From contig JAHPZA010000009.1 in NCBI GenBank assembly GCA_019058445.1, positions 582,410-646,409 of the forward strand: a DNA stretch of 64,000 nucleotides, in the 5' to 3' direction. Under the pieces are notes generated by a model, which was not told the origin of the DNA, searched no databases, and saw nothing but the letters and a program-made list of their open reading frames with translations. Source of the DNA: Promethearchaeota archaeon (lineage in GTDB: Archaea > Asgardarchaeota > Lokiarchaeia > Sigyniarchaeales > SOKP01). Position 1 is the first letter of the stretch, and each line of letters opens with the position of its first letter. Below, piece after piece: positions 1 through 64,000 of this stretch. The position numbers and the translations under genes are program-made.

Positions 1-137
1 AGCACCTCAACCCACTCCAGCACCTCAACCCACTCCAGCACCTCAACCCACTCCAGCACCTCAACCCACTCCAATGCCTCAACCCACTCCAATGCCTCAA
101 CCCACTCCAGCACCTCAACCCATTCCAATGCCTCAAT
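1..137 (+). repeat. 18-bp tandem repeat (ccagcacctcaacccact) encoding (PAPQPT)n/(PMPQPT)n
   Basis: About 7 units visible from base 1, degenerating towards 137; the array runs off the left edge. Confidence 0.95.
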
Positions 138-1813
138 TGACGCCCCCTCCAACATTAAAACAACCTACACAACCAAGTACCCAATTTACGCAACCTACTC
201 CATCTACAGAACCTATTCCGGGACAAATTCCTTCTGTTCCAGAAGTACCCTTAGATCCGTACCCAAATAAAATTGATGTAAATATGTTACAATCTCAAAA
301 GAATGGGATAATTCTTAACCCAATGATTAATACTAATCTAGAAGGAGGAAGAGTGCAGCTAAGTTATACTACTTTACAACAATTGGGTTTAGGGCAAGGT
401 ATGCTCATTGCTTGGGAGGACCCTTTAACAAGGTCAATGGGTTCTGCCCGAGTAGATGCTGCTCAAATAGCAGACACTCAGATTGTAATGAGTAGAGATA
501 CGAAAGAAGACACAAATATTCATGCAGAACGTATAGTTGTATATTCTACGGAACCTCCAATCCAAAGGGCATCTGATATCATGTTAGAAGTTCAATCACA
601 GCCTAATTTAATGGGATACTGTCAAGTTTCTCCAAGAACGCAACATACAATTTCTATTCAAAATGAGGATGTTTTAGCATTCGAAGATGAGCTTACGGGA
701 GCGATTGGAGCAGGAAAAGTGAAAATTATGGAAACCGTTCCTGATAATGTAATAATTCTTGATAGTGAGATATTGGAGGCTTCAGGAATAGGAAGTTTTG
801 AAGTGAAAGTTTCCAAAAATCAAAGGCAAATAATTCCACTTCAGAGTATCTCATTAGGAGTGTCACCAATATCGGGAGAAAATATGTGGGAAATCATTAG
901 TGCGGCTCGCCAAAATGTTGGTTCATTAAAGGATTGGATTTCAAATTACATTATCTTTAAAGGAATTAAATTGAGATGGAACGCTGTAAATATCGCATGT
1001 TCAATTATAAATTGTGTCCCAGATCTAACGGGTGATATTTTAGCTCAAGTTACCCCTAACACTACATTAACATTAAGCCCAATTGGACTTATTCCTTTTA
1101 ACGCAATATTGATAATTGATATTAGTCGCTCTATGATGGCACGTGACGTACTAGTTAAAAACATTGCACCTGCTATAGAAGGAATCAAAGCTGCTATGGA
1201 ATCTCGAGAGATACAAGAATTTTTAAAACATTTCAAGGATGGAGTGAACATCCCGAGAAGAATTTCTGCCGCTTTTGCTGCTGTTCTCTTCTTAAGTGAG
1301 AAAGTTGGAAGAGGTTTTGGGGAGAAAGTCTCGGTGATACGCTTCGCAGACGAGGCACAAGTGCTTCCGTTTGGTGATTCCTACTATATGGATTCAGCAA
1401 GTGGTAAAAAGGGAGTCTTGGAAGACGCCGCTCGAATGATAGTAGATAGGATCGGAAATTCATATGGCCAAGCCACTAATATGGGCTCAGCTATGATACA
1501 AGCTCAATATATTTTAGCAGAATTTGAAAAATTAAGTCCGGATCAACCAACTATGATTGTACTATTAACTGATGGAATTCCCACAGACGGAGATGCCTTT
1601 TTTAATGCCATTAAAGGATTTAGTCAAAATCCTAATGTTGTTATCTATATTGTAGGACTTGGAAATCCAGATGATGAGCTCATGAACCAAGCATCAGTTC
1701 TATGTGGAGGAGAATATTTTAAACCAGAAGATGCAGGAGAATTGTTAATTTGGTATTCAAAACGAGCAAGAGATTTAACCGTAAAATTGAAAGCCCATAA
1801 AGAAGAAGTATAG
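2..1813 (+). CDS. 5'-partial protein: Pro-rich linker, CDC48-N-like beta-barrel domains, C-terminal vWA domain
   Basis: Frame is open from base 2. MIDAS motif DISRS and LLTDG are present. Two similar units (GRVQLS..WEDPLT..GSARV / GYCQVS..FEDELT..GAGKV) resemble the CDC48/VAT N domain. Confidence 0.75.
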   Translation, partial: APQPTPAPQPTPAPQPTPAPQPTPMPQPTPMPQPTPAPQPIPMPQLTPPPTLKQPTQPSTQFTQPTPSTEPIPGQIPSVPEVPLDPYPNKIDVNMLQSQKNGIILNPMINTNLEGGRVQLSYTTLQQLGLGQGMLIAWEDPLTRSMGSARVDAAQIADTQIVMSRDTKEDTNIHAERIVVYSTEPPIQRASDIMLEVQSQPNLMGYCQVSPRTQHTISIQNEDVLAFEDELTGAIGAGKVKIMETVPDNVIILDSEILEASGIGSFEVKVSKNQRQIIPLQSISLGVSPISGENMWEIISAARQNVGSLKDWISNYIIFKGIKLRWNAVNIACSIINCVPDLTGDILAQVTPNTTLTLSPIGLIPFNAILIIDISRSMMARDVLVKNIAPAIEGIKAAMESREIQEFLKHFKDGVNIPRRISAAFAAVLFLSEKVGRGFGEKVSVIRFADEAQVLPFGDSYYMDSASGKKGVLEDAARMIVDRIGNSYGQATNMGSAMIQAQYILAEFEKLSPDQPTMIVLLTDGIPTDGDAFFNAIKGFSQNPNVVIYIVGLGNPDDELMNQASVLCGGEYFKPEDAGELLIWYSKRARDLTVKLKAHKEEV

Positions 1814-2203
1814 TCTTTTTATTTTTTTTTGCTTGATCTAAATCAAGGAATTCCAATTTGGGAAGACAATTTAAAAAATCTATGCTCTCTCTCAACAATG
1901 AATCCTTGATGGTCATAAATTTCAGAGAAATTGCGAATATATTAAAGATCTTTGTCTAAATCACGCGCGATTCTTAAAAAAAATATTATAAACTATATCA
2001 TTCTCGCTCGAACCAGCTATAGCTCTACCAGAAGGACCAAAATAATAAATAATAGCAAAAACCTTCTTCAGGTGTTCTGACATTTATTAATATTTTATCA
2101 TCCAATCATCTTACCATCACTAAATTTTTCAACAGATCTACTTTTTTCTTTTAAATATAACTGGTGGTAACTATTTTCTAAAATAAAATTTTAAAAAGTA
2201 GGG

Positions 2204-3463
2204 TTGAGTGTTATGATTACTAAGCAAGTATCTAATCAAGTAACTTTATCTTCTAGCCAATTATTCGGCAATACTTTAGATGATTTTGTAAACTCTTTTC
2301 AGTTTAATAATCTATTTGAATTTAATATTAATAATGAAGTATATATTGATTTTGAGTTAGACAGAAAAAATAATACAAAAAAAGTCTGTCCAATTTTACG
2401 GATGGCAACTGCAGATGATGCGATGGATATAGTTCAGATATATGAAAATGTCTATGATGAGTATCCCTATAAAGAAATGTTAGATGTTGACGAGGTAAAA
2501 ATAATGATTTTAAATGAAAACATTAAATGGATTATGTTTTTAGACCGGAAAGGTGATACTATCGGATGTTTTACTTTTGTCATAGATTTAGAAACGAAAA
2601 GAGGTTATATACGGGGCCTTATGATGAAGCGTGAATATCAAGGTCAATTTGATGCTGTCAAGGCGACAATGGCTTCATTTTATGTGATCTGGACTATGTA
2701 TAAAGATAGGATCTATATTTGGCACGCAGAAGCCAGAACTGCTCATGCAAAATCACAATACGTTGCCGTAATTAGTTCATTGAAACCTATAGGATTTTTT
2801 CCCAATAAGGATCTCTTTAATAAGAAAGTAGAATCGGATTTATTTATGATTACTTACGATCAAAGGGCATTAAATGACTATCGGAATAAAAGAATTCCCA
2901 AAATAATTCCTCAAGCAGAAAATTCATTTTTCTATTCCACTCAGAGGCATAATCTTGGGGGATATGAATGTGTTGAACCGAAAATCGCTTTAAAAGATTC
3001 AGAACTTAGTAAAGCAAAGAAAAAATTATTAATAAAGATAGATAAAGACAATTTCGGATATGAGACAATCAAGTTCGAGATTGAAGGTTCACACTCTTAT
3101 TTTAAGTTCCTACATACCCCGATGGTCCACAATTTCGAAAAAACAGAATATCAAGTGGATTCTTTGGAAGAATTATATGTATTTATTGATGAATTTAAAA
3201 AATGTGCCTTTGACCTTGGAATAAGGTATTACGAGTGTTTTGTATCTGCGTATCACCCAGAGCACCAAAAGCTATTTTTCGATGCAGGATTGATTCCTCG
3301 AGGTTATGTTCCCTCGTGGGTTTATAATTACGATACTAATCAATTCGATGATTATATCATCTTTAATTCATATACAGGAGAGATTGATAACAATATCCGA
3401 CTAGTATCAGATGCCAAAGAATTGCTGTTTTCATTGGGGTATGAGATAGAAGATTCTTTATGA
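2204..3463 (+). CDS. GNAT-family N-acyltransferase-like protein
   Basis: LRMATADD start, GYIRGLMMKREYQGQ acyl-CoA-binding-like motif, second GNAT-like C-terminal half. Confidence 0.65.
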   Translation: MSVMITKQVSNQVTLSSSQLFGNTLDDFVNSFQFNNLFEFNINNEVYIDFELDRKNNTKKVCPILRMATADDAMDIVQIYENVYDEYPYKEMLDVDEVKIMILNENIKWIMFLDRKGDTIGCFTFVIDLETKRGYIRGLMMKREYQGQFDAVKATMASFYVIWTMYKDRIYIWHAEARTAHAKSQYVAVISSLKPIGFFPNKDLFNKKVESDLFMITYDQRALNDYRNKRIPKIIPQAENSFFYSTQRHNLGGYECVEPKIALKDSELSKAKKKLLIKIDKDNFGYETIKFEIEGSHSYFKFLHTPMVHNFEKTEYQVDSLEELYVFIDEFKKCAFDLGIRYYECFVSAYHPEHQKLFFDAGLIPRGYVPSWVYNYDTNQFDDYIIFNSYTGEIDNNIRLVSDAKELLFSLGYEIEDSL

Positions 3464-3626
3464 AAATTTTAGTTTGGAAATTAGGTTTAAAAATAATTTA
3501 ATCATATACAGTTCTTTTGCTTTAAGTTCAGTATTTTCTATTAGAAAAATAAAATGTAATTTATTAGATTTTTTCTTTAAATACCTTTGCAATAATGAAG
3601 TGCAAACAGTTTGGAGATGATAAAAA

Positions 3627-4799
3627 TTGGTTGAACTTGTGTCACTTGGAAACTCTTTCCCAGTTGAAATAATAGACTCCACAGATCGAAAAGAAATCAG
3701 AGAAGCCCTGTATCATATATTATTTGTTCCCAGTGATTCGCTAAAGCCTCATATCATTGACGAGATTATTTCATATTTAGAAAGAGCATTTTTAATTCGC
3801 TCTCATAGTATCAAAGTGTTTATTGCCTATAGCGGATTGAAAGTAGTGGGGTATGTTTCTGCTGAAATCCATCCTGGCTATACCAGTCGCAATCGAAAAT
3901 GTGCCACTTTTGGGTGGCTGCATGCCGCCAATTTTGAGGTTTGTCGCTTATTATTGGATGCATGCCAACAGTTTGCACGGAACCATAGCATAAGGTTAAT
4001 TCGAGGGAACGTAAATTTTCCTAAAGCAATTGGGGGGATTGGCATGCAAGAAAGTGGATTTGAAGAGCAAATACTTTATGGAGTAGCCTTTAGTGATCCT
4101 GAGTCTCAAATTCCCCAGTATTTAGAGAAATTAGGCTATAAACGAGATGCGGAATATGTGTGCATGGAAGTGACTCATAATACATGGGAAATGGGCAAAC
4201 AGCTTGATAAAAATATTAAAATTAGATATTTGACCCATAAAGAATTACGGGATCGAAAAGAAGAATTAAATGCAATGGCGCGAAATGTGTTTTATAGTGT
4301 GCTTCCGGACGCATTTGGAGAGGATAGATTTGAGGAAGTTATGGAACTTTTCGAACAAGTACCTCAATCCCATTATAAATTGCCTGATACGTTTAATCCT
4401 TATAAAATTTCACAACAATCGGAATTTTTAGAGGCTTGGGAATCGTGCAACCTTGAGAAGGTAAATACATTTGTGCACATCGCATTTACAAGAGACACGG
4501 ATAAGCTCGTAGGGGCCATATTTTGTCTGCCCGATAAATACCAACTTTTGCAAAATGAACCAATTACTCGAGTAAATGTAGATACGGTCATGGTCAAGAA
4601 AGGGTTTGGAGGAAAGGGAATATTTTCTTCGCTAAACAATATCGGACAATTGACCGGGAATATAAACGGTGTTACATATTATGAGGGTACAGGAATATGG
4701 ATGGTCAACGAAGATGCGGTAAGAACCATCTTGCCTCATGGGAGAATAAACAGACGATTTTTTGTATGGCAGAAACGACTGAAAAAACAAAACGTTTAA
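3627..4799 (+). CDS. Tandem GNAT-fold protein (YghO-like)
   Basis: VVGYVSA..ATFGW, YLEKLGY, VMVKKGFGGKGI. Confidence 0.65.
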   Translation: MVELVSLGNSFPVEIIDSTDRKEIREALYHILFVPSDSLKPHIIDEIISYLERAFLIRSHSIKVFIAYSGLKVVGYVSAEIHPGYTSRNRKCATFGWLHAANFEVCRLLLDACQQFARNHSIRLIRGNVNFPKAIGGIGMQESGFEEQILYGVAFSDPESQIPQYLEKLGYKRDAEYVCMEVTHNTWEMGKQLDKNIKIRYLTHKELRDRKEELNAMARNVFYSVLPDAFGEDRFEEVMELFEQVPQSHYKLPDTFNPYKISQQSEFLEAWESCNLEKVNTFVHIAFTRDTDKLVGAIFCLPDKYQLLQNEPITRVNVDTVMVKKGFGGKGIFSSLNNIGQLTGNINGVTYYEGTGIWMVNEDAVRTILPHGRINRRFFVWQKRLKKQNV

Positions 4800-4819
4800 G
4801 TCTATTTCTTTAATTTTTT

Positions 4820-4930
4820 TTAATATAAAAAAAGGGGAAAAGACAAATTTTTCTTCCTATGTGGCTGCCTGCGATATGATTCAAACCAATCATATTTAGG
4901 AGGAATTTTATTATATTTCATCGCTACCAT
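4820..4930 (-). CDS. Unannotated 36-aa ORF (MVAMKYNKIPPKYDWFESYRRQPHRKKNLSFPLFLY); small peptide or ThiF gene remnant
   Basis: Hand-translated; resembles the N-terminus of the ThiF protein at 7207-8055 and has a similar upstream TATA region. Confidence 0.4.
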   Translation of the reverse strand: MVAMKYNKIPPKYDWFESYRRQPHRKKNLSFPLFLY

Positions 4931-5078
4931 TTATAATTCCACGTTCTCAATTAAGGTATAATATCCTTTCTATGAAATATATAAAAAAAATTCTCGAGAC
5001 CTATTTTTTCCAGGTAAGGTTTTGGTGTAGTAATAAAATTCAATGATGGATATATCAATTAAGAAATTATTTTTTACT

Positions 5079-5831
5079 CTATTTTGGAACTTTTAATACC
5101 TTACAAATTAAGGTTGAAGGAATCATTTTAAATATTTCTTGATGCCCTTCCTTTTGAGGGATGACATCTCTTTCCAATGGTTTAGGCTCAAGTATATTTT
5201 CTATATTGAAGCCAATCCTGATTAATCCATTGATGATATCACTAATTTTTGATGCGTGAACTCTAAGATCTATTCCTGTAGACTCTACAAATGTCACTTC
5301 TTTTTCAAAATAGCTTACCGATATTTTAAGCTCCTTAAGATCAAGATCTTCTGCACCAAGAAGGTTGTAAATCGGGTGTTGCATACTAAATACGAAAATA
5401 CCATTCGGTTTTAAAATTCTATAAGCTTCCTTAAATGCCGTATTCAAATCTTGCATCCAATCTAATGCGAAAATAGATATTGCTATATCAAATATATCAT
5501 CATCAATCATTATTAAATTCTCTATATCACCTTCTATTAACTCAATTTTAACCTTATTTTCTATTATTAAATTTTTAGCACATTCCAATTGTTCTAAAGA
5601 TATATCAACTCCTGTACAAATACCTCCTTTCTTTGCTAAAGTAATAGAGTTTTCAGCGGCTCCACATCCTAATTCTATAATTCTTTTTTCTTCAACATCC
5701 CCAAGCAGATTAAGTTCAGACTCCCTTGCATAACCTAGAGCGTATTCAATATCATCAAATGCTAACTTTCTTTTCTTCTGATATTCTAATGTGATTAAAT
5801 TCCAATGTTCTTTAATGTTGTTTTTACTCAT
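5079..5831 (-). CDS. Class I SAM-dependent methyltransferase
   Basis: IIELGCGAA, GVDIS, RILKPNG. Confidence 0.9.
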   Translation of the reverse strand: MSKNNIKEHWNLITLEYQKKRKLAFDDIEYALGYARESELNLLGDVEEKRIIELGCGAAENSITLAKKGGICTGVDISLEQLECAKNLIIENKVKIELIEGDIENLIMIDDDIFDIAISIFALDWMQDLNTAFKEAYRILKPNGIFVFSMQHPIYNLLGAEDLDLKELKISVSYFEKEVTFVESTGIDLRVHASKISDIINGLIRIGFNIENILEPKPLERDVIPQKEGHQEIFKMIPSTLICKVLKVPK

Positions 5832-5981
5832 ACTGTAATTAATTTAAGTAATTTTATTAAATCTTTTTATAAAGTATAAGTAAAAATTCCAATCATCACT
5901 GAATTTTGCATTAACCCAGGTTTTTTCCTTTAAATAGATAGATAAGAATACACTCTAAATATAGAAAAAGACTAAAATATT

Positions 5982-7151
5982 ATGACAGAAATGAAGAATA
6001 TTTGTCAAAATTGTGTGATGCCTAATAATTTTCTTGGAGTCTCTTTAAATGAAAAGGGGATTTGCAACTTTTGCCAGGATCGGTCGTTTAAGACCAAAAA
6101 CTGGTGGAAAGTACAAATTAGTGATACCTCTCGCCACAAATCGCTCCAGGATTGGAATAATGTAGTAAAAACCATGCAAAAACATCATGTTACTCGGGAA
6201 TACGATTGTGTATTAGGCTATTCTGGCGGTAAGGATTCTACGGCCCTAGTAGATACCTTCGTCAATGAATACAATCTCAATCCGCTTTTAATAACCATTG
6301 ATACAGGATTTATGACTGAGGTGGCTAAGCAAAATATAAAAGATACGCTTACTAAGATGAAACTTTATGAAAATCATAGTATAATAGAGGAGGCAATTCC
6401 TGTTTTTACAAAACTCTATAGATTTTTCTTTTTTCATCACAACTCTCCAGATTTAGCCCTTACGGCAAAAATCTGTTGGGTATGTACCGATCTTATCCAT
6501 ACTATTTTAGTTAAAGAGGCCATCAAAAGACATATTCCATATGTTATCGTAGGATTTTCTCCGGATCAAATTAAACGTTACTTTTATGAAACCACTTTAG
6601 AAAATATTATAGAAGATGGCACCCCTGATGCCGAATTTAAAGAGGTATTGGATGAAATGGATTTACAGTGGTACCTCACAGAAAGCGAAAAAACCTCTAA
6701 CCACATCCCACGAGTGTTATATCCTTATCATGTCATCGAGTATGACGAGAACGAAATCATAAAACGCATTGAATCTAAAAGGCTAATCGAAAAAGGGAAG
6801 GGAGATCCAGTCATTACCAACTGCCATGTGGTAAAAGTCGCATTGATATATGATTTGTATCGCTATGGCGGGATACCCTATATTTTGCAATATGCCGAGT
6901 TAGTAAGACAGCAGAAAACTGAAGAAGAACGCAAGAAAAGCAGAAGAAAGTGGCTCCGGGTATATAACCAAGTCTCACGAGGAATTTTAAACGGAACCTT
7001 CAATGTTGAAGGTATAAAACTCTTTTTTAACAAGATTGATACTACCAAACAGGCGCTTTTGGATTCCATTATCGCACAGAGAAATAAAGATCCTAACAAG
7101 GAGCAAATTTTACGAAATATTGAGTTACTTCAGACTAAACGATTAAAATAA
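5982..7151 (+). CDS. N-type ATP pyrophosphatase (PP-loop; WbuX/N-acetyl-sugar amidotransferase-like)
   Basis: N-terminal CxxC..CxxC, YDCVLGYSGGKDS, CWVC. Confidence 0.8.
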   Translation: MTEMKNICQNCVMPNNFLGVSLNEKGICNFCQDRSFKTKNWWKVQISDTSRHKSLQDWNNVVKTMQKHHVTREYDCVLGYSGGKDSTALVDTFVNEYNLNPLLITIDTGFMTEVAKQNIKDTLTKMKLYENHSIIEEAIPVFTKLYRFFFFHHNSPDLALTAKICWVCTDLIHTILVKEAIKRHIPYVIVGFSPDQIKRYFYETTLENIIEDGTPDAEFKEVLDEMDLQWYLTESEKTSNHIPRVLYPYHVIEYDENEIIKRIESKRLIEKGKGDPVITNCHVVKVALIYDLYRYGGIPYILQYAELVRQQKTEEERKKSRRKWLRVYNQVSRGILNGTFNVEGIKLFFNKIDTTKQALLDSIIAQRNKDPNKEQILRNIELLQTKRLK

Positions 7152-7206
7152 GGAAGTTTTCCCTTTTTTCTCTTTTTTATAATTTTGTTTCTATATGAGA
7201 TTATAG

Positions 7207-8055
7207 CTAAGAAAAATTTATTTCTAATGGCTTATCTTTTATATAGTCATACCCAACCAGTTTAGGAGCAAGTATCATTTCCTTGACTTTAAGAATTCCC
7301 GCATAAATCACGGCAATCGCAAGATAGGAGGCATTTAATCTAATAATAGGAGCGATCGTCCTTCCAGGGACTTGTCCTGAAAGCATTTTGTCTACCATGC
7401 CAGGTTCCCTATTATAGGTAGATTTCAGCCCAGGTAGTTGAAATAATCGGGATATGAATTTTAAATTTGACTTTAATTCCTCCTGATTTAATTGTTGTAT
7501 CTGCTCCATTCTAAGTTCACTGGTAGTAAACCCATAACAATGTTCATACTCTATTGACTGAGGAGTAAACCACCAGGCAAACAGAAAGGGAATGCCCCAC
7601 GTTTCAAGCATCGGGATCTTCCTCGAGCGACATTCTCTTGCAATAAGAATGGATGCAATGGGATCATCGAGTGTTAAACATGCAATAGAAACATTATCTA
7701 ATATTAGTGAAATATTCTGGGGATTTACTTCATAGAATTTATGAATTCTGAGATTAGGATTGATTTTTAGAAGAAATTCCTCTAGCACATCAACCTTGAA
7801 TTTTCCAATGTCCTCTAAGGTACAAATTTGCCGGTTTAAATTCGTCCTATCAAACAGATCATTATCACAGATTATTATCCGTTCGCAACCCGCTCTTACA
7901 AGCTGCTCAGCTAGTGGTCCTCCGAGACCACCTGTCCCCATAACCGCAATCCACGTAGTCCGTAATTTTTCTTGATCTGCAATGGACATTAAACCGATAT
8001 TTCTTCCTATTTGCGCACTATAATGCTCAGGCCAGTGATATTTTGTTATAACCAT
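7207..8055 (-). CDS. ThiF/HesA-family adenylyltransferase
   Basis: RNIG..QEKL, GTGGLGG, DNDLFDRTNLNRQ; lacks the paired CxxC Zn motifs. Confidence 0.9.
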   Translation of the reverse strand: MVITKYHWPEHYSAQIGRNIGLMSIADQEKLRTTWIAVMGTGGLGGPLAEQLVRAGCERIIICDNDLFDRTNLNRQICTLEDIGKFKVDVLEEFLLKINPNLRIHKFYEVNPQNISLILDNVSIACLTLDDPIASILIARECRSRKIPMLETWGIPFLFAWWFTPQSIEYEHCYGFTTSELRMEQIQQLNQEELKSNLKFISRLFQLPGLKSTYNREPGMVDKMLSGQVPGRTIAPIIRLNASYLAIAVIYAGILKVKEMILAPKLVGYDYIKDKPLEINFS

Positions 8056-8206
8056 CTATCATCACACATATTATTCTGGCTTTTATAACTCAATATTTGA
8101 GATATTTATAAAGAAAAAATCTCAAAAAGTGAGGTTTTCTTTTTTCTTTCTTATTAGAAGATGAAGTTTATTGAATAACCTTTAGAGAAAAAGTCTTAAA
8201 AATGTA

Positions 8207-9922
8207 TTATTTTGTATAATTTCCTGATTCAATAACTGTTTCTGGCAAAAATCGGGAAAAATCTTCAAGATTTTCCATTAAATCATTTATCTCGTCTGGA
8301 TCCACTGCCCAGAACGATACCGTATCATCACCACAAACTACATTATATTTTAATTCCCATTCCCCAACCTTCGTCCATTGTGAGGGAATATCATAACCAT
8401 AGTCTTTATCCTCGTATATAATTGCTATTACACAATCATGTCTTTTTGCTGCTTCATACACAAATTCCTCATCCAATTCATCATTTACAATAGCTCTTGC
8501 AACATCATCACTTCCAAGCCCTCTTAAATCCAAGCATTCGATATCTGCCAGATAATTTACCGCACCGATATCATTTAAAGCAATACATTCTCCTTCATAA
8601 TACTTTTGCAAGAACAATCCCATGTGATATTGTTGCTCGTAGATATTATTTGTTGCTTGAGGGGTCCTTCTTATTAAGTAGATGCTTCGCGGAACAAACG
8701 TATAAAAAAGGAAAAAGAAAATGACACAACTCGTTATTAATTGTATCTTAAAAAGTTTAGAATTATTTTTTACTTTTAAAGCATAACTTTCTAACTTGGT
8801 AATTGATATACCTTGAGGAATATATTCAATTATGTACAGAAATATTGTAATTATTCCTAAGGCAATTAAATATCCTTCATATCGAGATAAATTTTGATTT
8901 TCATACGCAGCACCAATTAAAAGCAAATGAAGACAACTCACAATTACAAACGTTATGGCAAATATTGATTCTAATCTCCATATATCTTTTTTAACAAATT
9001 TATTTAATGATAAGAAAAAAATAGCCCCAATAATAAGAAATAAAATATTTGGATTTTTAATAAATGCCTTATATTCTAAAGTTTCCAACACACTCCATAT
9101 ATCTGTATAGGATTGAAGATTTCCTTTTAAAACGACAGGATTAGGGAAAAAATACCAACCATAACTCATAGAGATCAATCCAAATATAATAATAGGAAGA
9201 AATCCTAACAAGATTACTAACCCAGAGTAGAAAATTTTTCTTCTAACCAAAAATAACAAGGAAATTATAAAGATAAAGAACATCCCCTCAAAACGAATCA
9301 TTGTTACTAAGGGGATAATTAAGAAAAAGAATTTATCTTGAATGATAAGTGAGTCTTTTTGTTTTGAAATTATTTGTCTATATTGAATATTTTCATCAAT
9401 AAGGATAATAGAAGCTAAATAGACAAACATTAAGTTAATGAGAATTTGTATAATATGTTCCATACCTGTAAATATCAAAAAGGGAATAGGTATGAAAAAA
9501 ATTAATAAAATTAATGCCAGTAGAATAGCATATGAAGGAAGCCCATTTTTTTTTAATATAAAATGAATGAAAATGATTAGAAGATTAGCAAAGATTAAGT
9601 TAATTATAAGAGGAACAATCTCATTAGGACCAAATAAGAAAATGAGGGATAAAAGCAATGAATAAAGAATTGAAGAAGATGATGAAGAAAATTCATATCG
9701 AGTTACCCCCCATACCCCTTTCTGTGAAAAATTTTTTGCTATTGCCATGTGAATATAGGCATCGTCTAACGCATAAACAATTTTTCCATCATTAAGATTG
9801 AGTGAAATAATTAGCATTATGATGAAAGTTATCCAAAATACAATTAATCCCGCCAATAATTCCCTATTTTCTCTGATCCATTCAATTAATGCTTTTTTGT
9901 TTTTTATCCGTGATGTAATCAT
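8207..9922 (-). CDS. Polytopic membrane glycosyltransferase (GT-C-like)
   Basis: DDAYI motif after the first TM helix, GME and RFEG motifs, many TM segments. Confidence 0.7.
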   Translation of the reverse strand: MITSRIKNKKALIEWIRENRELLAGLIVFWITFIIMLIISLNLNDGKIVYALDDAYIHMAIAKNFSQKGVWGVTRYEFSSSSSSILYSLLLSLIFLFGPNEIVPLIINLIFANLLIIFIHFILKKNGLPSYAILLALILLIFFIPIPFLIFTGMEHIIQILINLMFVYLASIILIDENIQYRQIISKQKDSLIIQDKFFFLIIPLVTMIRFEGMFFIFIISLLFLVRRKIFYSGLVILLGFLPIIIFGLISMSYGWYFFPNPVVLKGNLQSYTDIWSVLETLEYKAFIKNPNILFLIIGAIFFLSLNKFVKKDIWRLESIFAITFVIVSCLHLLLIGAAYENQNLSRYEGYLIALGIITIFLYIIEYIPQGISITKLESYALKVKNNSKLFKIQLITSCVIFFFLFYTFVPRSIYLIRRTPQATNNIYEQQYHMGLFLQKYYEGECIALNDIGAVNYLADIECLDLRGLGSDDVARAIVNDELDEEFVYEAAKRHDCVIAIIYEDKDYGYDIPSQWTKVGEWELKYNVVCGDDTVSFWAVDPDEINDLMENLEDFSRFLPETVIESGNYTK

Positions 9923-10071
9923 TTCATTGTATATTGTATTTCTTGTTAATAAAAAGGTTGTTCATTATTCAATAAAAACTTTAGAGTTTTCAGTAATTAA
10001 TTTCCTATTAATTTATATATTTAATCGTTTTAATAATTATTATAAAAAATCTCGACAAATTCGTAATTGTA

Positions 10072-10488
10072 GTGCGAATAGAAATGAAAGAAGTGAGAAT
10101 TTTAACATTAGATAATCGAGGACGAATCGTAATTCCAAAACTTATTCGAAAGAGCTTAGGAATCACTAGCAGATCTCAGTTAATGATGGTTGCAGATAGC
10201 GAAACAAAGGAAATTAAGATTGTTCCCATGGGCCTAGGAAGTGAGAGCGTTAAATATAAAATATTAATGAAAGATCAAGTAGGGGCATTAGCTAAGATCC
10301 TTTCAGTCTTTGGAACTCGTGGGATTTCACTCGTGTATGAAGAAACAATTGTTGTCGCGAAAGATGAAACAGCAATTTGCACACTTATAGGACCTTCACC
10401 TTCACCAGAGATAGATTTAGAAATATTTAAACAAATTTTAAAGGATGAAGGAGAAGCACTGGAAGTTGAGATAATTCCATTGGAATAA
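10072..10488 (+). CDS. AbrB/SpoVT DNA-binding domain plus ACT domain regulator
   Basis: LDNRGRIVIPKLIRKSLGI; DQVGALAKI (ACT). Confidence 0.85.
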   Translation: MRIEMKEVRILTLDNRGRIVIPKLIRKSLGITSRSQLMMVADSETKEIKIVPMGLGSESVKYKILMKDQVGALAKILSVFGTRGISLVYEETIVVAKDETAICTLIGPSPSPEIDLEIFKQILKDEGEALEVEIIPLE

Positions 10489-10631
10489 TACAATAGGAAT
10501 TCTAATTAAGTCAGAAATCTTAGTAAAATAATCTTTAAATTAATTTGTAATATCCAATTTAAACAGATTTATAAAATAAATTTATAAACCAATTGTACTA
10601 TTAGAAATATAAGTTTATAATAAAAAAAAGC

Positions 10632-11414
10632 TTGGTTCTAATGGCTAAAAAGAAAAGGAAGACAGCCGGTGATTCTTTAGCTTCAGCCTTAAAAAAAAAG
10701 AAAAGCAAAAAGAGATCTAAAAAAACATCGGAGTCCGACATAGAACCTCCAAAGCAAACTCAGGAAGCTCTTCAATCGTTACTTCAGGGAGTTTCAGAAG
10801 GCAAAGGTTTTTATCGACGTGAAATAAAAAAGGAGGAGATGATTGAGCCTCAATTATCATATGAATCAAAAAATAAGATTGCTGAAGATTATTTAATGGA
10901 AGAGGTTCCAATCTCAGAGAGGGCTTCAAAAGGTAAAGAAAGAACTCCGCTGGTTGAGGATCAAAAACCTCATATAGAGGAGATCCAAGAGGAAAAAGCC
11001 GCTCCTCCTCCACTAAAAAAAGCTGTTTCAAAGCCTACTGAAGAAAGTATTTATGAGAAGTTAGGTAATTTTTTTACTGAATATCTGAATGGATACAATG
11101 AACGTTATACTCAATGGGAAAATAGTGTAAGTAATATCTTATCTATACTGAGAAAGATGCGAAAATTTACGAAAAAAAATACTGAAGATCTGATAGATTC
11201 AATTAATAATCAAGTAAAGAAAATAGAACTCAATTTACAAGAATTTAAGATAAAAAGGGATGAGATTGAGAAAATTGCAGGAGTGGATATTTTAACAATG
11301 TCCGGTGAATTCAAAAAAGTCTTAGGTATGCTTGAGTTACAAGTGAAGGAATATCAATTAAAACGACTAACGGATGAATATATTCATCAACAAGCATTGT
11401 TCTCCCAGCTTTAG
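10632..11414 (+). CDS. Hypothetical protein: basic N-terminus, charged/disordered linker, helical C-terminus
   Basis: 260-aa ORF immediately upstream of the ARP gene, same strand. Confidence 0.75.
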   Translation: MVLMAKKKRKTAGDSLASALKKKKSKKRSKKTSESDIEPPKQTQEALQSLLQGVSEGKGFYRREIKKEEMIEPQLSYESKNKIAEDYLMEEVPISERASKGKERTPLVEDQKPHIEEIQEEKAAPPPLKKAVSKPTEESIYEKLGNFFTEYLNGYNERYTQWENSVSNILSILRKMRKFTKKNTEDLIDSINNQVKKIELNLQEFKIKRDEIEKIAGVDILTMSGEFKKVLGMLELQVKEYQLKRLTDEYIHQQALFSQL

Positions 11415-11464
11415 GAATCTAACTAAATTTTTGATTACTCTTTAAAAGGATTTTTAAGATTATC

Positions 11465-12610
11465 ATGAGCAATGAAGAAAGACAATTAAGACCATTAATT
11501 TTAGATATAGGAAGCGATAGGTTCAAATTAGGGTGGGCCGGTGATGATTCTCCGAGTATTATTGCACCATCAGTTTATGTAAATGTAAAAGATTATATCT
11601 TTGATTCAAATGTTATAGATGGGCTTGAAGAATTATTTTATGATGAGAAATCTGACACGCAATTATATGGAGAAATGGCTTTAAAATATCAGAATATATT
11701 GAACATCCATGAATTTAAAAAAGAAAACAATTTTTCTGTTCTCTTAAAATATTTTCAGTATTATTATGAGCAATTAAACATCGCTCCTGATTATAAGAAT
11801 AAACAGCCTATAATAATTATAGCTCCATTTTTCATGACTGAATTAGAAAAATCCAAAATTCAGCAGGTTTTCTTTAATGAATTAAATTTTCCTTATCTTT
11901 TATTTCTGTCAGAAAGCCAAGCTATATTACAAACCCTTCAAAAAACAACGGGAGTCGTTGTGAATATGGGTGAATCTCACACGTATATTTCTTCAATCTA
12001 TCATGGATTCACGAATATCATGGCCAGAGACATATTTCCTGTCGCAGGGAAAGATTTAACTAATCACCTAATAAATTTAATAATAACCAAAAAAGGATCT
12101 AGCATAAACCTTTATCTCGAAAAATGGCTTGCAAAAGAAATCAAGGAGAAAACAGCACTATGTGTTTTAAAACCAGAAGAAGAAATCGCGAGTATTAGAC
12201 AAGGATTTACAAATTATGATCAAGTAATTAATTTTCCAGATGGGTCAAATCTAGGAATAAATTTGGAAAGATTCATGCTTACTGAACCTTTTTTTGACCC
12301 AAAATTAATACGTATAGATTATATGAGTTTACCAGAAGCGATATCAAAGGTCATTCAGTCATGGGATCGGGAAAATTGGGAAGAATTAATACCAAATATC
12401 ATACTTTCCGGTGCAGGAAGTTTAATACCGGGATTAAAAGAAAGATTAAAAATGGAAATAATGAAATATTTTTCAGAGAAGATTAGTCAAAAAGTGGGAA
12501 TCATTGCAGCAACTGGAAGAGAGAATATGAGCTGGTTAGGAGCATCTATTTTACATTCAAAAAACGAATTGCAAGAAGGTTGGATGTCAAATCCAGAATA
12601 TAAAGAGTAA
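11465..12610 (+). CDS. Actin-related protein (Asgard ARP)
   Basis: LILDIGS..KLGWAGDDSP, TTGVVVNMG, AGKDLT, IKEK, ERF..EPFF.P, NIILSG, SWLGASIL, all collinear with actin. Confidence 0.93.
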   Translation: MSNEERQLRPLILDIGSDRFKLGWAGDDSPSIIAPSVYVNVKDYIFDSNVIDGLEELFYDEKSDTQLYGEMALKYQNILNIHEFKKENNFSVLLKYFQYYYEQLNIAPDYKNKQPIIIIAPFFMTELEKSKIQQVFFNELNFPYLLFLSESQAILQTLQKTTGVVVNMGESHTYISSIYHGFTNIMARDIFPVAGKDLTNHLINLIITKKGSSINLYLEKWLAKEIKEKTALCVLKPEEEIASIRQGFTNYDQVINFPDGSNLGINLERFMLTEPFFDPKLIRIDYMSLPEAISKVIQSWDRENWEELIPNIILSGAGSLIPGLKERLKMEIMKYFSEKISQKVGIIAATGRENMSWLGASILHSKNELQEGWMSNPEYKE

Positions 12611-12639
12611 TAAATACAAAAAGAGGAAAAGAAGAGTAT

Positions 12640-15135
12640 ATGAGTGTCAGTTCTGAGATAAAAGATCAATTTTTAAAAGATTTTCAAAACCGAATTCTAC
12701 AGGGGAGAAAGTTATTACAAAGTTCCAATCACAGATGGGGTGATAAACTATTTACAGATTTATTTTTTGAAATAGAAAAAATAGACTGGTTGACAAGTCA
12801 GAAAAAGCGACAACTCACAATGATTATTTCCAATTCGTGGTGGATTTATTTGAATTCATTAACCAGTCGGAAGGAAGAAAAAGTGGATATCATTAGATAT
12901 GTTGACGCTTATAACCGATTCTTCTCATTTTTATCAAAATTGGATGAATTCGATTTATTTACTAATTTTTGGTCCACCCTTTTAAAAAGAATCATTCAAT
13001 CAAGTGATTATTCTATTAATGGAATTACTAAATTCATCAACTCTTTTTGTGAGAAAGTAAAAAAGAGAGAAGATAAGATATCATTAGTAGAATTGCAATT
13101 ATTATTAATATATTTAAGAAAATCAGTATTACCATCAGACTTATTCCGTCTAAGTTTAAAAACCCTGGGGGAAATTCTTTATAAACTTGAACCCAATAAA
13201 AAGAGTATTTTTTTATATATTGTTATTGAGAGTATTAAACTTGATTTCTTAGAAGAAACAAAGGATTTCATAAGTGAAATTAATAAAATATTAGTAGGGC
13301 GCCTACCTAATTATTTAAAAGAAGATTTTAGTAATCTAAGAAAAGTTAACATTAATGAAAGAAATTTTGATGTAATATTAATCGATTTAGAAGATTTAAT
13401 CTATTATTTGAATAATATTGGGGAGCATTCGTGGATCATTATTATTATAAAGAATATATTTTCTAAAATCAGAGAATATAAATCCTTAAATGATGCATTA
13501 GTTTTTATAAAAAAATATATAGATTTTTCAGTGAGGCGAAATCAGTTTGAAATTGCTTATGCGATTTATGATTTCCTGGAAGATATATTTTTATACCAAA
13601 CAGATTTAGGATACGATAAAAATTTAATAGAACTTTGGGTTAATGCTTGTAAGAAATTTGTAGATATGAAAGAAAAAAAGTACTTATATCATTCTCTGGA
13701 AAAACTAAGTAATCATCTTAAAACTCCTACTACGCCTGAAGAAATTTATCATTATTTCTATACATATGATTATCTTTGGCAGTTTAAAAGTAAATTTTTC
13801 GTGTTAGAATCAGGAGATTTTTGGAAGATGATGTTTTATCGCACTTTTTTCGAAGAAAAAGATTTGGATCTCGCAAATAAAATAATTAGATTTTTGCCAG
13901 AAGAAATAAAAGCTAATCTGATGGATTTAAACTCACTATATAGTCTAACAGAATCGTTAAGAACTCAAATCTATTCTGTAAAAGATGATTATAAGGAATC
14001 TATGATTGGTGAATTCGATTTTTCATTAAACCAAATGATTTTACGTATTAACTCTGAAGGTGCTATTTCTTTTCGAATATTATTTGAAAATAATAACCTG
14101 ATGGAAGGAAAAATCACAGATGAGTATTGGAATGATTTGCACATTATGGAAATATATAGCGATCTCTTTTCTGGAAATCAAGAAAAAATTTTTAACTTTA
14201 ATTTAATCGAGTTTGGGAAATTACTTTTTAATTTTCTCCCTAAAATGATAAGGGCATTTTTCAAAAGAATTCAATCAAAGGAAACAGAATATATGCCTCA
14301 GATTTACTTTATTTTGGATAATATGACAGTGCCATTTGATTTAATTTATGATAACAATTTTTTTATGTTAAAATATTCGAGTGGCTATAAAATCGGAGAA
14401 CCCCCACTGGGAGGTGTTCTCACTGAACAGGAACTATCTAGTGAAGATTCTGTACAAAAACTAAGTAATTATAAGATTTTATTAATTGAAGCAATTAATT
14501 CAAAAGATCCACTACAATGGAATGAGGAATTACAAAAGAAAATGTTAATTTTTCCATTTGTCTATGGCATGGAAGAATTAAATTATATAACTCATTTTTT
14601 TAATACCCAACCTAAAGTAAGTGAGATGATTATTTTAAGCGATGTTGAATCAACTCGAGAGAAAATTTTAACACATCTATCTCAAGGTGCATATCATATT
14701 ATTCATTTTGTTGGGAACATATTTTATTCGAAATTAAGTCCAAAAGATAGTTATATTCTTACAAATGATAAACATTTAATTACCTTCAATGAAATTAAAA
14801 GAGCTATAGATATTAATCAGAATCAAAATAACATTCAACCAATCTTGTTTTTTAACGCCCAGATTTTTGATGTAAATGGTAGGAGATTAAAGAATGTGTT
14901 AAGAACTTTTGGTGAAATGGTCAGTCAATTCAATTACGATAGAATTACGGGAATAGCTTCCCGAATTTATCCAATTTTTAACGAAGATTCAAGAGAAATC
15001 ATATCAAATTTTTATATTAACTTATTTTCTCATAAAGGTCAAGGAGAGGCACTCCTGAATGCAAGAAAACAATGTAAAAGTGGATTGGCTATTAGTTCTT
15101 TTATTTTATTTGGTCAGCCTTGGAAAACATTATAA
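12640..15135 (+). CDS. Alpha-helical solenoid plus degenerate C-terminal CHAT (caspase-like) domain
   Basis: VPFDLI, YHIIHFVGN, LFFNAQ, FY..L....GEALLNAR, SFILFGQP. Confidence 0.75.
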   Translation: MSVSSEIKDQFLKDFQNRILQGRKLLQSSNHRWGDKLFTDLFFEIEKIDWLTSQKKRQLTMIISNSWWIYLNSLTSRKEEKVDIIRYVDAYNRFFSFLSKLDEFDLFTNFWSTLLKRIIQSSDYSINGITKFINSFCEKVKKREDKISLVELQLLLIYLRKSVLPSDLFRLSLKTLGEILYKLEPNKKSIFLYIVIESIKLDFLEETKDFISEINKILVGRLPNYLKEDFSNLRKVNINERNFDVILIDLEDLIYYLNNIGEHSWIIIIIKNIFSKIREYKSLNDALVFIKKYIDFSVRRNQFEIAYAIYDFLEDIFLYQTDLGYDKNLIELWVNACKKFVDMKEKKYLYHSLEKLSNHLKTPTTPEEIYHYFYTYDYLWQFKSKFFVLESGDFWKMMFYRTFFEEKDLDLANKIIRFLPEEIKANLMDLNSLYSLTESLRTQIYSVKDDYKESMIGEFDFSLNQMILRINSEGAISFRILFENNNLMEGKITDEYWNDLHIMEIYSDLFSGNQEKIFNFNLIEFGKLLFNFLPKMIRAFFKRIQSKETEYMPQIYFILDNMTVPFDLIYDNNFFMLKYSSGYKIGEPPLGGVLTEQELSSEDSVQKLSNYKILLIEAINSKDPLQWNEELQKKMLIFPFVYGMEELNYITHFFNTQPKVSEMIILSDVESTREKILTHLSQGAYHIIHFVGNIFYSKLSPKDSYILTNDKHLITFNEIKRAIDINQNQNNIQPILFFNAQIFDVNGRRLKNVLRTFGEMVSQFNYDRITGIASRIYPIFNEDSREIISNFYINLFSHKGQGEALLNARKQCKSGLAISSFILFGQPWKTL

Positions 15136-15219
15136 CTTCTATATCACCTTTATTAAGAAAACTTAAAAAAATAAGAAAAACTTAAACATAAAATAGAAAT
15201 AAAAAAGAGTTGATGTAAT

Positions 15220-15753
15220 ATCTCCGATCGCTTGAATGAATTAAGAATGGAAAATAGACGCTTAAAAAGCCAGATTGAAGAATTTGAGCAAAAACTCTTA
15301 GCTTTAGTAGGTAATATTGAATTAGAATCTTCAGGAGAAGGTGACAATAAAGAATATCTGAACAACACGATAATTGAATTTATAAATGCAACTGCAGACC
15401 AACTAAATATTGTTACCCCTAAAATAGATAAGTTCTATACGGATGAATTGAAAAGAATCGCTCAAAAAGGTTTACCAGTACTAATAATAACAACAGATAG
15501 ACGCTTATTGTCTAAACCTTATCAAAAAATCTATGATGAGCTCACAAATACTCCAGGTATCAGTGTAATCAATAATCCAAATGTAAAATATTTACTAGTT
15601 TTTAATACAGACAGAGCACTATATTCTGGAGGGGCTTTAGACAGAGAAGAACTATCGGCTTCTGTATTGATCGTTACAATTATAAATGAGAAGCAAAAAC
15701 TAAGAAAAATAGCAGAAATTTTCAGCGCAATGCTTCCCTCTTTTATGAGATGA
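15220..15753 (+). CDS. Coiled coil plus PLD/TrmB-like domain lacking HKD (start ATC 15220 or TTG 15232)
   Basis: FINATADQLNIVTP, KGLPVLIIT, KYLLVFNTDRALYSG follow the PLD-like strand pattern. Confidence 0.6.
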   Translation: MSDRLNELRMENRRLKSQIEEFEQKLLALVGNIELESSGEGDNKEYLNNTIIEFINATADQLNIVTPKIDKFYTDELKRIAQKGLPVLIITTDRRLLSKPYQKIYDELTNTPGISVINNPNVKYLLVFNTDRALYSGGALDREELSASVLIVTIINEKQKLRKIAEIFSAMLPSFMR

Positions 15754-15835
15754 AACAATCTACTTTTTAACAAATTATATTATTAACGTCATATTGCTAA
15801 AATTTTTTTTAGTTTAAAGTAAGTTTTAATTAATA

Positions 15836-18040
15836 ATGGTTAAAAGAATAATAAATAGCGTTGATATCGTTAAAAAATTTGGGTTAAATTCGAAATTCTT
15901 TAATGAATCATTTAAAATCCTTAAGAGAAAGGCTTCAACGTCCCAAGGAGATTTATTTAAAAAGAATTTTAAAGAATGGAGAGAAAAATACCAAAAGATT
16001 TATGGCCAATCAGCATCAGACATTAATTTCTTCATAAAACAAACATATTTCATAATGTTATTGAAGTCTTTAATGTTCATCAAATTAGCTAATAAGAATA
16101 ATATTGAACTGGAAGAAAATTTGGACTATTGGAATTTTTTTGGTTCAAAAGGACTTAATGTATTTGAATTTGAGAATTTTTATTGGATTGATATAAATAT
16201 TGAACAAATTAAAAACATTTATCATCAACTAGAATCATCAGAGTTTGCCTTGCAAGATTTATTTTTTGAGGTATATCAGCAGATTTTCTTCACAAAAACG
16301 CGACATAAATTGGGAGAGTTTTACACTCCTTCTCATCTTGTTCATAAGATGATTAATAATTATTATGAGTTTGGATTAAAAATTTTAGATCCTAGCTGCG
16401 GTTCTGGAAATTTCTTAATTGATATAATTTTAAAAATTTTAAACTATAATACTTCGAGAAAATTAAAAATAGAGGCAATTAATAAAGTATTTGGATTTGA
16501 TATAAATCCTTTAGCCGTATTGATGACAAAAGTAAATATCCTTTTGGTTATTTTAGAGTATTTTGATTTAGAAAAAGATGAAAGACCATCTCTCAATATA
16601 TTTTTATTGGACTCATTTTTTCCAGAATCTAGTGAAATTAAAAACGATTATCCTATTAATACATTATACAATTCATTTGATTTAGTAATTGGAAATCCTC
16701 CTTGGCTTACTTATAAAGATTTCAATTCTAAGGAGTACCAAAATAAAGTTCGTGATTTAGCAGAGGAATTGGATTTAAAACCGTTAAGTCAGTATATAAC
16801 TCATATTGAATTGGCAAGTATTTTTTTTTATTTAATCCCTATTAAATTCTTAAAGATTAATGGTAGCATTTTTTTCGTAATCACAAAAAGTGTATTGAAT
16901 GGAGATCATTGCTATAAGTTTCGAGCTTTTTCGATTTTTAATAATATAGAAATATGGGATTTCCCTTCCAATTATTTATTTAATATTCAATACATCTGCT
17001 TAAAAGCAAATTATATAGGAACAAAGAATAAGATCTCAGTTAAAGATAAATATCCAATTAAAACAAAAATTTTCAATGAAAAGCTGGAATTACAGGAGGA
17101 GACATTGTATTCAAGTTTAAAAATTGAAGATAATGGAGCAAAAATAATTTTGCCTCTCCACCAATTAGAAATGTTAAACAACATATCGACAAGTCATTAT
17201 AAAAATGAATTTTTTCAAGGGGCGACTCTAGTTCCAAGAACTTTGGTATTTTTTAAAATTGAAGAGATAAAGAACAATCAATTAGTAATTTCAACTGATC
17301 CAAATATTGTTTCTCGGGCAAAGAAGGAGTGGTATTATACTTTTAAAAATAAAAAGATTGAATCACAATTCTGGTATAAAACATTTTTAAATAAAGATCT
17401 TATTCCCTTTTTTTTAACAAAACTAAGAGATGTCTTTTTACCTGTAAATAATCGTCTTGAATTTGATTTTAAATATTTAGAAAAATACCCTCTCGCATTC
17501 AAATACTATTGCGAAATGAATGAAATCTATCAACAGAAAAAAAAAATCACAAGTGAGATTAACACCCTATTCTCCAATTTAAATTACTGGAATAAATTAA
17601 CTAAACAATATAATAATAAAACATATTTAGTATTGTATAATGCTAGCGGTTCAAATTTGAAAGCTGGAGTAATTCAAAATCCGAAGAAGAATATTATCGT
17701 AGGATCTGAAAATTATTATTTTTCCACCGAATCAAAAGATGAAGCTTATTTCTTATCTGCTATTTTAAATTCACCCCTTTTGTCAAATAATATCAAACTA
17801 ATTAAAAGCTCCCGTCATATCCATAAAAGACCATTTTCATTTCCAATACCCTTTTATGATAAAACTAATGATTTGCATAAAAGATTAGCGAAAAATGCTA
17901 TGGAATGTGAAATACTTGTTAAAGATTTGTATCTAAAAAATTCAAAAGTGAAAAATGAGAAAGTTAAAGATATAATCAATCAAGAACTAAATTCAATCAA
18001 CAATAAAGTGGAGCAAATTTTTTTAAAAAAAAATATTTGA
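15836..18040 (+). CDS. N6-adenine DNA methyltransferase (Eco57I/type IIG-like M plus TRD, no evident nuclease domain)
   Basis: GEFYTP, LDPSCGSGNF, GFDINP, VIGNPPW, ILNS. Confidence 0.9.
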   Translation: MVKRIINSVDIVKKFGLNSKFFNESFKILKRKASTSQGDLFKKNFKEWREKYQKIYGQSASDINFFIKQTYFIMLLKSLMFIKLANKNNIELEENLDYWNFFGSKGLNVFEFENFYWIDINIEQIKNIYHQLESSEFALQDLFFEVYQQIFFTKTRHKLGEFYTPSHLVHKMINNYYEFGLKILDPSCGSGNFLIDIILKILNYNTSRKLKIEAINKVFGFDINPLAVLMTKVNILLVILEYFDLEKDERPSLNIFLLDSFFPESSEIKNDYPINTLYNSFDLVIGNPPWLTYKDFNSKEYQNKVRDLAEELDLKPLSQYITHIELASIFFYLIPIKFLKINGSIFFVITKSVLNGDHCYKFRAFSIFNNIEIWDFPSNYLFNIQYICLKANYIGTKNKISVKDKYPIKTKIFNEKLELQEETLYSSLKIEDNGAKIILPLHQLEMLNNISTSHYKNEFFQGATLVPRTLVFFKIEEIKNNQLVISTDPNIVSRAKKEWYYTFKNKKIESQFWYKTFLNKDLIPFFLTKLRDVFLPVNNRLEFDFKYLEKYPLAFKYYCEMNEIYQQKKKITSEINTLFSNLNYWNKLTKQYNNKTYLVLYNASGSNLKAGVIQNPKKNIIVGSENYYFSTESKDEAYFLSAILNSPLLSNNIKLIKSSRHIHKRPFSFPIPFYDKTNDLHKRLAKNAMECEILVKDLYLKNSKVKNEKVKDIINQELNSINNKVEQIFLKKNI

Positions 18041-18158
18041 TAAGAAAAAGCATAGATTTTTCTTTTAAGATAAGTTTTTATAAGTAAAGTTTTTTTAAAT
18101 TACTATTAAAATAATTAATTTCTTATTAAAATAAATTTTAGATCGAGGTTTTGAAAAT

Positions 18159-18776
18159 ATGCCATCACGACGAGGAGATGGAACATTAGTATTCAAGATT
18201 TGTTTCTATGGCCCTTCTCTAGGAGGTAAAACAACGGCACTTGAATGGGTATATCATCGTGAGGGACTTGCAAGTGGAGATATGCAACAAATCCAAGATC
18301 CTACTGGTCGAACACTATTTTTTGACCGTGTAGTTGCTCGTGTTTCCAATGTTGTCTTCCAAGTTTACACTGTAGCTGGCCAACGTAGACATAAATTCCA
18401 GCGACAGACAGTTTTAAAGGGGACAGACGCTGTTATTTTTACATGGGATTCACTTATTGATCAGTGGGGAGAGAACATTTGGTCTCTTAAGGAGCTCCTG
18501 AAGTTTTATGGCAATAAACTGATCCCTCCCAGTCCTACTGATCCAACTCCTGAAGTTCCATTGGTAGTTCTCGCTAATAAAAGAGATTTAGACGATATCG
18601 TTGAAATTGCCAAAATAAGAACTGTGCTTGACACTGCCAAACTAAACCATACTTTGGTCTACGAAACTATTGCTATCACTGGTATAAATGTTAAAAGAGC
18701 TTTTGTCTATGCAGCCAGACAAGCAGTCCTAAATCACTATAAGAAGCTCTCTGGTAAAACAATGGAAACTGCGTAA
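18159..18776 (+). CDS. MglA-type small GTPase
   Basis: GPSLGGKTT, RTLFFD, YTVAGQ (MglA has TVPGQ), NKRD. Confidence 0.92.
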   Translation: MPSRRGDGTLVFKICFYGPSLGGKTTALEWVYHREGLASGDMQQIQDPTGRTLFFDRVVARVSNVVFQVYTVAGQRRHKFQRQTVLKGTDAVIFTWDSLIDQWGENIWSLKELLKFYGNKLIPPSPTDPTPEVPLVVLANKRDLDDIVEIAKIRTVLDTAKLNHTLVYETIAITGINVKRAFVYAARQAVLNHYKKLSGKTMETA

Positions 18777-18834
18777 AGTAAAAAACTTTTTTTCTCTATT
18801 TTTGATGTTAAGTAAGTAAATAAGGATAATTTTA

Positions 18835-19380
18835 TCATAAGTAGATGATTTCAGGCTCAACTTTATCTTTAGAGATCCTTAAATACCCATAAGAATTGAT
18901 ATCTGTAAATTTTTTATCTGTTGGAGTCCCAGGGTTAAGATATAATTTGCCATCTCTCCACACCTCATTATATGGTCTATGTACATGTCCAAAGATTATA
19001 ATATCATAAGGAGTTAAATCAAATTGTCGATTCAATCTTTTAATTACAATATTAGGACCCCCCATACCATGCGTCATGAAAATTTTATGACCATATAACT
19101 CAAGCTCAATAGTTTCTGGTAATAATGTTTTTAATTTACGATCAAAATCCATATTTCCTATAACGCCAATCACCTTATCTTTACCAAAAGCGTCAGTAAG
19201 CGCCTGATAGACCTTAAACTTTTCAAAATCACCCAAGTGAAATAAATAATCAATATTTTTATCCTTAAAATCTTCTATAATAACTTCCGGTATTTGAGGA
19301 ACTCTGGAAGGCACATGAGTATCAGAAATAAGACCAATTAAAAGTTCATCTTTATTGGTTTGAAGCATATAAATAAACAC
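18835..19380 (-). CDS. Vps29/YfcE-family metallophosphoesterase
   Basis: ISDTHVP, HLGD, GNMD, THG, GHVH, NPG. Confidence 0.92.
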   Translation of the reverse strand: MFIYMLQTNKDELLIGLISDTHVPSRVPQIPEVIIEDFKDKNIDYLFHLGDFEKFKVYQALTDAFGKDKVIGVIGNMDFDRKLKTLLPETIELELYGHKIFMTHGMGGPNIVIKRLNRQFDLTPYDIIIFGHVHRPYNEVWRDGKLYLNPGTPTDKKFTDINSYGYLRISKDKVEPEIIYL

Positions 19381-19455
19381 GTTTTTTAAAATTAAAATTC
19401 TTCGATTATTAGGTTAAGAAAAGTTCCATCTATTGAATTTGACTCTTAAAGCTGG

Positions 19456-21291
19456 TTAATCAATTTCTTTTTGAGCTTTTTCATTTAATAATCGAAGTTT
19501 TTCGATCAGATTGTTATTAGGAGGGATTTTATAAATATTAAATTTATCTTCATTAAGATGAGCAAAACGACCCCTTTTAGCGACATAAGGATTATTCTCA
19601 ATAGGTGTTTTTAGATTAATTTCAATTAAATAGTTTCCTCTTAAAGCAGGTCTTTGAATAATTGAAGAAATATTATTATAATTGATTTCGCAAAATCCAG
19701 TAGGATAATCAACAAGTATTTTTTTATTTGTAAATATATATTTCATGTCTCCCATTTTGAATTTAGCACGTGCTCCTCCAAATAAACAGCATGATGATAT
19801 AGTGCAAAATACGATACTGAAGATATATAAAAGAGAAAACAAAAATGTGGCATATCTAAGATTAGTAATGATTAAGGTGATATATGTAATTAATGATACG
19901 GCTAATATTGCTGTTGATATCAATATCATTTTTTTATATCTTGCTTTTTCTTCAAAGGTAAAAAAGATCTCCTCATCTGAATCCAAATGAATTTTGTAAT
20001 CGATATAAAGAGGATCAAGGTTACTTAACGATGTCATTTTTAAACCTTCTGTAGTTTTAAATTCGAAATCTTTTATAGGATACTCTTTCTTAATTTCTTC
20101 TGAAATCTGTTTAATATCCTCTGATTGTTGTGATAATATTTGTGCTTTTGATAATAAAAATCCTTTATCTGCTTTCCATTTAATCATGTAGCAAAAAAAA
20201 GCTTCAAAAATATCTGGAAAAAAATCAATGGGTCCAAATTTTAATTCTTGGCTTGGATCAAAAGAAGATTTTATAGTTATTCCATCCAGATTCTCTCTCC
20301 ATTTAAGCTGGCCAGATCCCCATTTCTCAATCTTAAAAAAACCTAATGTTGTAGATGAGTCGAATAGAATTTCCTCTAGTGAATTATTATTTTTTAATAT
20401 AACTCGGTCAGAATCAAGAATAAAAAGAGAATTTTTATCTGATACTTTTTTTTTCCAGTTTTTTTTCTGGAGAATATAATACACAGTATAGCTTATACCA
20501 AAAATGAGCGGTAAGAATGTAACATAGAAAAGTAGTCTAAATAGTCCCTCCTTTGCTGCACTCAATGTTATTGGTATCATTATAATACCAAAGATAATTA
20601 AGGGCATAAGGAGAAAAATATGAATAGTCCGTTTCTTGCTCTTTTCGTTAATTTTATCTAAGATTTGTGAGGATACTTTACATTCATATGGAAATTGAAT
20701 ATTTAATTTATTTTTTATAATATTCCATCTAGTTTCAATATCAGCATATTCATAAATGATAGATTCAATAACAGTTTGAAGTTTTGAAACATCCGGAATC
20801 GTCGAAAAAGTAAATAAACTATGACGCAATGCTGTATATTCTGGAATAAACTCAAGAGTGCCAACATCTTCTCCCTTATCAGATCTCTTTTTTTTTAAAA
20901 CAACGGCTCTTAGGGATTTTAAATCAATTGAATCAATTGAATCTATTTTTCTATACTTCTGATCAACATAAATTTTTTTATTTGTTATATATAAGAATTT
21001 ATCTGAGCTTGTACCTAACTTCTTGAATATAATAGGTGTTAAAAGAATCACACTAAAAGGAAGAAGAGTTAAAAAAATCGAAAAAAAACTAAGTCTAAAC
21101 CCAAATAGTAAAATCGAAACAATTTGGAATATTAGAAAAATGATTAGTAAACTGATAATCATAAACTTAGACATTCTTTTATATTCTTGTTCCATGTTAA
21201 ATTTTTTCTCAAATATTATATTCTCGTCTTTAGGAATATTTCTATATAATTCATTTGAAATAATGATTTTGCACCCTATTTTTGATTTCAT
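19456..21291 (-). CDS. Membrane protein with repeated 2TM plus bacterial-PH-like modules
   Basis: Three TM pairs; YITNKKI and YIFTNKKI repeats. Confidence 0.6.
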   Translation of the reverse strand: MKSKIGCKIIISNELYRNIPKDENIIFEKKFNMEQEYKRMSKFMIISLLIIFLIFQIVSILLFGFRLSFFSIFLTLLPFSVILLTPIIFKKLGTSSDKFLYITNKKIYVDQKYRKIDSIDSIDLKSLRAVVLKKKRSDKGEDVGTLEFIPEYTALRHSLFTFSTIPDVSKLQTVIESIIYEYADIETRWNIIKNKLNIQFPYECKVSSQILDKINEKSKKRTIHIFLLMPLIIFGIIMIPITLSAAKEGLFRLLFYVTFLPLIFGISYTVYYILQKKNWKKKVSDKNSLFILDSDRVILKNNNSLEEILFDSSTTLGFFKIEKWGSGQLKWRENLDGITIKSSFDPSQELKFGPIDFFPDIFEAFFCYMIKWKADKGFLLSKAQILSQQSEDIKQISEEIKKEYPIKDFEFKTTEGLKMTSLSNLDPLYIDYKIHLDSDEEIFFTFEEKARYKKMILISTAILAVSLITYITLIITNLRYATFLFSLLYIFSIVFCTISSCCLFGGARAKFKMGDMKYIFTNKKILVDYPTGFCEINYNNISSIIQRPALRGNYLIEINLKTPIENNPYVAKRGRFAHLNEDKFNIYKIPPNNNLIEKLRLLNEKAQKEID

Positions 21292-21467
21292 GTATTTGGA
21301 TCTATTTAAATTAGTAAATTAAATAAGGGTATATAAAGTTTTGTAAGAAATAGGGTTTTAACTCTATTGTTAAACCAATTGTTGAAAATCTGTAGAATTA
21401 TCGTTTAGTTCTATAGATATTTGAGAAAGGCATATTGTTTAGATTAAATATTAGAAATATAGTGTAG

Positions 21468-23903
21468 TCATTCTTCAAGCTCTTTAGCACATTTTCCAAT
21501 CGCAACAACTGAATCTCCCTCATAGAGGTTTATAACTCTGACCCCTTTAGCTTTTCGATGAGTTATCCTAATTGAATCGACCGGAACCCGAATCATTTGC
21601 CCTTGTTCGGACCCGATTAACAAATCTTTTTCTTTTGCTACCTTTATTGCGATAACTTCGTCGCTTTCATTTAGTGAAATATTGATAACACCCTTAGCCG
21701 CTCTACTCGTTTTTCTATACTCTTTAATAATTGTCCGTTGCCCATAACCATTCTTAGTAAGGGTTAGGACAATTTCATCGTCGGTAACGAGAAGACTGTC
21801 AATGATTTCATCACCCTTACGTAAATCCACTCCTTTTACTCCCATCGTATTTCTTCCGAGTTCTCTTAGCTCGGACTCATCAAAGCGGATTGCGTAACCT
21901 AATTTTGTAGCTATAAAAATATCTTGGAGCTCATTAGATAATTTTTTTACACTGACTAATTTATCATCAGGTCGTATCTTTTGGGCTCTCACTCCAGTCG
22001 TCTTGAATTTGGAAAAAAGTCTGAGGCTGCTTTTTTTTATGATTCCATTTTTTGTGGTTAAAATGAGCATTTCATTTGTGTTAAAGTTATTTATAGGAAT
22101 CATATCAGAAATTTCCTCATCTCCCTTTAGACTTAATAAATTCACAATTGGCTTTCCCTTGGCTGTTCTTTTTTGTAAGGGAATTTCAAAAGCTTTCATC
22201 GAATATACCCTTCCCTGTGAGGTAAAAAATAGTATGGTATCATGTGTAGAACATACAAACAAATCGGCTATGAAGTCTTCTTCGCCAACAGTCATCCCCT
22301 TTTTACCACGTCCTCCACGCCTTTGAGTTCTATATTCCTCTACCGACATCCGCTTTATATAATGGTTTTTAGTTAAAATGACGATTGTTGGCTCTTTTTT
22401 AACTAGGTCCTTTTTTTCTATATTTTTAACCTCTGTTAAATCCTCAATAATTTCTGTGCGTCTTTCATCTCCATATTTTTTACTTAACTCCGCCAATTCT
22501 GTTTTAATTATATCCAAACGTTCCTGTCTGTTTTTTAAAATTCTCTCATACTCCTTAATTTTTTTATTTAATTCTTTTTCTTCATCAATAAGTTTTTGTT
22601 GCTCTAAATTGGTCAATCGAGATAAGGGCATATTTAAAATTGCTTTTACTTGAATTTCAGATATTTCAAACCTATTCATTAATTTGGTCTTCGCATCATC
22701 AGTATCTTGTGCTTTTTTTATAATATTTACGACTTCATCAATATTATTTAATGCGATTATTAGCCCTTCGACTTTATGAAGCCTCTCTTGAGCTTTTAAA
22801 AGAGCATATTGAGTTCGTTTATAGACAATATCAAGTCGATGATTGATATATTCATCGATTAATTCCTTTAGGTTTAAAATTTTAGGCTGCTTTCCGTTAT
22901 TTATAAGAACTAAATTGATTACAGGAAAATTAGTTTCAAGTCTAGTCCGTGAAAATAAGATATTTTTTATAATTATAGGTTGAGCATTTTTTCTTAGCTC
23001 TAATACAATCCGCATACCTTTTCTGTCAGACTCATCTCTTAAGTCTCTAATATCTTTTAATACACCATCCTTAATGAGTTTTGCAATAGATTCTATTAGA
23101 GCAGTCTTGTTTATTAAATAGGGAATTTCGGTTATGATTAAACTATTATTTTTTCCTTTAGTCTCGACCTCAATTTTTCCTTTCATAGTTATAGTCCCTT
23201 GCCCAGTTGAATATGCATTGTATATCCCCGTCATATTTGTAATGATACCGCCAGTTGGAAAATCAGGCCCTTTTATAATTTCCATTAATTCTTCTATAGA
23301 GATATCCGGATTATCTATTGTTGCAATAATGCCCGTACATATCTCCATAAGGTTATGAGGGGGCATTGAGGTTGCCATCCCAACAGCAATCCCTTTAGTA
23401 CCATTAAGTAGAATATTAGGAAGTTTACTTGGTAAATAAATAGGTTCTACTGTACTATCATCAAAATTAGGGCGAAATTCTACAGTTTCTCTGTCAATAT
23501 CTTCAATTAACTCGTTTGCAATCTGAGAAAGTCTTGCCTCAGTATATCGATACGCTGCTGGAGGATCTCCATCAATCGAACCAAAATTTCCTTGGGGATC
23601 GATTAAAGGATATCTTAATGAAAAATCTTGAGCCATTCTTACGAGCGCGTTATAAACGGAGGAATCACCATGAGGATGAAAATTACCTAATGTCTCTCCT
23701 ACGATCTTAGCACATTTTACGTGTGAACTCGTATAATACCAGTTGTTATTCGCCATAGCGTAAATAATTCGACGATGGACATGCTTTAATCCATCCCTCA
23801 CATCAGGGATAGCTCTACCAATTACAACAGACATCGCATAATCTATGTAACTGGTTTTCATCTCATCTTTTAGTAAAATTTCTTGAATGTTTTCTGTTGT
23901 CAT
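21468..23903 (-). CDS. gyrA: DNA gyrase subunit A
   Basis: HPHGD, AAYRYTE, GyrA-box QRRGGRG, C-terminal pinwheel repeats. Confidence 0.97.
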   Translation of the reverse strand: MTTENIQEILLKDEMKTSYIDYAMSVVIGRAIPDVRDGLKHVHRRIIYAMANNNWYYTSSHVKCAKIVGETLGNFHPHGDSSVYNALVRMAQDFSLRYPLIDPQGNFGSIDGDPPAAYRYTEARLSQIANELIEDIDRETVEFRPNFDDSTVEPIYLPSKLPNILLNGTKGIAVGMATSMPPHNLMEICTGIIATIDNPDISIEELMEIIKGPDFPTGGIITNMTGIYNAYSTGQGTITMKGKIEVETKGKNNSLIITEIPYLINKTALIESIAKLIKDGVLKDIRDLRDESDRKGMRIVLELRKNAQPIIIKNILFSRTRLETNFPVINLVLINNGKQPKILNLKELIDEYINHRLDIVYKRTQYALLKAQERLHKVEGLIIALNNIDEVVNIIKKAQDTDDAKTKLMNRFEISEIQVKAILNMPLSRLTNLEQQKLIDEEKELNKKIKEYERILKNRQERLDIIKTELAELSKKYGDERRTEIIEDLTEVKNIEKKDLVKKEPTIVILTKNHYIKRMSVEEYRTQRRGGRGKKGMTVGEEDFIADLFVCSTHDTILFFTSQGRVYSMKAFEIPLQKRTAKGKPIVNLLSLKGDEEISDMIPINNFNTNEMLILTTKNGIIKKSSLRLFSKFKTTGVRAQKIRPDDKLVSVKKLSNELQDIFIATKLGYAIRFDESELRELGRNTMGVKGVDLRKGDEIIDSLLVTDDEIVLTLTKNGYGQRTIIKEYRKTSRAAKGVINISLNESDEVIAIKVAKEKDLLIGSEQGQMIRVPVDSIRITHRKAKGVRVINLYEGDSVVAIGKCAKELEE

Positions 23904-23945
23904 ACAAAAGGACCTTTTATTTACTTAAATTTAAAATAAGTGAAC

Positions 23946-25988
23946 CTAAATATCTAATAGATTTACTTCATCATAATTTTCAATGACAAATTTCTTTCTC
24001 GGCAAAGACTCTCGACCCATCAATTTTGTAAAAATGAGGTCATTTTCTAAATAGTCTTCGTAGGTAATTTTCTTTAAAAAACGTGTGTCTCGGTTCATGG
24101 TTGTTTCATAAAGTTCATCAGGATTCATTTCACCTAATCCCTTATATCTCTGGACTTTAATAGAATCAGTCTTTTTTAAGGAATATTTCTTTATTAATTC
24201 TTGAAAAATTTTATCTTTTTCATTATCAGTGTATACATAATGCTTAGTCTTCTTATATTTAACTTGAAAAAGCGGAGGTACTGCCACATAAAGATGCCCC
24301 TCATCAATAAGAGGCCGCATATATCTAAAGAAAAATGTTAATAAGAGAGTTTTAATATGATGGCCATCTGAATCTGCATCGCAAAATATTATAATTTTGT
24401 GATAACGTAAATTTTTTAAATTAAAATCTTCTTCTCCCTCTCCATTTTCACCATTATGTTCAGATGTTCCATTAGTATCATTTACTCCTTGAATTCCAAT
24501 TCCAACTGCTTTAATTATAGCGAGGATCTCATTATTTTGTAATATTTTATCCATTCTTGCTTTTTCAACATTTAATATTTTTCCTCGGAGAGGAAGTATT
24601 GCTTGATAACTTCTATCTCTTCCTTGTTTGGCTGAACCACCTGCTGAATCGCCTTCTACAATAAATAATTCACATTCTTCGGGATTATTTGAAGAACAAT
24701 CAGCAAGTTTTCCGGGCATACGTGCACTATCTAATTCAGATTTTCTACGGATTAATGATCTAGCTTTTTGAGCTGCTTCCCTCGCCGTTTTAGCATTAAT
24801 GGTCTTTAATATGATCTTTTTGGCAGTCTGGGGATTTTCTTCAAAAAATTGATATAACTTTTCTGTAATTATTTGACTTACAAATTGTCGAATTTCAGGA
24901 TTTCCTAATTTAATTTTTGTTTGGCTCTCAAATTGAGGATCAGGAAGTTTAACAGAAATTACTGCCGATAATCCTTCCCGGGTATCACTTCCACTGAGCA
25001 CATGATCTTTATACTTTTTCTCCATATCCTTTTCGATGTAAGAATTCAAAGTTCGAGTGAGTGCTGATTTAAATCCAGTTAGGTGTGTACCACCCTCAAT
25101 GGTATTTATAGTATTTGCATATGTGAGAATATTAGATTGGTATCCTTGATTATATTGCAATGCGACATCCACATATACCTTAGAATCCTTTTCAAAAGGA
25201 TATTCATCGCTTAAAGAAATAATTTCATTATGCAGGGGCTTTTTATCTCTGTTAAGAAAAGTAATAAACTCCTTGAGTCCCCCTTCGTAATGAAATTCTT
25301 CCCCTTCTTCAGTATTTTCATTGTAGATTTCGAATTTTGCTTGAGGTGTTAAAAATCCAAGTTCTCGCATTCGACCTGCGATTGTAGAGAAGTTAAAAAT
25401 ATTATTCTCATCTTCTATATCAAAAATTTCCTTGTCTGGATAAAACGTAATTGCTGTACCTTTCTTTTTATTCTTAAGTTCTTTTATTTCCGGTTCTGTT
25501 GTTTTCACGCCTCTTGAAAACTTTTGCTTATAATACACATTATCTCTATAAATTTCTACTACTAACCATTCCGTTAATGCATTCACAACAGAAAGACCAA
25601 CGCCATGCAATCCACCGGAAATCTTATAACTTTTACTGTCAAATTTGCCTCCGCTATGTAGATGTTCCATAATCACTTCAACAGCAGGTTTTTTATATTC
25701 TGGATGCATGTCAATAGGTATTCCGCGCCCGTTGTCAGAAATCTGTACTGAATTATCTTTATTAAAAACAACTTCTATCTTATCTGCGAAGCCAGCCATG
25801 GCTTCATCAACACAATTATCAAGAACTTCAAAAATGAGATGGTGGAGACCTTTTTTTCCGGTATCGCCTATATACATTGCGGGTCTCTTTCTTTAGCGAT
25901 CTTCCATGATTTATGAAAGGTTTACGCCTTCGAGACCCTTTAAAACTTGTATATCTTCAGCATCATAACTATCGGGGGGGTCAGTCAT
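23946..25988 (-). CDS. gyrB: DNA gyrase subunit B in two exons (25988-25923 and 25892-23946; 670 aa if spliced)
   Basis: Exon 1 reads MTDPPDSYDAEDIQVLKGLEGV and exon 2 begins RKRPAMYIGD. EVLDNCVDE, GGLHGVG, EGDSAGG, PLRGK, DADSDG and RYKGLGEM are all intact. Confidence 0.95.
25893..25922 (-). other. Candidate 30-nt bulge-helix-bulge-type intron in gyrB mRNA
   Basis: Insert AACCUUUCAUAAAUCAUGGAAGAUCGCUAA has two in-frame UAA. A 4-bp helix GGCG/CGCU is followed by UA^A and AA^A, with an inner hairpin and an exon-exon stem GGGUCUC/GAGACCC. Confidence 0.85.
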
Positions 25989-26520
25989 GAAAATACTGTT
26001 ATTAGTTTTTTTTTGTAAAAGTAAAATAATTCAATTATTTCTGAAAATTTACGAATTTACTATATAATATAAGTAGTGCATACATTTATAAATTTGCTTC
26101 AATTTTTCATAAGCCAGAATGGTTATTTCATTTATCTTTTTAACCAGAATTATTAATATCTGGGGGAGCTAGGATATATTAGCGATATTTTAGAGATTAT
26201 TCGAGATTCTTGATTTACCAGTTATTTAATAAGAAATAGAAATATTCAAAAATATGGAAGATTTATTTATTCTTTCGTAATCTTTCAACCTTTTTTATTA
26301 TATAGTTAATCAAGTGTTTACATTGCATGCATTAATAATATAAATCCGTTATAAACGCATGTTTAAGCAAATATTATAATTTGGAATAATTTTATTCTTT
26401 AATATTAAATATTTTGGTATTTTTATCGTTCTCTTCTACATCACGTACTAAATCTAAAATTGAAATAATTAATAGCAATACCCCTACTAAATTTATAATT
26501 AGTAATTTAGAAGGAAATAG

Positions 26521-27354
26521 GTGATAAAATATATGTTACAGGAAACTCAAAGTTCTTGGTCTAGTGAAATAGTCATAATAGCTATAGGTTCAATAATAGT
26601 TGTTTGTTTGACTTTTTTTGTAAAAAAATTTAAGCTAAAAAGGGAGTCAATCGGATTTAAAGTACTTTTGCATACTTTGTTGTCCGCAACAATCGTCGGT
26701 GGTGGTACTGCTTTTTCATTTAGACTTTTTGAAGAATCAGGTTATAGATTTGTTTTTATTATATCTCTTTTTGGATATGTCATATTTACTATATATTATA
26801 TCCTTATTATATTACAAAAACAAGGAGATGTAATATCTGATATGATTGCAGACAGTTCGAACGCATCTATCAACGTGTCAAATATAGCTACTGAATTGGC
26901 AGCTAGTGCAAGCGAAGTAAATGCATCTTCTGAAGAGATCGCTTCCTCAACTCAGTTAATGACGAAAAATGTTCAAGATATAATAATAGCATCTAATGAA
27001 ATAAGTAAAATAATGGTATTTATTACAAATATCTCTGATCAAACCAATTTACTAGCATTAAATGCTAGTATTGAAGCAGGAAGAGCAGGAGAGTATGGTC
27101 GTGGTTTCGCAGTTGTAGCCGATGAAGTTCGAAAATTAGCTGAAGAGTCTAAGAATGCAGTAAATAATACTGGGGATAATATAAATAGTATAATAAATAA
27201 AATCCAAGATTCTTTTAGCACAATGGAGGGAATAAGTGCTTCCACAGAGGAACAGACTGCTTCAATGGAAGAGATTTCTGCCACTGCTAATAGACTGGGG
27301 AGTTTGGCTGAAGATTTAAAGAATAAAATTAGCGAAATGGTTTCATTAAATTAA
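26521..27354 (+). CDS. Short methyl-accepting chemotaxis-like protein
   Basis: [38 protein letters not shown]; N-terminal TM helices. Confidence 0.93.
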
Positions 27355-27451
27355 AAATTTAAATCATTCTAATCTAACTTGAACCAAACCAAGAAAATTT
27401 AATCTGCAAACTTTTTTATTTGAATTAAAAACCATAACAAATGGCAGGGAA

Positions 27452-28321
27452 TTATTTATTCCTTCTTAATATTTCTGCCATTTTTATTATATCTATCAAT
27501 TGCTTATTCACATCATGAGTTCTAACTATATGTGCCCCGTTATAAACGGCAATAGCAGTCGAAGAAAGAGTTCCATTATATCTATTTTCAGGTTCAGGAA
27601 TGTTTAATGATGAGCCAATAAAAGATTTTCTAGATAGAGCGACCAATATCGGTTTTCTTAATTTTCTCAGTATTTCTAAATTATTAATTATTTTTAAATC
27701 ATATTCATAAGTTTTTTCTTCAATCCAATGACCGATTCCAGGATCTAGAATTATATTCTCCTCATCGAAACCTTTAGATATTAGCCTTTCAATTGTGTTT
27801 TTGAATTCATAGACGATATCTTTAATATGTAACAAATCACCGGGTATTTTCTTTGAAGCCATTAAAATTATTGGTATTTTTTTATCTACAATAAAATCCT
27901 CTAAAAGAGGATCAGTTTTTAAACAACTTACATCATTTATGATGATTCTTTTGTTAAATTTTAAAGAAATGTCAAAAGCGGATTGAGCTACCTCTTTATA
28001 TTGAGTATCAACTGTAATAATAATATGTTCAGGTATCTTTTTACAGAGTAGTTCTATTGCTGGAAGTATACGGTTTAATTCTTCATCTATGGATATCTTT
28101 TTAGACCAAGGTGCTGTCGACCTTGCCCCTAAATCTAGCATTGTAGCACCATTTTTTATCATGTCTAATGCAGCTTGCCCAAGTGAACTAATATCTTCAT
28201 AAATTGAGCCTTTATAAAAAGATTCGGGACTTAAATTTAATACTCCCATAATGATTGTTGGATAATCATCCCCAATTTCTAAGATATCGAATAATTTAGA
28301 GTAGATCGGATCTAATTCCAT
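27452..28321 (-). CDS. folP: Dihydropteroate synthase
   Basis: IMGVLNLSPESF, INDVS, LDPGIG, SRKSFIG, RTHDV. Confidence 0.93.
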   Translation of the reverse strand: MELDPIYSKLFDILEIGDDYPTIIMGVLNLSPESFYKGSIYEDISSLGQAALDMIKNGATMLDLGARSTAPWSKKISIDEELNRILPAIELLCKKIPEHIIITVDTQYKEVAQSAFDISLKFNKRIIINDVSCLKTDPLLEDFIVDKKIPIILMASKKIPGDLLHIKDIVYEFKNTIERLISKGFDEENIILDPGIGHWIEEKTYEYDLKIINNLEILRKLRKPILVALSRKSFIGSSLNIPEPENRYNGTLSSTAIAVYNGAHIVRTHDVNKQLIDIIKMAEILRRNK

Positions 28322-28514
28322 AAAAGGAAGAAAAAAATATTATAATTAAGTTTAATGAATTTATTGTTATAACTATATTTAATGGTTCAGTCTGGTATAG
28401 GAAGTGTAAAGCGAACAGAGGGAGGATCAATAGTACTTGGTGATGCTTATGCAATAGTAAAATAAAGGATAGAAAAAAATTGATTTATTATAAGTTAAAT
28501 TTTATTTTATTATT

Positions 28515-29306
28515 ATGCATCTTTTTTCTATTAAACTTCCTTTAATTAAAAAGAATGACCCTTTGCTAGATATTATCATCAAAAATATTACAGATAGAAG
28601 TGAATCTCTAGAGGAGGGCGATATTATTGTAATTTCAGAGAAAGTTATTGCCACTTCACAAGGTAGGATTATTAACCTAAATGATATTTTAAATGTTTCA
28701 GAAAAAGCAAAAAAAATGGCAAAAGAGTATGATATGGATGAGAGGTTTGTGGAAATTATATTACAAGAAGCAAGCATGATTTTAGGAGGTTTACCGGGAG
28801 GCCATGTTATCCTCGCAAAAGTAAATGATTTCTTAATAGCAAATGCGGGAATTGATCAATCGAATGCTGGACCTGATAATCTGGTTCTCTTACCCAAAAA
28901 TCCCAAAAAAGTTATCCATGAATATAGGAATACTCTAAAAAAGAAATTTAATGTTAAAGATTTAGGAGTTATTTTTGCCGATTCAAGAGTCCAACCTCTC
29001 AGAAAGGGAACAATCGGTGTAGCAATCGCAACTGCCGGATTTGAACCTGTTGAAGATTTGAGAGGAAGACCAGATTTATATAATCGACCATTAGAAATTA
29101 CTATGAGAGCCATTGCGGACGATCTTACGAGTGCCGCCCAATTTCTATTAAACGAAGCAGATCAGCAAACTCCAGTTGTAATCATCAGAGGTGCTAAAGT
29201 AGAATTTACTGAAAATCCTAAAATGACAACTGAAATTTCTGTAGAAGAAGATTTATATATGAACATTTTTTCGAGTTATCTTCTAAAAAAGAAAGAAAGA
29301 GATTAA
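28515..29306 (+). CDS. cofE: Coenzyme F420-0:L-glutamate ligase
   Basis: GDIIVISEKVIA..QGR, ANAGIDQSN, DLRGRPD, ADDL, TPVVIIRG. Confidence 0.9.
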   Translation: MHLFSIKLPLIKKNDPLLDIIIKNITDRSESLEEGDIIVISEKVIATSQGRIINLNDILNVSEKAKKMAKEYDMDERFVEIILQEASMILGGLPGGHVILAKVNDFLIANAGIDQSNAGPDNLVLLPKNPKKVIHEYRNTLKKKFNVKDLGVIFADSRVQPLRKGTIGVAIATAGFEPVEDLRGRPDLYNRPLEITMRAIADDLTSAAQFLLNEADQQTPVVIIRGAKVEFTENPKMTTEISVEEDLYMNIFSSYLLKKKERD

Positions 29307-29397
29307 AATGAGATGGTGAGGTTTTTTAGATATTATTAACTTATACTATTAATTTCTTTTCAGAAAAAGAAATCATATTTTTCAAGGAGATATAGGT

Positions 29398-30081
29398 ATG
29401 GGTTTTTATGAATCATTACTAAAATGGAAGAGTCACATTTATGACGATTTTTTAATAAATCCTAAAGTAGTTAAATATTCGATTATTTCGGCTATGACTA
29501 TCTTTTTTTCAGCAATAATTATTGGATATATTGTCGCTCAATTTGATCCTGATGGATACAATATTGTTGATAATTATATTAGTGATATGGGATCATTTAA
29601 TCATACACCATTACCCTACTTTTTGGACTATGGAGCAATGATTACCTCTATTTTATTGATACCGGCTATTTTTTACATGGAATATAAACTTGCTCCAAAT
29701 CCTATTGAAGTAGGTGAATTTCCCCGAATGAGATATCGATTAAGTAGTTTAGGTTCTTTTAGTATGTTTACAGGATTCTTCGGTTTCTTCATGGTTGGAT
29801 TGTTTTCAGAGGACCGAACCACCTCTTTAGGACTACACTTAGTCTTTTCGTATATAGTTTTTGGTGGTCTCGTTTTTTCAAGCATATTTTATGGGTTATT
29901 AATTTTATTCTACAAGACAGAAATCCCTCAATTATTAGGATTATACATGATTATTTTTCCGTTTCTCACAGCACTACTAATGGTATTGTATTTTTCACCT
30001 TTTTTTGAATGGATTATGCTCTTTTCACTCTTAATCTGGATAGTCCCCGTCTTTAGAATATTTTTAAAAAACCTAAACTAA
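29398..30081 (+). CDS. DUF998-like membrane protein
   Basis: YN...NYISDMG, VGLFSED...H, EWI. Confidence 0.7.
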   Translation: MGFYESLLKWKSHIYDDFLINPKVVKYSIISAMTIFFSAIIIGYIVAQFDPDGYNIVDNYISDMGSFNHTPLPYFLDYGAMITSILLIPAIFYMEYKLAPNPIEVGEFPRMRYRLSSLGSFSMFTGFFGFFMVGLFSEDRTTSLGLHLVFSYIVFGGLVFSSIFYGLLILFYKTEIPQLLGLYMIIFPFLTALLMVLYFSPFFEWIMLFSLLIWIVPVFRIFLKNLN

Positions 30082-30241
30082 GCCTAAGTATTAAATATTT
30101 CTGATTTTTCTTTTAAAATATTATATTTTTTCCTTTTTTTATTAATAATCCGTGAAATTTTTTAGAAACCGTTAACTTGTGAAGATAAGCTAATTTTATT
30201 TTCACACTATAATATATATTGATTTAACTGGTTAGATTTCA

Positions 30242-31735
30242 ATGAATATGCTCTACGAATACATGGGATATGAATTAATTGATAAAATAAAAAACAAGGA
30301 AGTATCAATTCAAGAGATCATTCAATCTCACTATAAACGAATTAAAGAAACAGAGAAATTGACACATTCTTTTGTTTATTTAACTGAAGAAGAGAAAGCT
30401 CTAAGAAAAGCAAAAGAGTGTGATGAAGATCTGAATAAAGGAAAACAGATTGGAAGACTATACGGTTTACCACTAGCAAATAAAGATCTTATATGTATAA
30501 AAGACACTCCTACAACATGCTGCTCTGAAATATTAAAAGGATATTACCCCCCTTATAATGCAACAGTAATAGATAAGTTAATTGAAAAAGGAGGAGCGAT
30601 TCATATTGGAAATACTAATATGGATGAGTTTGCTATGGGTAGTTCAACTGAAACTAGTTGTTATGGTCCTTCATATAATCCTTGGGATCTTTTAAGAGTT
30701 CCAGGAGGATCAAGCGGAGGTTCTGGTTCTGCTATAGCTGCAGGACATGCTGTTTTTGCTTTAGGAAGTGATACGGGGGGGAGCATTCGATCTCCTGCAT
30801 CTTATTGCGGAGTTGTTGGATTAAAACCAACTTATGGAAGAGTCTCACGATATGGACTAGTAGCTTTTGCAAATTCTCTTGACCAGATCGGTCCTATAAC
30901 TAAATGTGTTTATGATTCTGCCATTATGCTCGAAATTATGGCCGGAAAAGATCCGTTAGACTCAACCTCAGTTGATATAAAATGTGATAATTACACAGAA
31001 GTATTAACCCAATCAATTGAAAAGAAAATCCTCGGAGTTCCGGAAGAATTTTTTGGCGAAGGATTAGCAAAATCAGTAAAAAATTCAGTAGAAAAAGCAA
31101 TTAAAAAGCTACAAAGTTTAGGAGCAAAAATAGTTAATGTTTCAATACCGCATCTTGAATATACAGTACCAACGTATTATTTACTCTGCATGAGTGAAGC
31201 CAGTTCAAATTTAGCTCGATTTGATGGATTAAGATATGGAAAAATGAGCGATGATCTTGGCGGAGATGTATTTGATGTTTTTAGTAGAACAAGGGGTGCT
31301 GAATTTGGTACCGAAGTTAGAAGAAGGATTATGCTAGGAACGTATACATTGTCAGCAGGATATTATGATATGTATTATATTAAAGCGCTTAAAGTAAGAA
31401 CGCTAATTAAAAATGATTTTCAAGAAGCTTTTAAGAAATGCGACTCTATTGTTTGTCCCACAATGCCAACAACTGCTTTTAAGATCGGTGAATTAATTGA
31501 TGATCCTCTACAAATGTATTTGATGGATATTTTAACTTGTCCAGTAAATCTTGCGGGATTACCGGCTCTTTCAATACCTTGCGGATTTGATAATAATGAT
31601 CTACCTATTGGCTTCCAAATTATTGGAAATTACTTTGATGAGAGTGGAATTCTCAATATCGGTTATCAACTTGAACAAGAATTAAATTTGTTTAGAAAAA
31701 TGGCACCAATTAAAACAGGGGGTAAAAAGAAATGA
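30242..31735 (+). CDS. gatA: Asp/Glu-tRNA amidotransferase subunit A
   Basis: TNMDEFAMGSSTE, PGGSSGGS, GSDTGGSIR, SSNLARFDG. Confidence 0.97.
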   Translation: MNMLYEYMGYELIDKIKNKEVSIQEIIQSHYKRIKETEKLTHSFVYLTEEEKALRKAKECDEDLNKGKQIGRLYGLPLANKDLICIKDTPTTCCSEILKGYYPPYNATVIDKLIEKGGAIHIGNTNMDEFAMGSSTETSCYGPSYNPWDLLRVPGGSSGGSGSAIAAGHAVFALGSDTGGSIRSPASYCGVVGLKPTYGRVSRYGLVAFANSLDQIGPITKCVYDSAIMLEIMAGKDPLDSTSVDIKCDNYTEVLTQSIEKKILGVPEEFFGEGLAKSVKNSVEKAIKKLQSLGAKIVNVSIPHLEYTVPTYYLLCMSEASSNLARFDGLRYGKMSDDLGGDVFDVFSRTRGAEFGTEVRRRIMLGTYTLSAGYYDMYYIKALKVRTLIKNDFQEAFKKCDSIVCPTMPTTAFKIGELIDDPLQMYLMDILTCPVNLAGLPALSIPCGFDNNDLPIGFQIIGNYFDESGILNIGYQLEQELNLFRKMAPIKTGGKKK

Positions 31736-33186
31736 GTAAAACACATGAAGTGATCATTGGTTTAGAGGTCCATATTCAATTAACAAATCTTAAAACTAAA
31801 TTCTTTTGCAGTTGTAATTCAGATTATCGAGGTGTGGAGCCAAATACATATATATGTCCAATATGTATTGGTCTTCCTGGTTCATTGCCAGTAATAAACA
31901 AAAAGGCTATAGAATTTGCTACAAGATTAGCTCTAGCTTTAGACTGTGATATTAATGATACTTTTTGGTTCTATAGAAAAAATTATTTCTATCCGGACCT
32001 TCCGAAAGGATTTCAGATTAGCCAATATAATAAGGCAGGAGGGAAAGCCTTTGCCGATGGAGGCAAAATAACTATTAAATTAAATGGAAAAAAAAAAGAG
32101 ATAATCTTGAATAGGATTCATCTTGAGGAGGATCCCGCCCGGTTAGTTCACAAGGGCACTATAGCAACTTCTCCTTATACTTTAGTAGATTATAACCGTT
32201 CAGGGGTAACTCTTATAGAAATTGTCTCTGAGCCTGTTATAGGCACACCTGAAGAAGCACGAGAATATCTGAAACAATTAAAATCAATTGTTCAATATTG
32301 TGGCATTTCTAATTTAGATCTGGAGGGTTCTGTAAGAGTTGATGCAAATATTTCATTAAAAGGACACCCCCGTAGTGAAGTTAAAAATATTAATAGTTTT
32401 AAAGAAGTTGAGAGGGCATTAAAATGGGAAATTCAGAGGCAGAAAAACCAATTAAACAGAGGAAAAGAATTAATACAAGAAACAAGGCATTGGGATGATA
32501 AGAGGAGAATAACGATTTCTTTAAGAACAAAGGAATTTGAGCAGGATTATCGGTATTTCCCAGAGCAGGACTTAGTTCCTATTGAAGTCGATGATAAATT
32601 TATTTCTAATGTCAAAAAAGAATTACCTGAAATGCCAAATGAAAGGGCAAAGCGTTTTCAACAGAAGTACAAACTATCTGAATTCGATTCTGAAATACTT
32701 GTGCTAGATAAAGATATTGCTGATATTTTTGAAATAGGGATAAAGAAGGATAAATCCTTCGGTCCAGAGGAATATAAATTATATTGTAACTGGTTAATGG
32801 GAGACATTTCACGCTGGTTAAATGATAACAACAAATCTATAACAGAGACAAAACTTAACGCACAGCATATAGTGGACTTAATCAATTTCATTAACGAAGG
32901 CAAAATTACGGGAAAGATTGGTAAGACTTTAGTAGATGAGATAATGACTAAGGGTACATCCATCTCAAATATTTTAAAGAAAACCGGAAAACAAAGAATT
33001 TCTGATAAAGAAGAAATTACTCAAATTGTAAATGATGTGATAAAAGAAAATCCAAATATAATTCAAGACTATAAAACTAATCCTAAGGCATTACAAGCGT
33101 TAATTGGCAAATGCATGCAAAAAACGAGGGGCCAAATAGATCCAGAAATTACTAAGGAAATTATGTTAAAACTTCTTAACAAATAA
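31732..33186 (+). CDS. gatB: Asp/Glu-tRNA amidotransferase subunit B
   Basis: IGLEVHIQL, RKNYFYPDLPKGFQISQ, HLEED, DYRYFPE; 4-bp overlap with gatA. Confidence 0.97.
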   Translation: MSKTHEVIIGLEVHIQLTNLKTKFFCSCNSDYRGVEPNTYICPICIGLPGSLPVINKKAIEFATRLALALDCDINDTFWFYRKNYFYPDLPKGFQISQYNKAGGKAFADGGKITIKLNGKKKEIILNRIHLEEDPARLVHKGTIATSPYTLVDYNRSGVTLIEIVSEPVIGTPEEAREYLKQLKSIVQYCGISNLDLEGSVRVDANISLKGHPRSEVKNINSFKEVERALKWEIQRQKNQLNRGKELIQETRHWDDKRRITISLRTKEFEQDYRYFPEQDLVPIEVDDKFISNVKKELPEMPNERAKRFQQKYKLSEFDSEILVLDKDIADIFEIGIKKDKSFGPEEYKLYCNWLMGDISRWLNDNNKSITETKLNAQHIVDLINFINEGKITGKIGKTLVDEIMTKGTSISNILKKTGKQRISDKEEITQIVNDVIKENPNIIQDYKTNPKALQALIGKCMQKTRGQIDPEITKEIMLKLLNK

Positions 33187-33236
33187 ATTTTTCATCATTT
33201 TAAAAAAAGATAGTAAAAAAATTAAGTTAGAGCTAA

Positions 33237-33599
33237 TTATACAACATCTTTAATTGCCTCACTAGCCGCTCCCAATTTGAGGTTAATTATCCCCAATTTA
33301 GCCTCTTTAGTAGCAATAAGTGTGAGGATATTTCCTTTAACTTCAGCAAATAAGATTTTACCCTTTTCGCTCTCAATAATAGCATTTTGGAACACACCTT
33401 GTTCTAATTCTTTTGTTGCTCGCTGTGATGCTTTTAGAATAAGCGTCACCATCGCGGCTACGGCTTCGGGATCCACCCATCCAGGTAAAGCACTACCTTT
33501 AATCAACCCAAATTTTTCAATTAATGCGGCGCCGTGAACTCCCTTTATAGCTTTAAGGGAATCTAACACTTCAGTTAACTTTTCACTCATTTCACTCAA
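33237..33599 (-). CDS. Roadblock/LC7 (MglB-like) protein
   Basis: GVHGAALI..G, AAM..L..A...EL, IESEKGKIL, LG. Confidence 0.88.
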   Translation of the reverse strand: MSEMSEKLTEVLDSLKAIKGVHGAALIEKFGLIKGSALPGWVDPEAVAAMVTLILKASQRATKELEQGVFQNAIIESEKGKILFAEVKGNILTLIATKEAKLGIINLKLGAASEAIKDVV

Positions 33600-33782
33600 T
33601 TTATTTTGTATTAGGATAAAAGTTTATATAATTAATATGTAAGACTTGATGATATTTAAGTGTGAAAAGTTTTAAATTCACTATTAAAATTTAAATAAAA
33701 CATTGTCCAATATTAACACAATACACAAATCTAATACAAAATATTAAAATCATTAATATCAACTCAATTAGATGAGAAAAAA

Positions 33783-34532
33783 ATGGGTGAAATGGAAGAA
33801 GTAAAGCCAGGAGTAACTTGGCGCCATATTGTTGCTTTTGCTTTAGCCACAGGTGTGAGTACAGTTTTAGCGATATTTGCAGTAATAGTAGCTCCAGTAG
33901 CTCCCTTTCCAGGCGTTTCTGGCTTATATTTAGCTGCTGCAGTATATGTACCTCTGAGCTTATGGTTAGGGATTTGGGGAGTTCTCGCAGCATATATTTC
34001 ATGCGTCATTCTAGGCCTTGTAATTGGGTTAGGTCCATGGGCATTTGTATGGTCTCTTGCGGATTTAGTTGAGGGATTAATACCTCTCATAGCATTTAAG
34101 TTAACAAAAACAGATATTGATATTGGCAAAGATATGAAACGACCGGGGTTGTTATACGTGCTATTAGCAATTTTGGTAATTAATTTAATAATAGCTGCTA
34201 TTGCAACTGCCTTAGTAATTTCATGGTTATGGATCATAACTCTTATAATTGCTATTGCAATTATCGTTCTAATGTACGCAGTCAATCCATCTCGAGGATG
34301 GTTACTATTTATTATTTTCGGTATTATATTACCAGCTTTGTGTTCAGCTTTAATTGGAATCGGAGTGCTTGTTATAGCGGGTTTTGCTCCTGCTGAAGCT
34401 TTTTGGATAGGAGTAATTGGATGGTTCGCGGGCGATTTAATTGTACTTTCAGCAATTGCAACTCCAATGATGATTGTGTTAACAAAAAGAATTAAAGAAT
34501 CTTCCATATACGTGGAGAATTGGTTTTCATAG
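33783..34532 (+). CDS. ECF transporter substrate-binding (S) component, putative
   Basis: Highly hydrophobic; directly upstream of EcfT and the fused EcfA. Confidence 0.7.
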   Translation: MGEMEEVKPGVTWRHIVAFALATGVSTVLAIFAVIVAPVAPFPGVSGLYLAAAVYVPLSLWLGIWGVLAAYISCVILGLVIGLGPWAFVWSLADLVEGLIPLIAFKLTKTDIDIGKDMKRPGLLYVLLAILVINLIIAAIATALVISWLWIITLIIAIAIIVLMYAVNPSRGWLLFIIFGIILPALCSALIGIGVLVIAGFAPAEAFWIGVIGWFAGDLIVLSAIATPMMIVLTKRIKESSIYVENWFS

Positions 34533-34663
34533 AGGTAAATTGAAAAATCCAACATTATTATTACTTTTTTTTTCTTTCATAGCAAAAAAAATATGAATCT
34601 ATATTAAATACAATATCTAATATTAAATCAAAAGGATTCATTTGAATAAAAAGGGTGTACTAA

Positions 34664-35569
34664 ATTTCGAGCTCAACTCTATCTAAAACCTTTTTTTCTT
34701 ATATTCCTACTGATTCATTCATAGCAAGATTACATCCACTGACCAAGATAGGATTATTATTTATTTTAAGTGTAATTGCGTATGTATTTGAAAGCATTAT
34801 CGATTTAATAGCTTTATTGATTTTAGATATCATTTTGATTTTATTAACAAAAATACCTGTTTTTAGCAAGAAATTTATAAAAATTGTTAGTGGTTTCCTT
34901 CTTGCAAATTCTTCGATCTTTATTGCCTGGTGTTTATTTTCTCAAAGACCAGGATCTATAACTTATTTCGAGACGACTATTATAATTATAAAGGATATAT
35001 GGATATGGAATATATTAATTACAGATCAGACCATCTATTATGCTTCTCGTATTGCACTACGATCATTAATAATGTTCTTTCTCGCTCTAATGTTTTTTAT
35101 CGGAACTACAGACCGAGATTTGATTCATGGTTTACGGTCCATTAAAGTTCCGTTTACAGTATGTTTAGTAATAAATTTAATTTTCCGTGGGATAGCAATG
35201 TTCCAAACTGATTTCCAAATAATAAAAGAGGCAATGCAAACTCGAGGGGTTGAATTCAAACGAGTCTCACTTCCTCAAAAAATTAGAAATTTTGTTTCAA
35301 TTTTCATTGCCATTATAGTTTTAATGTTTAAAAAAACAGAGGAGATGGCCAATTCTATTGAATCAAGAGGAATACCCTTTCGATCAAAGAACAGAACTAT
35401 ATATCATTATTTCCCTTTGAGAAAGAAAGATTTTGCTATTTTAGTAGCGATTCTTTTATTTTTAGCTTTCTCAATATATTTAAGAATTTACAATTATAGC
35501 TTAGTGAATTTTATATTGAATTTCCTTTCGATAATATTAAATTTTATCCCTATTACCCTATTTTGGTGA
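34664..35569 (+). CDS. ecfT: ECF transporter T component (probable ATT start at 34664)
   Basis: DSFIARLHPLTK lies upstream of the ORF-track start; AMQTRG and SIESRG motifs. Confidence 0.85.
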   Translation: MSSSTLSKTFFSYIPTDSFIARLHPLTKIGLLFILSVIAYVFESIIDLIALLILDIILILLTKIPVFSKKFIKIVSGFLLANSSIFIAWCLFSQRPGSITYFETTIIIIKDIWIWNILITDQTIYYASRIALRSLIMFFLALMFFIGTTDRDLIHGLRSIKVPFTVCLVINLIFRGIAMFQTDFQIIKEAMQTRGVEFKRVSLPQKIRNFVSIFIAIIVLMFKKTEEMANSIESRGIPFRSKNRTIYHYFPLRKKDFAILVAILLFLAFSIYLRIYNYSLVNFILNFLSIILNFIPITLFW

Positions 35570-35575
35570 TTTATT

Positions 35576-37099
35576 ATGGAAACTGTTGTCGAATTTAAGG
35601 ATTTTTCTTGGAAATATAAATCTTCAAAAGAGCGTGTTCTTAAATCAATAAATTTGAAGATTCATAGAGGAGATTATCTGGGTATAATGGGTCCTACTGG
35701 AGCTGGGAAATCGACTTTATGTGCGTGTATCAATGGGCTCATCCCTTTAAAAACAAGAGGATTTATTAGCGGCTCAGTGGAAGTATTTGGTGAAAACACT
35801 CGGACTTTAAAAATGCCTGAAATCACTGCACGGGTCGGATTAATTTTTCAAGATCCAGAGACACAATTCATAATGATGAATGTAGAGGATGAAATAGCTC
35901 TAGGTTTAGAAACGCTAGGGCTTGAAAGAAAGGAAATTAAAAACAGAATTGAATGGGCATTAGATATAGTAGGTTTAAGAGGATTTGAACTGCGATCCCC
36001 TGAAGAACTTTCCGGGGGGCAAAAACAAAGAATTGCTATTGCTTCAATTCTAGCCATGAGACCCGAAATTCTCATTTTAGATGAACCTACCTCTGATCTT
36101 GATCCACTTAGCAAAATGGAAGTTTTTGAGTTATTGGACAAAATAAAAAGAGAATTTGAGTTAACAATTGTATTAGTGAGCCATGAAACAAGAAAGATTA
36201 TGGAGTTTTGTAATCGAGCAATTATAATTGATAATGGAGAGAAAATATACGATGGTGATGCTACTGGATTGCTCAATAATACCGATTTATTAAAATCTTC
36301 AGGTATATATATTCCAGAAGATATTTGCGGAAAAAGAATAGCAGAAGCTAAAGTTATTGTAAAACATGATAAAGAGCCTATCATAAGTGCCTCTAATATT
36401 AGTTATACTTATCCAGATATGACTCAAGCTTTAGAAGATATTAATCTAAAAATATATCAGGGAGATTTCATCGCAATTATTGGGAAAAATGGTTCTGGAA
36501 AAACTACCTTAGTAAAACATTTTAATGGACTTCTCAAGCCCCAACAAGGTGAAATTCTACTTAATAATAAATTCATTACAGAATATACAATACCCCAAAT
36601 TGCCCAAACTGTTGGATTTTGTTATCAAAATCCTGATCATCAGTTATTTAAAGGTACCATTAAAGAAGAAATAGAATTTGGGTTAAAAAACCTTAGATTT
36701 CCTGAGAATGAAATCGAAAAACGTCATGATAAGATCATTGAACTTTTGCAGTTAAGAAAATTTGAAGAGGTGTATGAATCTACTTTTTATCTTAGCAAAG
36801 GTATAAGACAAAGATTAGCATTAGCGTCAGTTTTGGTATTAAAACCAGATATTTTAATAGTTGATGAGCCCTCAACTGGGCAAGATTTTCTAATGATAAG
36901 TGAATTTATGAAAATTCTTGAAGATTTAAATAAAGAAAATAAGACAATCATAATAATAACCCATAATCCATATATAATAGCTAAATTTTCGAAAGAGGTT
37001 GTAATTCTTGATGATGGGAAGCTAATTAAGAAGCTTCCAACAGAAGATTTTTTAAAAAATGAAGAACTTCAACATAATGCTTGTTTCTTACCTCCCTAA
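35576..37099 (+). CDS. ecfA: ECF transporter fused double ATPase
   Basis: GPTGAGKS, FQDPETQ, LSGGQKQR; second domain GKNGSGKT, QNPDHQ. Confidence 0.93.
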   Translation: METVVEFKDFSWKYKSSKERVLKSINLKIHRGDYLGIMGPTGAGKSTLCACINGLIPLKTRGFISGSVEVFGENTRTLKMPEITARVGLIFQDPETQFIMMNVEDEIALGLETLGLERKEIKNRIEWALDIVGLRGFELRSPEELSGGQKQRIAIASILAMRPEILILDEPTSDLDPLSKMEVFELLDKIKREFELTIVLVSHETRKIMEFCNRAIIIDNGEKIYDGDATGLLNNTDLLKSSGIYIPEDICGKRIAEAKVIVKHDKEPIISASNISYTYPDMTQALEDINLKIYQGDFIAIIGKNGSGKTTLVKHFNGLLKPQQGEILLNNKFITEYTIPQIAQTVGFCYQNPDHQLFKGTIKEEIEFGLKNLRFPENEIEKRHDKIIELLQLRKFEEVYESTFYLSKGIRQRLALASVLVLKPDILIVDEPSTGQDFLMISEFMKILEDLNKENKTIIIITHNPYIIAKFSKEVVILDDGKLIKKLPTEDFLKNEELQHNACFLPP

Positions 37100-37225
37100 A
37101 TATCTCAATTGATTTTTAAGTTTTGGAAATCTGAGAGTTTCTCTTTTCAATTGATAAACATAAATATAAATATTTTAATAGAATTATTGATCTTAATTGA
37201 ATTGAATTAAAATGAAGTGATTTAA

Positions 37226-38005
37226 ATGGGTAAAAAAGAAATTGATAAAGCGAAAAAGATATTCAAGGACGCGTGGGATGTACTAGATGATTTTTTCGAA
37301 GAAAAACGTTCGGATACAATCATGGAAAAGGAAGAAAAAGCCAAAAAAGGAAAAGTTGCACTTGCTAAGTTTTCTAAAGGCATGATCGGAAAAACCAACC
37401 AAATAAATTTTAGGATTTTAATTGGGCAAGAAAAGGAAATTGGGGATCATATTTATGAAGCAGTGTACATGGATGATAAAAAAGAACCATATATTTATGA
37501 TTTCATGGTAAATCAAGGTAAACCAATAAATACGATTTTAACAAATTTTAAAGAGGATGATTGGAACGGCTACAAAAAGGTTAAGAAATTTAAATCTTTA
37601 ACGAAATTTTTAGAACATGCGTATGAAGATGGAATTTTTTTTGAGGGTAAAAAGAAGAAGAAAGATGACGCATTAGATCTATTAATCAAAAATGGGCTTA
37701 AACGATCACTTGAAGCAGTTGGTGATGATTCAGAGGATAAATATGGAATCGACAACGAAAAAGCAAAAAAGATTGCTAAAGTTGTAGCAATTGCGGTAGC
37801 AACAACTGTTGCCTCGGCAGCATTAACTCCTGCAGCTGGAGTTGTAGTCGCAGAAGTTGCTGGAGGAGCACCGGTCACAGGGGAGCTTGTTGGACAGGCA
37901 GCACAAGCAGCGGTAGAAGGTGTAGAAAAATTAGCCGATCCCGCAACCATTGCAAGAAAAGCAGCTCAAAAAGCGCTAACCAAAGGCAAATCATTAAAAG
38001 ACTAA
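37226..38005 (+). CDS. Hypothetical protein with an Ala/Val-rich hydrophobic C-terminal segment
   Basis: 259-aa ORF, SD-like gaagtga upstream. Confidence 0.7.
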   Translation: MGKKEIDKAKKIFKDAWDVLDDFFEEKRSDTIMEKEEKAKKGKVALAKFSKGMIGKTNQINFRILIGQEKEIGDHIYEAVYMDDKKEPYIYDFMVNQGKPINTILTNFKEDDWNGYKKVKKFKSLTKFLEHAYEDGIFFEGKKKKKDDALDLLIKNGLKRSLEAVGDDSEDKYGIDNEKAKKIAKVVAIAVATTVASAALTPAAGVVVAEVAGGAPVTGELVGQAAQAAVEGVEKLADPATIARKAAQKALTKGKSLKD

Positions 38006-38109
38006 AATTATTTAATCTTTACTTCTGACTTTAATTTGTTCTAATTTAAACCTCTTTATAAGAGATTCTTGAAATTAGTTGAACATCATTTTCCTAAGAA
38101 TTAAAAATA

Positions 38110-38150
38110 AAAAAAATAATGAAAAGAAAAAGACTACGCTCCTGCGTAGC
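38110..38150 (-). terminator. Hairpin plus U-tract terminator of the SDR gene
   Basis: CUACGC-AGGA-GCGUAG directly after the stop, followed by a long U-rich tract. Confidence 0.55.
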
Positions 38151-39095
38151 TTACATTTTTATCATTCCGCCAATTAGATCCATGAGGGTTTCTTTTCTAG
38201 GCAATCCTTTCATTAATTCTGATTTGACTCGCTCAGCTAGAAGTTGTGGAGTGAATGGCTTTCCATTATTACTAATACTATTAAATGAATGCCATCCTTG
38301 AAAAACATACACGCTGTCCCCTACGACTCTAAAAACTTCTCCAGTTATTTTTTTAGCCGCATCTGATGATAAAAATACCACCATGGGGGCTACATTAGCA
38401 GGATCAAAGATATCAAATCCGGCCTCATCTGTCTTACTCATAACATCTGCCATTTTGGGTGTAGCGTCTGTCGTAAGTCTAGTTCGAGCGACTGGAACAA
38501 GACAATTAACATTCGCATACTTTTTTAACTCCATTGCGGCGATTACCGTAAATGCTGCGATTCCCGCTTTAGCAGCGCCATAGTTGGCTTGTCCCATATT
38601 TCCTAATAATCCCGCATCTGATGCTGTATTAATAACTCTGCCGAAATTTTTTAATTTTGGATCCTCCTTGCCCATTTGTCTGAAATATGCTGAAGCATGT
38701 CTTGTCATATTAAATGTTCCCTTTAAATGTACTGCCATAATTGCATCCCATTCTGCTTCGCTCATATTGAAAAGCATACGATCTCTAAGAATACCCGCGT
38801 TGTTGACTAATATATCTAATTTACCAAATTCAGAAACAGCTTGGTCGATCATACCTTTAGCAGCATTAAAATCAGTAACGGAATCATAGTTTCCAACTGC
38901 TTTCACTCCTAATTTCTTAACCTCTTCACAAACTTGGTCTGCCACTTTTGCTTCCGACCCTGTCCCATCATGAAAGGCACCTAAGTCGTTTATGACTAAA
39001 TTGCAGCCCTCTTTGGCCATAGCCAATGCTTCTTGTCGGCCTAAACCACGGCCAGCGCCAGTTATAATGGCAACCTTACCATCTAACATTCCCAT
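38151..39095 (-). CDS. SDR oxidoreductase (MFE-2-type hydroxyacyl-CoA dehydrogenase-like)
   Basis: TGAGRGLG, VINDLG, NNAGILRD, NYGAAKAG. Confidence 0.92.
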   Translation of the reverse strand: MGMLDGKVAIITGAGRGLGRQEALAMAKEGCNLVINDLGAFHDGTGSEAKVADQVCEEVKKLGVKAVGNYDSVTDFNAAKGMIDQAVSEFGKLDILVNNAGILRDRMLFNMSEAEWDAIMAVHLKGTFNMTRHASAYFRQMGKEDPKLKNFGRVINTASDAGLLGNMGQANYGAAKAGIAAFTVIAAMELKKYANVNCLVPVARTRLTTDATPKMADVMSKTDEAGFDIFDPANVAPMVVFLSSDAAKKITGEVFRVVGDSVYVFQGWHSFNSISNNGKPFTPQLLAERVKSELMKGLPRKETLMDLIGGMIKM

Positions 39096-39332
39096 AGTTT
39101 ATCACTTTAAGAATTTGATTTTTTTTATATCTATATTATGGATAATTAAGAATCAATTGCTTAACTTAAAAAATTTAACATTCTTTTAGCTTTGAATAGG
39201 GAGATATTTAAGCAATTAGAAAATTCTGTGGTTCAAATCTATATAGGATCGAAATTTGAATTAAAAGGAGATTGGATTACGTACTTATTTAATAGAAATA
39301 TTAACTGAATTTTTAATCTATTATTAAATAAG

Positions 39333-39869
39333 CTATTGTTCGACAACTGCGGTCTTTACTTCTGGTTTGAATCCGCTTTCTATAATTATTTTCGTTGCCA
39401 TTTTGGCGACATTAGCTACTATTTTTGAGCAATAATTAACCATATCAGCTTTCATTTCATCATTGTAGGAATTTAACTCCCAAAGTGTCCAAGTAACTGT
39501 CATCCCGCTTTTTTGAACTTCAGAACATCGAGTTGAGCCATATTTTTTAACATATTGAGAATGTAAATTCTTTACTAGACCATAGCTTTTCATTGGTTTA
39601 TACATATCTTGAAAGTCCTTGTGCTTTCTAGGAAATAAATAACCCATAACCATTGAAGCTCCAATTAAGGCTCCACAAGATCCATCACCCGTTAACCCTA
39701 ATCCATTAGCTAAACCACTCGCAGCATTAAAAACATCATCATTCCAAATCCCCAATGCTTCGAAAATAGCAGCCACAGTTGTTTGAGCGCATCCAATACA
39801 TTCGGATTCATACTTTTCTCCGAGCTTGAATGCTTTTTCTGCAACTCCATTTGATTTTGGTTCATTCAT
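39333..39869 (-). CDS. C_GCAxxG_C_C family putative redox protein
   Basis: GCAQ, GSCGALIG, RC, YC. Confidence 0.85.
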   Translation of the reverse strand: MNEPKSNGVAEKAFKLGEKYESECIGCAQTTVAAIFEALGIWNDDVFNAASGLANGLGLTGDGSCGALIGASMVMGYLFPRKHKDFQDMYKPMKSYGLVKNLHSQYVKKYGSTRCSEVQKSGMTVTWTLWELNSYNDEMKADMVNYCSKIVANVAKMATKIIIESGFKPEVKTAVVEQ

Positions 39870-40000
39870 CTTGTTATAATTGGTTTTAACCCTTTTTAAA
39901 ATTTTAGATATTTCTTCTTTAAAGACACGAATATTTTGATAGTTTTTATCTATTTTGAGTTTGTAAGATCTTATGGTGAAATCAATGAAACTTGGTGAGA

Positions 40001-40834
40001 TTACAAAAATTGTCGAATATGCGCAATACTTTTTTTTAAAGCTCTACCCGTAATAATTTCTACTATCAAATTACCAGTATATTTGTATTTCTTCACTAGG
40101 TTAATAATCTGTTGAAAATCAATCTTTCCAGATCCTAAAGCGGGATGAAGATCAGTTTCTTTATTGACATTATCCGCTAAGTGGACATTCTTTACAATAT
40201 CATGAAATTTCTCCCAGTAAATCTCATTATTCATGTCGCATGTCCATGCATGACTTGTATCGAAGGTTAAAAATATATCATCTCGATTTAGATTTGTTAA
40301 GAACTCTTCAACATCCCTTTCATTTGCTAACATATACGCGTCTTGAGGCATATTTTCAATGCACACCATCACATCAAACTTTGCAGTAGCATCTAATAAT
40401 TCATTGACGGCTCTAATCAGTTGCTTCTTGTTATGCTCTCTGATTGTGTTTATTAGATAGTGGCCTATACCAGGATGAACTACTATAACCTTTGCGCCTA
40501 TTTCCTCACATATTTCTGTTGCATCTATACAAGATTTAACAGATGCTCTCGATATATTGATATTAAAAGAACATATGGATAAATCCGTAAATGGAGCATG
40601 GATTTGTTTATTAATTGAAGAGTAAGAATTACATAAATCGACAAATCTTCTTCTATTTTGACTTGAATATATCTCTGGAGGATCTAAGATTACCTCTACT
40701 TCTTTAATATTGTTTTTTTCAGCAAATTTAAAACATGCTTCAGTTGAAGTAATTAACAGATCAATCATAGTTTTAGCTTTACCACGAAGAGCTTTATCTA
40801 CAAGATGCCCCAAGCTACTTATTCCTAACTTCAT
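40001..40834 (-). CDS. Sugar-phosphate isomerase/epimerase (AP endonuclease 2 TIM barrel)
   Basis: HAPFTD, HPG, IENMP, FDTSH, HLADN, DLH..GSGKIDF. Confidence 0.88.
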   Translation of the reverse strand: MKLGISSLGHLVDKALRGKAKTMIDLLITSTEACFKFAEKNNIKEVEVILDPPEIYSSQNRRRFVDLCNSYSSINKQIHAPFTDLSICSFNINISRASVKSCIDATEICEEIGAKVIVVHPGIGHYLINTIREHNKKQLIRAVNELLDATAKFDVMVCIENMPQDAYMLANERDVEEFLTNLNRDDIFLTFDTSHAWTCDMNNEIYWEKFHDIVKNVHLADNVNKETDLHPALGSGKIDFQQIINLVKKYKYTGNLIVEIITGRALKKSIAHIRQFL

Positions 40835-40901
40835 AATTTTTTTCCCTATCCTTTTTTAACATCATTATTTTAAAAAATTTAAAAAAAAAAGAAATAATTT
40901 A

Positions 40902-42224
40902 TTATTTTTCCAATTTTTCAATGAATTTCTTTCTAGCTATTTTTTCTTCTTCTGTAAGTTGAACTTCTTCTCTAGTAACGAGTAACATAAACACTAGAGC
41001 TAAAATTAAAAATAATGCGCAAACCAAGAAGAAATAGGTAAATCCTATTACTTCAACTATCGTGCCAACAATACCAGGCCCTAGAATTGCTGCTGTATAC
41101 ATAAAAAAATAATATACTCCCGTATAAGTGCCTATTTTTTTTTCTGAAGGTGCTAAACTCCATAATGTTACTAACGTATTGATATTTACTAATGCATATC
41201 CGATTCCAATTAGAATTAAAACTATGAATAGAATCGCAGTTCCTTGGATAAGAAAAGCTAAAAGCATTGCTATTATGAAAATAACTAATCCTATCTTGAT
41301 AATTAATCTTCTTCCAAATTTTTCTGCTAAAATCCCTGATGGAAAAGCCACAAGTAAGAATACTATCGAAGCATATAAAAGCATACCCCCAGCAGCGCCT
41401 CTTGTCATTCCTAAAACCTCTGTACCGTATATTGTAAATAGGGCTCTGAATCCTTCATAGCCAATATATACACTAAAAATCGCTAATAACACTAAAAGGG
41501 TACTCTTATCTTTTTCAGAGGCAATATCTTTTAAACTTTCAATTAATCCCGGTCTTACAATGTCCTCTTTACTTTCTGCGCCTTCTTCTGTATCCATTTC
41601 TAAACATAATTGATAGGCATATGCATCTTGCTCTTTTACTGTTAAAAAGCCAATAATTAGTGTTATTATCATAATAACTGAAACTATAATGAATGCTAAC
41701 TGTAAACTCACATCGACAATAAGAAGACTTATCAATGCAGCAAATATCGCTCCAACACCTCCCATTAGATTAAGAATAGCATTTGCTTTGCCTCTGTGCT
41801 CAGTTTTAATAAAATCCGGAATTAGGGCCACTTGTTGGGTTCTATAGAAACACATTGCAATCATAAAACAGAATATAAACAAGAATAACATAAAGAAAGA
41901 TGTTTCAAAAGCTATAAGAGCAAAAAATATTGCTGCTATAGGAACTCCGATAATTAAATATGGCATCCTCCTCCCTAAGCGAGATCTAGTATTATCTGAT
42001 TTATTGCCCATAATTGGTTGTATTATTAAGCCAAGAAGATTATCTAAACCCAGGATGAGCCCTACAAGTGCTAATGAACCTAAATAAAAGTATAGACTGA
42101 TGGATACTTGGCTATCATACATTTCCCATGCTAGTATTGTAGGAAAAAACATTAAACCTATTAGAAAAGTATGTTTTAAATCAAACTTTTCTTTTTCTTC
42201 AGTTTCGGACATTTTAGAACTCAA
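40902..42224 (-). CDS. MFS sugar transporter (maltose/sucrose, SLC45-like)
   Basis: QPIMG..SDNTRSRLGRRMPY, about 12 TM helices. Confidence 0.9.
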   Translation of the reverse strand: MSSKMSETEEKEKFDLKHTFLIGLMFFPTILAWEMYDSQVSISLYFYLGSLALVGLILGLDNLLGLIIQPIMGNKSDNTRSRLGRRMPYLIIGVPIAAIFFALIAFETSFFMLFLFIFCFMIAMCFYRTQQVALIPDFIKTEHRGKANAILNLMGGVGAIFAALISLLIVDVSLQLAFIIVSVIMIITLIIGFLTVKEQDAYAYQLCLEMDTEEGAESKEDIVRPGLIESLKDIASEKDKSTLLVLLAIFSVYIGYEGFRALFTIYGTEVLGMTRGAAGGMLLYASIVFLLVAFPSGILAEKFGRRLIIKIGLVIFIIAMLLAFLIQGTAILFIVLILIGIGYALVNINTLVTLWSLAPSEKKIGTYTGVYYFFMYTAAILGPGIVGTIVEVIGFTYFFLVCALFLILALVFMLLVTREEVQLTEEEKIARKKFIEKLEK

Positions 42225-42303
42225 AATTGTTTTGTTTTAAATGAATTTTTAAATGAATATTTACTGCAACATTTGCTTTCTTTATTATTATAATTTTTAT
42301 TTT

Positions 42304-42699
42304 TTATCTCCAAAATTGATCATTTAAATTTTTTAAATATACAAGATGACTCACACAATTACAGTCAGAAGAGCCAAAGTTTTCAATAAAACCATCTGAT
42401 ATATTTAATAATTCTTGAGCAATGATACATTCTAATCTTTGGGAACTAGGAATTAAATATATTCTGATTAAGAGAGGAGTTTCTTGGAGTAAATAATCTA
42501 TATGCCAGTGAGTCTTTTTCTTTTCTGGAGGTAAAATATGTCTTTTTACTCTATTAATAAGCGTTGCTGAACCAGAAATCCCCATTGCAGATCCTATATA
42601 AAAATAGTATCCTTTTTTAAATGGAATTATCCCTAATGAGCCAACAGGTATTTTTTTATCTTCCTTAATATATATTACTAATATGTATGTTCCTTTCAT
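42304..42699 (-). CDS. DUF123 / GIY-YIG-like nuclease family protein
   Basis: KGTYIL, YIGSA, HWHIDYLL, FGSSDCNC.SHL. Confidence 0.9.
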   Translation of the reverse strand: MKGTYILVIYIKEDKKIPVGSLGIIPFKKGYYFYIGSAMGISGSATLINRVKRHILPPEKKKTHWHIDYLLQETPLLIRIYLIPSSQRLECIIAQELLNISDGFIENFGSSDCNCVSHLVYLKNLNDQFWR

Positions 42700-42754
42700 T
42701 TAGGAAAGATAATAGTAAGTAATCAATAAATTGAATATAGTTAGGTTCTATTAT

Positions 42755-43240
42755 TTACTTTTTCAATTCTATAATTTTGCTTCTAAGGATTAGAATAATC
42801 AAGACTAATTGGAAACCAATCAAAAGATATAAAGTGAGGTCTATAAAAAAACTGGCATATACGGGCATTCCTAACCAAGATTTAATCCAACACTTCGAAT
42901 CACCATTTGTATAAAATAAGCAACTTGCTACTGAAAGATAAACAATATGAAATGCTAATGATAACATTATTACGGTGATTGCTAGGATTATTTTAACATA
43001 AAAGCTTATATCGGTTTTAGATTTTTCATTAGTCCTAACTTCATTTGAGTGTATATGCGAAGAGGAATCTATCCTTTCAATGCCTTGATTTGAAATTATT
43101 TCTTTTAAAGTCTTATTTTCAGACAATAAAATATTATATTCGTTAAGATCAATCTAAATTAAGTTATTGTTTAATTTACTTCTGTATTCTGCTTGTTCTT
43201 CTTGAGTTGAAACTTTATCACTTATATTAGAACCACTCAT
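42755..43240 (-). pseudogene. Small membrane protein probably split by one in-frame TAG (43154-43156)
   Basis: ATG at 43240 is in frame with ORF 42755-43126, with only one stop between them. Confidence 0.5.
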
Positions 43241-43487
43241 GACTGAAAAAAAAAAAAGATTCTACTACCTAATAATATAAGTCATTAATTAATTCATTTT
43301 TATAAAACTGTAATGAAAAAATTGATTTTTCGTTATATTGCTATAAAATTGATCAAGGAAAATCTTATATTATAAACATGGATTTTCTAAAAGCAATTTA
43401 AATAAATCTCTAACTTAAAAAGATTTTAAAGTTGTTTTAATTATTTAAAATATTCATATAGCAATACTATAACTTATTGATGATAAA

Positions 43488-44630
43488 ATGAATGAGCTAT
43501 TCTTTTCTGAAAAACTTTACCGCATACAGAAAGAGGTTAGAGATTTCTTAATAAATGAATTAGAACCAATAAAAAATGATATTAATCGAGAAAACAAAAT
43601 TCCTCTTTCTTTCTTTAGAAAGATGGGAAAATATGGGATGATTGGACCATTAATCCCTAAAAAGCACGATGGTACAGAGTTAGGAATGATAGCTCATTGT
43701 ATGATAACTGAAGAGATTTCAAAAATTAATGTAAGCGCCTCAGTTACACGAACGCCATGTATCCTTGATGGATATTTACTTAATAGACATGGAAATGAAG
43801 AACAAAAAGAGAAATATTTAGGAAAAATTGCTAGTGGAGAAAAAATATGCAGTATTTGTGTTACTGAAGAAAATGCTGGCTCCAATGTGGCTGGGCTCAA
43901 ATCAACAGCCAGAAAGGAGGGAGATATTTACATTCTTAATGGTTCTAAAAAATTCATAACTAATGCAGGAATCGCAGACTATTACTTTATTTGGTGTATT
44001 ACAAATAAGAACGTTAATCCGAGAAATGGTATGAGCGTGTTTTTAGTTGGAAAAGATACTCCTGGATTAATTATTGAGAATCCTTATGGACTAATGGGAA
44101 TAAATGGAGTGTATAATGGAATTCTTAAATTTGAGAATATGGAAATTTCTAATGAGAACCTCATCGGAGAAGAGGGAAATGGATTTCAGAGTCTTATGGA
44201 AACTTTTAATGTGGAGAGGATTACGTTAAGCTCAGAATGTAATGGAATATCAATGGCAGCTTTAGAAGATTCTAAAGCTTATGCCAAAAAAAGGGTCCAA
44301 TTTGATAAACCAATATCTAAATTTCAAATTATTAGGTTCAAAATTGCTGAAATGGCTATAAAATTACAAGCTGCCAGACTCTTAACCTACAGCGCAGCAC
44401 AATTAGCTGAAATGAATAAAAATATAACCAAGGAAGCATCCATGGCAAAAGCTTTTTCAAGTAAAAGTGCTGTTGAAATCACTTCGGAAGCTGTTCAGAT
44501 TCATGGAGGGGATGGATATACAGACAATTATTCTGTCGAGAGATATATGAGAGATGCTAAATTTTTTATGATCGGGGGCGGAACTTCTGAAATACAGAAT
44601 CTCGTTATTGCTCGGGAAGAATTAAAATAA
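43488..44630 (+). CDS. Acyl-CoA dehydrogenase
   Basis: VTEENAGSN, NGSKKFITN, RVQF, QIHGGDGY, GGGTSEIQ. Confidence 0.95.
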   Translation: MNELFFSEKLYRIQKEVRDFLINELEPIKNDINRENKIPLSFFRKMGKYGMIGPLIPKKHDGTELGMIAHCMITEEISKINVSASVTRTPCILDGYLLNRHGNEEQKEKYLGKIASGEKICSICVTEENAGSNVAGLKSTARKEGDIYILNGSKKFITNAGIADYYFIWCITNKNVNPRNGMSVFLVGKDTPGLIIENPYGLMGINGVYNGILKFENMEISNENLIGEEGNGFQSLMETFNVERITLSSECNGISMAALEDSKAYAKKRVQFDKPISKFQIIRFKIAEMAIKLQAARLLTYSAAQLAEMNKNITKEASMAKAFSSKSAVEITSEAVQIHGGDGYTDNYSVERYMRDAKFFMIGGGTSEIQNLVIAREELK

Positions 44631-44654
44631 ATAGTAAAGCTATTTATTTTCTAA

Positions 44655-45929
44655 ATGAGAATAATAAATATGAAAAAGATCACTGGCGTAAATATCTTAG
44701 ATGATGAGATACGAGATAAATTAATTACAAGAAATATCTATGAAATCTTCAATAATTTTATTATCCCCCTTATAACAAAAGAAGAACAAGATTTTCTCAG
44801 AGAATTGGAGGATTTTTTAATAAAAGAAGTAGAACCAAAAATAGATCTCAATAATGATGTATATGAACTTTTCCCTATTATTGCCAAAAAGAATTATATG
44901 CAGAGATTAAATCAATACGGAGATTCCGAAAGGTATGGGATGCGCTATGAAATCCTTCTTGCCATGGCCATGTCAATAATAGATCCTGAGCTAGATCTCG
45001 CTCGTGTAGTTTCAGGAGTTATCTTTGCTAATCCTTTATTTCAATTCGGGAAGAATGACCATCAACTAGAGATCCTAGATGAGATCATGACCGGAAAGAA
45101 AATAGGTTGTATTTGCATTACTGAAAAATACCACGGATCGGATGCCGTAAATATGGAAACTCAAATTCAAGAGGAGGAGGATCATGTAATTATTAATGGG
45201 GAAAAATTATATACCACTAATGGTTCTATAGCAGATTACTTTATTGTATACGGCGTGTCTAATCCACATGATCCTAGGGGATCTATGTATCAAGTAATTG
45301 CGGAACGAGAGTTTGAGGGACTTGAAACCCATAGGCTGGGAGTACAATCAATTCCAAGAGTAGAGATTGGGCAAACGATATTTAATAATGTGAAAATTCC
45401 GCGGGAAAATATCCTCGGAACAAGAGGTCAAGGATATAATAATCTTTTTTCTGGACTTGTGGCAGAACGGGATGCCATAATCGGCTCGAGCTTAGGAATT
45501 AGTTGGTTAACAGCAATAACCGCACTTATATATACAAATTGTAGGGTCCAGTTTGGCAGACCACTATATGATTTTCAAGCAGTCTCATTTCCGATAACTC
45601 AATTGTTTACTGAATTAATGGCGGCTACTGAGTTTGGATTTAAATCTGCGTCAGAATATCGGAAAACTCTTGAGCACTCCGATTTAAAGTTTATTAAATA
45701 TAATGCAGCATTTAGTTCTGGTACGAAATTTTATGCATCTAATCTAGCACATAAGATATCTTACGAAACCCAGCAATTATGCGGTGGAATCGCTTTCACA
45801 GATAATCTCCGAATAGACAAAGCTTTGGAAGTTAGTAAAGTTCAGGAAATAATCGGTGGGGCAAGAAATATCCAGCTTTATTTGGTTAGCAGAGCAATTA
45901 AAGATATATTCAAACGATTAGCGTTATGA
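44655..45929 (+). CDS. Acyl-CoA dehydrogenase (divergent)
   Basis: ITEKYHGSD, NGEKLYTTNG, RVQFGRPL, QLCGG. Confidence 0.9.
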   Translation: MRIINMKKITGVNILDDEIRDKLITRNIYEIFNNFIIPLITKEEQDFLRELEDFLIKEVEPKIDLNNDVYELFPIIAKKNYMQRLNQYGDSERYGMRYEILLAMAMSIIDPELDLARVVSGVIFANPLFQFGKNDHQLEILDEIMTGKKIGCICITEKYHGSDAVNMETQIQEEEDHVIINGEKLYTTNGSIADYFIVYGVSNPHDPRGSMYQVIAEREFEGLETHRLGVQSIPRVEIGQTIFNNVKIPRENILGTRGQGYNNLFSGLVAERDAIIGSSLGISWLTAITALIYTNCRVQFGRPLYDFQAVSFPITQLFTELMAATEFGFKSASEYRKTLEHSDLKFIKYNAAFSSGTKFYASNLAHKISYETQQLCGGIAFTDNLRIDKALEVSKVQEIIGGARNIQLYLVSRAIKDIFKRLAL

Positions 45930-45943
45930 GAAAATAAGAAAAA

Positions 45944-46474
45944 TTGATCATGGAAATCAGGGCTCTAAAGAGAGAGGAAATAAACGACATACGAGATATC
46001 GACCGAAGCGAAATAATTAACCAATCATATTATTACAAAAACGACAAACTCGTGTTAAAAAAGAAATATTTTAATATCTCGGGATGGCATCCGAATGAAA
46101 TTGAAAGGACAATTGGCAATCTTTATGATCTCTATGATCGTAATGGATATTTTTTTGGTTTATTTTAAAAAGAAAAAATTGTCGGAATAGCTGCTTTAGA
46201 ATGTAAATTCATAGGAAGTAATAATAATCAACTTCAAGTTGTTTTCTTGCATATTGATAAAAATTATAGAAAAAAGGGATATGGAAAAAAATTAATGACC
46301 AAAACTATAGAAAAAGCAAAAGAATTGGGGGCTAAAAAGCTGTACATATCAGCCACTCCATCTAAAAATACTGTTAATTTTTACATGCATTTGGGCTGCA
46401 ATTTAGCTTCAGAAATAAATCCTGAATTATATCAATTAGAGCCTGACGATATCCATTTGGAAATGATTATTTAG
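45944..46474 (+). pseudogene. GNAT acetyltransferase with one in-frame TAA (46166-46168)
   Basis: ..GYFFGLF*KEKIVGIAALE..LHIDKNYRKKGYG in a single frame. Confidence 0.85.
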
Positions 46475-46532
46475 TATTAATAAAAGTTTTCTTCCATATT
46501 AATTAATTAAAAAAAAGGAGTTAGAAATTTTT

Positions 46533-47393
46533 TTAGTAATTATAAAAACCTTTTTTTGATTTTCTACCCAATAAATTGTCTTCAACCATCTCTTTTAGAA
46601 GAGGGCTCGGTTTATATTTTTCTCCTAAAGCTTCTCCTAGATACTCCCCAATATGAAAATATATATCATTCCCTACTAAATCTGAAAGCTCTAAAGGACC
46701 CATTGGAAAATTGAACGCTAATTTGCACGCAACATCGATATCTTCGGTACTAGCAATTCCTTCCATTTTCAATTTAACTGCTTCATTGCACAACACATAA
46801 ATAAGACGTGTGGTTACAAATCCTGGTGCGTCTTTTACAGTTACTACAGTCTTATTGAGACTCTCTGAAAATTGTTTTGATGTTGCAAAAACTTCTTCAG
46901 ATGTATTTTTACCCTTAATTAACTCAATTAATTTCATCACTGGTGCTGGATTAAAGAAATGAATACCTACAATCCTTTCCTGGTTATTAGATTTAGATGC
47001 TATTTCAGTAATGCTCAAGGAAGATGTATTAGATGCCAAAATAACGCTTTTATCGCAAATAGAATCTAATTCTGAAAATAACTTCTGTTTTAAATTCATA
47101 TCTTCAAACACAGCTTCAATTACCATTTGCACACCTTTAACCGCAGAATCTCTGTCAGGATTTAATTTAATTCGATTGAGAATATCACTTGCTTCTTCCG
47201 CTGTAATTTTATTTTTCACCACAAAAAATCTATCTAAATTCTTTTCAATAGCATTTTTTGCTTTTTTTAAAATATCCTCATTAACATCTACTAAGTTCAC
47301 TTCATACCCATGAGTTGCAGCTAGTTGCGCAATCCCATGCCCCATAATTCCTGCTCCAATTACACATATATTTTTTATTTCCATAACCCTCAC
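46533..47393 (-). CDS. 3-hydroxyacyl-CoA dehydrogenase
   Basis: GAGIMGHGIA, EAVFE, SNTSS, HFFNP, PMGP. Confidence 0.95.
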   Translation of the reverse strand: MRVMEIKNICVIGAGIMGHGIAQLAATHGYEVNLVDVNEDILKKAKNAIEKNLDRFFVVKNKITAEEASDILNRIKLNPDRDSAVKGVQMVIEAVFEDMNLKQKLFSELDSICDKSVILASNTSSLSITEIASKSNNQERIVGIHFFNPAPVMKLIELIKGKNTSEEVFATSKQFSESLNKTVVTVKDAPGFVTTRLIYVLCNEAVKLKMEGIASTEDIDVACKLAFNFPMGPLELSDLVGNDIYFHIGEYLGEALGEKYKPSPLLKEMVEDNLLGRKSKKGFYNY

Positions 47394-48199
47394 TATTTCC
47401 TAAATTGATTAAAATCTGCTTTACGTTTTTCTACAAATGCATTTCTTCCTTCTACGGCCTCATCAGTATCGTAATAAAGAGACAATCCACCAACTCCTAG
47501 TTGAGTAACACCTGTCACTCCATCAGTCTCAGCTAAAAAGGCATATTTAAGCATTTTCAGTGCTGTGGGGCTTTTTTCTAAAAGTTCTTGGCACCATTGG
47601 TTCACTTCCCCATCCAATTTTTCATAAGGTACAACTGCGTTCACAAGTCCCATTTCTAAGGCTTGCTGAGCAGTATATCGACGACAGAGATACCAAATTT
47701 CTTTTGCACGTTTAACCCCAACCGCTCTCATTAAATCACCAGTTCCATATCCCGGATCGAAAGAACCTACACGAGGACCTGCTTGCCCAAGTTGGGCATG
47801 CTCTGCAGCAATGCTAAGGTCACAATTGACGTGCCATACATGCCCTCCTCCAATTGCGTATCCGTTCACTCGAGCAATGACAGGTTTTGGCAATGTGCGG
47901 ATAAGAAGCGTTACACGCTGCCAACCGACTTCGAGAGGTAACATATATTTTCCTTTATACCCTCCTTTCTCCCGGGTGGTCTGATCTCCCCCAGTACAAA
48001 ATGCTTTTTCTCCGGCACCAGTAAATACTACAACACCAATTTCATTGTCCATACAGCGATTGAAAGCATCGATAAGTTCATGTACAGTTTGTTGTGTGCA
48101 CGCATTATATCGTTCTGGTCGATTAATGGTTATACGGGCAATTCTATCTTTTATTTCAAAAATTATTTCCTCATATTCACTCATCTTATTCAACTTCAA
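47393..48199 (-). CDS. MenB/BadI-family crotonase (naphthoate synthase or 2-ketocyclohexanecarboxyl-CoA hydrolase)
   Basis: AFCTGGDQ, GYAIGGGHV, GSFDPGYG, EIWYLCRRY. Confidence 0.88.
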   Translation of the reverse strand: MKLNKMSEYEEIIFEIKDRIARITINRPERYNACTQQTVHELIDAFNRCMDNEIGVVVFTGAGEKAFCTGGDQTTREKGGYKGKYMLPLEVGWQRVTLLIRTLPKPVIARVNGYAIGGGHVWHVNCDLSIAAEHAQLGQAGPRVGSFDPGYGTGDLMRAVGVKRAKEIWYLCRRYTAQQALEMGLVNAVVPYEKLDGEVNQWCQELLEKSPTALKMLKYAFLAETDGVTGVTQLGVGGLSLYYDTDEAVEGRNAFVEKRKADFNQFRK

Positions 48200-48331
48200 A
48201 ATATTATTGTATTAATTTCTGATGATTAATCACTAAAAATGATTCCAAAATATATAAAACAATCTTTATTGAAATCGAGTAGGATAATTATCTCATAAAA
48301 TTAGTTCAACATATAATGAGCAATTAGATCT

Positions 48332-48856
48332 TTAGAGATTCATTTTTTCCTTAATTTCATTTAGTATTTTAGGACCTGCCTGATTGATTTCAGTTAAAAC
48401 CTCACGTAATATGTCATTAATTTCAACCCCTTTCAATTCACATGCGATGTATAAAAGAGAAATTATCTCTTTAGTTAGCAATCGTATATTTCTTATATCA
48501 TTAATTGGAATTCTAATACCTAATGACTTTAAGTCTTGGGCTGTCTCATTGTCTAACTGTCTTATTGTAATTAATATGTCGTTCTTTCTGCCCTTCCATT
48601 CCTCCGTAATAGCCCGTATCGATAAAACGTACTTCTTCGTGGGACTTCCGATGCCGTTAACATCCTGAGCAAAATCTAAAGGTTCAGAATTTCTTAGAGA
48701 CTTTAGCCCAAAAGAACGGTTAAATTTGTTCAATTTATCAAACTTCCGCTTCATGAAAGAGATTTCATCAGTAAGCTGCTCTACTTTTAACGACAATTTT
48801 CCAAATTTTTCCAAAAATAGCTCCCTTAAATGCAAATTTTCCTCGCTTTGAGTCAT
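48332..48856 (-). CDS. Hypothetical protein
   Basis: 174-aa ORF with SD-like ggag upstream. Confidence 0.7.
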   Translation of the reverse strand: MTQSEENLHLRELFLEKFGKLSLKVEQLTDEISFMKRKFDKLNKFNRSFGLKSLRNSEPLDFAQDVNGIGSPTKKYVLSIRAITEEWKGRKNDILITIRQLDNETAQDLKSLGIRIPINDIRNIRLLTKEIISLLYIACELKGVEINDILREVLTEINQAGPKILNEIKEKMNL

Positions 48857-49030
48857 GGTAATCTCCTTAAAATCTTCCGCATGATATTTTTTGCATAAAC
48901 TTTTATAAATCTAATTATTAAAATGTTAATCTTTCTTGGTTTTCTGATTTTTAGACAGAACAAAACCTTTAAAGATTTAAAAAAATAAAAAATTGATAAA
49001 AATTTTTGATTAAGATTTAGATTATTCTAC

Positions 49031-50038
49031 TTATTCATTCAGTTCTTTTTTCTCACTCTTCTTACTATTGGTTATAATGCCATAAAGTCCTGTTATAAAT
49101 AATAAGGGAATGAATAAAACAAAACTCCATATAGCACCGAATCTACTCGCGTCTATAACTGTAATTTCTGTAGCTCCAAATTCGTATGCTGCCTTAGAAA
49201 AGATTAGTAAGATTAAAATAGCATCAGCTTTAAGAAATTTTACTTTTTCACTGATAGTATCTGCTCTATCACCAATAAGTTTACTAATAGTATAAAGTAT
49301 AAGGAATAAATCAAAAAGATATAACGCTATTGTAACTGGTAAATTATATTCACTCTCAGATGAACTTAGATTAAAATAGACCATAAGCATTAAATATAAA
49401 GTATAAATAGCGACCAAAATAAAGAAAAATCCTAACCAGGCATTTAATTTTCCTCTTAATGCTAATATTCCACCTAAAACCGCAAAAAAAATGACGATTA
49501 CCGTTAAAATAAGAGCAAATACACCAAATGCAAATTGGATTTCAACGTCTCTATGTTGTAATGCTATGCCTAATCTTGTAATTGAAAGCATGATAATTAT
49601 AGCAAATATGGTTCCCCCTAAAAATACCAGCCATTTAAGCCACCTCCCCTCCGGTTCCCATGATATCCCAATCTGGTAACAAGAATACATCAAAAAAGTT
49701 GCAGTAATCGCGACATAAAACACTATACCAAATATAAAGAATCCTTGAAAAAGGATTGTTCCAATATACAACCTTACTATAAGTAAAAATGTAATTGCTG
49801 CTCCTATGATGAGATAGAGAATTATTTGTTTATGAGACAAATGTTTTAGATCAATTCGAAAAATTAGCGCGGCGATAAATAATACCATGCAGATGCCTAA
49901 AAGAACAACAAAAATATAAGTCCCATATCCAAGTAAGCCAAACTGAGCTAGTGTAAATCCAATTATTAATAATATAACGAGAATTAAGAAAAGCCTATTT
50001 TCCTTATCTATAATTTTTTTTAAATCAGAAAACACCAT
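49031..50038 (-). CDS. Polytopic membrane protein (paralog of the next gene)
   Basis: Shares RGKLNAWLG/KGRLHSWMG, IYT.YLM, LY.F.LF and AD.IL with 50174-51328. Confidence 0.8.
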   Translation of the reverse strand: MVFSDLKKIIDKENRLFLILVILLIIGFTLAQFGLLGYGTYIFVVLLGICMVLFIAALIFRIDLKHLSHKQIILYLIIGAAITFLLIVRLYIGTILFQGFFIFGIVFYVAITATFLMYSCYQIGISWEPEGRWLKWLVFLGGTIFAIIIMLSITRLGIALQHRDVEIQFAFGVFALILTVIVIFFAVLGGILALRGKLNAWLGFFFILVAIYTLYLMLMVYFNLSSSESEYNLPVTIALYLFDLFLILYTISKLIGDRADTISEKVKFLKADAILILLIFSKAAYEFGATEITVIDASRFGAIWSFVLFIPLLFITGLYGIITNSKKSEKKELNE

Positions 50039-50173
50039 GAAATGATATTAAAGCTACCCTTATTTAAAATTTGTTAAATATCACATTAATAGAAAAATAA
50101 AACACTCTTCTTTTTTTAATCAAAACTGAAAAGAAATAATAACTAAAATTATCTAAAAAAAATTAAAAAAAAA

Positions 50174-51328
50174 TTAATTTAATTCTGCTCCGCATTGTAA
50201 ACAGAATTTATCATTTTCACTATTGACAGCACCGCATTCTTTACAAAGAATTTGTTCGTCCTTGATTACACCTTCCTCTTTTGCTTCTTTTTCTAACTGC
50301 TGTATTTTTCCCTTCTGAGTGATTTCGTCATAATTACGAATTCCATAAATCGTCAAAATGATGAGGAGCGGAATAAATAAAACAAACACAGCAATAGATC
50401 TCCACACAGAAAGTTCAGATGCTTCAAGACCGCTAAGAAATGTATACATAGTGATACTAAATATTAACCACATTAAAATTGTATCTGCGCCAAAGATTCT
50501 TAATTTAGCTTTAAGAACATCTGATTTTTCTGCAATAAGACCCCCGATAGTATTAAGTAAGATAAAAAGATTAAAAAAGTAAAGTAAAATCTGGAGCGGA
50601 ATCGAAGACGCGCTAACTCCCCCCTCTGAAGTCTTTGTGTAAATAATTATCCCCATTAAGTATATTGTATAAATAGCAACCCAGACAAAAAATATGCCCA
50701 TCCAAGAATGTAGTCTGCCCTTTAAAGAGTGAAATCCTCCGATTATGCCAAAAAAGATGATAATGATGACTATAATTATGGCGGGCACCGTAGTACTAAA
50801 TCCAATAGCCTCCTGAACTCCACCCGTTACTGATTCTGTGATAATTATAGCGACTATAAGAGAAATAATAGAGATTACTATCCCGCCTATAAAAAAGCAC
50901 CATCTCTCAAAAGTTCGAACGCGTCCCGGTAATTTATAAAGATAAGAATCAATTTGAAGTCCAATTTTATAGAAATAATACATCGTGAAAATTGAAGTAA
51001 TTAATATATATGAGATTATTGCCAAAAAAAGAAAGATTATGAATAATGCAGCGAAAAAATTGAGATATATAAGTATTATAACTGTTAGAACAATGATAGT
51101 TATAATTAATCTTTTTCTTGACATATCTCTAAGCCTTTTCTTATAAGTCATAATAGAAATTAAGAATAATATGAATGAAAGCGCCGCCAAGAGAAAGAAT
51201 ACGACAAACCCTGCAATGTAAAGAACTTCAAATTGAAAGAATGTAAACCCGATAATAAGCCATAGAATGAGTATTAAATACAAACGATATTCTTTTTCCT
51301 TAAGCAATAGTAAATCTTTAAATGCCAT
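50174..51328 (-). CDS. Polytopic membrane protein with a C-terminal zinc ribbon
   Basis: CKECG..FCLQCG. Confidence 0.82.
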   Translation of the reverse strand: MAFKDLLLLKEKEYRLYLILILWLIIGFTFFQFEVLYIAGFVVFFLLAALSFILFLISIMTYKKRLRDMSRKRLIITIIVLTVIILIYLNFFAALFIIFLFLAIISYILITSIFTMYYFYKIGLQIDSYLYKLPGRVRTFERWCFFIGGIVISIISLIVAIIITESVTGGVQEAIGFSTTVPAIIIVIIIIFFGIIGGFHSLKGRLHSWMGIFFVWVAIYTIYLMGIIIYTKTSEGGVSASSIPLQILLYFFNLFILLNTIGGLIAEKSDVLKAKLRIFGADTILMWLIFSITMYTFLSGLEASELSVWRSIAVFVLFIPLLIILTIYGIRNYDEITQKGKIQQLEKEAKEEGVIKDEQILCKECGAVNSENDKFCLQCGAELN

Positions 51329-51543
51329 AGTTAATTTAACCTCGTTTTTATTAAAAAGTTAGAAATTAAGTTTGTACGTAGTTAAAAAAACTACGCGTAT
51401 TTAAAATTTATTAATTTCTTGGGCTTATGTAAAATTAGAATTAAGAATGATGTAAGTCAAATATATCTCAAACTATTACTTTTTTTTTTATTAAAACTTG
51501 ATGTTTTAAATAATTTTAAGCAGAATATATACAATATAATCCA

Positions 51544-52347
51544 TTATAAAAAATCAAAGATTTTCTTTTGTGTATCGAAACGTTTTATCGATAAATTAAA
51601 CCTTTTTTTCAGCTCATTTGCTGATTCGGGAGCAAAACCAGCGAAGTGATTATTTACAATAATAAAAATTTCATAGATTTCAGATGATTTTAATAAATTA
51701 TTAACATTTTTATTTAGATCAGCTATCGCAGCTTCTTGTTTTCTTTGGATTCGATTGAAGACATCTAACTCACGATCTCCTATCAATCTAATATAGTATA
51801 CTTTTTGGTTAGGCATGTAATAGGGCTTAATTCCAGGTATATATGTAGTTCCGAGAATGATTTGTGATCCGTTAATGATTTGAGACAGAATTTTGTTCTC
51901 AAACCATGAATTATCTCGTAATTCAATTACATAGCTATATTTGGATGGAATTTTGTTTAAAAGGTTTGATAATTGTTTATAATGTTTCTCAGAATACTTA
52001 AACCAAGGAGGAAATTGTAAGAGAAATTTAGATGTTTTTTCTTCCAATTGTGCCATACGGGAAAAAAATTGCACTATATAAGTCTCTAATTCAGGATCAT
52101 TTAGATTATGTGATATTTTTTGCCACACTTTAACAACAAATATAAATGATTCTGGAGTCTTTAAAGCCCAATTCTGTACAATTTCTGCAGAAGGTAAGTT
52201 GTAAAATGTTGAATTGATCTCTACTATATCAAAATATTGGGTATAATACTCTAAATGCCGGTACCTCTCAAGTGTTTTAGGATAAAAGGGACCAATCCAA
52301 TCCTTATAATCCCAACCGGCACATCCAATAAAAAATTTTATCTGCAT
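51544..52347 (-). CDS. DUF72 family protein
   Basis: GCAGWDY..W.G.FYP, VEINSTFY, LLQFPP, NNH..G.A. Confidence 0.92.
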   Translation of the reverse strand: MQIKFFIGCAGWDYKDWIGPFYPKTLERYRHLEYYTQYFDIVEINSTFYNLPSAEIVQNWALKTPESFIFVVKVWQKISHNLNDPELETYIVQFFSRMAQLEEKTSKFLLQFPPWFKYSEKHYKQLSNLLNKIPSKYSYVIELRDNSWFENKILSQIINGSQIILGTTYIPGIKPYYMPNQKVYYIRLIGDRELDVFNRIQRKQEAAIADLNKNVNNLLKSSEIYEIFIIVNNHFAGFAPESANELKKRFNLSIKRFDTQKKIFDFL

Positions 52348-52435
52348 AAAAAAATATATTTTTAAAGCATTATATATAGCATATATATTGCTAATTGAAA
52401 TTAAATGTTTTATCTTATAAGTAAAAAGTGCCGCA

Positions 52436-53992
52436 TTGATGAATTCAAGAGAAACTATTTTTGATGTAGCGAATTTTAGAAAATGGAAAGAATCATCAAT
52501 GGAGCGTCATGATCTTTATAATTTTGAGTCAAAAATAGATTATATCTTTGATAGAACTCCTACCGAAAAAGAGTCTTCTTATCTGCTTGAAGTGTTTTTT
52601 TTTATTCCAGAGAGCCTCCAAATTAATAAAGAAAGCTATTCTAAGGAACAATTTTTTTTAGATTTAAATAATCGAATACGCTTCAAAACCCCTCAGATGA
52701 CCATAAAAGGGCTACTTGACGAGCAGAATAAATTATCCCCTATATATGTAATTTTAAAAAAATTAAAAGAGATACAATATGGAGAAATCTCTCATGAAAC
52801 AAATATTCGCATTGAGAGAGAAATAAGATTATTAGCGTGTATAGTAAAAGTATCATTAAGGGATCAATTTTCTTTTATTTTAACATTTCAACAAAAATTG
52901 AAGAAGCAAGGTAATCTTGCTATTGTTATTAGCAATTACTTGGATGACATTGAGGAATTGGAGGCAAAAATGAATTTATTAAGAGATATGTTTTCCATTT
53001 CACAAATTCCATATAAATTACGAGAAGCACTTCAATATGCTGATGAATATATTAGCCTTCAAATAAAAACATGGATGGCTCAAGCCATTAAAGAGTTAGA
53101 AAAACAAATTGATAACAATATTCGCGATAGAATGATCCAAATAATTGAACGGGAACAAGATTTTAGAAGAATTATCAATAGTCTACTGATTTTAGAAGAA
53201 AATTCTGAAAATGAAGCATTTACTTACTATGAAAGTATCTTAAAAAAATATGTTCAAGGGGTCTTATATTTAGAAAAAAAAAAAAAAGATCCGAAATCCC
53301 GCTCTTTGGAACTTTTATATTCGGTGGCGGCTGGATTTGCGATGTTTATATCACTGTTCCTAACAGTGTTATTACTTAACGCTTATGATGTCAATTCAAT
53401 CCCCTTTATAATATTAGCAATTGTAATTTACATTTTTAAAGACCGAATAAAGGAAATTTTTAGAGGAGTTTCACAAAAGGCTGTTGGATTGGTCTTTCCA
53501 GACCAAAGAGTCGATATTGAAGATAAATTTTATCAAGTGACAATTGGAGAGAGCCGAGAAAAAGTAAGTTTTATGGAATGGGAGGATGTCCCAGATGAAA
53601 TACTTGGAGTGAGAAGCTCAAGTGATAAAAGTCCTTTGGAGGCAGAAGGGAAACCAGAGGTGGTTCTTTCCTATATGCAGAAAATAACCTTATTAAATGA
53701 AAAAATTGATGAAATTCATAAAAGAAAGAAGGATCTTTCAAATATTATCAGATTTAATATTCAAGATTTTTTAAAATATGCTGATGATCCTATTCAACAC
53801 GAACTTCTTTGGAATAATAATACAACTGAAGTTGAAGATATTTTAATTTCAAAAGTATACCATCTTAATATAGTCCTAAAACTTTCTTCATATAAGGGAA
53901 AGGAAATCAAGAGACTCTTTTTTAAGAAATTTAGAGTAATTCTTGATCAAAAGGGTATAAAGAGAATAGAAGAACCGGATATTACCTTATAA
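52436..53992 (+). CDS. Hypothetical protein with a central TM pair
   Basis: 518-aa ORF with two hydrophobic helices near residues 295-335. Confidence 0.75.
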   Translation: MMNSRETIFDVANFRKWKESSMERHDLYNFESKIDYIFDRTPTEKESSYLLEVFFFIPESLQINKESYSKEQFFLDLNNRIRFKTPQMTIKGLLDEQNKLSPIYVILKKLKEIQYGEISHETNIRIEREIRLLACIVKVSLRDQFSFILTFQQKLKKQGNLAIVISNYLDDIEELEAKMNLLRDMFSISQIPYKLREALQYADEYISLQIKTWMAQAIKELEKQIDNNIRDRMIQIIEREQDFRRIINSLLILEENSENEAFTYYESILKKYVQGVLYLEKKKKDPKSRSLELLYSVAAGFAMFISLFLTVLLLNAYDVNSIPFIILAIVIYIFKDRIKEIFRGVSQKAVGLVFPDQRVDIEDKFYQVTIGESREKVSFMEWEDVPDEILGVRSSSDKSPLEAEGKPEVVLSYMQKITLLNEKIDEIHKRKKDLSNIIRFNIQDFLKYADDPIQHELLWNNNTTEVEDILISKVYHLNIVLKLSSYKGKEIKRLFFKKFRVILDQKGIKRIEEPDITL

Positions 53993-54028
53993 TTTTACTT
54001 ATTTCTAACAAAAATCTTTAATATATCT

Positions 54029-55156
54029 TTGATATATGTATATTTAAGCATGGTTAGGTTAAAATGGGAAAACAAAAAAGACTTTTCGGGGAGAATTCTA
54101 GAAAATACACAATATTATAAAGACAAATTTAAAAAAATCAAAATAACAACCTTCAATTCTTCAAAGAAATTAATTAAGGGAAAAGAAACAACGCATTGGA
54201 CCAATAAATTAATATGGGGAGACAATCTTAAGGTCCTTTATTATCTTTTAAATGATTTCAAGGAAAAAATCGACTTAATATATATAGATCCTCCATTTTT
54301 TTCTGGTACTAATTATCACATAGAAATTAAAAGTGAGGCACGAGAATTTAACGCTATTGCTTATAATGATTATTGGAAGAATGATTTAGATTCTTATTTA
54401 GAAATGATTTATGAAAGGATAGTACTATTTAAAAAATTACTGTCAAAAAAAGGATTAATATTTGTCCACTTAGACTGGCATGCGAGCCATTATATAAGAG
54501 TAATATTAGACGAGATATTTGGACAAAATAAGTTTGTGAACAATATTGTATGGCATTATTATAATAAATATTCAGCAGGAAAGACCAATCTTCCACGAGC
54601 TCATGATGATATACTAGTTTATTCCAAGACTAATAAATATACATTCAATGAGCTTAGAATCCCTCGCGATAAACCAATAAAGCAATTAAAAAGAGAAATG
54701 GTAAATGGAGTTTTAAAGAATGCCAAAGACGAGAATGGCCATGTTATATATAGAACTGTAAAAGATAAAAAAATGGATGATGTGTGGAGAATTCCATGTA
54801 TGCAACCTGCCTCAAAAGAATGGACAGGTTTCCCAACTCAAAAACATCATGAATTGCTAAAAAGAATAATCAAGTTAGGAAGTAATAAAGGAGACATAGT
54901 TGCTGATTTTTTTTGTGGTTCAGGAACAACATTATTAACTGCAGAAAAGTTGAATAGAAGATGGATTGGTTGTGATATCTCGGAATATTCCATTTATTTA
55001 ACTCGCAAGAGATTGATGGCCTATTTTGAAAATAATAAAAACAGCTTTAAAGATGATCATCCCTTTGAGTTATATACTCATTTAAATGATGAGCGTGTTA
55101 ATATTATCAATTCTGGTTTTTTCGAAAAAGAATTAGCGATTAGAAGGAAGAAATAA
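54029..55156 (+). CDS. Beta-class N6/N4 DNA methyltransferase (Mod-like)
   Basis: GDNL, IYIDPPF, FPTQK, DFFCGSGTT. Confidence 0.93.
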   Translation: MIYVYLSMVRLKWENKKDFSGRILENTQYYKDKFKKIKITTFNSSKKLIKGKETTHWTNKLIWGDNLKVLYYLLNDFKEKIDLIYIDPPFFSGTNYHIEIKSEAREFNAIAYNDYWKNDLDSYLEMIYERIVLFKKLLSKKGLIFVHLDWHASHYIRVILDEIFGQNKFVNNIVWHYYNKYSAGKTNLPRAHDDILVYSKTNKYTFNELRIPRDKPIKQLKREMVNGVLKNAKDENGHVIYRTVKDKKMDDVWRIPCMQPASKEWTGFPTQKHHELLKRIIKLGSNKGDIVADFFCGSGTTLLTAEKLNRRWIGCDISEYSIYLTRKRLMAYFENNKNSFKDDHPFELYTHLNDERVNIINSGFFEKELAIRRKK

Positions 55157-55184
55157 ACCAATTAAACATTAATAATATAGGAAA

Positions 55185-56381
55185 ATGTATAAAAAACTAA
55201 ATGAATATGATATAACTTTAGAATCCTATAACTCGATTAAAAAGAAATTTAATTATTTAAAGGAATTAATTCCTAAAAATCGCTGTTTTATGGGATGGGA
55301 TGGGTTTATTGATCATTTATATACTGTTATTCAAGCTCGTGAAAGTCTAAATAAATGGACTCCAATTGATCATATGAAAAATTTTGGTAATCTAATCACC
55401 AGAGTCGCCGGCAGTTCAATAGGTATTGAAATGATATTAAAAAGAAGAGCAATTGGGGGATTCACTTCTAATGTGTGTAAAGGTATGAATACACTTGGAA
55501 TTAAAATGACTTTAGCTGCTGCCTGGGGTTATCCTAATCAGTTAGCGATTTTTAAAGATTTTTTAAACAAAAGAGAATCAATTGACGTAAAATCCTTTAC
55601 AGAACCAGGAATTACTATGGGGCTTGAATTCAATGACGGAAAGATAATGTTGAATAATGTTGAAAGTATTTTAAAAATCAATTGGGGCATCATAACTGAA
55701 AGGATTGGTATTGAAAATCTTCTGGATCAAATAGAGAAAAATAATTTAGTTGGATTGGGGTATTGGGCACTAATCTTACAATTTGAGGATATTTTACGAC
55801 GAATGCTTGTTGATGTGTTTCCATCTATTTCAAATCTAAAAAACAAATTGCTTTTTTTTGATTTAGCTGATGTTAAGAGACGAACGCAAAATGATCTCAT
55901 CTTTTTTTTAAAATATCTTCCTAAAGTTGAGGACGAAATTCCATTGATTTTAAGCTTAAATGATCAAGAGGCCAAAGATGTGCTATCTGCTTTACAGTCA
56001 GCGAATTTAATAAAAATTAAAGGGAAAAATGTTGAGGATTTAACCGATGCTGGTATTTATATAAATGATTTTCTTAACATTTCATATGTTATCATTCATT
56101 CACCTCATTTTGCTACAATTACTAGTAAAAATGCCCATTTTTGGGTTACCGAAGGGTATACTTCACAACCCCGATATACAACCAGTGCAGGAGATCATTT
56201 TAATGCGGGAACGGTACTTGGTTTAGCATGTAACTTATCACCTGCAGAGTCAATTCTCATGGGAAACGCTCTTACAGCGATTTTTGTGAGAACTGGAAAA
56301 TCTCCAAATATTAATGAATTATTTCAATACATTCAAAAATATATGGAATATATTGAAAAAGACAATCCAAATTTTCCTTAA
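55185..56381 (+). CDS. PfkB/ribokinase-fold carbohydrate kinase-like protein
   Basis: TSAGDHFNAG, LNDQEA. Confidence 0.75.
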   Translation: MYKKLNEYDITLESYNSIKKKFNYLKELIPKNRCFMGWDGFIDHLYTVIQARESLNKWTPIDHMKNFGNLITRVAGSSIGIEMILKRRAIGGFTSNVCKGMNTLGIKMTLAAAWGYPNQLAIFKDFLNKRESIDVKSFTEPGITMGLEFNDGKIMLNNVESILKINWGIITERIGIENLLDQIEKNNLVGLGYWALILQFEDILRRMLVDVFPSISNLKNKLLFFDLADVKRRTQNDLIFFLKYLPKVEDEIPLILSLNDQEAKDVLSALQSANLIKIKGKNVEDLTDAGIYINDFLNISYVIIHSPHFATITSKNAHFWVTEGYTSQPRYTTSAGDHFNAGTVLGLACNLSPAESILMGNALTAIFVRTGKSPNINELFQYIQKYMEYIEKDNPNFP

Positions 56382-58316
56382 TTATTTAATTTGGGTAATA
56401 TTGACTCGATGTATTCCATCTTCTTTTATCTTAATGAGTATTAATTGATCATTTTCTTTCTTTTCAACAATTCCCTTATTTATTTTAATCTTAAAGCCTT
56501 TAGGATATTGAATTTTCGGGATATAAAGAATAGTAGGTGCTTGAATAGATGAATCTCCATCAAATTCAAAATAAAAAGATCCTTCTTTAAGGTTAAATTT
56601 CATATTCATTGGAATTCCCGCACAATGTAGAAAATGAGGGCGGCAAAATCCTTTAACTGCCCTTCCACCGCTGTTGATATCACTTGGATCAAGCTGCTGA
56701 TCTCTGCTAAATATAGATAAATCCTCTAAATTCCACAAATCCCCCCATTCATTACAATTATCAGATGTATAGTTCCATTGGGTGCCATGGAGCAAATGCA
56801 TATCCATTGCGTCATAGTACATGGTCAGCATCTCAATATTTTTTTTAAAGGCTTTTTGCCCCTTTTTCTCATACATTTTATAAGCTTTTTTATTCTTAAG
56901 GTCATAATGAAGTCCAAACTCTCCTAATAACGTGGGGACACCTCCTGCGATGATTTTCGAAACATTTTTTATGTTTGCTAATTGGCGATTAAACATTTCC
57001 TGTACATTTTTTTTTCCAAATACAAGCTTATCTGTCATGATATCAAAATTCATCCTTATCCAAGCTCTTTTTGTTGTCGCTGAAGCTGCATCATACCAGT
57101 GTGCGGCATTTACATACGGACCTTCATTTTGAGGTAAGTCAAAATTAGTTTTTTTACCCATTATCATTGTAACTTCAGGTCCTTCGAAGAATATGATTGA
57201 GTTGGGGATAATCGCTCGAATTTCTTTTGAGAACATCAAAATAAATGGTGATAAATAATCTTTATAGAAATCTACCTTTTTTTCATCAAAAATTGTGAAA
57301 TGGTCATTATTTAGGATTATAGGGTTCTCATTCTCATCTAAATCCCATATTCCTTCTCTACGCCAAATATCTTGAGCTTCTTCAAGCCAACATGAAATCT
57401 TGTTCTGGTTTAAGGTATCCTTTCTTGTTTCCTTAATTGAAGTAAGTTTAATTTCTCTATATGGAATGGTTCGTGAATATCCTGCTGCTGTCACCATAGC
57501 GTCAAAAGGAGTAAATGCATGCCCTAAAACTTCAGAAAATCCTTCCTTTCCACTACTATCTACTTTATCTTCAATCCATCCCTTCTTAGGCTCATTTAAA
57601 CTGTCAAATCCAATAATTGAAGAGAAATCTTTTACATTATTTGCGATTTGTTTGACTGCTCCGATATAGTGTTGTTGAAAATAGTCTTGGACATTTATAC
57701 CATCTATCTTACAGGAAGGAGCAAAATTTCTTCCCCCAAAAAACAGCGTCCACATGGTAGCATTGGCAAATCGAACATTATTATTATCCCAATACATTAC
57801 TGGATATGCTTTAGGATTATTTGAGTCATATCGATATTGCATAACAAAAGCAGCTTCACTTTTATCGAATTTTGTAAAGTCCAATCCTACTTTTTCAAAA
57901 AGCCAACCAGGGGCTCCATCACCCCCGGTCATTCTACTCCACACATCTTGATGGGGATCAATAAAAATATAAAATTCATATGGTTCAGCAATCTTCAAAA
58001 CTTCTTCTATATAATCTAAATATTCTTTATCATATTGTTTTGGACCTTTATGTTCTATTGCCTCCCATGTGATTAAAAATCTAAGACAATTAAATCCCCA
58101 GTGTTTTATACGACGAAAATGCTCATCTGCCTCTTTTATTGGAAAAGGTCTACCAACAAATGAAACATCTCTATGATCTCTAAAATCTGTCTCTATATGT
58201 GTTGCTCCATCTGGAACTGTAGGAACTTTTGAGCTCCCACCTAAATTTACACCTCTAAGTAAGACAGTTCTACCATTCTTATCTATGAACCATTCATTTT
58301 TAGTGGTTATTGTCAT
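56382..58316 (-). CDS. GH5 endoglycoceramidase/glucosylceramidase-like hydrolase
   Basis: LRGVNLGGSSK, TWEAIEH.GP, DPHQDVWSR, NEP, GEFG, WNY. Confidence 0.9.
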   Translation of the reverse strand: MTITTKNEWFIDKNGRTVLLRGVNLGGSSKVPTVPDGATHIETDFRDHRDVSFVGRPFPIKEADEHFRRIKHWGFNCLRFLITWEAIEHKGPKQYDKEYLDYIEEVLKIAEPYEFYIFIDPHQDVWSRMTGGDGAPGWLFEKVGLDFTKFDKSEAAFVMQYRYDSNNPKAYPVMYWDNNNVRFANATMWTLFFGGRNFAPSCKIDGINVQDYFQQHYIGAVKQIANNVKDFSSIIGFDSLNEPKKGWIEDKVDSSGKEGFSEVLGHAFTPFDAMVTAAGYSRTIPYREIKLTSIKETRKDTLNQNKISCWLEEAQDIWRREGIWDLDENENPIILNNDHFTIFDEKKVDFYKDYLSPFILMFSKEIRAIIPNSIIFFEGPEVTMIMGKKTNFDLPQNEGPYVNAAHWYDAASATTKRAWIRMNFDIMTDKLVFGKKNVQEMFNRQLANIKNVSKIIAGGVPTLLGEFGLHYDLKNKKAYKMYEKKGQKAFKKNIEMLTMYYDAMDMHLLHGTQWNYTSDNCNEWGDLWNLEDLSIFSRDQQLDPSDINSGGRAVKGFCRPHFLHCAGIPMNMKFNLKEGSFYFEFDGDSSIQAPTILYIPKIQYPKGFKIKINKGIVEKKENDQLILIKIKEDGIHRVNITQIK

Positions 58317-58381
58317 AATAATTCAATATTATCAATTCTAATTCAATTTAATTAGTAAAATTAAAGAATGGAATATTGGCT

Positions 58382-59839
58382 TTAATATTTCATTTTTTTA
58401 TCAGCTTCTTTCTTATAGTACCAATCGGAGTGTCTATCAAAAGAAGTCTTATCTAAAGTAATTAAAAGATCATTTTTAGCATCAACTTCAATTATTTTAA
58501 ATAATTCTTTACAAATATCTGGATTATCTCCTGAAATATCTTCATTCCATTCTGGATCTTTTGAGAGATCAAACAATTTTTGATTATTTCTATTATTAGA
58601 TGTAATTAATGCGTAATGATCATCTTTATATAAAGAACAGTCACTAAAACCACATGTAATATAATCTCGATTTTCTAATACTAAATCGCTTTCATCAATA
58701 AATATGGAAAGGTCTAAGCCTTCAAAAACTTCGGGTTTAGCTTTTCCTAGAAATCCAAAAATAGTGGGTAAAATATCATGAACGTAAGCATAGCTTTTTT
58801 TTATACGTTTAGACCCTTTAGTAACCCCAAGGGGTTTAATCATGAATGGAATATCTACTAGTTCAGGGTACATGCACATAGGTATTTTTCCAAAAGCTCC
58901 ATGGTCTCCAATACAATGTCCATGATCACTTAAAAGAATAATCAAAGAATCCTCGTATATCTCCATTTCTTTTAATTTATTAATGAAAAATCCAAACCAA
59001 TTATCACATAATGAAACTTCTCCAGCGTAACTTGCTCTCATAAATTTTATCTCGTCGTCGGAAAAAAAGTTTTTATTTTCGTTATAGACTGGATGAATTA
59101 TTTTGTTCCCTGAATAGTTTTTATCGCTATATAAATTCAAATATTTCTCAGGGGGATCCCATGGTTCGTGCGGATCAAAACTATCTATTAGAATAAGAGT
59201 GTTTTTAATGTTTAGCGTATCCTCAACGGATTTTAACGCAGTATTGAAAGTTTGGGCGGGAAAATATTCGATTTCTTCGTTTCTGTCCTGTATATTAGGT
59301 AAATACCATTTTAATACATTCTTTAAATATTGGATTGCCGCTCTATTTTCTTTTGTTTTAGCGGGCACATGATTTTTAAGTTTTGCATTAAATAGATTGC
59401 GTTGTCCTCTCTCCAATGCCCTATATCTATCGTATTCTTGTCCGCGAATCCAATGCCATTCGTGAAATGCGAGATGATAATTCATATTTGGCTGAAAATG
59501 ATGGTATGTGCTGGTGACAAAAGAAGTAATATATCCAGCATTTAACATATATTCTGCTAAGTGAGTTTGATTAGGAGGTATCGGGTTCCATCCAGCAGGA
59601 TCTAAACCCTCTATATTTCTAAGTTTTGGTTTTTTGTGATTAAAAGGAAATGTCCGGATTCCGGTATGAATAGCTCGACGTACGGGAAGCGTAGGCAGAG
59701 ATTCTGGATAAGCTTTATCAAAAACGATACAATCGTTCGCAAATGCGTCAATATTTGGGGTTTGTATCCAATTGTTCCCATAGGTCTTTCCTGAATGATC
59801 CTTTCTTAATGAATCAAAAATAATAATAAAGATCTTCAT
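58382..59839 (-). CDS. Sulfatase/alkaline-phosphatase superfamily hydrolase
   Basis: DSLRKDH, TLPVRRAIHTG, FDPHEPW, SDHG. Confidence 0.9.
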   Translation of the reverse strand: MKIFIIIFDSLRKDHSGKTYGNNWIQTPNIDAFANDCIVFDKAYPESLPTLPVRRAIHTGIRTFPFNHKKPKLRNIEGLDPAGWNPIPPNQTHLAEYMLNAGYITSFVTSTYHHFQPNMNYHLAFHEWHWIRGQEYDRYRALERGQRNLFNAKLKNHVPAKTKENRAAIQYLKNVLKWYLPNIQDRNEEIEYFPAQTFNTALKSVEDTLNIKNTLILIDSFDPHEPWDPPEKYLNLYSDKNYSGNKIIHPVYNENKNFFSDDEIKFMRASYAGEVSLCDNWFGFFINKLKEMEIYEDSLIILLSDHGHCIGDHGAFGKIPMCMYPELVDIPFMIKPLGVTKGSKRIKKSYAYVHDILPTIFGFLGKAKPEVFEGLDLSIFIDESDLVLENRDYITCGFSDCSLYKDDHYALITSNNRNNQKLFDLSKDPEWNEDISGDNPDICKELFKIIEVDAKNDLLITLDKTSFDRHSDWYYKKEADKKMKY

Positions 59840-59924
59840 AATTGTATAAGCTTTATCTTAAAATTTTAATAAATGTTTTGCGTTGTTCCATAAATTTTTA
59901 TTAAACAAAGAAAAAAAGAAAAAA

Positions 59925-61361
59925 TTAGGGTGATTGATTATGATAAATAGTATTATATCCTAAATATCTAAAAAGCGCTTCATAGACTATATCTCCCACT
60001 TTATTTAAGTTTGCAGCGACATGATGGGCAAATCCACCTAAACATACAGATTTCAATAATTCTTGTAGGTTTGGAATTTCAACTACACCATAACCACCAA
60101 AAGTTTCTAAAGGGTCATCTGTATATTCCCCTTCAGCTATTAACGCTTTCATTTCTCCAAAAATATCATCAGTTTCGATTCTGAGCATTGTACATGGTCG
60201 AGTTTTTATTCTTCCTTGAATCGCGCCAAATGAAACCTCACCTCCTTTTGAATCTGCAATAATTGGATGAATAGTCATTCTAGTATCTTTAAAAAACGAT
60301 TTAGGAAGATTACTGCAGTGGAAAAGCACCATTTTATTTGGATCATCACCATAATTGTTATTCCAATCTAATATTGCTGAAGGTGTATCCGAAGCATACT
60401 GTAAAATTAACATGCCTATTAGCCCGGAAATATCGACTTCACAAGCCGCAGGAACCAATCCCTCGCTAAACATACTCATAACGGCGCAGGGAACAATTCC
60501 GAAATTATCTTGGATTGAAGGCCAACATTGAAAGGCAAATCCGTCTAACTCTTTTTCAATAACCCAATTTTCAACCACGACTGCCAATTTTGCAAGTTTA
60601 AGTATACCATCTTCGGGAAACTGTGTTGTTGGTGTGTATTTTTTAATGAAATCTATTTTTTCTTGAATATTTGGATCATCATCACTTAAGCGGTTGATTT
60701 GGCCAAAAATTTCAGACAAATCTATTGGTTCTACACTTATTCCATTAAATTCTAAGATTTTTTCACTATAGCGCACAGTATTAAACGCATTAGGTCTTGT
60801 CCCAATTTGCCCTACTCGTAGATTTCTTAGTTTTTTTACAATTCTACAGATTTTCTCAAATTTTAGAAGGTCTGCTTTATATTGATCTGATTTAATCGCG
60901 CAGGTGTGATATTCCGTTAGAGTAAATGGAATCCCATACTGATATAAGACGCTTGTTACCGAGATTTTACCACAAAATGCATCTCTTCTATAGGTTCTAT
61001 TCATCTTATCAATTTCGTCTGAAGATGCTTGTATTAAGACGGGAACATTAATATCTGCCATTTTAAGAGTCTCAGCGATTCCTTTTTCATCCCCAAAATT
61101 TGGTAAAATAACCAGAATTCCATCGATTTTTTCTCTATTTGCTTTAAATAACTCAGCACATTTCTTAGCATCCTCATGGGTTTCAACAACACCGAATTTC
61201 GTAGCATTTTCATCCAAAATTATATAATCAAAGTTTAGTATACTTAAGAGTTCGGTTATTTCATCTCTGCCCTCTTTTGCTAAATGATCTGGAAAGACAT
61301 CGCGATTCCCAACGATTATCCCAAAAGTAATTTTTTCTGGTTTCATATAAATAAATGACAT
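59925..61361 (-). CDS. L-fucose/L-arabinose isomerase family protein
   Basis: NFGDE, RRDAFCGKIS, QCW, ACEVD, FHCSN, HHVA. Confidence 0.88.
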   Translation of the reverse strand: MSFIYMKPEKITFGIIVGNRDVFPDHLAKEGRDEITELLSILNFDYIILDENATKFGVVETHEDAKKCAELFKANREKIDGILVILPNFGDEKGIAETLKMADINVPVLIQASSDEIDKMNRTYRRDAFCGKISVTSVLYQYGIPFTLTEYHTCAIKSDQYKADLLKFEKICRIVKKLRNLRVGQIGTRPNAFNTVRYSEKILEFNGISVEPIDLSEIFGQINRLSDDDPNIQEKIDFIKKYTPTTQFPEDGILKLAKLAVVVENWVIEKELDGFAFQCWPSIQDNFGIVPCAVMSMFSEGLVPAACEVDISGLIGMLILQYASDTPSAILDWNNNYGDDPNKMVLFHCSNLPKSFFKDTRMTIHPIIADSKGGEVSFGAIQGRIKTRPCTMLRIETDDIFGEMKALIAEGEYTDDPLETFGGYGVVEIPNLQELLKSVCLGGFAHHVAANLNKVGDIVYEALFRYLGYNTIYHNQSP

Positions 61362-61448
61362 CTTAATCTACTTTCTTTTATAATTAGATTATGAAAATAA
61401 ATCCCCGCTCTATATTTATTTTTTTTTTGATTTTTTCAAAAAATATTT

Positions 61449-62222
61449 TTATTCTAGTACGTCTCGGGGGTAAGTTTTTTTCGCATTATCTGCTACCTTT
61501 AAATCTATTTCTAAAGTAAAAAATGGGTTTTCAGGAGATGTGGTTCCTAATATTTCTCCATTTTCAGGTTCAATGATCCAACCTTTACCTCCAAATTTAA
61601 CTCCATGTTTGCTATAACCTCGACGATTAGATGACAAACAATAAGCCCCAGACATTATGGCTGCAACTCGACCTGCTAAAAGCCATTTTTCTACTGAAGA
61701 AAATAAACTTGCCCTAGGACATAATAATAATTGAATTCCCTGCTTTGCATAATCACGAGCATGTTCAGTAAACCAAAGCTCTGTACAAATGAGAAATCCG
61801 ATACATACATTATGTAAAATAATTGTAGAAAAGTTCTTTTCTCCTCTATCATACCAAGTTGCTTCCCAAAATCCTTGCTCATTTGGTAAATAGTATTTTG
61901 TGTGCACATCTGTAAAGCCGGTCTCCTGATTCCAAGTAAATCCTTCATTGAAATGGCTTCCAGACTTGAATATCGGGCGAGTCCCTATTATTATAATCCC
62001 TTCTAATGAATGAAAACTAGGCATCCACTTTTCATGGGCGAGCACAGCATCTTTCCAAATTTGAAAATCCACTTGATCTGTGTCTGCCATCCAAGGATAA
62101 AAGGGCATCTCAGGAAGAAGGAGTAAATCACTTTTTTCATTTTTCACATGTGCTACTAAAGTTGGCCAATCCTCTTCAAATTCTTCAAGATTATCATGCA
62201 ATTCGCAAACAGTAACCTTCAT
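61449..62222 (-). CDS. Carbon-nitrogen hydrolase (nitrilase superfamily)
   Basis: LLPEM, HTKYYLP, ICTELWF (E-K-C triad). Confidence 0.92.
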   Translation of the reverse strand: MKVTVCELHDNLEEFEEDWPTLVAHVKNEKSDLLLLPEMPFYPWMADTDQVDFQIWKDAVLAHEKWMPSFHSLEGIIIIGTRPIFKSGSHFNEGFTWNQETGFTDVHTKYYLPNEQGFWEATWYDRGEKNFSTIILHNVCIGFLICTELWFTEHARDYAKQGIQLLLCPRASLFSSVEKWLLAGRVAAIMSGAYCLSSNRRGYSKHGVKFGGKGWIIEPENGEILGTTSPENPFFTLEIDLKVADNAKKTYPRDVLE

Positions 62223-62304
62223 TTAAATTTCTCTTTATCCTATGCAATTATTATTATGAAGGAAAATAACTTAACTTATCTTTTTTTGTAGTTAATAATG
62301 GAAA

Positions 62305-63093
62305 TCACATAATAGAAAAGAATTTAAACACAGAACTTGGGTCAAATTGAATGATTTTTTCTAAGGGGATAAATGTGTTAAGAACTAAATAGGATCTTAG
62401 ATCTTCTTCCTTATTCAATTCATCCTGCAATATGATTTCTCGCATCTTTTGATTAAATTCCTTAACTAATTTATCATAGGATTTCTTTCCCTTTTCAGTA
62501 AGAAACCACGCATTATACTTTATGCGATTATCAAGGTATACGTTCCGATAATTGACACCTGAATCAGATTTTTCCATTAAACTGGAATCATCAATAACTT
62601 TATATATCTGGTTAATTAGATCAAATATATTTATAATTAATTGGAAAAATGTTATATCATTTTGAATAACATAGTGAAATAGTTCTCGATTTTCTTTTTT
62701 TTGTAAGTTTTCTAAATCTTCAAAATTAACAGATAATTTCTCAAGTAAATCAGGGATTAATTCATAAATGTTCGAATCTGTTGTTCCTCGTTTTTTTTTA
62801 GTGGAAATTTTGATTATATCATCAAATTTCTTTAAATGATGAGATGTTGTAGATTTTACTCTTCCAAGTAGCGTACTTAACTCTGTTAAACTTAATTTTC
62901 TGAAAACGATTAATAAGAGTATTAATCGGAGGCGAGTCAAATCATTTAATAATGATAATGTATGTATTCTCTGTTTATATTTATCTTTGAGTGCTTTTGA
63001 ATCTTTTCCTGCTTTTATATCAGAATTCATTTCATTCATTATAATCTGAATAATTATATAATAATAATTATTAAAAATTTTAAATAGAAGCAT
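62305..63093 (-). CDS. ArsR-like winged-helix regulator
   Basis: TRLRLI..L..LSLTELS......STTSHHLKK. Confidence 0.8.
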   Translation of the reverse strand: MLLFKIFNNYYYIIIQIIMNEMNSDIKAGKDSKALKDKYKQRIHTLSLLNDLTRLRLILLLIVFRKLSLTELSTLLGRVKSTTSHHLKKFDDIIKISTKKKRGTTDSNIYELIPDLLEKLSVNFEDLENLQKKENRELFHYVIQNDITFFQLIINIFDLINQIYKVIDDSSLMEKSDSGVNYRNVYLDNRIKYNAWFLTEKGKKSYDKLVKEFNQKMREIILQDELNKEEDLRSYLVLNTFIPLEKIIQFDPSSVFKFFSIM

Positions 63094-63149
63094 TTGTCTA
63101 TAATTATATCAATAGAATAAATTAATTAAACAAATAAGTAGAGAATAGA

Positions 63150-63884
63150 ATGGTTGTATTAACTCCGATTTTTATGGCAACGGGAATATTCTCTGTTATC
63201 TGGGTTGGATTTGGTACGCTTATCGGAATACTATTTTTAAAAAAATATTATTCGTTGAAATACCGACCTATGCTTCTATGGGGATTATGCTGGCTATTAT
63301 TAATGAAATTTTGGTGGCCTTATGCGATAAATTTTGTATTAATTCTCATGGGGGGAGAAACGTTGCCTTTAAAAATCATTGCCTTAATTGCTCTTACCAC
63401 GTCTCCCTTCCATTTTATTTTATGGATGGCAGCATGGGTGGATATTATGTATGAAAAGCAGTTCAAGTTAAGTGTTTCAATTATGCTTATCTATGGAATA
63501 ATTTTTCAGATAATCTTCTGGACGTTATTTTTTATTGATTTATCATTTATTCTGGTTTTAAATAGCCCATTTGATTATACCTTTGTTGGAATTATACAAC
63601 TCTTAGTGCTTGGAGAACTTATTACTTTTGTACTAAGTGCAATGCTTTTATATATTAAGGGACGTACGTCATTAGATCCTATAATTAGAGTAAAAAGATT
63701 GCTCTTTTTTTTACACGCCATAGCCTTCTTCATAGGTGTTATGTTAGATGTAGCATTTTCGGATTTTATTACGATAATGGTATCTAGAATCATAATGATG
63801 GTAGCTCCATTGTGCCTCTATCTTTCTGAAGCTTACCCCAAAGGAATGGAAAAATTACTTCTTAGGAACCAGAGATTGAAATAA
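63150..63884 (+). CDS. Approximately 7-TM membrane protein
   Basis: Seven hydrophobic segments; no retinal-binding Lys motif seen. Confidence 0.75.
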   Translation: MVVLTPIFMATGIFSVIWVGFGTLIGILFLKKYYSLKYRPMLLWGLCWLLLMKFWWPYAINFVLILMGGETLPLKIIALIALTTSPFHFILWMAAWVDIMYEKQFKLSVSIMLIYGIIFQIIFWTLFFIDLSFILVLNSPFDYTFVGIIQLLVLGELITFVLSAMLLYIKGRTSLDPIIRVKRLLFFLHAIAFFIGVMLDVAFSDFITIMVSRIIMMVAPLCLYLSEAYPKGMEKLLLRNQRLK

Positions 63885-64000
63885 TAATTTTTAATTAATC
63901 ATAATAAGGAATAAAAATTAGTTCTAAAAATAATAAAAAAAAATTAATTTAATAGAATTTTAATTTGAATTGTATTTTAACGGTAGATACCCATATCTTT

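What the first reader, a model, noticed from the sequence alone, without database searches (positions are those of the whole stretch)
25881..25988. Candidate tRNA-type (bulge-helix-bulge) intron in the gyrB mRNA of an Asgard archaeon
Seen: the minus strand from ATG 25988 reads MTDPPDSYDAEDIQVLKGLEGV-[AAC CTT TCA TAA ATC ATG GAA GAT CGC TAA]-RKRPAMYIGD. A 30-nt insert with two in-frame stops therefore splits the conserved GyrB motif I.VL.GLE.VRKRP.MYIG, while the rest of gyrB and gyrA look intact. The RNA can fold as follows: exon-1 GGCG pairs with insert CGCU (4-bp helix), and each strand is followed by 3 unpaired nt (UAA, AAA). The insert closes with A-U, one mismatch and CUUUCAU/AUGGAAG around an AAAUC loop. 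The exons close with GGGUCUC/GAGACCC beyond a purine-rich internal loop, so one side is relaxed (BHL-like). Known: the archaeal splicing endonuclease EndA cuts after the second nt of each 3-nt bulge. Cutting UA^A and AA^A removes exactly 25922-25893 and gives GGC GUA AGA AAG (G-V-R-K). Such introns are typical of tRNA/rRNA; in archaeal mRNA the classic case is crenarchaeal cbf5. Inference: EndA/RtcB-dependent mRNA splicing is required to make gyrase here. I know of no such case for gyrB or for Asgard archaea, but cannot search to confirm novelty.
Basis: partly seen in the sequence, partly recalled or inferred. Interest (0 to 1): 0.97.

Follow-up and report, generated by a model that had tools for sequence, protein, structure and literature searches.

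The report
tRNA-type mini-intron splitting archaeal gyrB
The DNA gyrase B gene of this Asgard (Lokiarchaeia-type) archaeon is interrupted by a 30-base intron of the kind normally cut out of tRNAs, so its mRNA almost certainly has to be spliced before gyrase can be made, which was known before for only one archaeal protein gene (cbf5).

Summary
On the minus strand, 30 nt (25922..25893) carrying two in-frame TAA codons split the GyrB motif GLEGV|RKRPAMYIGD.

The insert is not an artefact or a sign of gene decay. An intron sits at exactly this site in 18 distinct sequences from independent assemblies (30 nt x11, 31 nt x2, 53 nt x5). The hairpin sequence differs between them, but the structure is kept through compensatory changes. 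In all 18, cutting after the second base of each bulge restores the frame and the motif, although 7 have lengths not divisible by 3. Exon 1, and the 15 nt between the intron and the next ATG, both evolve as coding sequence.

The most likely mechanism is cleavage by the archaeal splicing endonuclease (EndA) and ligation by RtcB, on a relaxed (HBh'-type) motif. No RNA data exist. The catalytic EndA subunit is missing from this 92.6%-complete assembly, but is present in relatives that carry the intron.

The closest known case is the crenarchaeal cbf5 pre-mRNA intron. I found no report of such introns for gyrB or for Asgard mRNAs.

The scan had already noted similar mini-introns in other genes of this same genome. 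I checked EF-2, a GH38 gene, an acyl-CoA ligase and a chlD-type gene myself.

The parts
25923..25988 (-). gyrB exon 1 (22 codons, MTDPPDSYDAEDIQVLKGLEGV): the N-terminal arm of GyrB
   Evidence: The last 15 codons are conserved in 18 intron-bearing sequences. 13 of 16 variable sites are third codon positions, and synonymous to nonsynonymous codon differences are 738:136. The segment aligns without a gap to the N-terminus of solved GyrB structures through the intron-less homologue P0005.
25893..25922 (-). 30-nt intron with two in-frame TAA codons, predicted to be excised, probably as a small circle
   Evidence: Present at the same site in 18 distinct sequences. No other copy of this sequence occurs in the genome, allowing up to 7 mismatches.
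23946..25892 (-). gyrB exon 2 (RKRPA + MYIGD... to the stop codon). Gene callers start it at ATG 25877
   Evidence: HATPase_c, DNA_gyraseB, Toprim, DNA_gyraseB_C. The 15 nt 25892..25878 upstream of the ATG evolve as codons R-[KRLF]-R-P-[AS], with synonymous to nonsynonymous differences of 350:98.
25925..25928 (-). Central helix, 5' strand GGCG (in exon 1)
   Evidence: 100% paired in 11 sequences. GGC GTA is invariant in all intron-bearing genes, whereas intron-less relatives vary at these synonymous sites.
25922..25924 (-). 5' bulge UAA; predicted cut UA^A between 25923 and 25922
   Evidence: It is a strict 3-nt bulge between the central helix and the inner hairpin. It reads TAA or TTA in all 18 sequences.
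25899..25921 (-). Inner hairpin h' (23 nt: A-U, one C/A mismatch, a 7-bp stem, loop AAAUC)
   Evidence: Four of its 9 pairs show changes on both sides among relatives. The sequence is entirely different in G006, but the 23-nt hairpin is kept.
25895..25898 (-). Central helix, 3' strand CGCU (in the intron)
   Evidence: Relatives have CGCT, CGTC, CGTT or CGCC, and all of these pair with GGCG through G-C or G-U.
25892..25894 (-). 3' splice-site triplet AAA; predicted cut AA^A between 25893 and 25892. It lies in a 7-nt by 3-nt internal loop (relaxed)
   Evidence: The triplet is AAA, ACA, AGA or AGC in relatives, and its third base is always the first base of the Arg codon.
25932..25938 (-). Outer helix, 5' strand GGGUCUC (exon 1, Gly-Leu codons)
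   Evidence: 92% of cells paired. Compensatory synonymous changes occur (CTC with AAG versus CTT with AAA; GGT..AGA versus GGG..CGC). On average 6.4 of 7 pairs form in the five intron-bearing relative genomes, against 4.4 of 7 in intron-less genes.
25881..25887 (-). Outer helix, 3' strand GAGACCC (exon 2, Lys-Arg-Pro codons)
26014..26026 (-). Conserved T-rich box TTTTACTTTTACA, 26 nt upstream of ATG 25988: a candidate promoter (TATA-like) element
   Evidence: A similar box (TTTAC[CT]TTTAC) lies at about the same distance upstream of exon 1 in both intron-bearing and intron-less relatives. That it is a promoter is inference.
21468..23903 (-). gyrA, intact, immediately downstream
   Evidence: DNA_topoisoIV plus six GyrA C-terminal blades.

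Best explanation
The 30 nt at 25922..25893 are a tRNA-type intron in the gyrB pre-mRNA, with a relaxed bulge-helix-bulge motif of the HBh' kind.

Proposed mechanism:
1. The transcript starts upstream of ATG 25988.
2. Exon bases GGCG pair with intron bases CGCU to form the 4-bp central helix.
3. The 5' splice site sits in a strict 3-nt bulge (UA^A) next to a 23-nt intron hairpin.
4. The 3' splice site (AA^A) sits in a purine-rich internal loop closed by an exon-exon helix.
5. The heteromeric (alpha-beta)2 archaeal splicing endonuclease EndA cuts both sites, and RtcB joins the exons.
6. The product reads GGC GUA|AGA AAG, so one ORF encodes full-length GyrB (669 aa) with its N-terminal arm.

Shown here: the insert, the structure, its conservation with covariation, the exact restoration of the frame, coding selection on both exons, and the presence of RtcB and of an EndA subunit.

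Inferred: that splicing happens, and that EndA and RtcB carry it out.
For: 1. Real DNA. An intron occupies the same site in five genomes of the genus. It is also found in further metagenome contigs and MAGs. That makes 18 distinct sequences.

2. Structure rather than sequence is conserved. On 11 sequences, 90.9% of cells are paired and 7 pairs have changes on both sides. No shuffle out of 500 reaches the observed values, and slid controls reach only 30-54% paired. The 53-nt class keeps the same core plus an extra GC hairpin.

3. Cutting after the second base of each bulge restores GLEGV|R[KRLF]RP in 18 of 18 sequences. This includes 7 introns of 31 or 53 nt, which would otherwise shift the frame.

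4. Coding selection on both sides. Exon 1 has synonymous to nonsynonymous differences of 738:136. The 15 nt between the intron and the next ATG have 350:98, although an in-frame TAA directly precedes them.

5. An intron-less allele, P0005, has the identical exon-1 peptide joined directly to RKRPAMYIGD. This junction is contiguous in solved GyrB structures.

6. gyrB is single-copy and otherwise intact, as is gyrA.

7. Enzymes. RtcB is present and an EndA family protein is present. Relatives that carry the intron have a catalytic EndA alpha subunit with the Tyr/His/Lys triad and the crenarchaeal-type loop. Published work ties this type of EndA to relaxed motifs and to cbf5 mRNA splicing (PMC5829648, PMC2738675).

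8. The same 30-nt architecture interrupts other genes of this genome: EF-2, a GH38 gene, an acyl-CoA ligase and a chlD-type gene. It also interrupts its tRNA genes.
Against: - There are no RNA data of any kind, so splicing itself is not shown.
- The 3' splice site is not in a canonical 3-nt bulge. It lies in a 7x3 internal loop, so cleavage there depends on a broad-specificity enzyme.
- The only EndA gene found in this assembly has Phe and Ser at the catalytic Tyr and His positions, so it looks like the structural beta subunit. The catalytic alpha subunit was not found in this assembly with three different queries. The assembly is 92.6% complete.
- An in-frame ATG at 25877 could in principle give an N-terminally truncated GyrB without any splicing.
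Confidence: 0.87

Rival explanations
1. Split or shortened gene. GyrB is translated from ATG 25877 (MYIGD...) without splicing. The 25-residue exon-1 product is either a separate micro-peptide or is dispensable.
For: ATG 25877 is in frame and opens an uninterrupted 643-aa ORF with all catalytic domains. Gene callers annotate the gene this way in many MAGs.
Against: - The 15 nt upstream of that ATG evolve as codons R-K/R-R-P-A (350 synonymous versus 98 nonsynonymous differences). An in-frame TAA directly precedes them, so they can only be translated after joining to exon 1.
- This model does not explain the covariation in three helices, including synonymous exon sites.
- The candidate promoter box lies upstream of exon 1 in both intron-bearing and intron-less genes.
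- From general knowledge of GyrB structures, the N-terminal arm contacts the partner protomer's ATP site. I did not test this here.
Confidence: 0.05
2. Excision by an RNA-processing route other than EndA and RtcB. An unknown nuclease and ligase pair would recognise the same hairpin.
For: The catalytic EndA subunit is not in this assembly. The 3' site is non-canonical.
Against: - The geometry fits EndA: a 4-bp helix, a 3-nt bulge, and cuts after the second bulge base. This restores the frame in 18 of 18 sequences.
- Relatives that carry the intron encode a complete alpha subunit.
- The tRNA genes of the same genome carry inserts of about 30 nt.
Confidence: 0.04
3. Translational recoding: ribosomes bypass the 30 nt (as in phage T4 gene 60) or read through both stop codons.
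For: The bypassed gene in T4 is also a type II topoisomerase subunit. The insert contains a stable hairpin and a stop codon soon after the break.
Against: - There are no matching take-off and landing codons. GUA is followed at the 3' end by CGC UAA, CGU CAA, CGU UAC and similar.
- Insert lengths of 30, 31 and 53 nt, with unrelated sequences, all resolve to the same junction only under the BHB cut rule.
- Read-through is impossible for the 31-nt and 53-nt forms, and it would insert 10 variable residues into an invariant motif.
Confidence: 0.02
4. Assembly or sequencing artefact, or a decaying pseudogene.
For: The source is a metagenome-type assembly in 10 contigs, and the insert carries stop codons.
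Against: - The same site is occupied in 18 sequences from independent assemblies and samples.
- gyrB is single-copy and has no other lesion.
- Purifying selection acts on both exons.
- The intron sequence is unique in the genome.
Confidence: 0.01

Closest known systems
cbf5 pre-mRNA intron of Crenarchaeota (Watanabe et al. 2002; Yoshinari et al. 2006; Yokobori et al. 2009, PMC2738675)
   Same: - A short intron inside the coding region of an archaeal protein gene.
- BHB-like exon-intron boundaries, often relaxed.
- Dependence on the hetero-oligomeric EndA with the crenarchaeal-type loop.
- A patchy distribution implying gain and loss. For gyrB the tree needs at least 3 changes.
   Different: - A different gene: gyrB, which from general knowledge is of bacterial origin in archaea, so the intron would have been gained after the transfer.
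- A different phylum: Asgard / Promethearchaeota.
- A very uniform mini-intron size (30-31 nt, with a 53-nt derivative).
- In this genome it is one of several interrupted protein genes, not a single case.
- Splicing of cbf5 was shown experimentally. For gyrB it is only inferred.
Archaeal tRNA and rRNA BHB introns, including non-canonical HBh' and BHL forms (Marck and Grosjean 2003; PMC5829648)
   Same: - A 4-bp central helix and a 3-nt bulge, with cleavage after the second bulge base.
- A relaxed second site, tolerated by (alpha-beta)2 EndA carrying the L1/CSL loop.
- tRNA genes of this genome carry inserts of about 30 nt.
   Different: - The host RNA is an mRNA. The exon strands of the helices must also encode protein, and the compensatory changes fall at synonymous sites.
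- No tRNA body is available to help recognition.
BHB intron in the 5' UTR of HVO_1309 mRNA in Haloferax volcanii (PMC7714728)
   Same: An mRNA substrate of the archaeal splicing endonuclease.
   Different: That intron lies in the untranslated leader, so the reading frame does not depend on it. Here the coding sequence is interrupted.
IRE1/RtcB splicing of HAC1 and XBP1 mRNA in eukaryotes
   Same: Spliceosome-independent removal of a short mRNA intron by a protein endonuclease that cuts at structured sites, followed by ligation (RtcB in metazoa). Excision changes the translated product.
   Different: A different endonuclease family and a different recognition motif (twin stem-loops, not BHB). 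It is regulated by stress, and no regulation is known here.
Translational bypass in phage T4 gene 60 (topoisomerase subunit)
   Same: A short untranslated gap with a hairpin and a stop codon inside a type II topoisomerase B-type gene.
   Different: Bypass needs matched take-off and landing codons and happens on the ribosome. Neither condition fits here.

Membership tests
Archaeal BHB-type (EndA-spliced) intron | 4-bp central helix formed at the exon-intron boundaries | tested here: met
   GGCG/CGCU appears in the MFE fold. It is 100% paired in 11 sequences, with G-C to G-U changes on the intron strand. It is also kept in the 53-nt class.
Archaeal BHB-type (EndA-spliced) intron | Two 3-nt bulges on opposite strands, each 3' of its central-helix strand, each flanked by a helix (strict hBHBh') | tested here: not met
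   The 5' bulge UAA is strict. The 3' site lies in a 7-nt by 3-nt internal loop before the outer helix (5x2 in the 53-nt class). The motif is therefore the relaxed HBh'/BHL form, not the strict one. Per PMC5829648, such forms are substrates of (alpha-beta)2 and epsilon2 EndA.
Archaeal BHB-type (EndA-spliced) intron | Cleavage after the second base of each bulge yields a functional product | tested here: met
   The predicted cuts restore GLEGV|R[KRLF]RP and the reading frame in 18 of 18 sequences, including 31-nt and 53-nt introns. The product matches the intron-less allele P0005 and solved GyrB structures.
Archaeal BHB-type (EndA-spliced) intron | Structure maintained by compensatory change | tested here: met
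   7 pairs have changes on both sides, the covariation score is 0.281 against 0.154 for shuffles (0 of 500 reach it), and slid controls score 0.06-0.10. Searches agree.
Archaeal BHB-type (EndA-spliced) intron | Host encodes catalytic EndA and the RtcB ligase | tested here: inconclusive
   RtcB is present. The one EndA-family gene has Phe and Ser at the catalytic Tyr and His positions, so it is beta-like. The alpha subunit was not found in this 92.6%-complete assembly. It is present in 23 of 24 relatives, including the intron-bearing G002, G003, G006 and G007. An intact Tyr/His/Lys triad was read only in the alpha of G003.
Archaeal BHB-type (EndA-spliced) intron | Spliced RNA and excised (circular) intron observed | not testable with these tools
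cbf5-type archaeal pre-mRNA intron | Intron within the coding region of a protein gene, in an organism with a hetero-oligomeric EndA bearing the crenarchaeal-type (CSL/L1) loop | tested here: met
   The coding region is interrupted. Relatives have two EndA genes, alpha and beta. The alpha subunit aligns without gaps to the A. pernix alpha through the loop PLGINKPR.... PMC5829648 reports the same for Asgard.
Programmed translational bypass (T4 gene 60 type) | Identical take-off and landing codons flanking the gap | tested here: not met
   The take-off codon would be GUA or GGC. No matching codon precedes exon 2 in any of the 18 sequences.
Self-splicing group I / group II intron | Ribozyme core detectable; size of hundreds of nt | tested here: not met
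   No Rfam family matches in the window. The insert is 30 nt.
Repeated mobile insertion (MITE-like) with target-site duplication | Multiple copies in the genome and conserved flanking direct repeats | tested here: not met
   No second copy with up to 7 mismatches. The TAAA...TAAA repeat seen here is not kept in relatives, which have CAAA or TACA.

The most novel reading that the evidence does not exclude
gyrB may be one visible member of a whole population of EndA-type mini-introns (about 30 nt) spread through ordinary and essential protein genes of Lokiarchaeia-type Asgard archaea. I checked gyrB, EF-2, a GH38 gene, an acyl-CoA ligase and a chlD-type gene myself, and other scan notes add acs and more.

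On this reading, enzymatic mRNA splicing would be a routine and obligatory step of gene expression in prokaryotic relatives of eukaryotes. Introns would be gained (here in a gene of bacterial origin), would slide, and would be lost on short time scales. The cell would then also need some way to keep ribosomes off unspliced transcripts, or to tolerate them.
Probability: 0.6. Interest if true: 0.92.

Novelty: new member of a known kind. Interest (0 to 1): 0.85.

Why it matters
1. Until now, coding-region introns of the tRNA type in archaeal mRNAs were documented only for cbf5 in Crenarchaeota (PMC2738675, PMC7714728). A second gene, which is information-processing and probably essential, in a different phylum shows that this route is not a one-gene curiosity.

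2. The phylum is Asgard, the closest known archaeal relatives of eukaryotes. Several other protein genes in the same genome carry the same mini-intron. That makes the question of whether these archaea splice mRNAs routinely directly testable by RT-PCR or RNA-seq.

3. From general knowledge, gyrase in archaea is of bacterial origin. If so, this intron was gained after transfer, which would be a clear case of de novo intron gain. The tree also indicates repeated loss or gain (at least 3 events).

4. There is a practical consequence for annotation. 27 of the 120 nearest GyrB protein clusters in public data start at MYIGD or at an ATG inside the intron. Many database entries for Asgard GyrB are therefore N-terminally truncated or carry spurious residues. 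BHB-aware gene calling is needed for these genomes.

Tried and rejected
- Ab initio census of such introns in the genome. This used the structure motif plus the test of whether excision joins two ORFs.
  - With strict settings, the true topology beats a mirrored decoy only at exactly 30 nt: 11 versus 2 hits, or 5 versus 0 under a stricter ORF rule.
  - With relaxed settings, noise swamps the signal: 3562 versus 3337 hits.
  - I therefore give no genome-wide number. The strict scan also misses real cases, such as chlD.
- A second motif hit inside this window, near 34031. It lies within an uninterrupted 249-aa ORF in another frame and is a false positive.
- The target-site duplication / MITE idea (TAAA repeats). 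The repeats are not conserved and no other copies exist.
- A weak second EndA-like match at C3:126738. It falls inside a methyltransferase-like ORF and is spurious.
- Search for EndA alpha in the own genome with Pfam PF01974 at E up to 10, with the G003 alpha protein, and with tblastn at word size 2. Only the beta-like gene was found.
- DNA of the intron-less allele P0005. It could not be fetched because the sample file is too large, so I cannot show its junction at the nucleotide level.
- ARAGORN on the genome. It found only 23 tRNA calls, many dubious. Rfam tRNA gave 16. tRNA genes here are probably too fragmented by introns for these tools.
- Rfam on the window: no family matched.
- Literature searches for Asgard or Lokiarchaeia mRNA BHB introns. 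Nothing was found in the held library. This does not prove that nothing has been published elsewhere.
Full report
**1. The observation**

On the minus strand the sequence from ATG 25988 reads MTDPPDSYDAEDIQVLKGLEGV, then 30 nt (25922..25893) with two in-frame TAA codons, then RKRPAMYIGD. The only long ORF that a gene caller can find starts at ATG 25877, the Met of MYIGD. It is 643 aa long and has the HATPase_c, DNA_gyraseB, Toprim and GyrB C-terminal domains. gyrA follows intact.

- an outer helix GGGUCUC/GAGACCC;
- a 3-nt (GAA) by 7-nt internal loop;
- a 4-bp helix GGCG/CGCU;
- a 3-nt bulge UAA;
- an inner hairpin with a 5-nt loop.

The energy is -20.7 kcal/mol, z = -3.1. A strict version of this motif occurs about 1.4e-4 times per position and length in this AT-rich genome. 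Finding it in the one register that restores the reading frame is therefore not expected by chance.

**2. Is it real DNA, and is the gene alive?**

The genome holds a single gyrB. I searched 40 related genomes with the downstream part of the protein. The four closest relatives, and one more of the same genus, have an insert at exactly the same place. The other four genomes of the genus in which gyrB was found (it was not found in G009), and all other genera sampled, have an uninterrupted GLEGVR(K/R)RP.

A pattern scan of public genomes and metagenomes, and a look at the DNA behind public GyrB proteins that begin at MYIGD, added more cases. In all there are 18 distinct intron-bearing sequences from independent assemblies. 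Eleven introns are 30 nt long, two are 31 nt and five are 53 nt.

Of the 120 nearest GyrB protein clusters, 27 start at MYIGD (MYVGS in one) or at an ATG that lies inside the intron. All 8 whose DNA I fetched carry the intron. An assembly artefact or a private pseudogene is therefore excluded.

**3. Structure is conserved, sequence is not**

The inner hairpin differs freely between lineages. In G006 it is an unrelated sequence of the same 23-nt length. It stays a hairpin throughout.

The intron strand of the central helix is CGCT, CGTC, CGTT or CGCC, and every one of these pairs with the invariant exon strand GGCG.

On an 11-sequence alignment, 90.9% of cells form standard pairs, and 7 of 20 pairs show changes on both sides. 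None of 500 column shuffles reaches the observed values. Sliding the partners by 1-3 columns drops pairing to 30-54%.

The outer helix is made only of exon bases, yet it covaries at synonymous sites: Leu CTC pairs with Lys AAG, Leu CTT pairs with Lys AAA, and Gly GGT..Arg AGA alternates with GGG..CGC. On average 6.4 of 7 of these pairs form in intron-bearing genes, against 4.4 of 7 in intron-less ones.

The 53-nt class keeps the same central helix, bulge and closing stem, and adds a GC-rich hairpin that itself covaries.

**4. The cut rule predicts the protein**

The archaeal splicing endonuclease cuts after the second base of each 3-nt bulge. This is established knowledge, and it agrees with the 37/38 tRNA intron geometry.

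Applied to each of the 18 sequences, the rule removes 30, 31 or 53 nt and always yields GLEGV|R[KRLF]RP[AS]MY in frame. Seven of these introns have lengths not divisible by three. Stop-codon read-through, or an in-frame insertion, therefore cannot explain them.

A public intron-less allele (P0005, 670 aa) has the identical exon-1 peptide fused directly to RKRPAMYIGD. That segment aligns without a gap to Thermus GyrB crystal structures.

**5. Both exons are translated in the spliced frame**

Among the 18 sequences, 13 of 16 variable sites in the last 45 nt of exon 1 are third codon positions. Synonymous codon differences outnumber nonsynonymous ones 738:136.

The 15 nt between the intron and ATG 25877 behave the same way (350:98). 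Arg switches between AGA, AGG, CGC and CGT, while the peptide stays R-K/R-R-P-A.

In this window an in-frame TAA lies immediately upstream of these five codons. They can only be translated if they are joined to exon 1. This is the main argument against the alternative that the gene simply starts at MYIGD.

A conserved T-rich box lies about 26 nt upstream of the exon-1 ATG in intron-bearing and intron-less genes alike. This suggests that transcription and translation start at exon 1. That last step is inference.

**6. The enzymes**

RtcB is present. The one EndA-family gene in this assembly (202 aa, both Pfam domains) has Phe and Ser where M. jannaschii EndA has the catalytic Tyr115 and His125, and it keeps the Lys. 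It therefore looks like the structural beta subunit.

Related genomes mostly have two EndA genes. The stronger hit, read in full for G003, has the Tyr/His/Lys triad. It aligns best, and without gaps through the crenarchaeal-specific loop, to the alpha subunits of Aeropyrum, Sulfolobus and Pyrobaculum. The intron-bearing relatives G002, G003, G006 and G007 all have the strong alpha-type hit.

In the present assembly I could not find the alpha gene with three queries. The assembly is 92.6% complete and in 10 contigs, so I read this as not assembled rather than absent, but it is a gap in the evidence.

Published work reports the (alpha-beta)2 EndA with this loop for Asgard archaea and links it to cleavage of relaxed motifs (PMC5829648). 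It also links it to cbf5 pre-mRNA splicing (PMC2738675).

The gyrB motif is relaxed on the 3' side only (the HBh' form). According to PMC5829648, even the constrained M. kandleri enzyme handles that form.

**7. Context in the genome**

The same architecture (a 4-bp helix, 3-nt bulges, a 23-nt hairpin, 30 nt removed) interrupts other protein genes of this genome:
- EF-2, at the switch-I region;
- a GH38 gene;
- an acyl-CoA ligase;
- a chlD/chlI-type gene.

For EF-2, the intron is present at the same site in one other genome (G021), with compensatory hairpin changes. In G006 it lies 6 nt further downstream. It is absent from G003 and G007, which do carry the gyrB intron. Each intron thus has its own patchy history.

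The gyrB tree needs at least three gains or losses. It places an intron-less gene (G004) as the close sister of an intron-bearing one (G006).

tRNA genes are hard to detect here. There are only 16 Rfam matches, and many of them are about 102 nt long, which corresponds to a tRNA with a 30-nt insert. This fits published reports of very intron-rich tRNA genes in other Asgard lineages (PMC11291895).

Earlier notes of this scan had already flagged several of these mRNA introns in the same genome. I used them as leads and re-checked EF-2, GH38 and chlD myself.

**8. Rivals**

- A gene that starts at MYIGD (about 5%) fails on point 5 and does not explain the covariation.
- Ribosomal bypass as in T4 gene 60 (about 2%) lacks matched take-off and landing codons and cannot account for three intron lengths resolving to one junction.
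- Another, unknown nuclease (about 4%) cannot be excluded without biochemistry, but the geometry is that of EndA.
- An artefact or pseudogene (about 1%) is excluded by point 2.
- A repeated mobile insertion is excluded. The sequence is unique in the genome and the flanking TAAA repeat is not conserved.

**9. Comparison and novelty**

The closest known case is the cbf5 intron of Desulfurococcales and Sulfolobales. It shares the mechanism class, the relaxed motifs, the enzyme type and the gain-and-loss pattern. As late as 2020, cbf5 was cited as the only coding-region example, alongside one 5'-UTR case in Haloferax (PMC7714728).

I found nothing in the held literature on such introns in gyrB or in Asgard mRNAs.

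I therefore file the gyrB intron as a new member of a known kind. Strict hBHBh' membership is not met, since the 3' site is relaxed. Membership of the relaxed BHB class is met on every feature I could test, apart from the presence of catalytic EndA in this assembly, which stayed inconclusive.

What would be more than a new member is the apparent multiplicity of such introns in ordinary protein genes of this lineage.

**10. Verdict**

Confidence is 0.87 that this is an EndA/RtcB-type mRNA intron. The missing piece is RNA evidence.

Noticed in passing
G000 C10:684116-684145 (minus strand; L056:2117-2146); relatives L081 (G021) and L068 (G006): The EF-2 gene is interrupted by a 30-nt BHB mini-intron in the switch-I region (QMTD|SDDEEQERGITI). 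G021 has it at the same site with compensatory hairpin changes. In G006 an intron sits 6 nt further downstream, between near-repeated exon hexamers (ACAGAT/TCAGAT). This could be intron sliding or a second insertion.
   Followed up: partly
G000 C9:770313-770918 (L001:1219-1827, plus strand): The only EndA-family gene in this assembly has Phe and Ser at the catalytic Tyr and His positions, so it is the beta-like structural subunit. The catalytic alpha gene, present in 23 of 24 relatives, was not found in this assembly.
   Followed up: yes
G000 whole genome, e.g. C6:1204321-1204422, C1:129711-129812, C2:114737-114874: Only 16 Rfam tRNA matches occur in a 4.6-Mb genome, and many are about 102 nt long or more. 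These are tRNA genes with inserts of about 30 nt, some at non-canonical positions. One insert, in C2:114737-114874, ends ...ATGGAAAACGCTAAA, which resembles the 3' end of the gyrB intron. Standard tRNA finders probably miss most tRNA genes here.
   Followed up: partly
G000 C9:6926-6955 (plus strand), C6:862879-862908 (minus strand), C9 about 269045-269086 (minus strand): Further 30-nt BHB mini-introns interrupt a GH38 gene (HWDRE|WYLTFNEF), an acyl-CoA ligase (YFGWTQIL|IPNPRD) and a chlD/chlI-type gene (MNPEE|GELRPQ). My strict motif scan missed the chlD case.
   Followed up: partly
Public proteins P0003, P0004, P0119: Gene callers start some relatives' GyrB at an ATG inside the intron hairpin, giving spurious N-termini such as MRSRQ-RKRPAMYIGD. 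Many others are annotated from MYIGD. This is a systematic misannotation of Asgard gyrB.
   Followed up: partly
Relatives: P0033 and P0034 (GyrB of 1085-1097 aa); gyrA in L113 (1261 aa): Some related gyrB and gyrA genes carry inteins (Pfam Intein_splicing, LAGLIDADG). The gyrase genes of this group are thus interrupted at both the RNA and the protein level in different lineages.
   Followed up: no
G000 C9:582310-582409: A run of 100 N (a scaffold gap) lies immediately before the start of the window.
   Followed up: no
L106, L107, L111, L112, L113 (upstream of the called gyrB start): In more distant lineages (GyrB about 70-73% identical) the intron at the same site is 53 nt long. It keeps the same BHB core and closing stem ACTCA/TGAGT, has a hairpin like that of the 30-nt class, and adds a GC-rich hairpin, which gives a small three-way junction.
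   Followed up: partly
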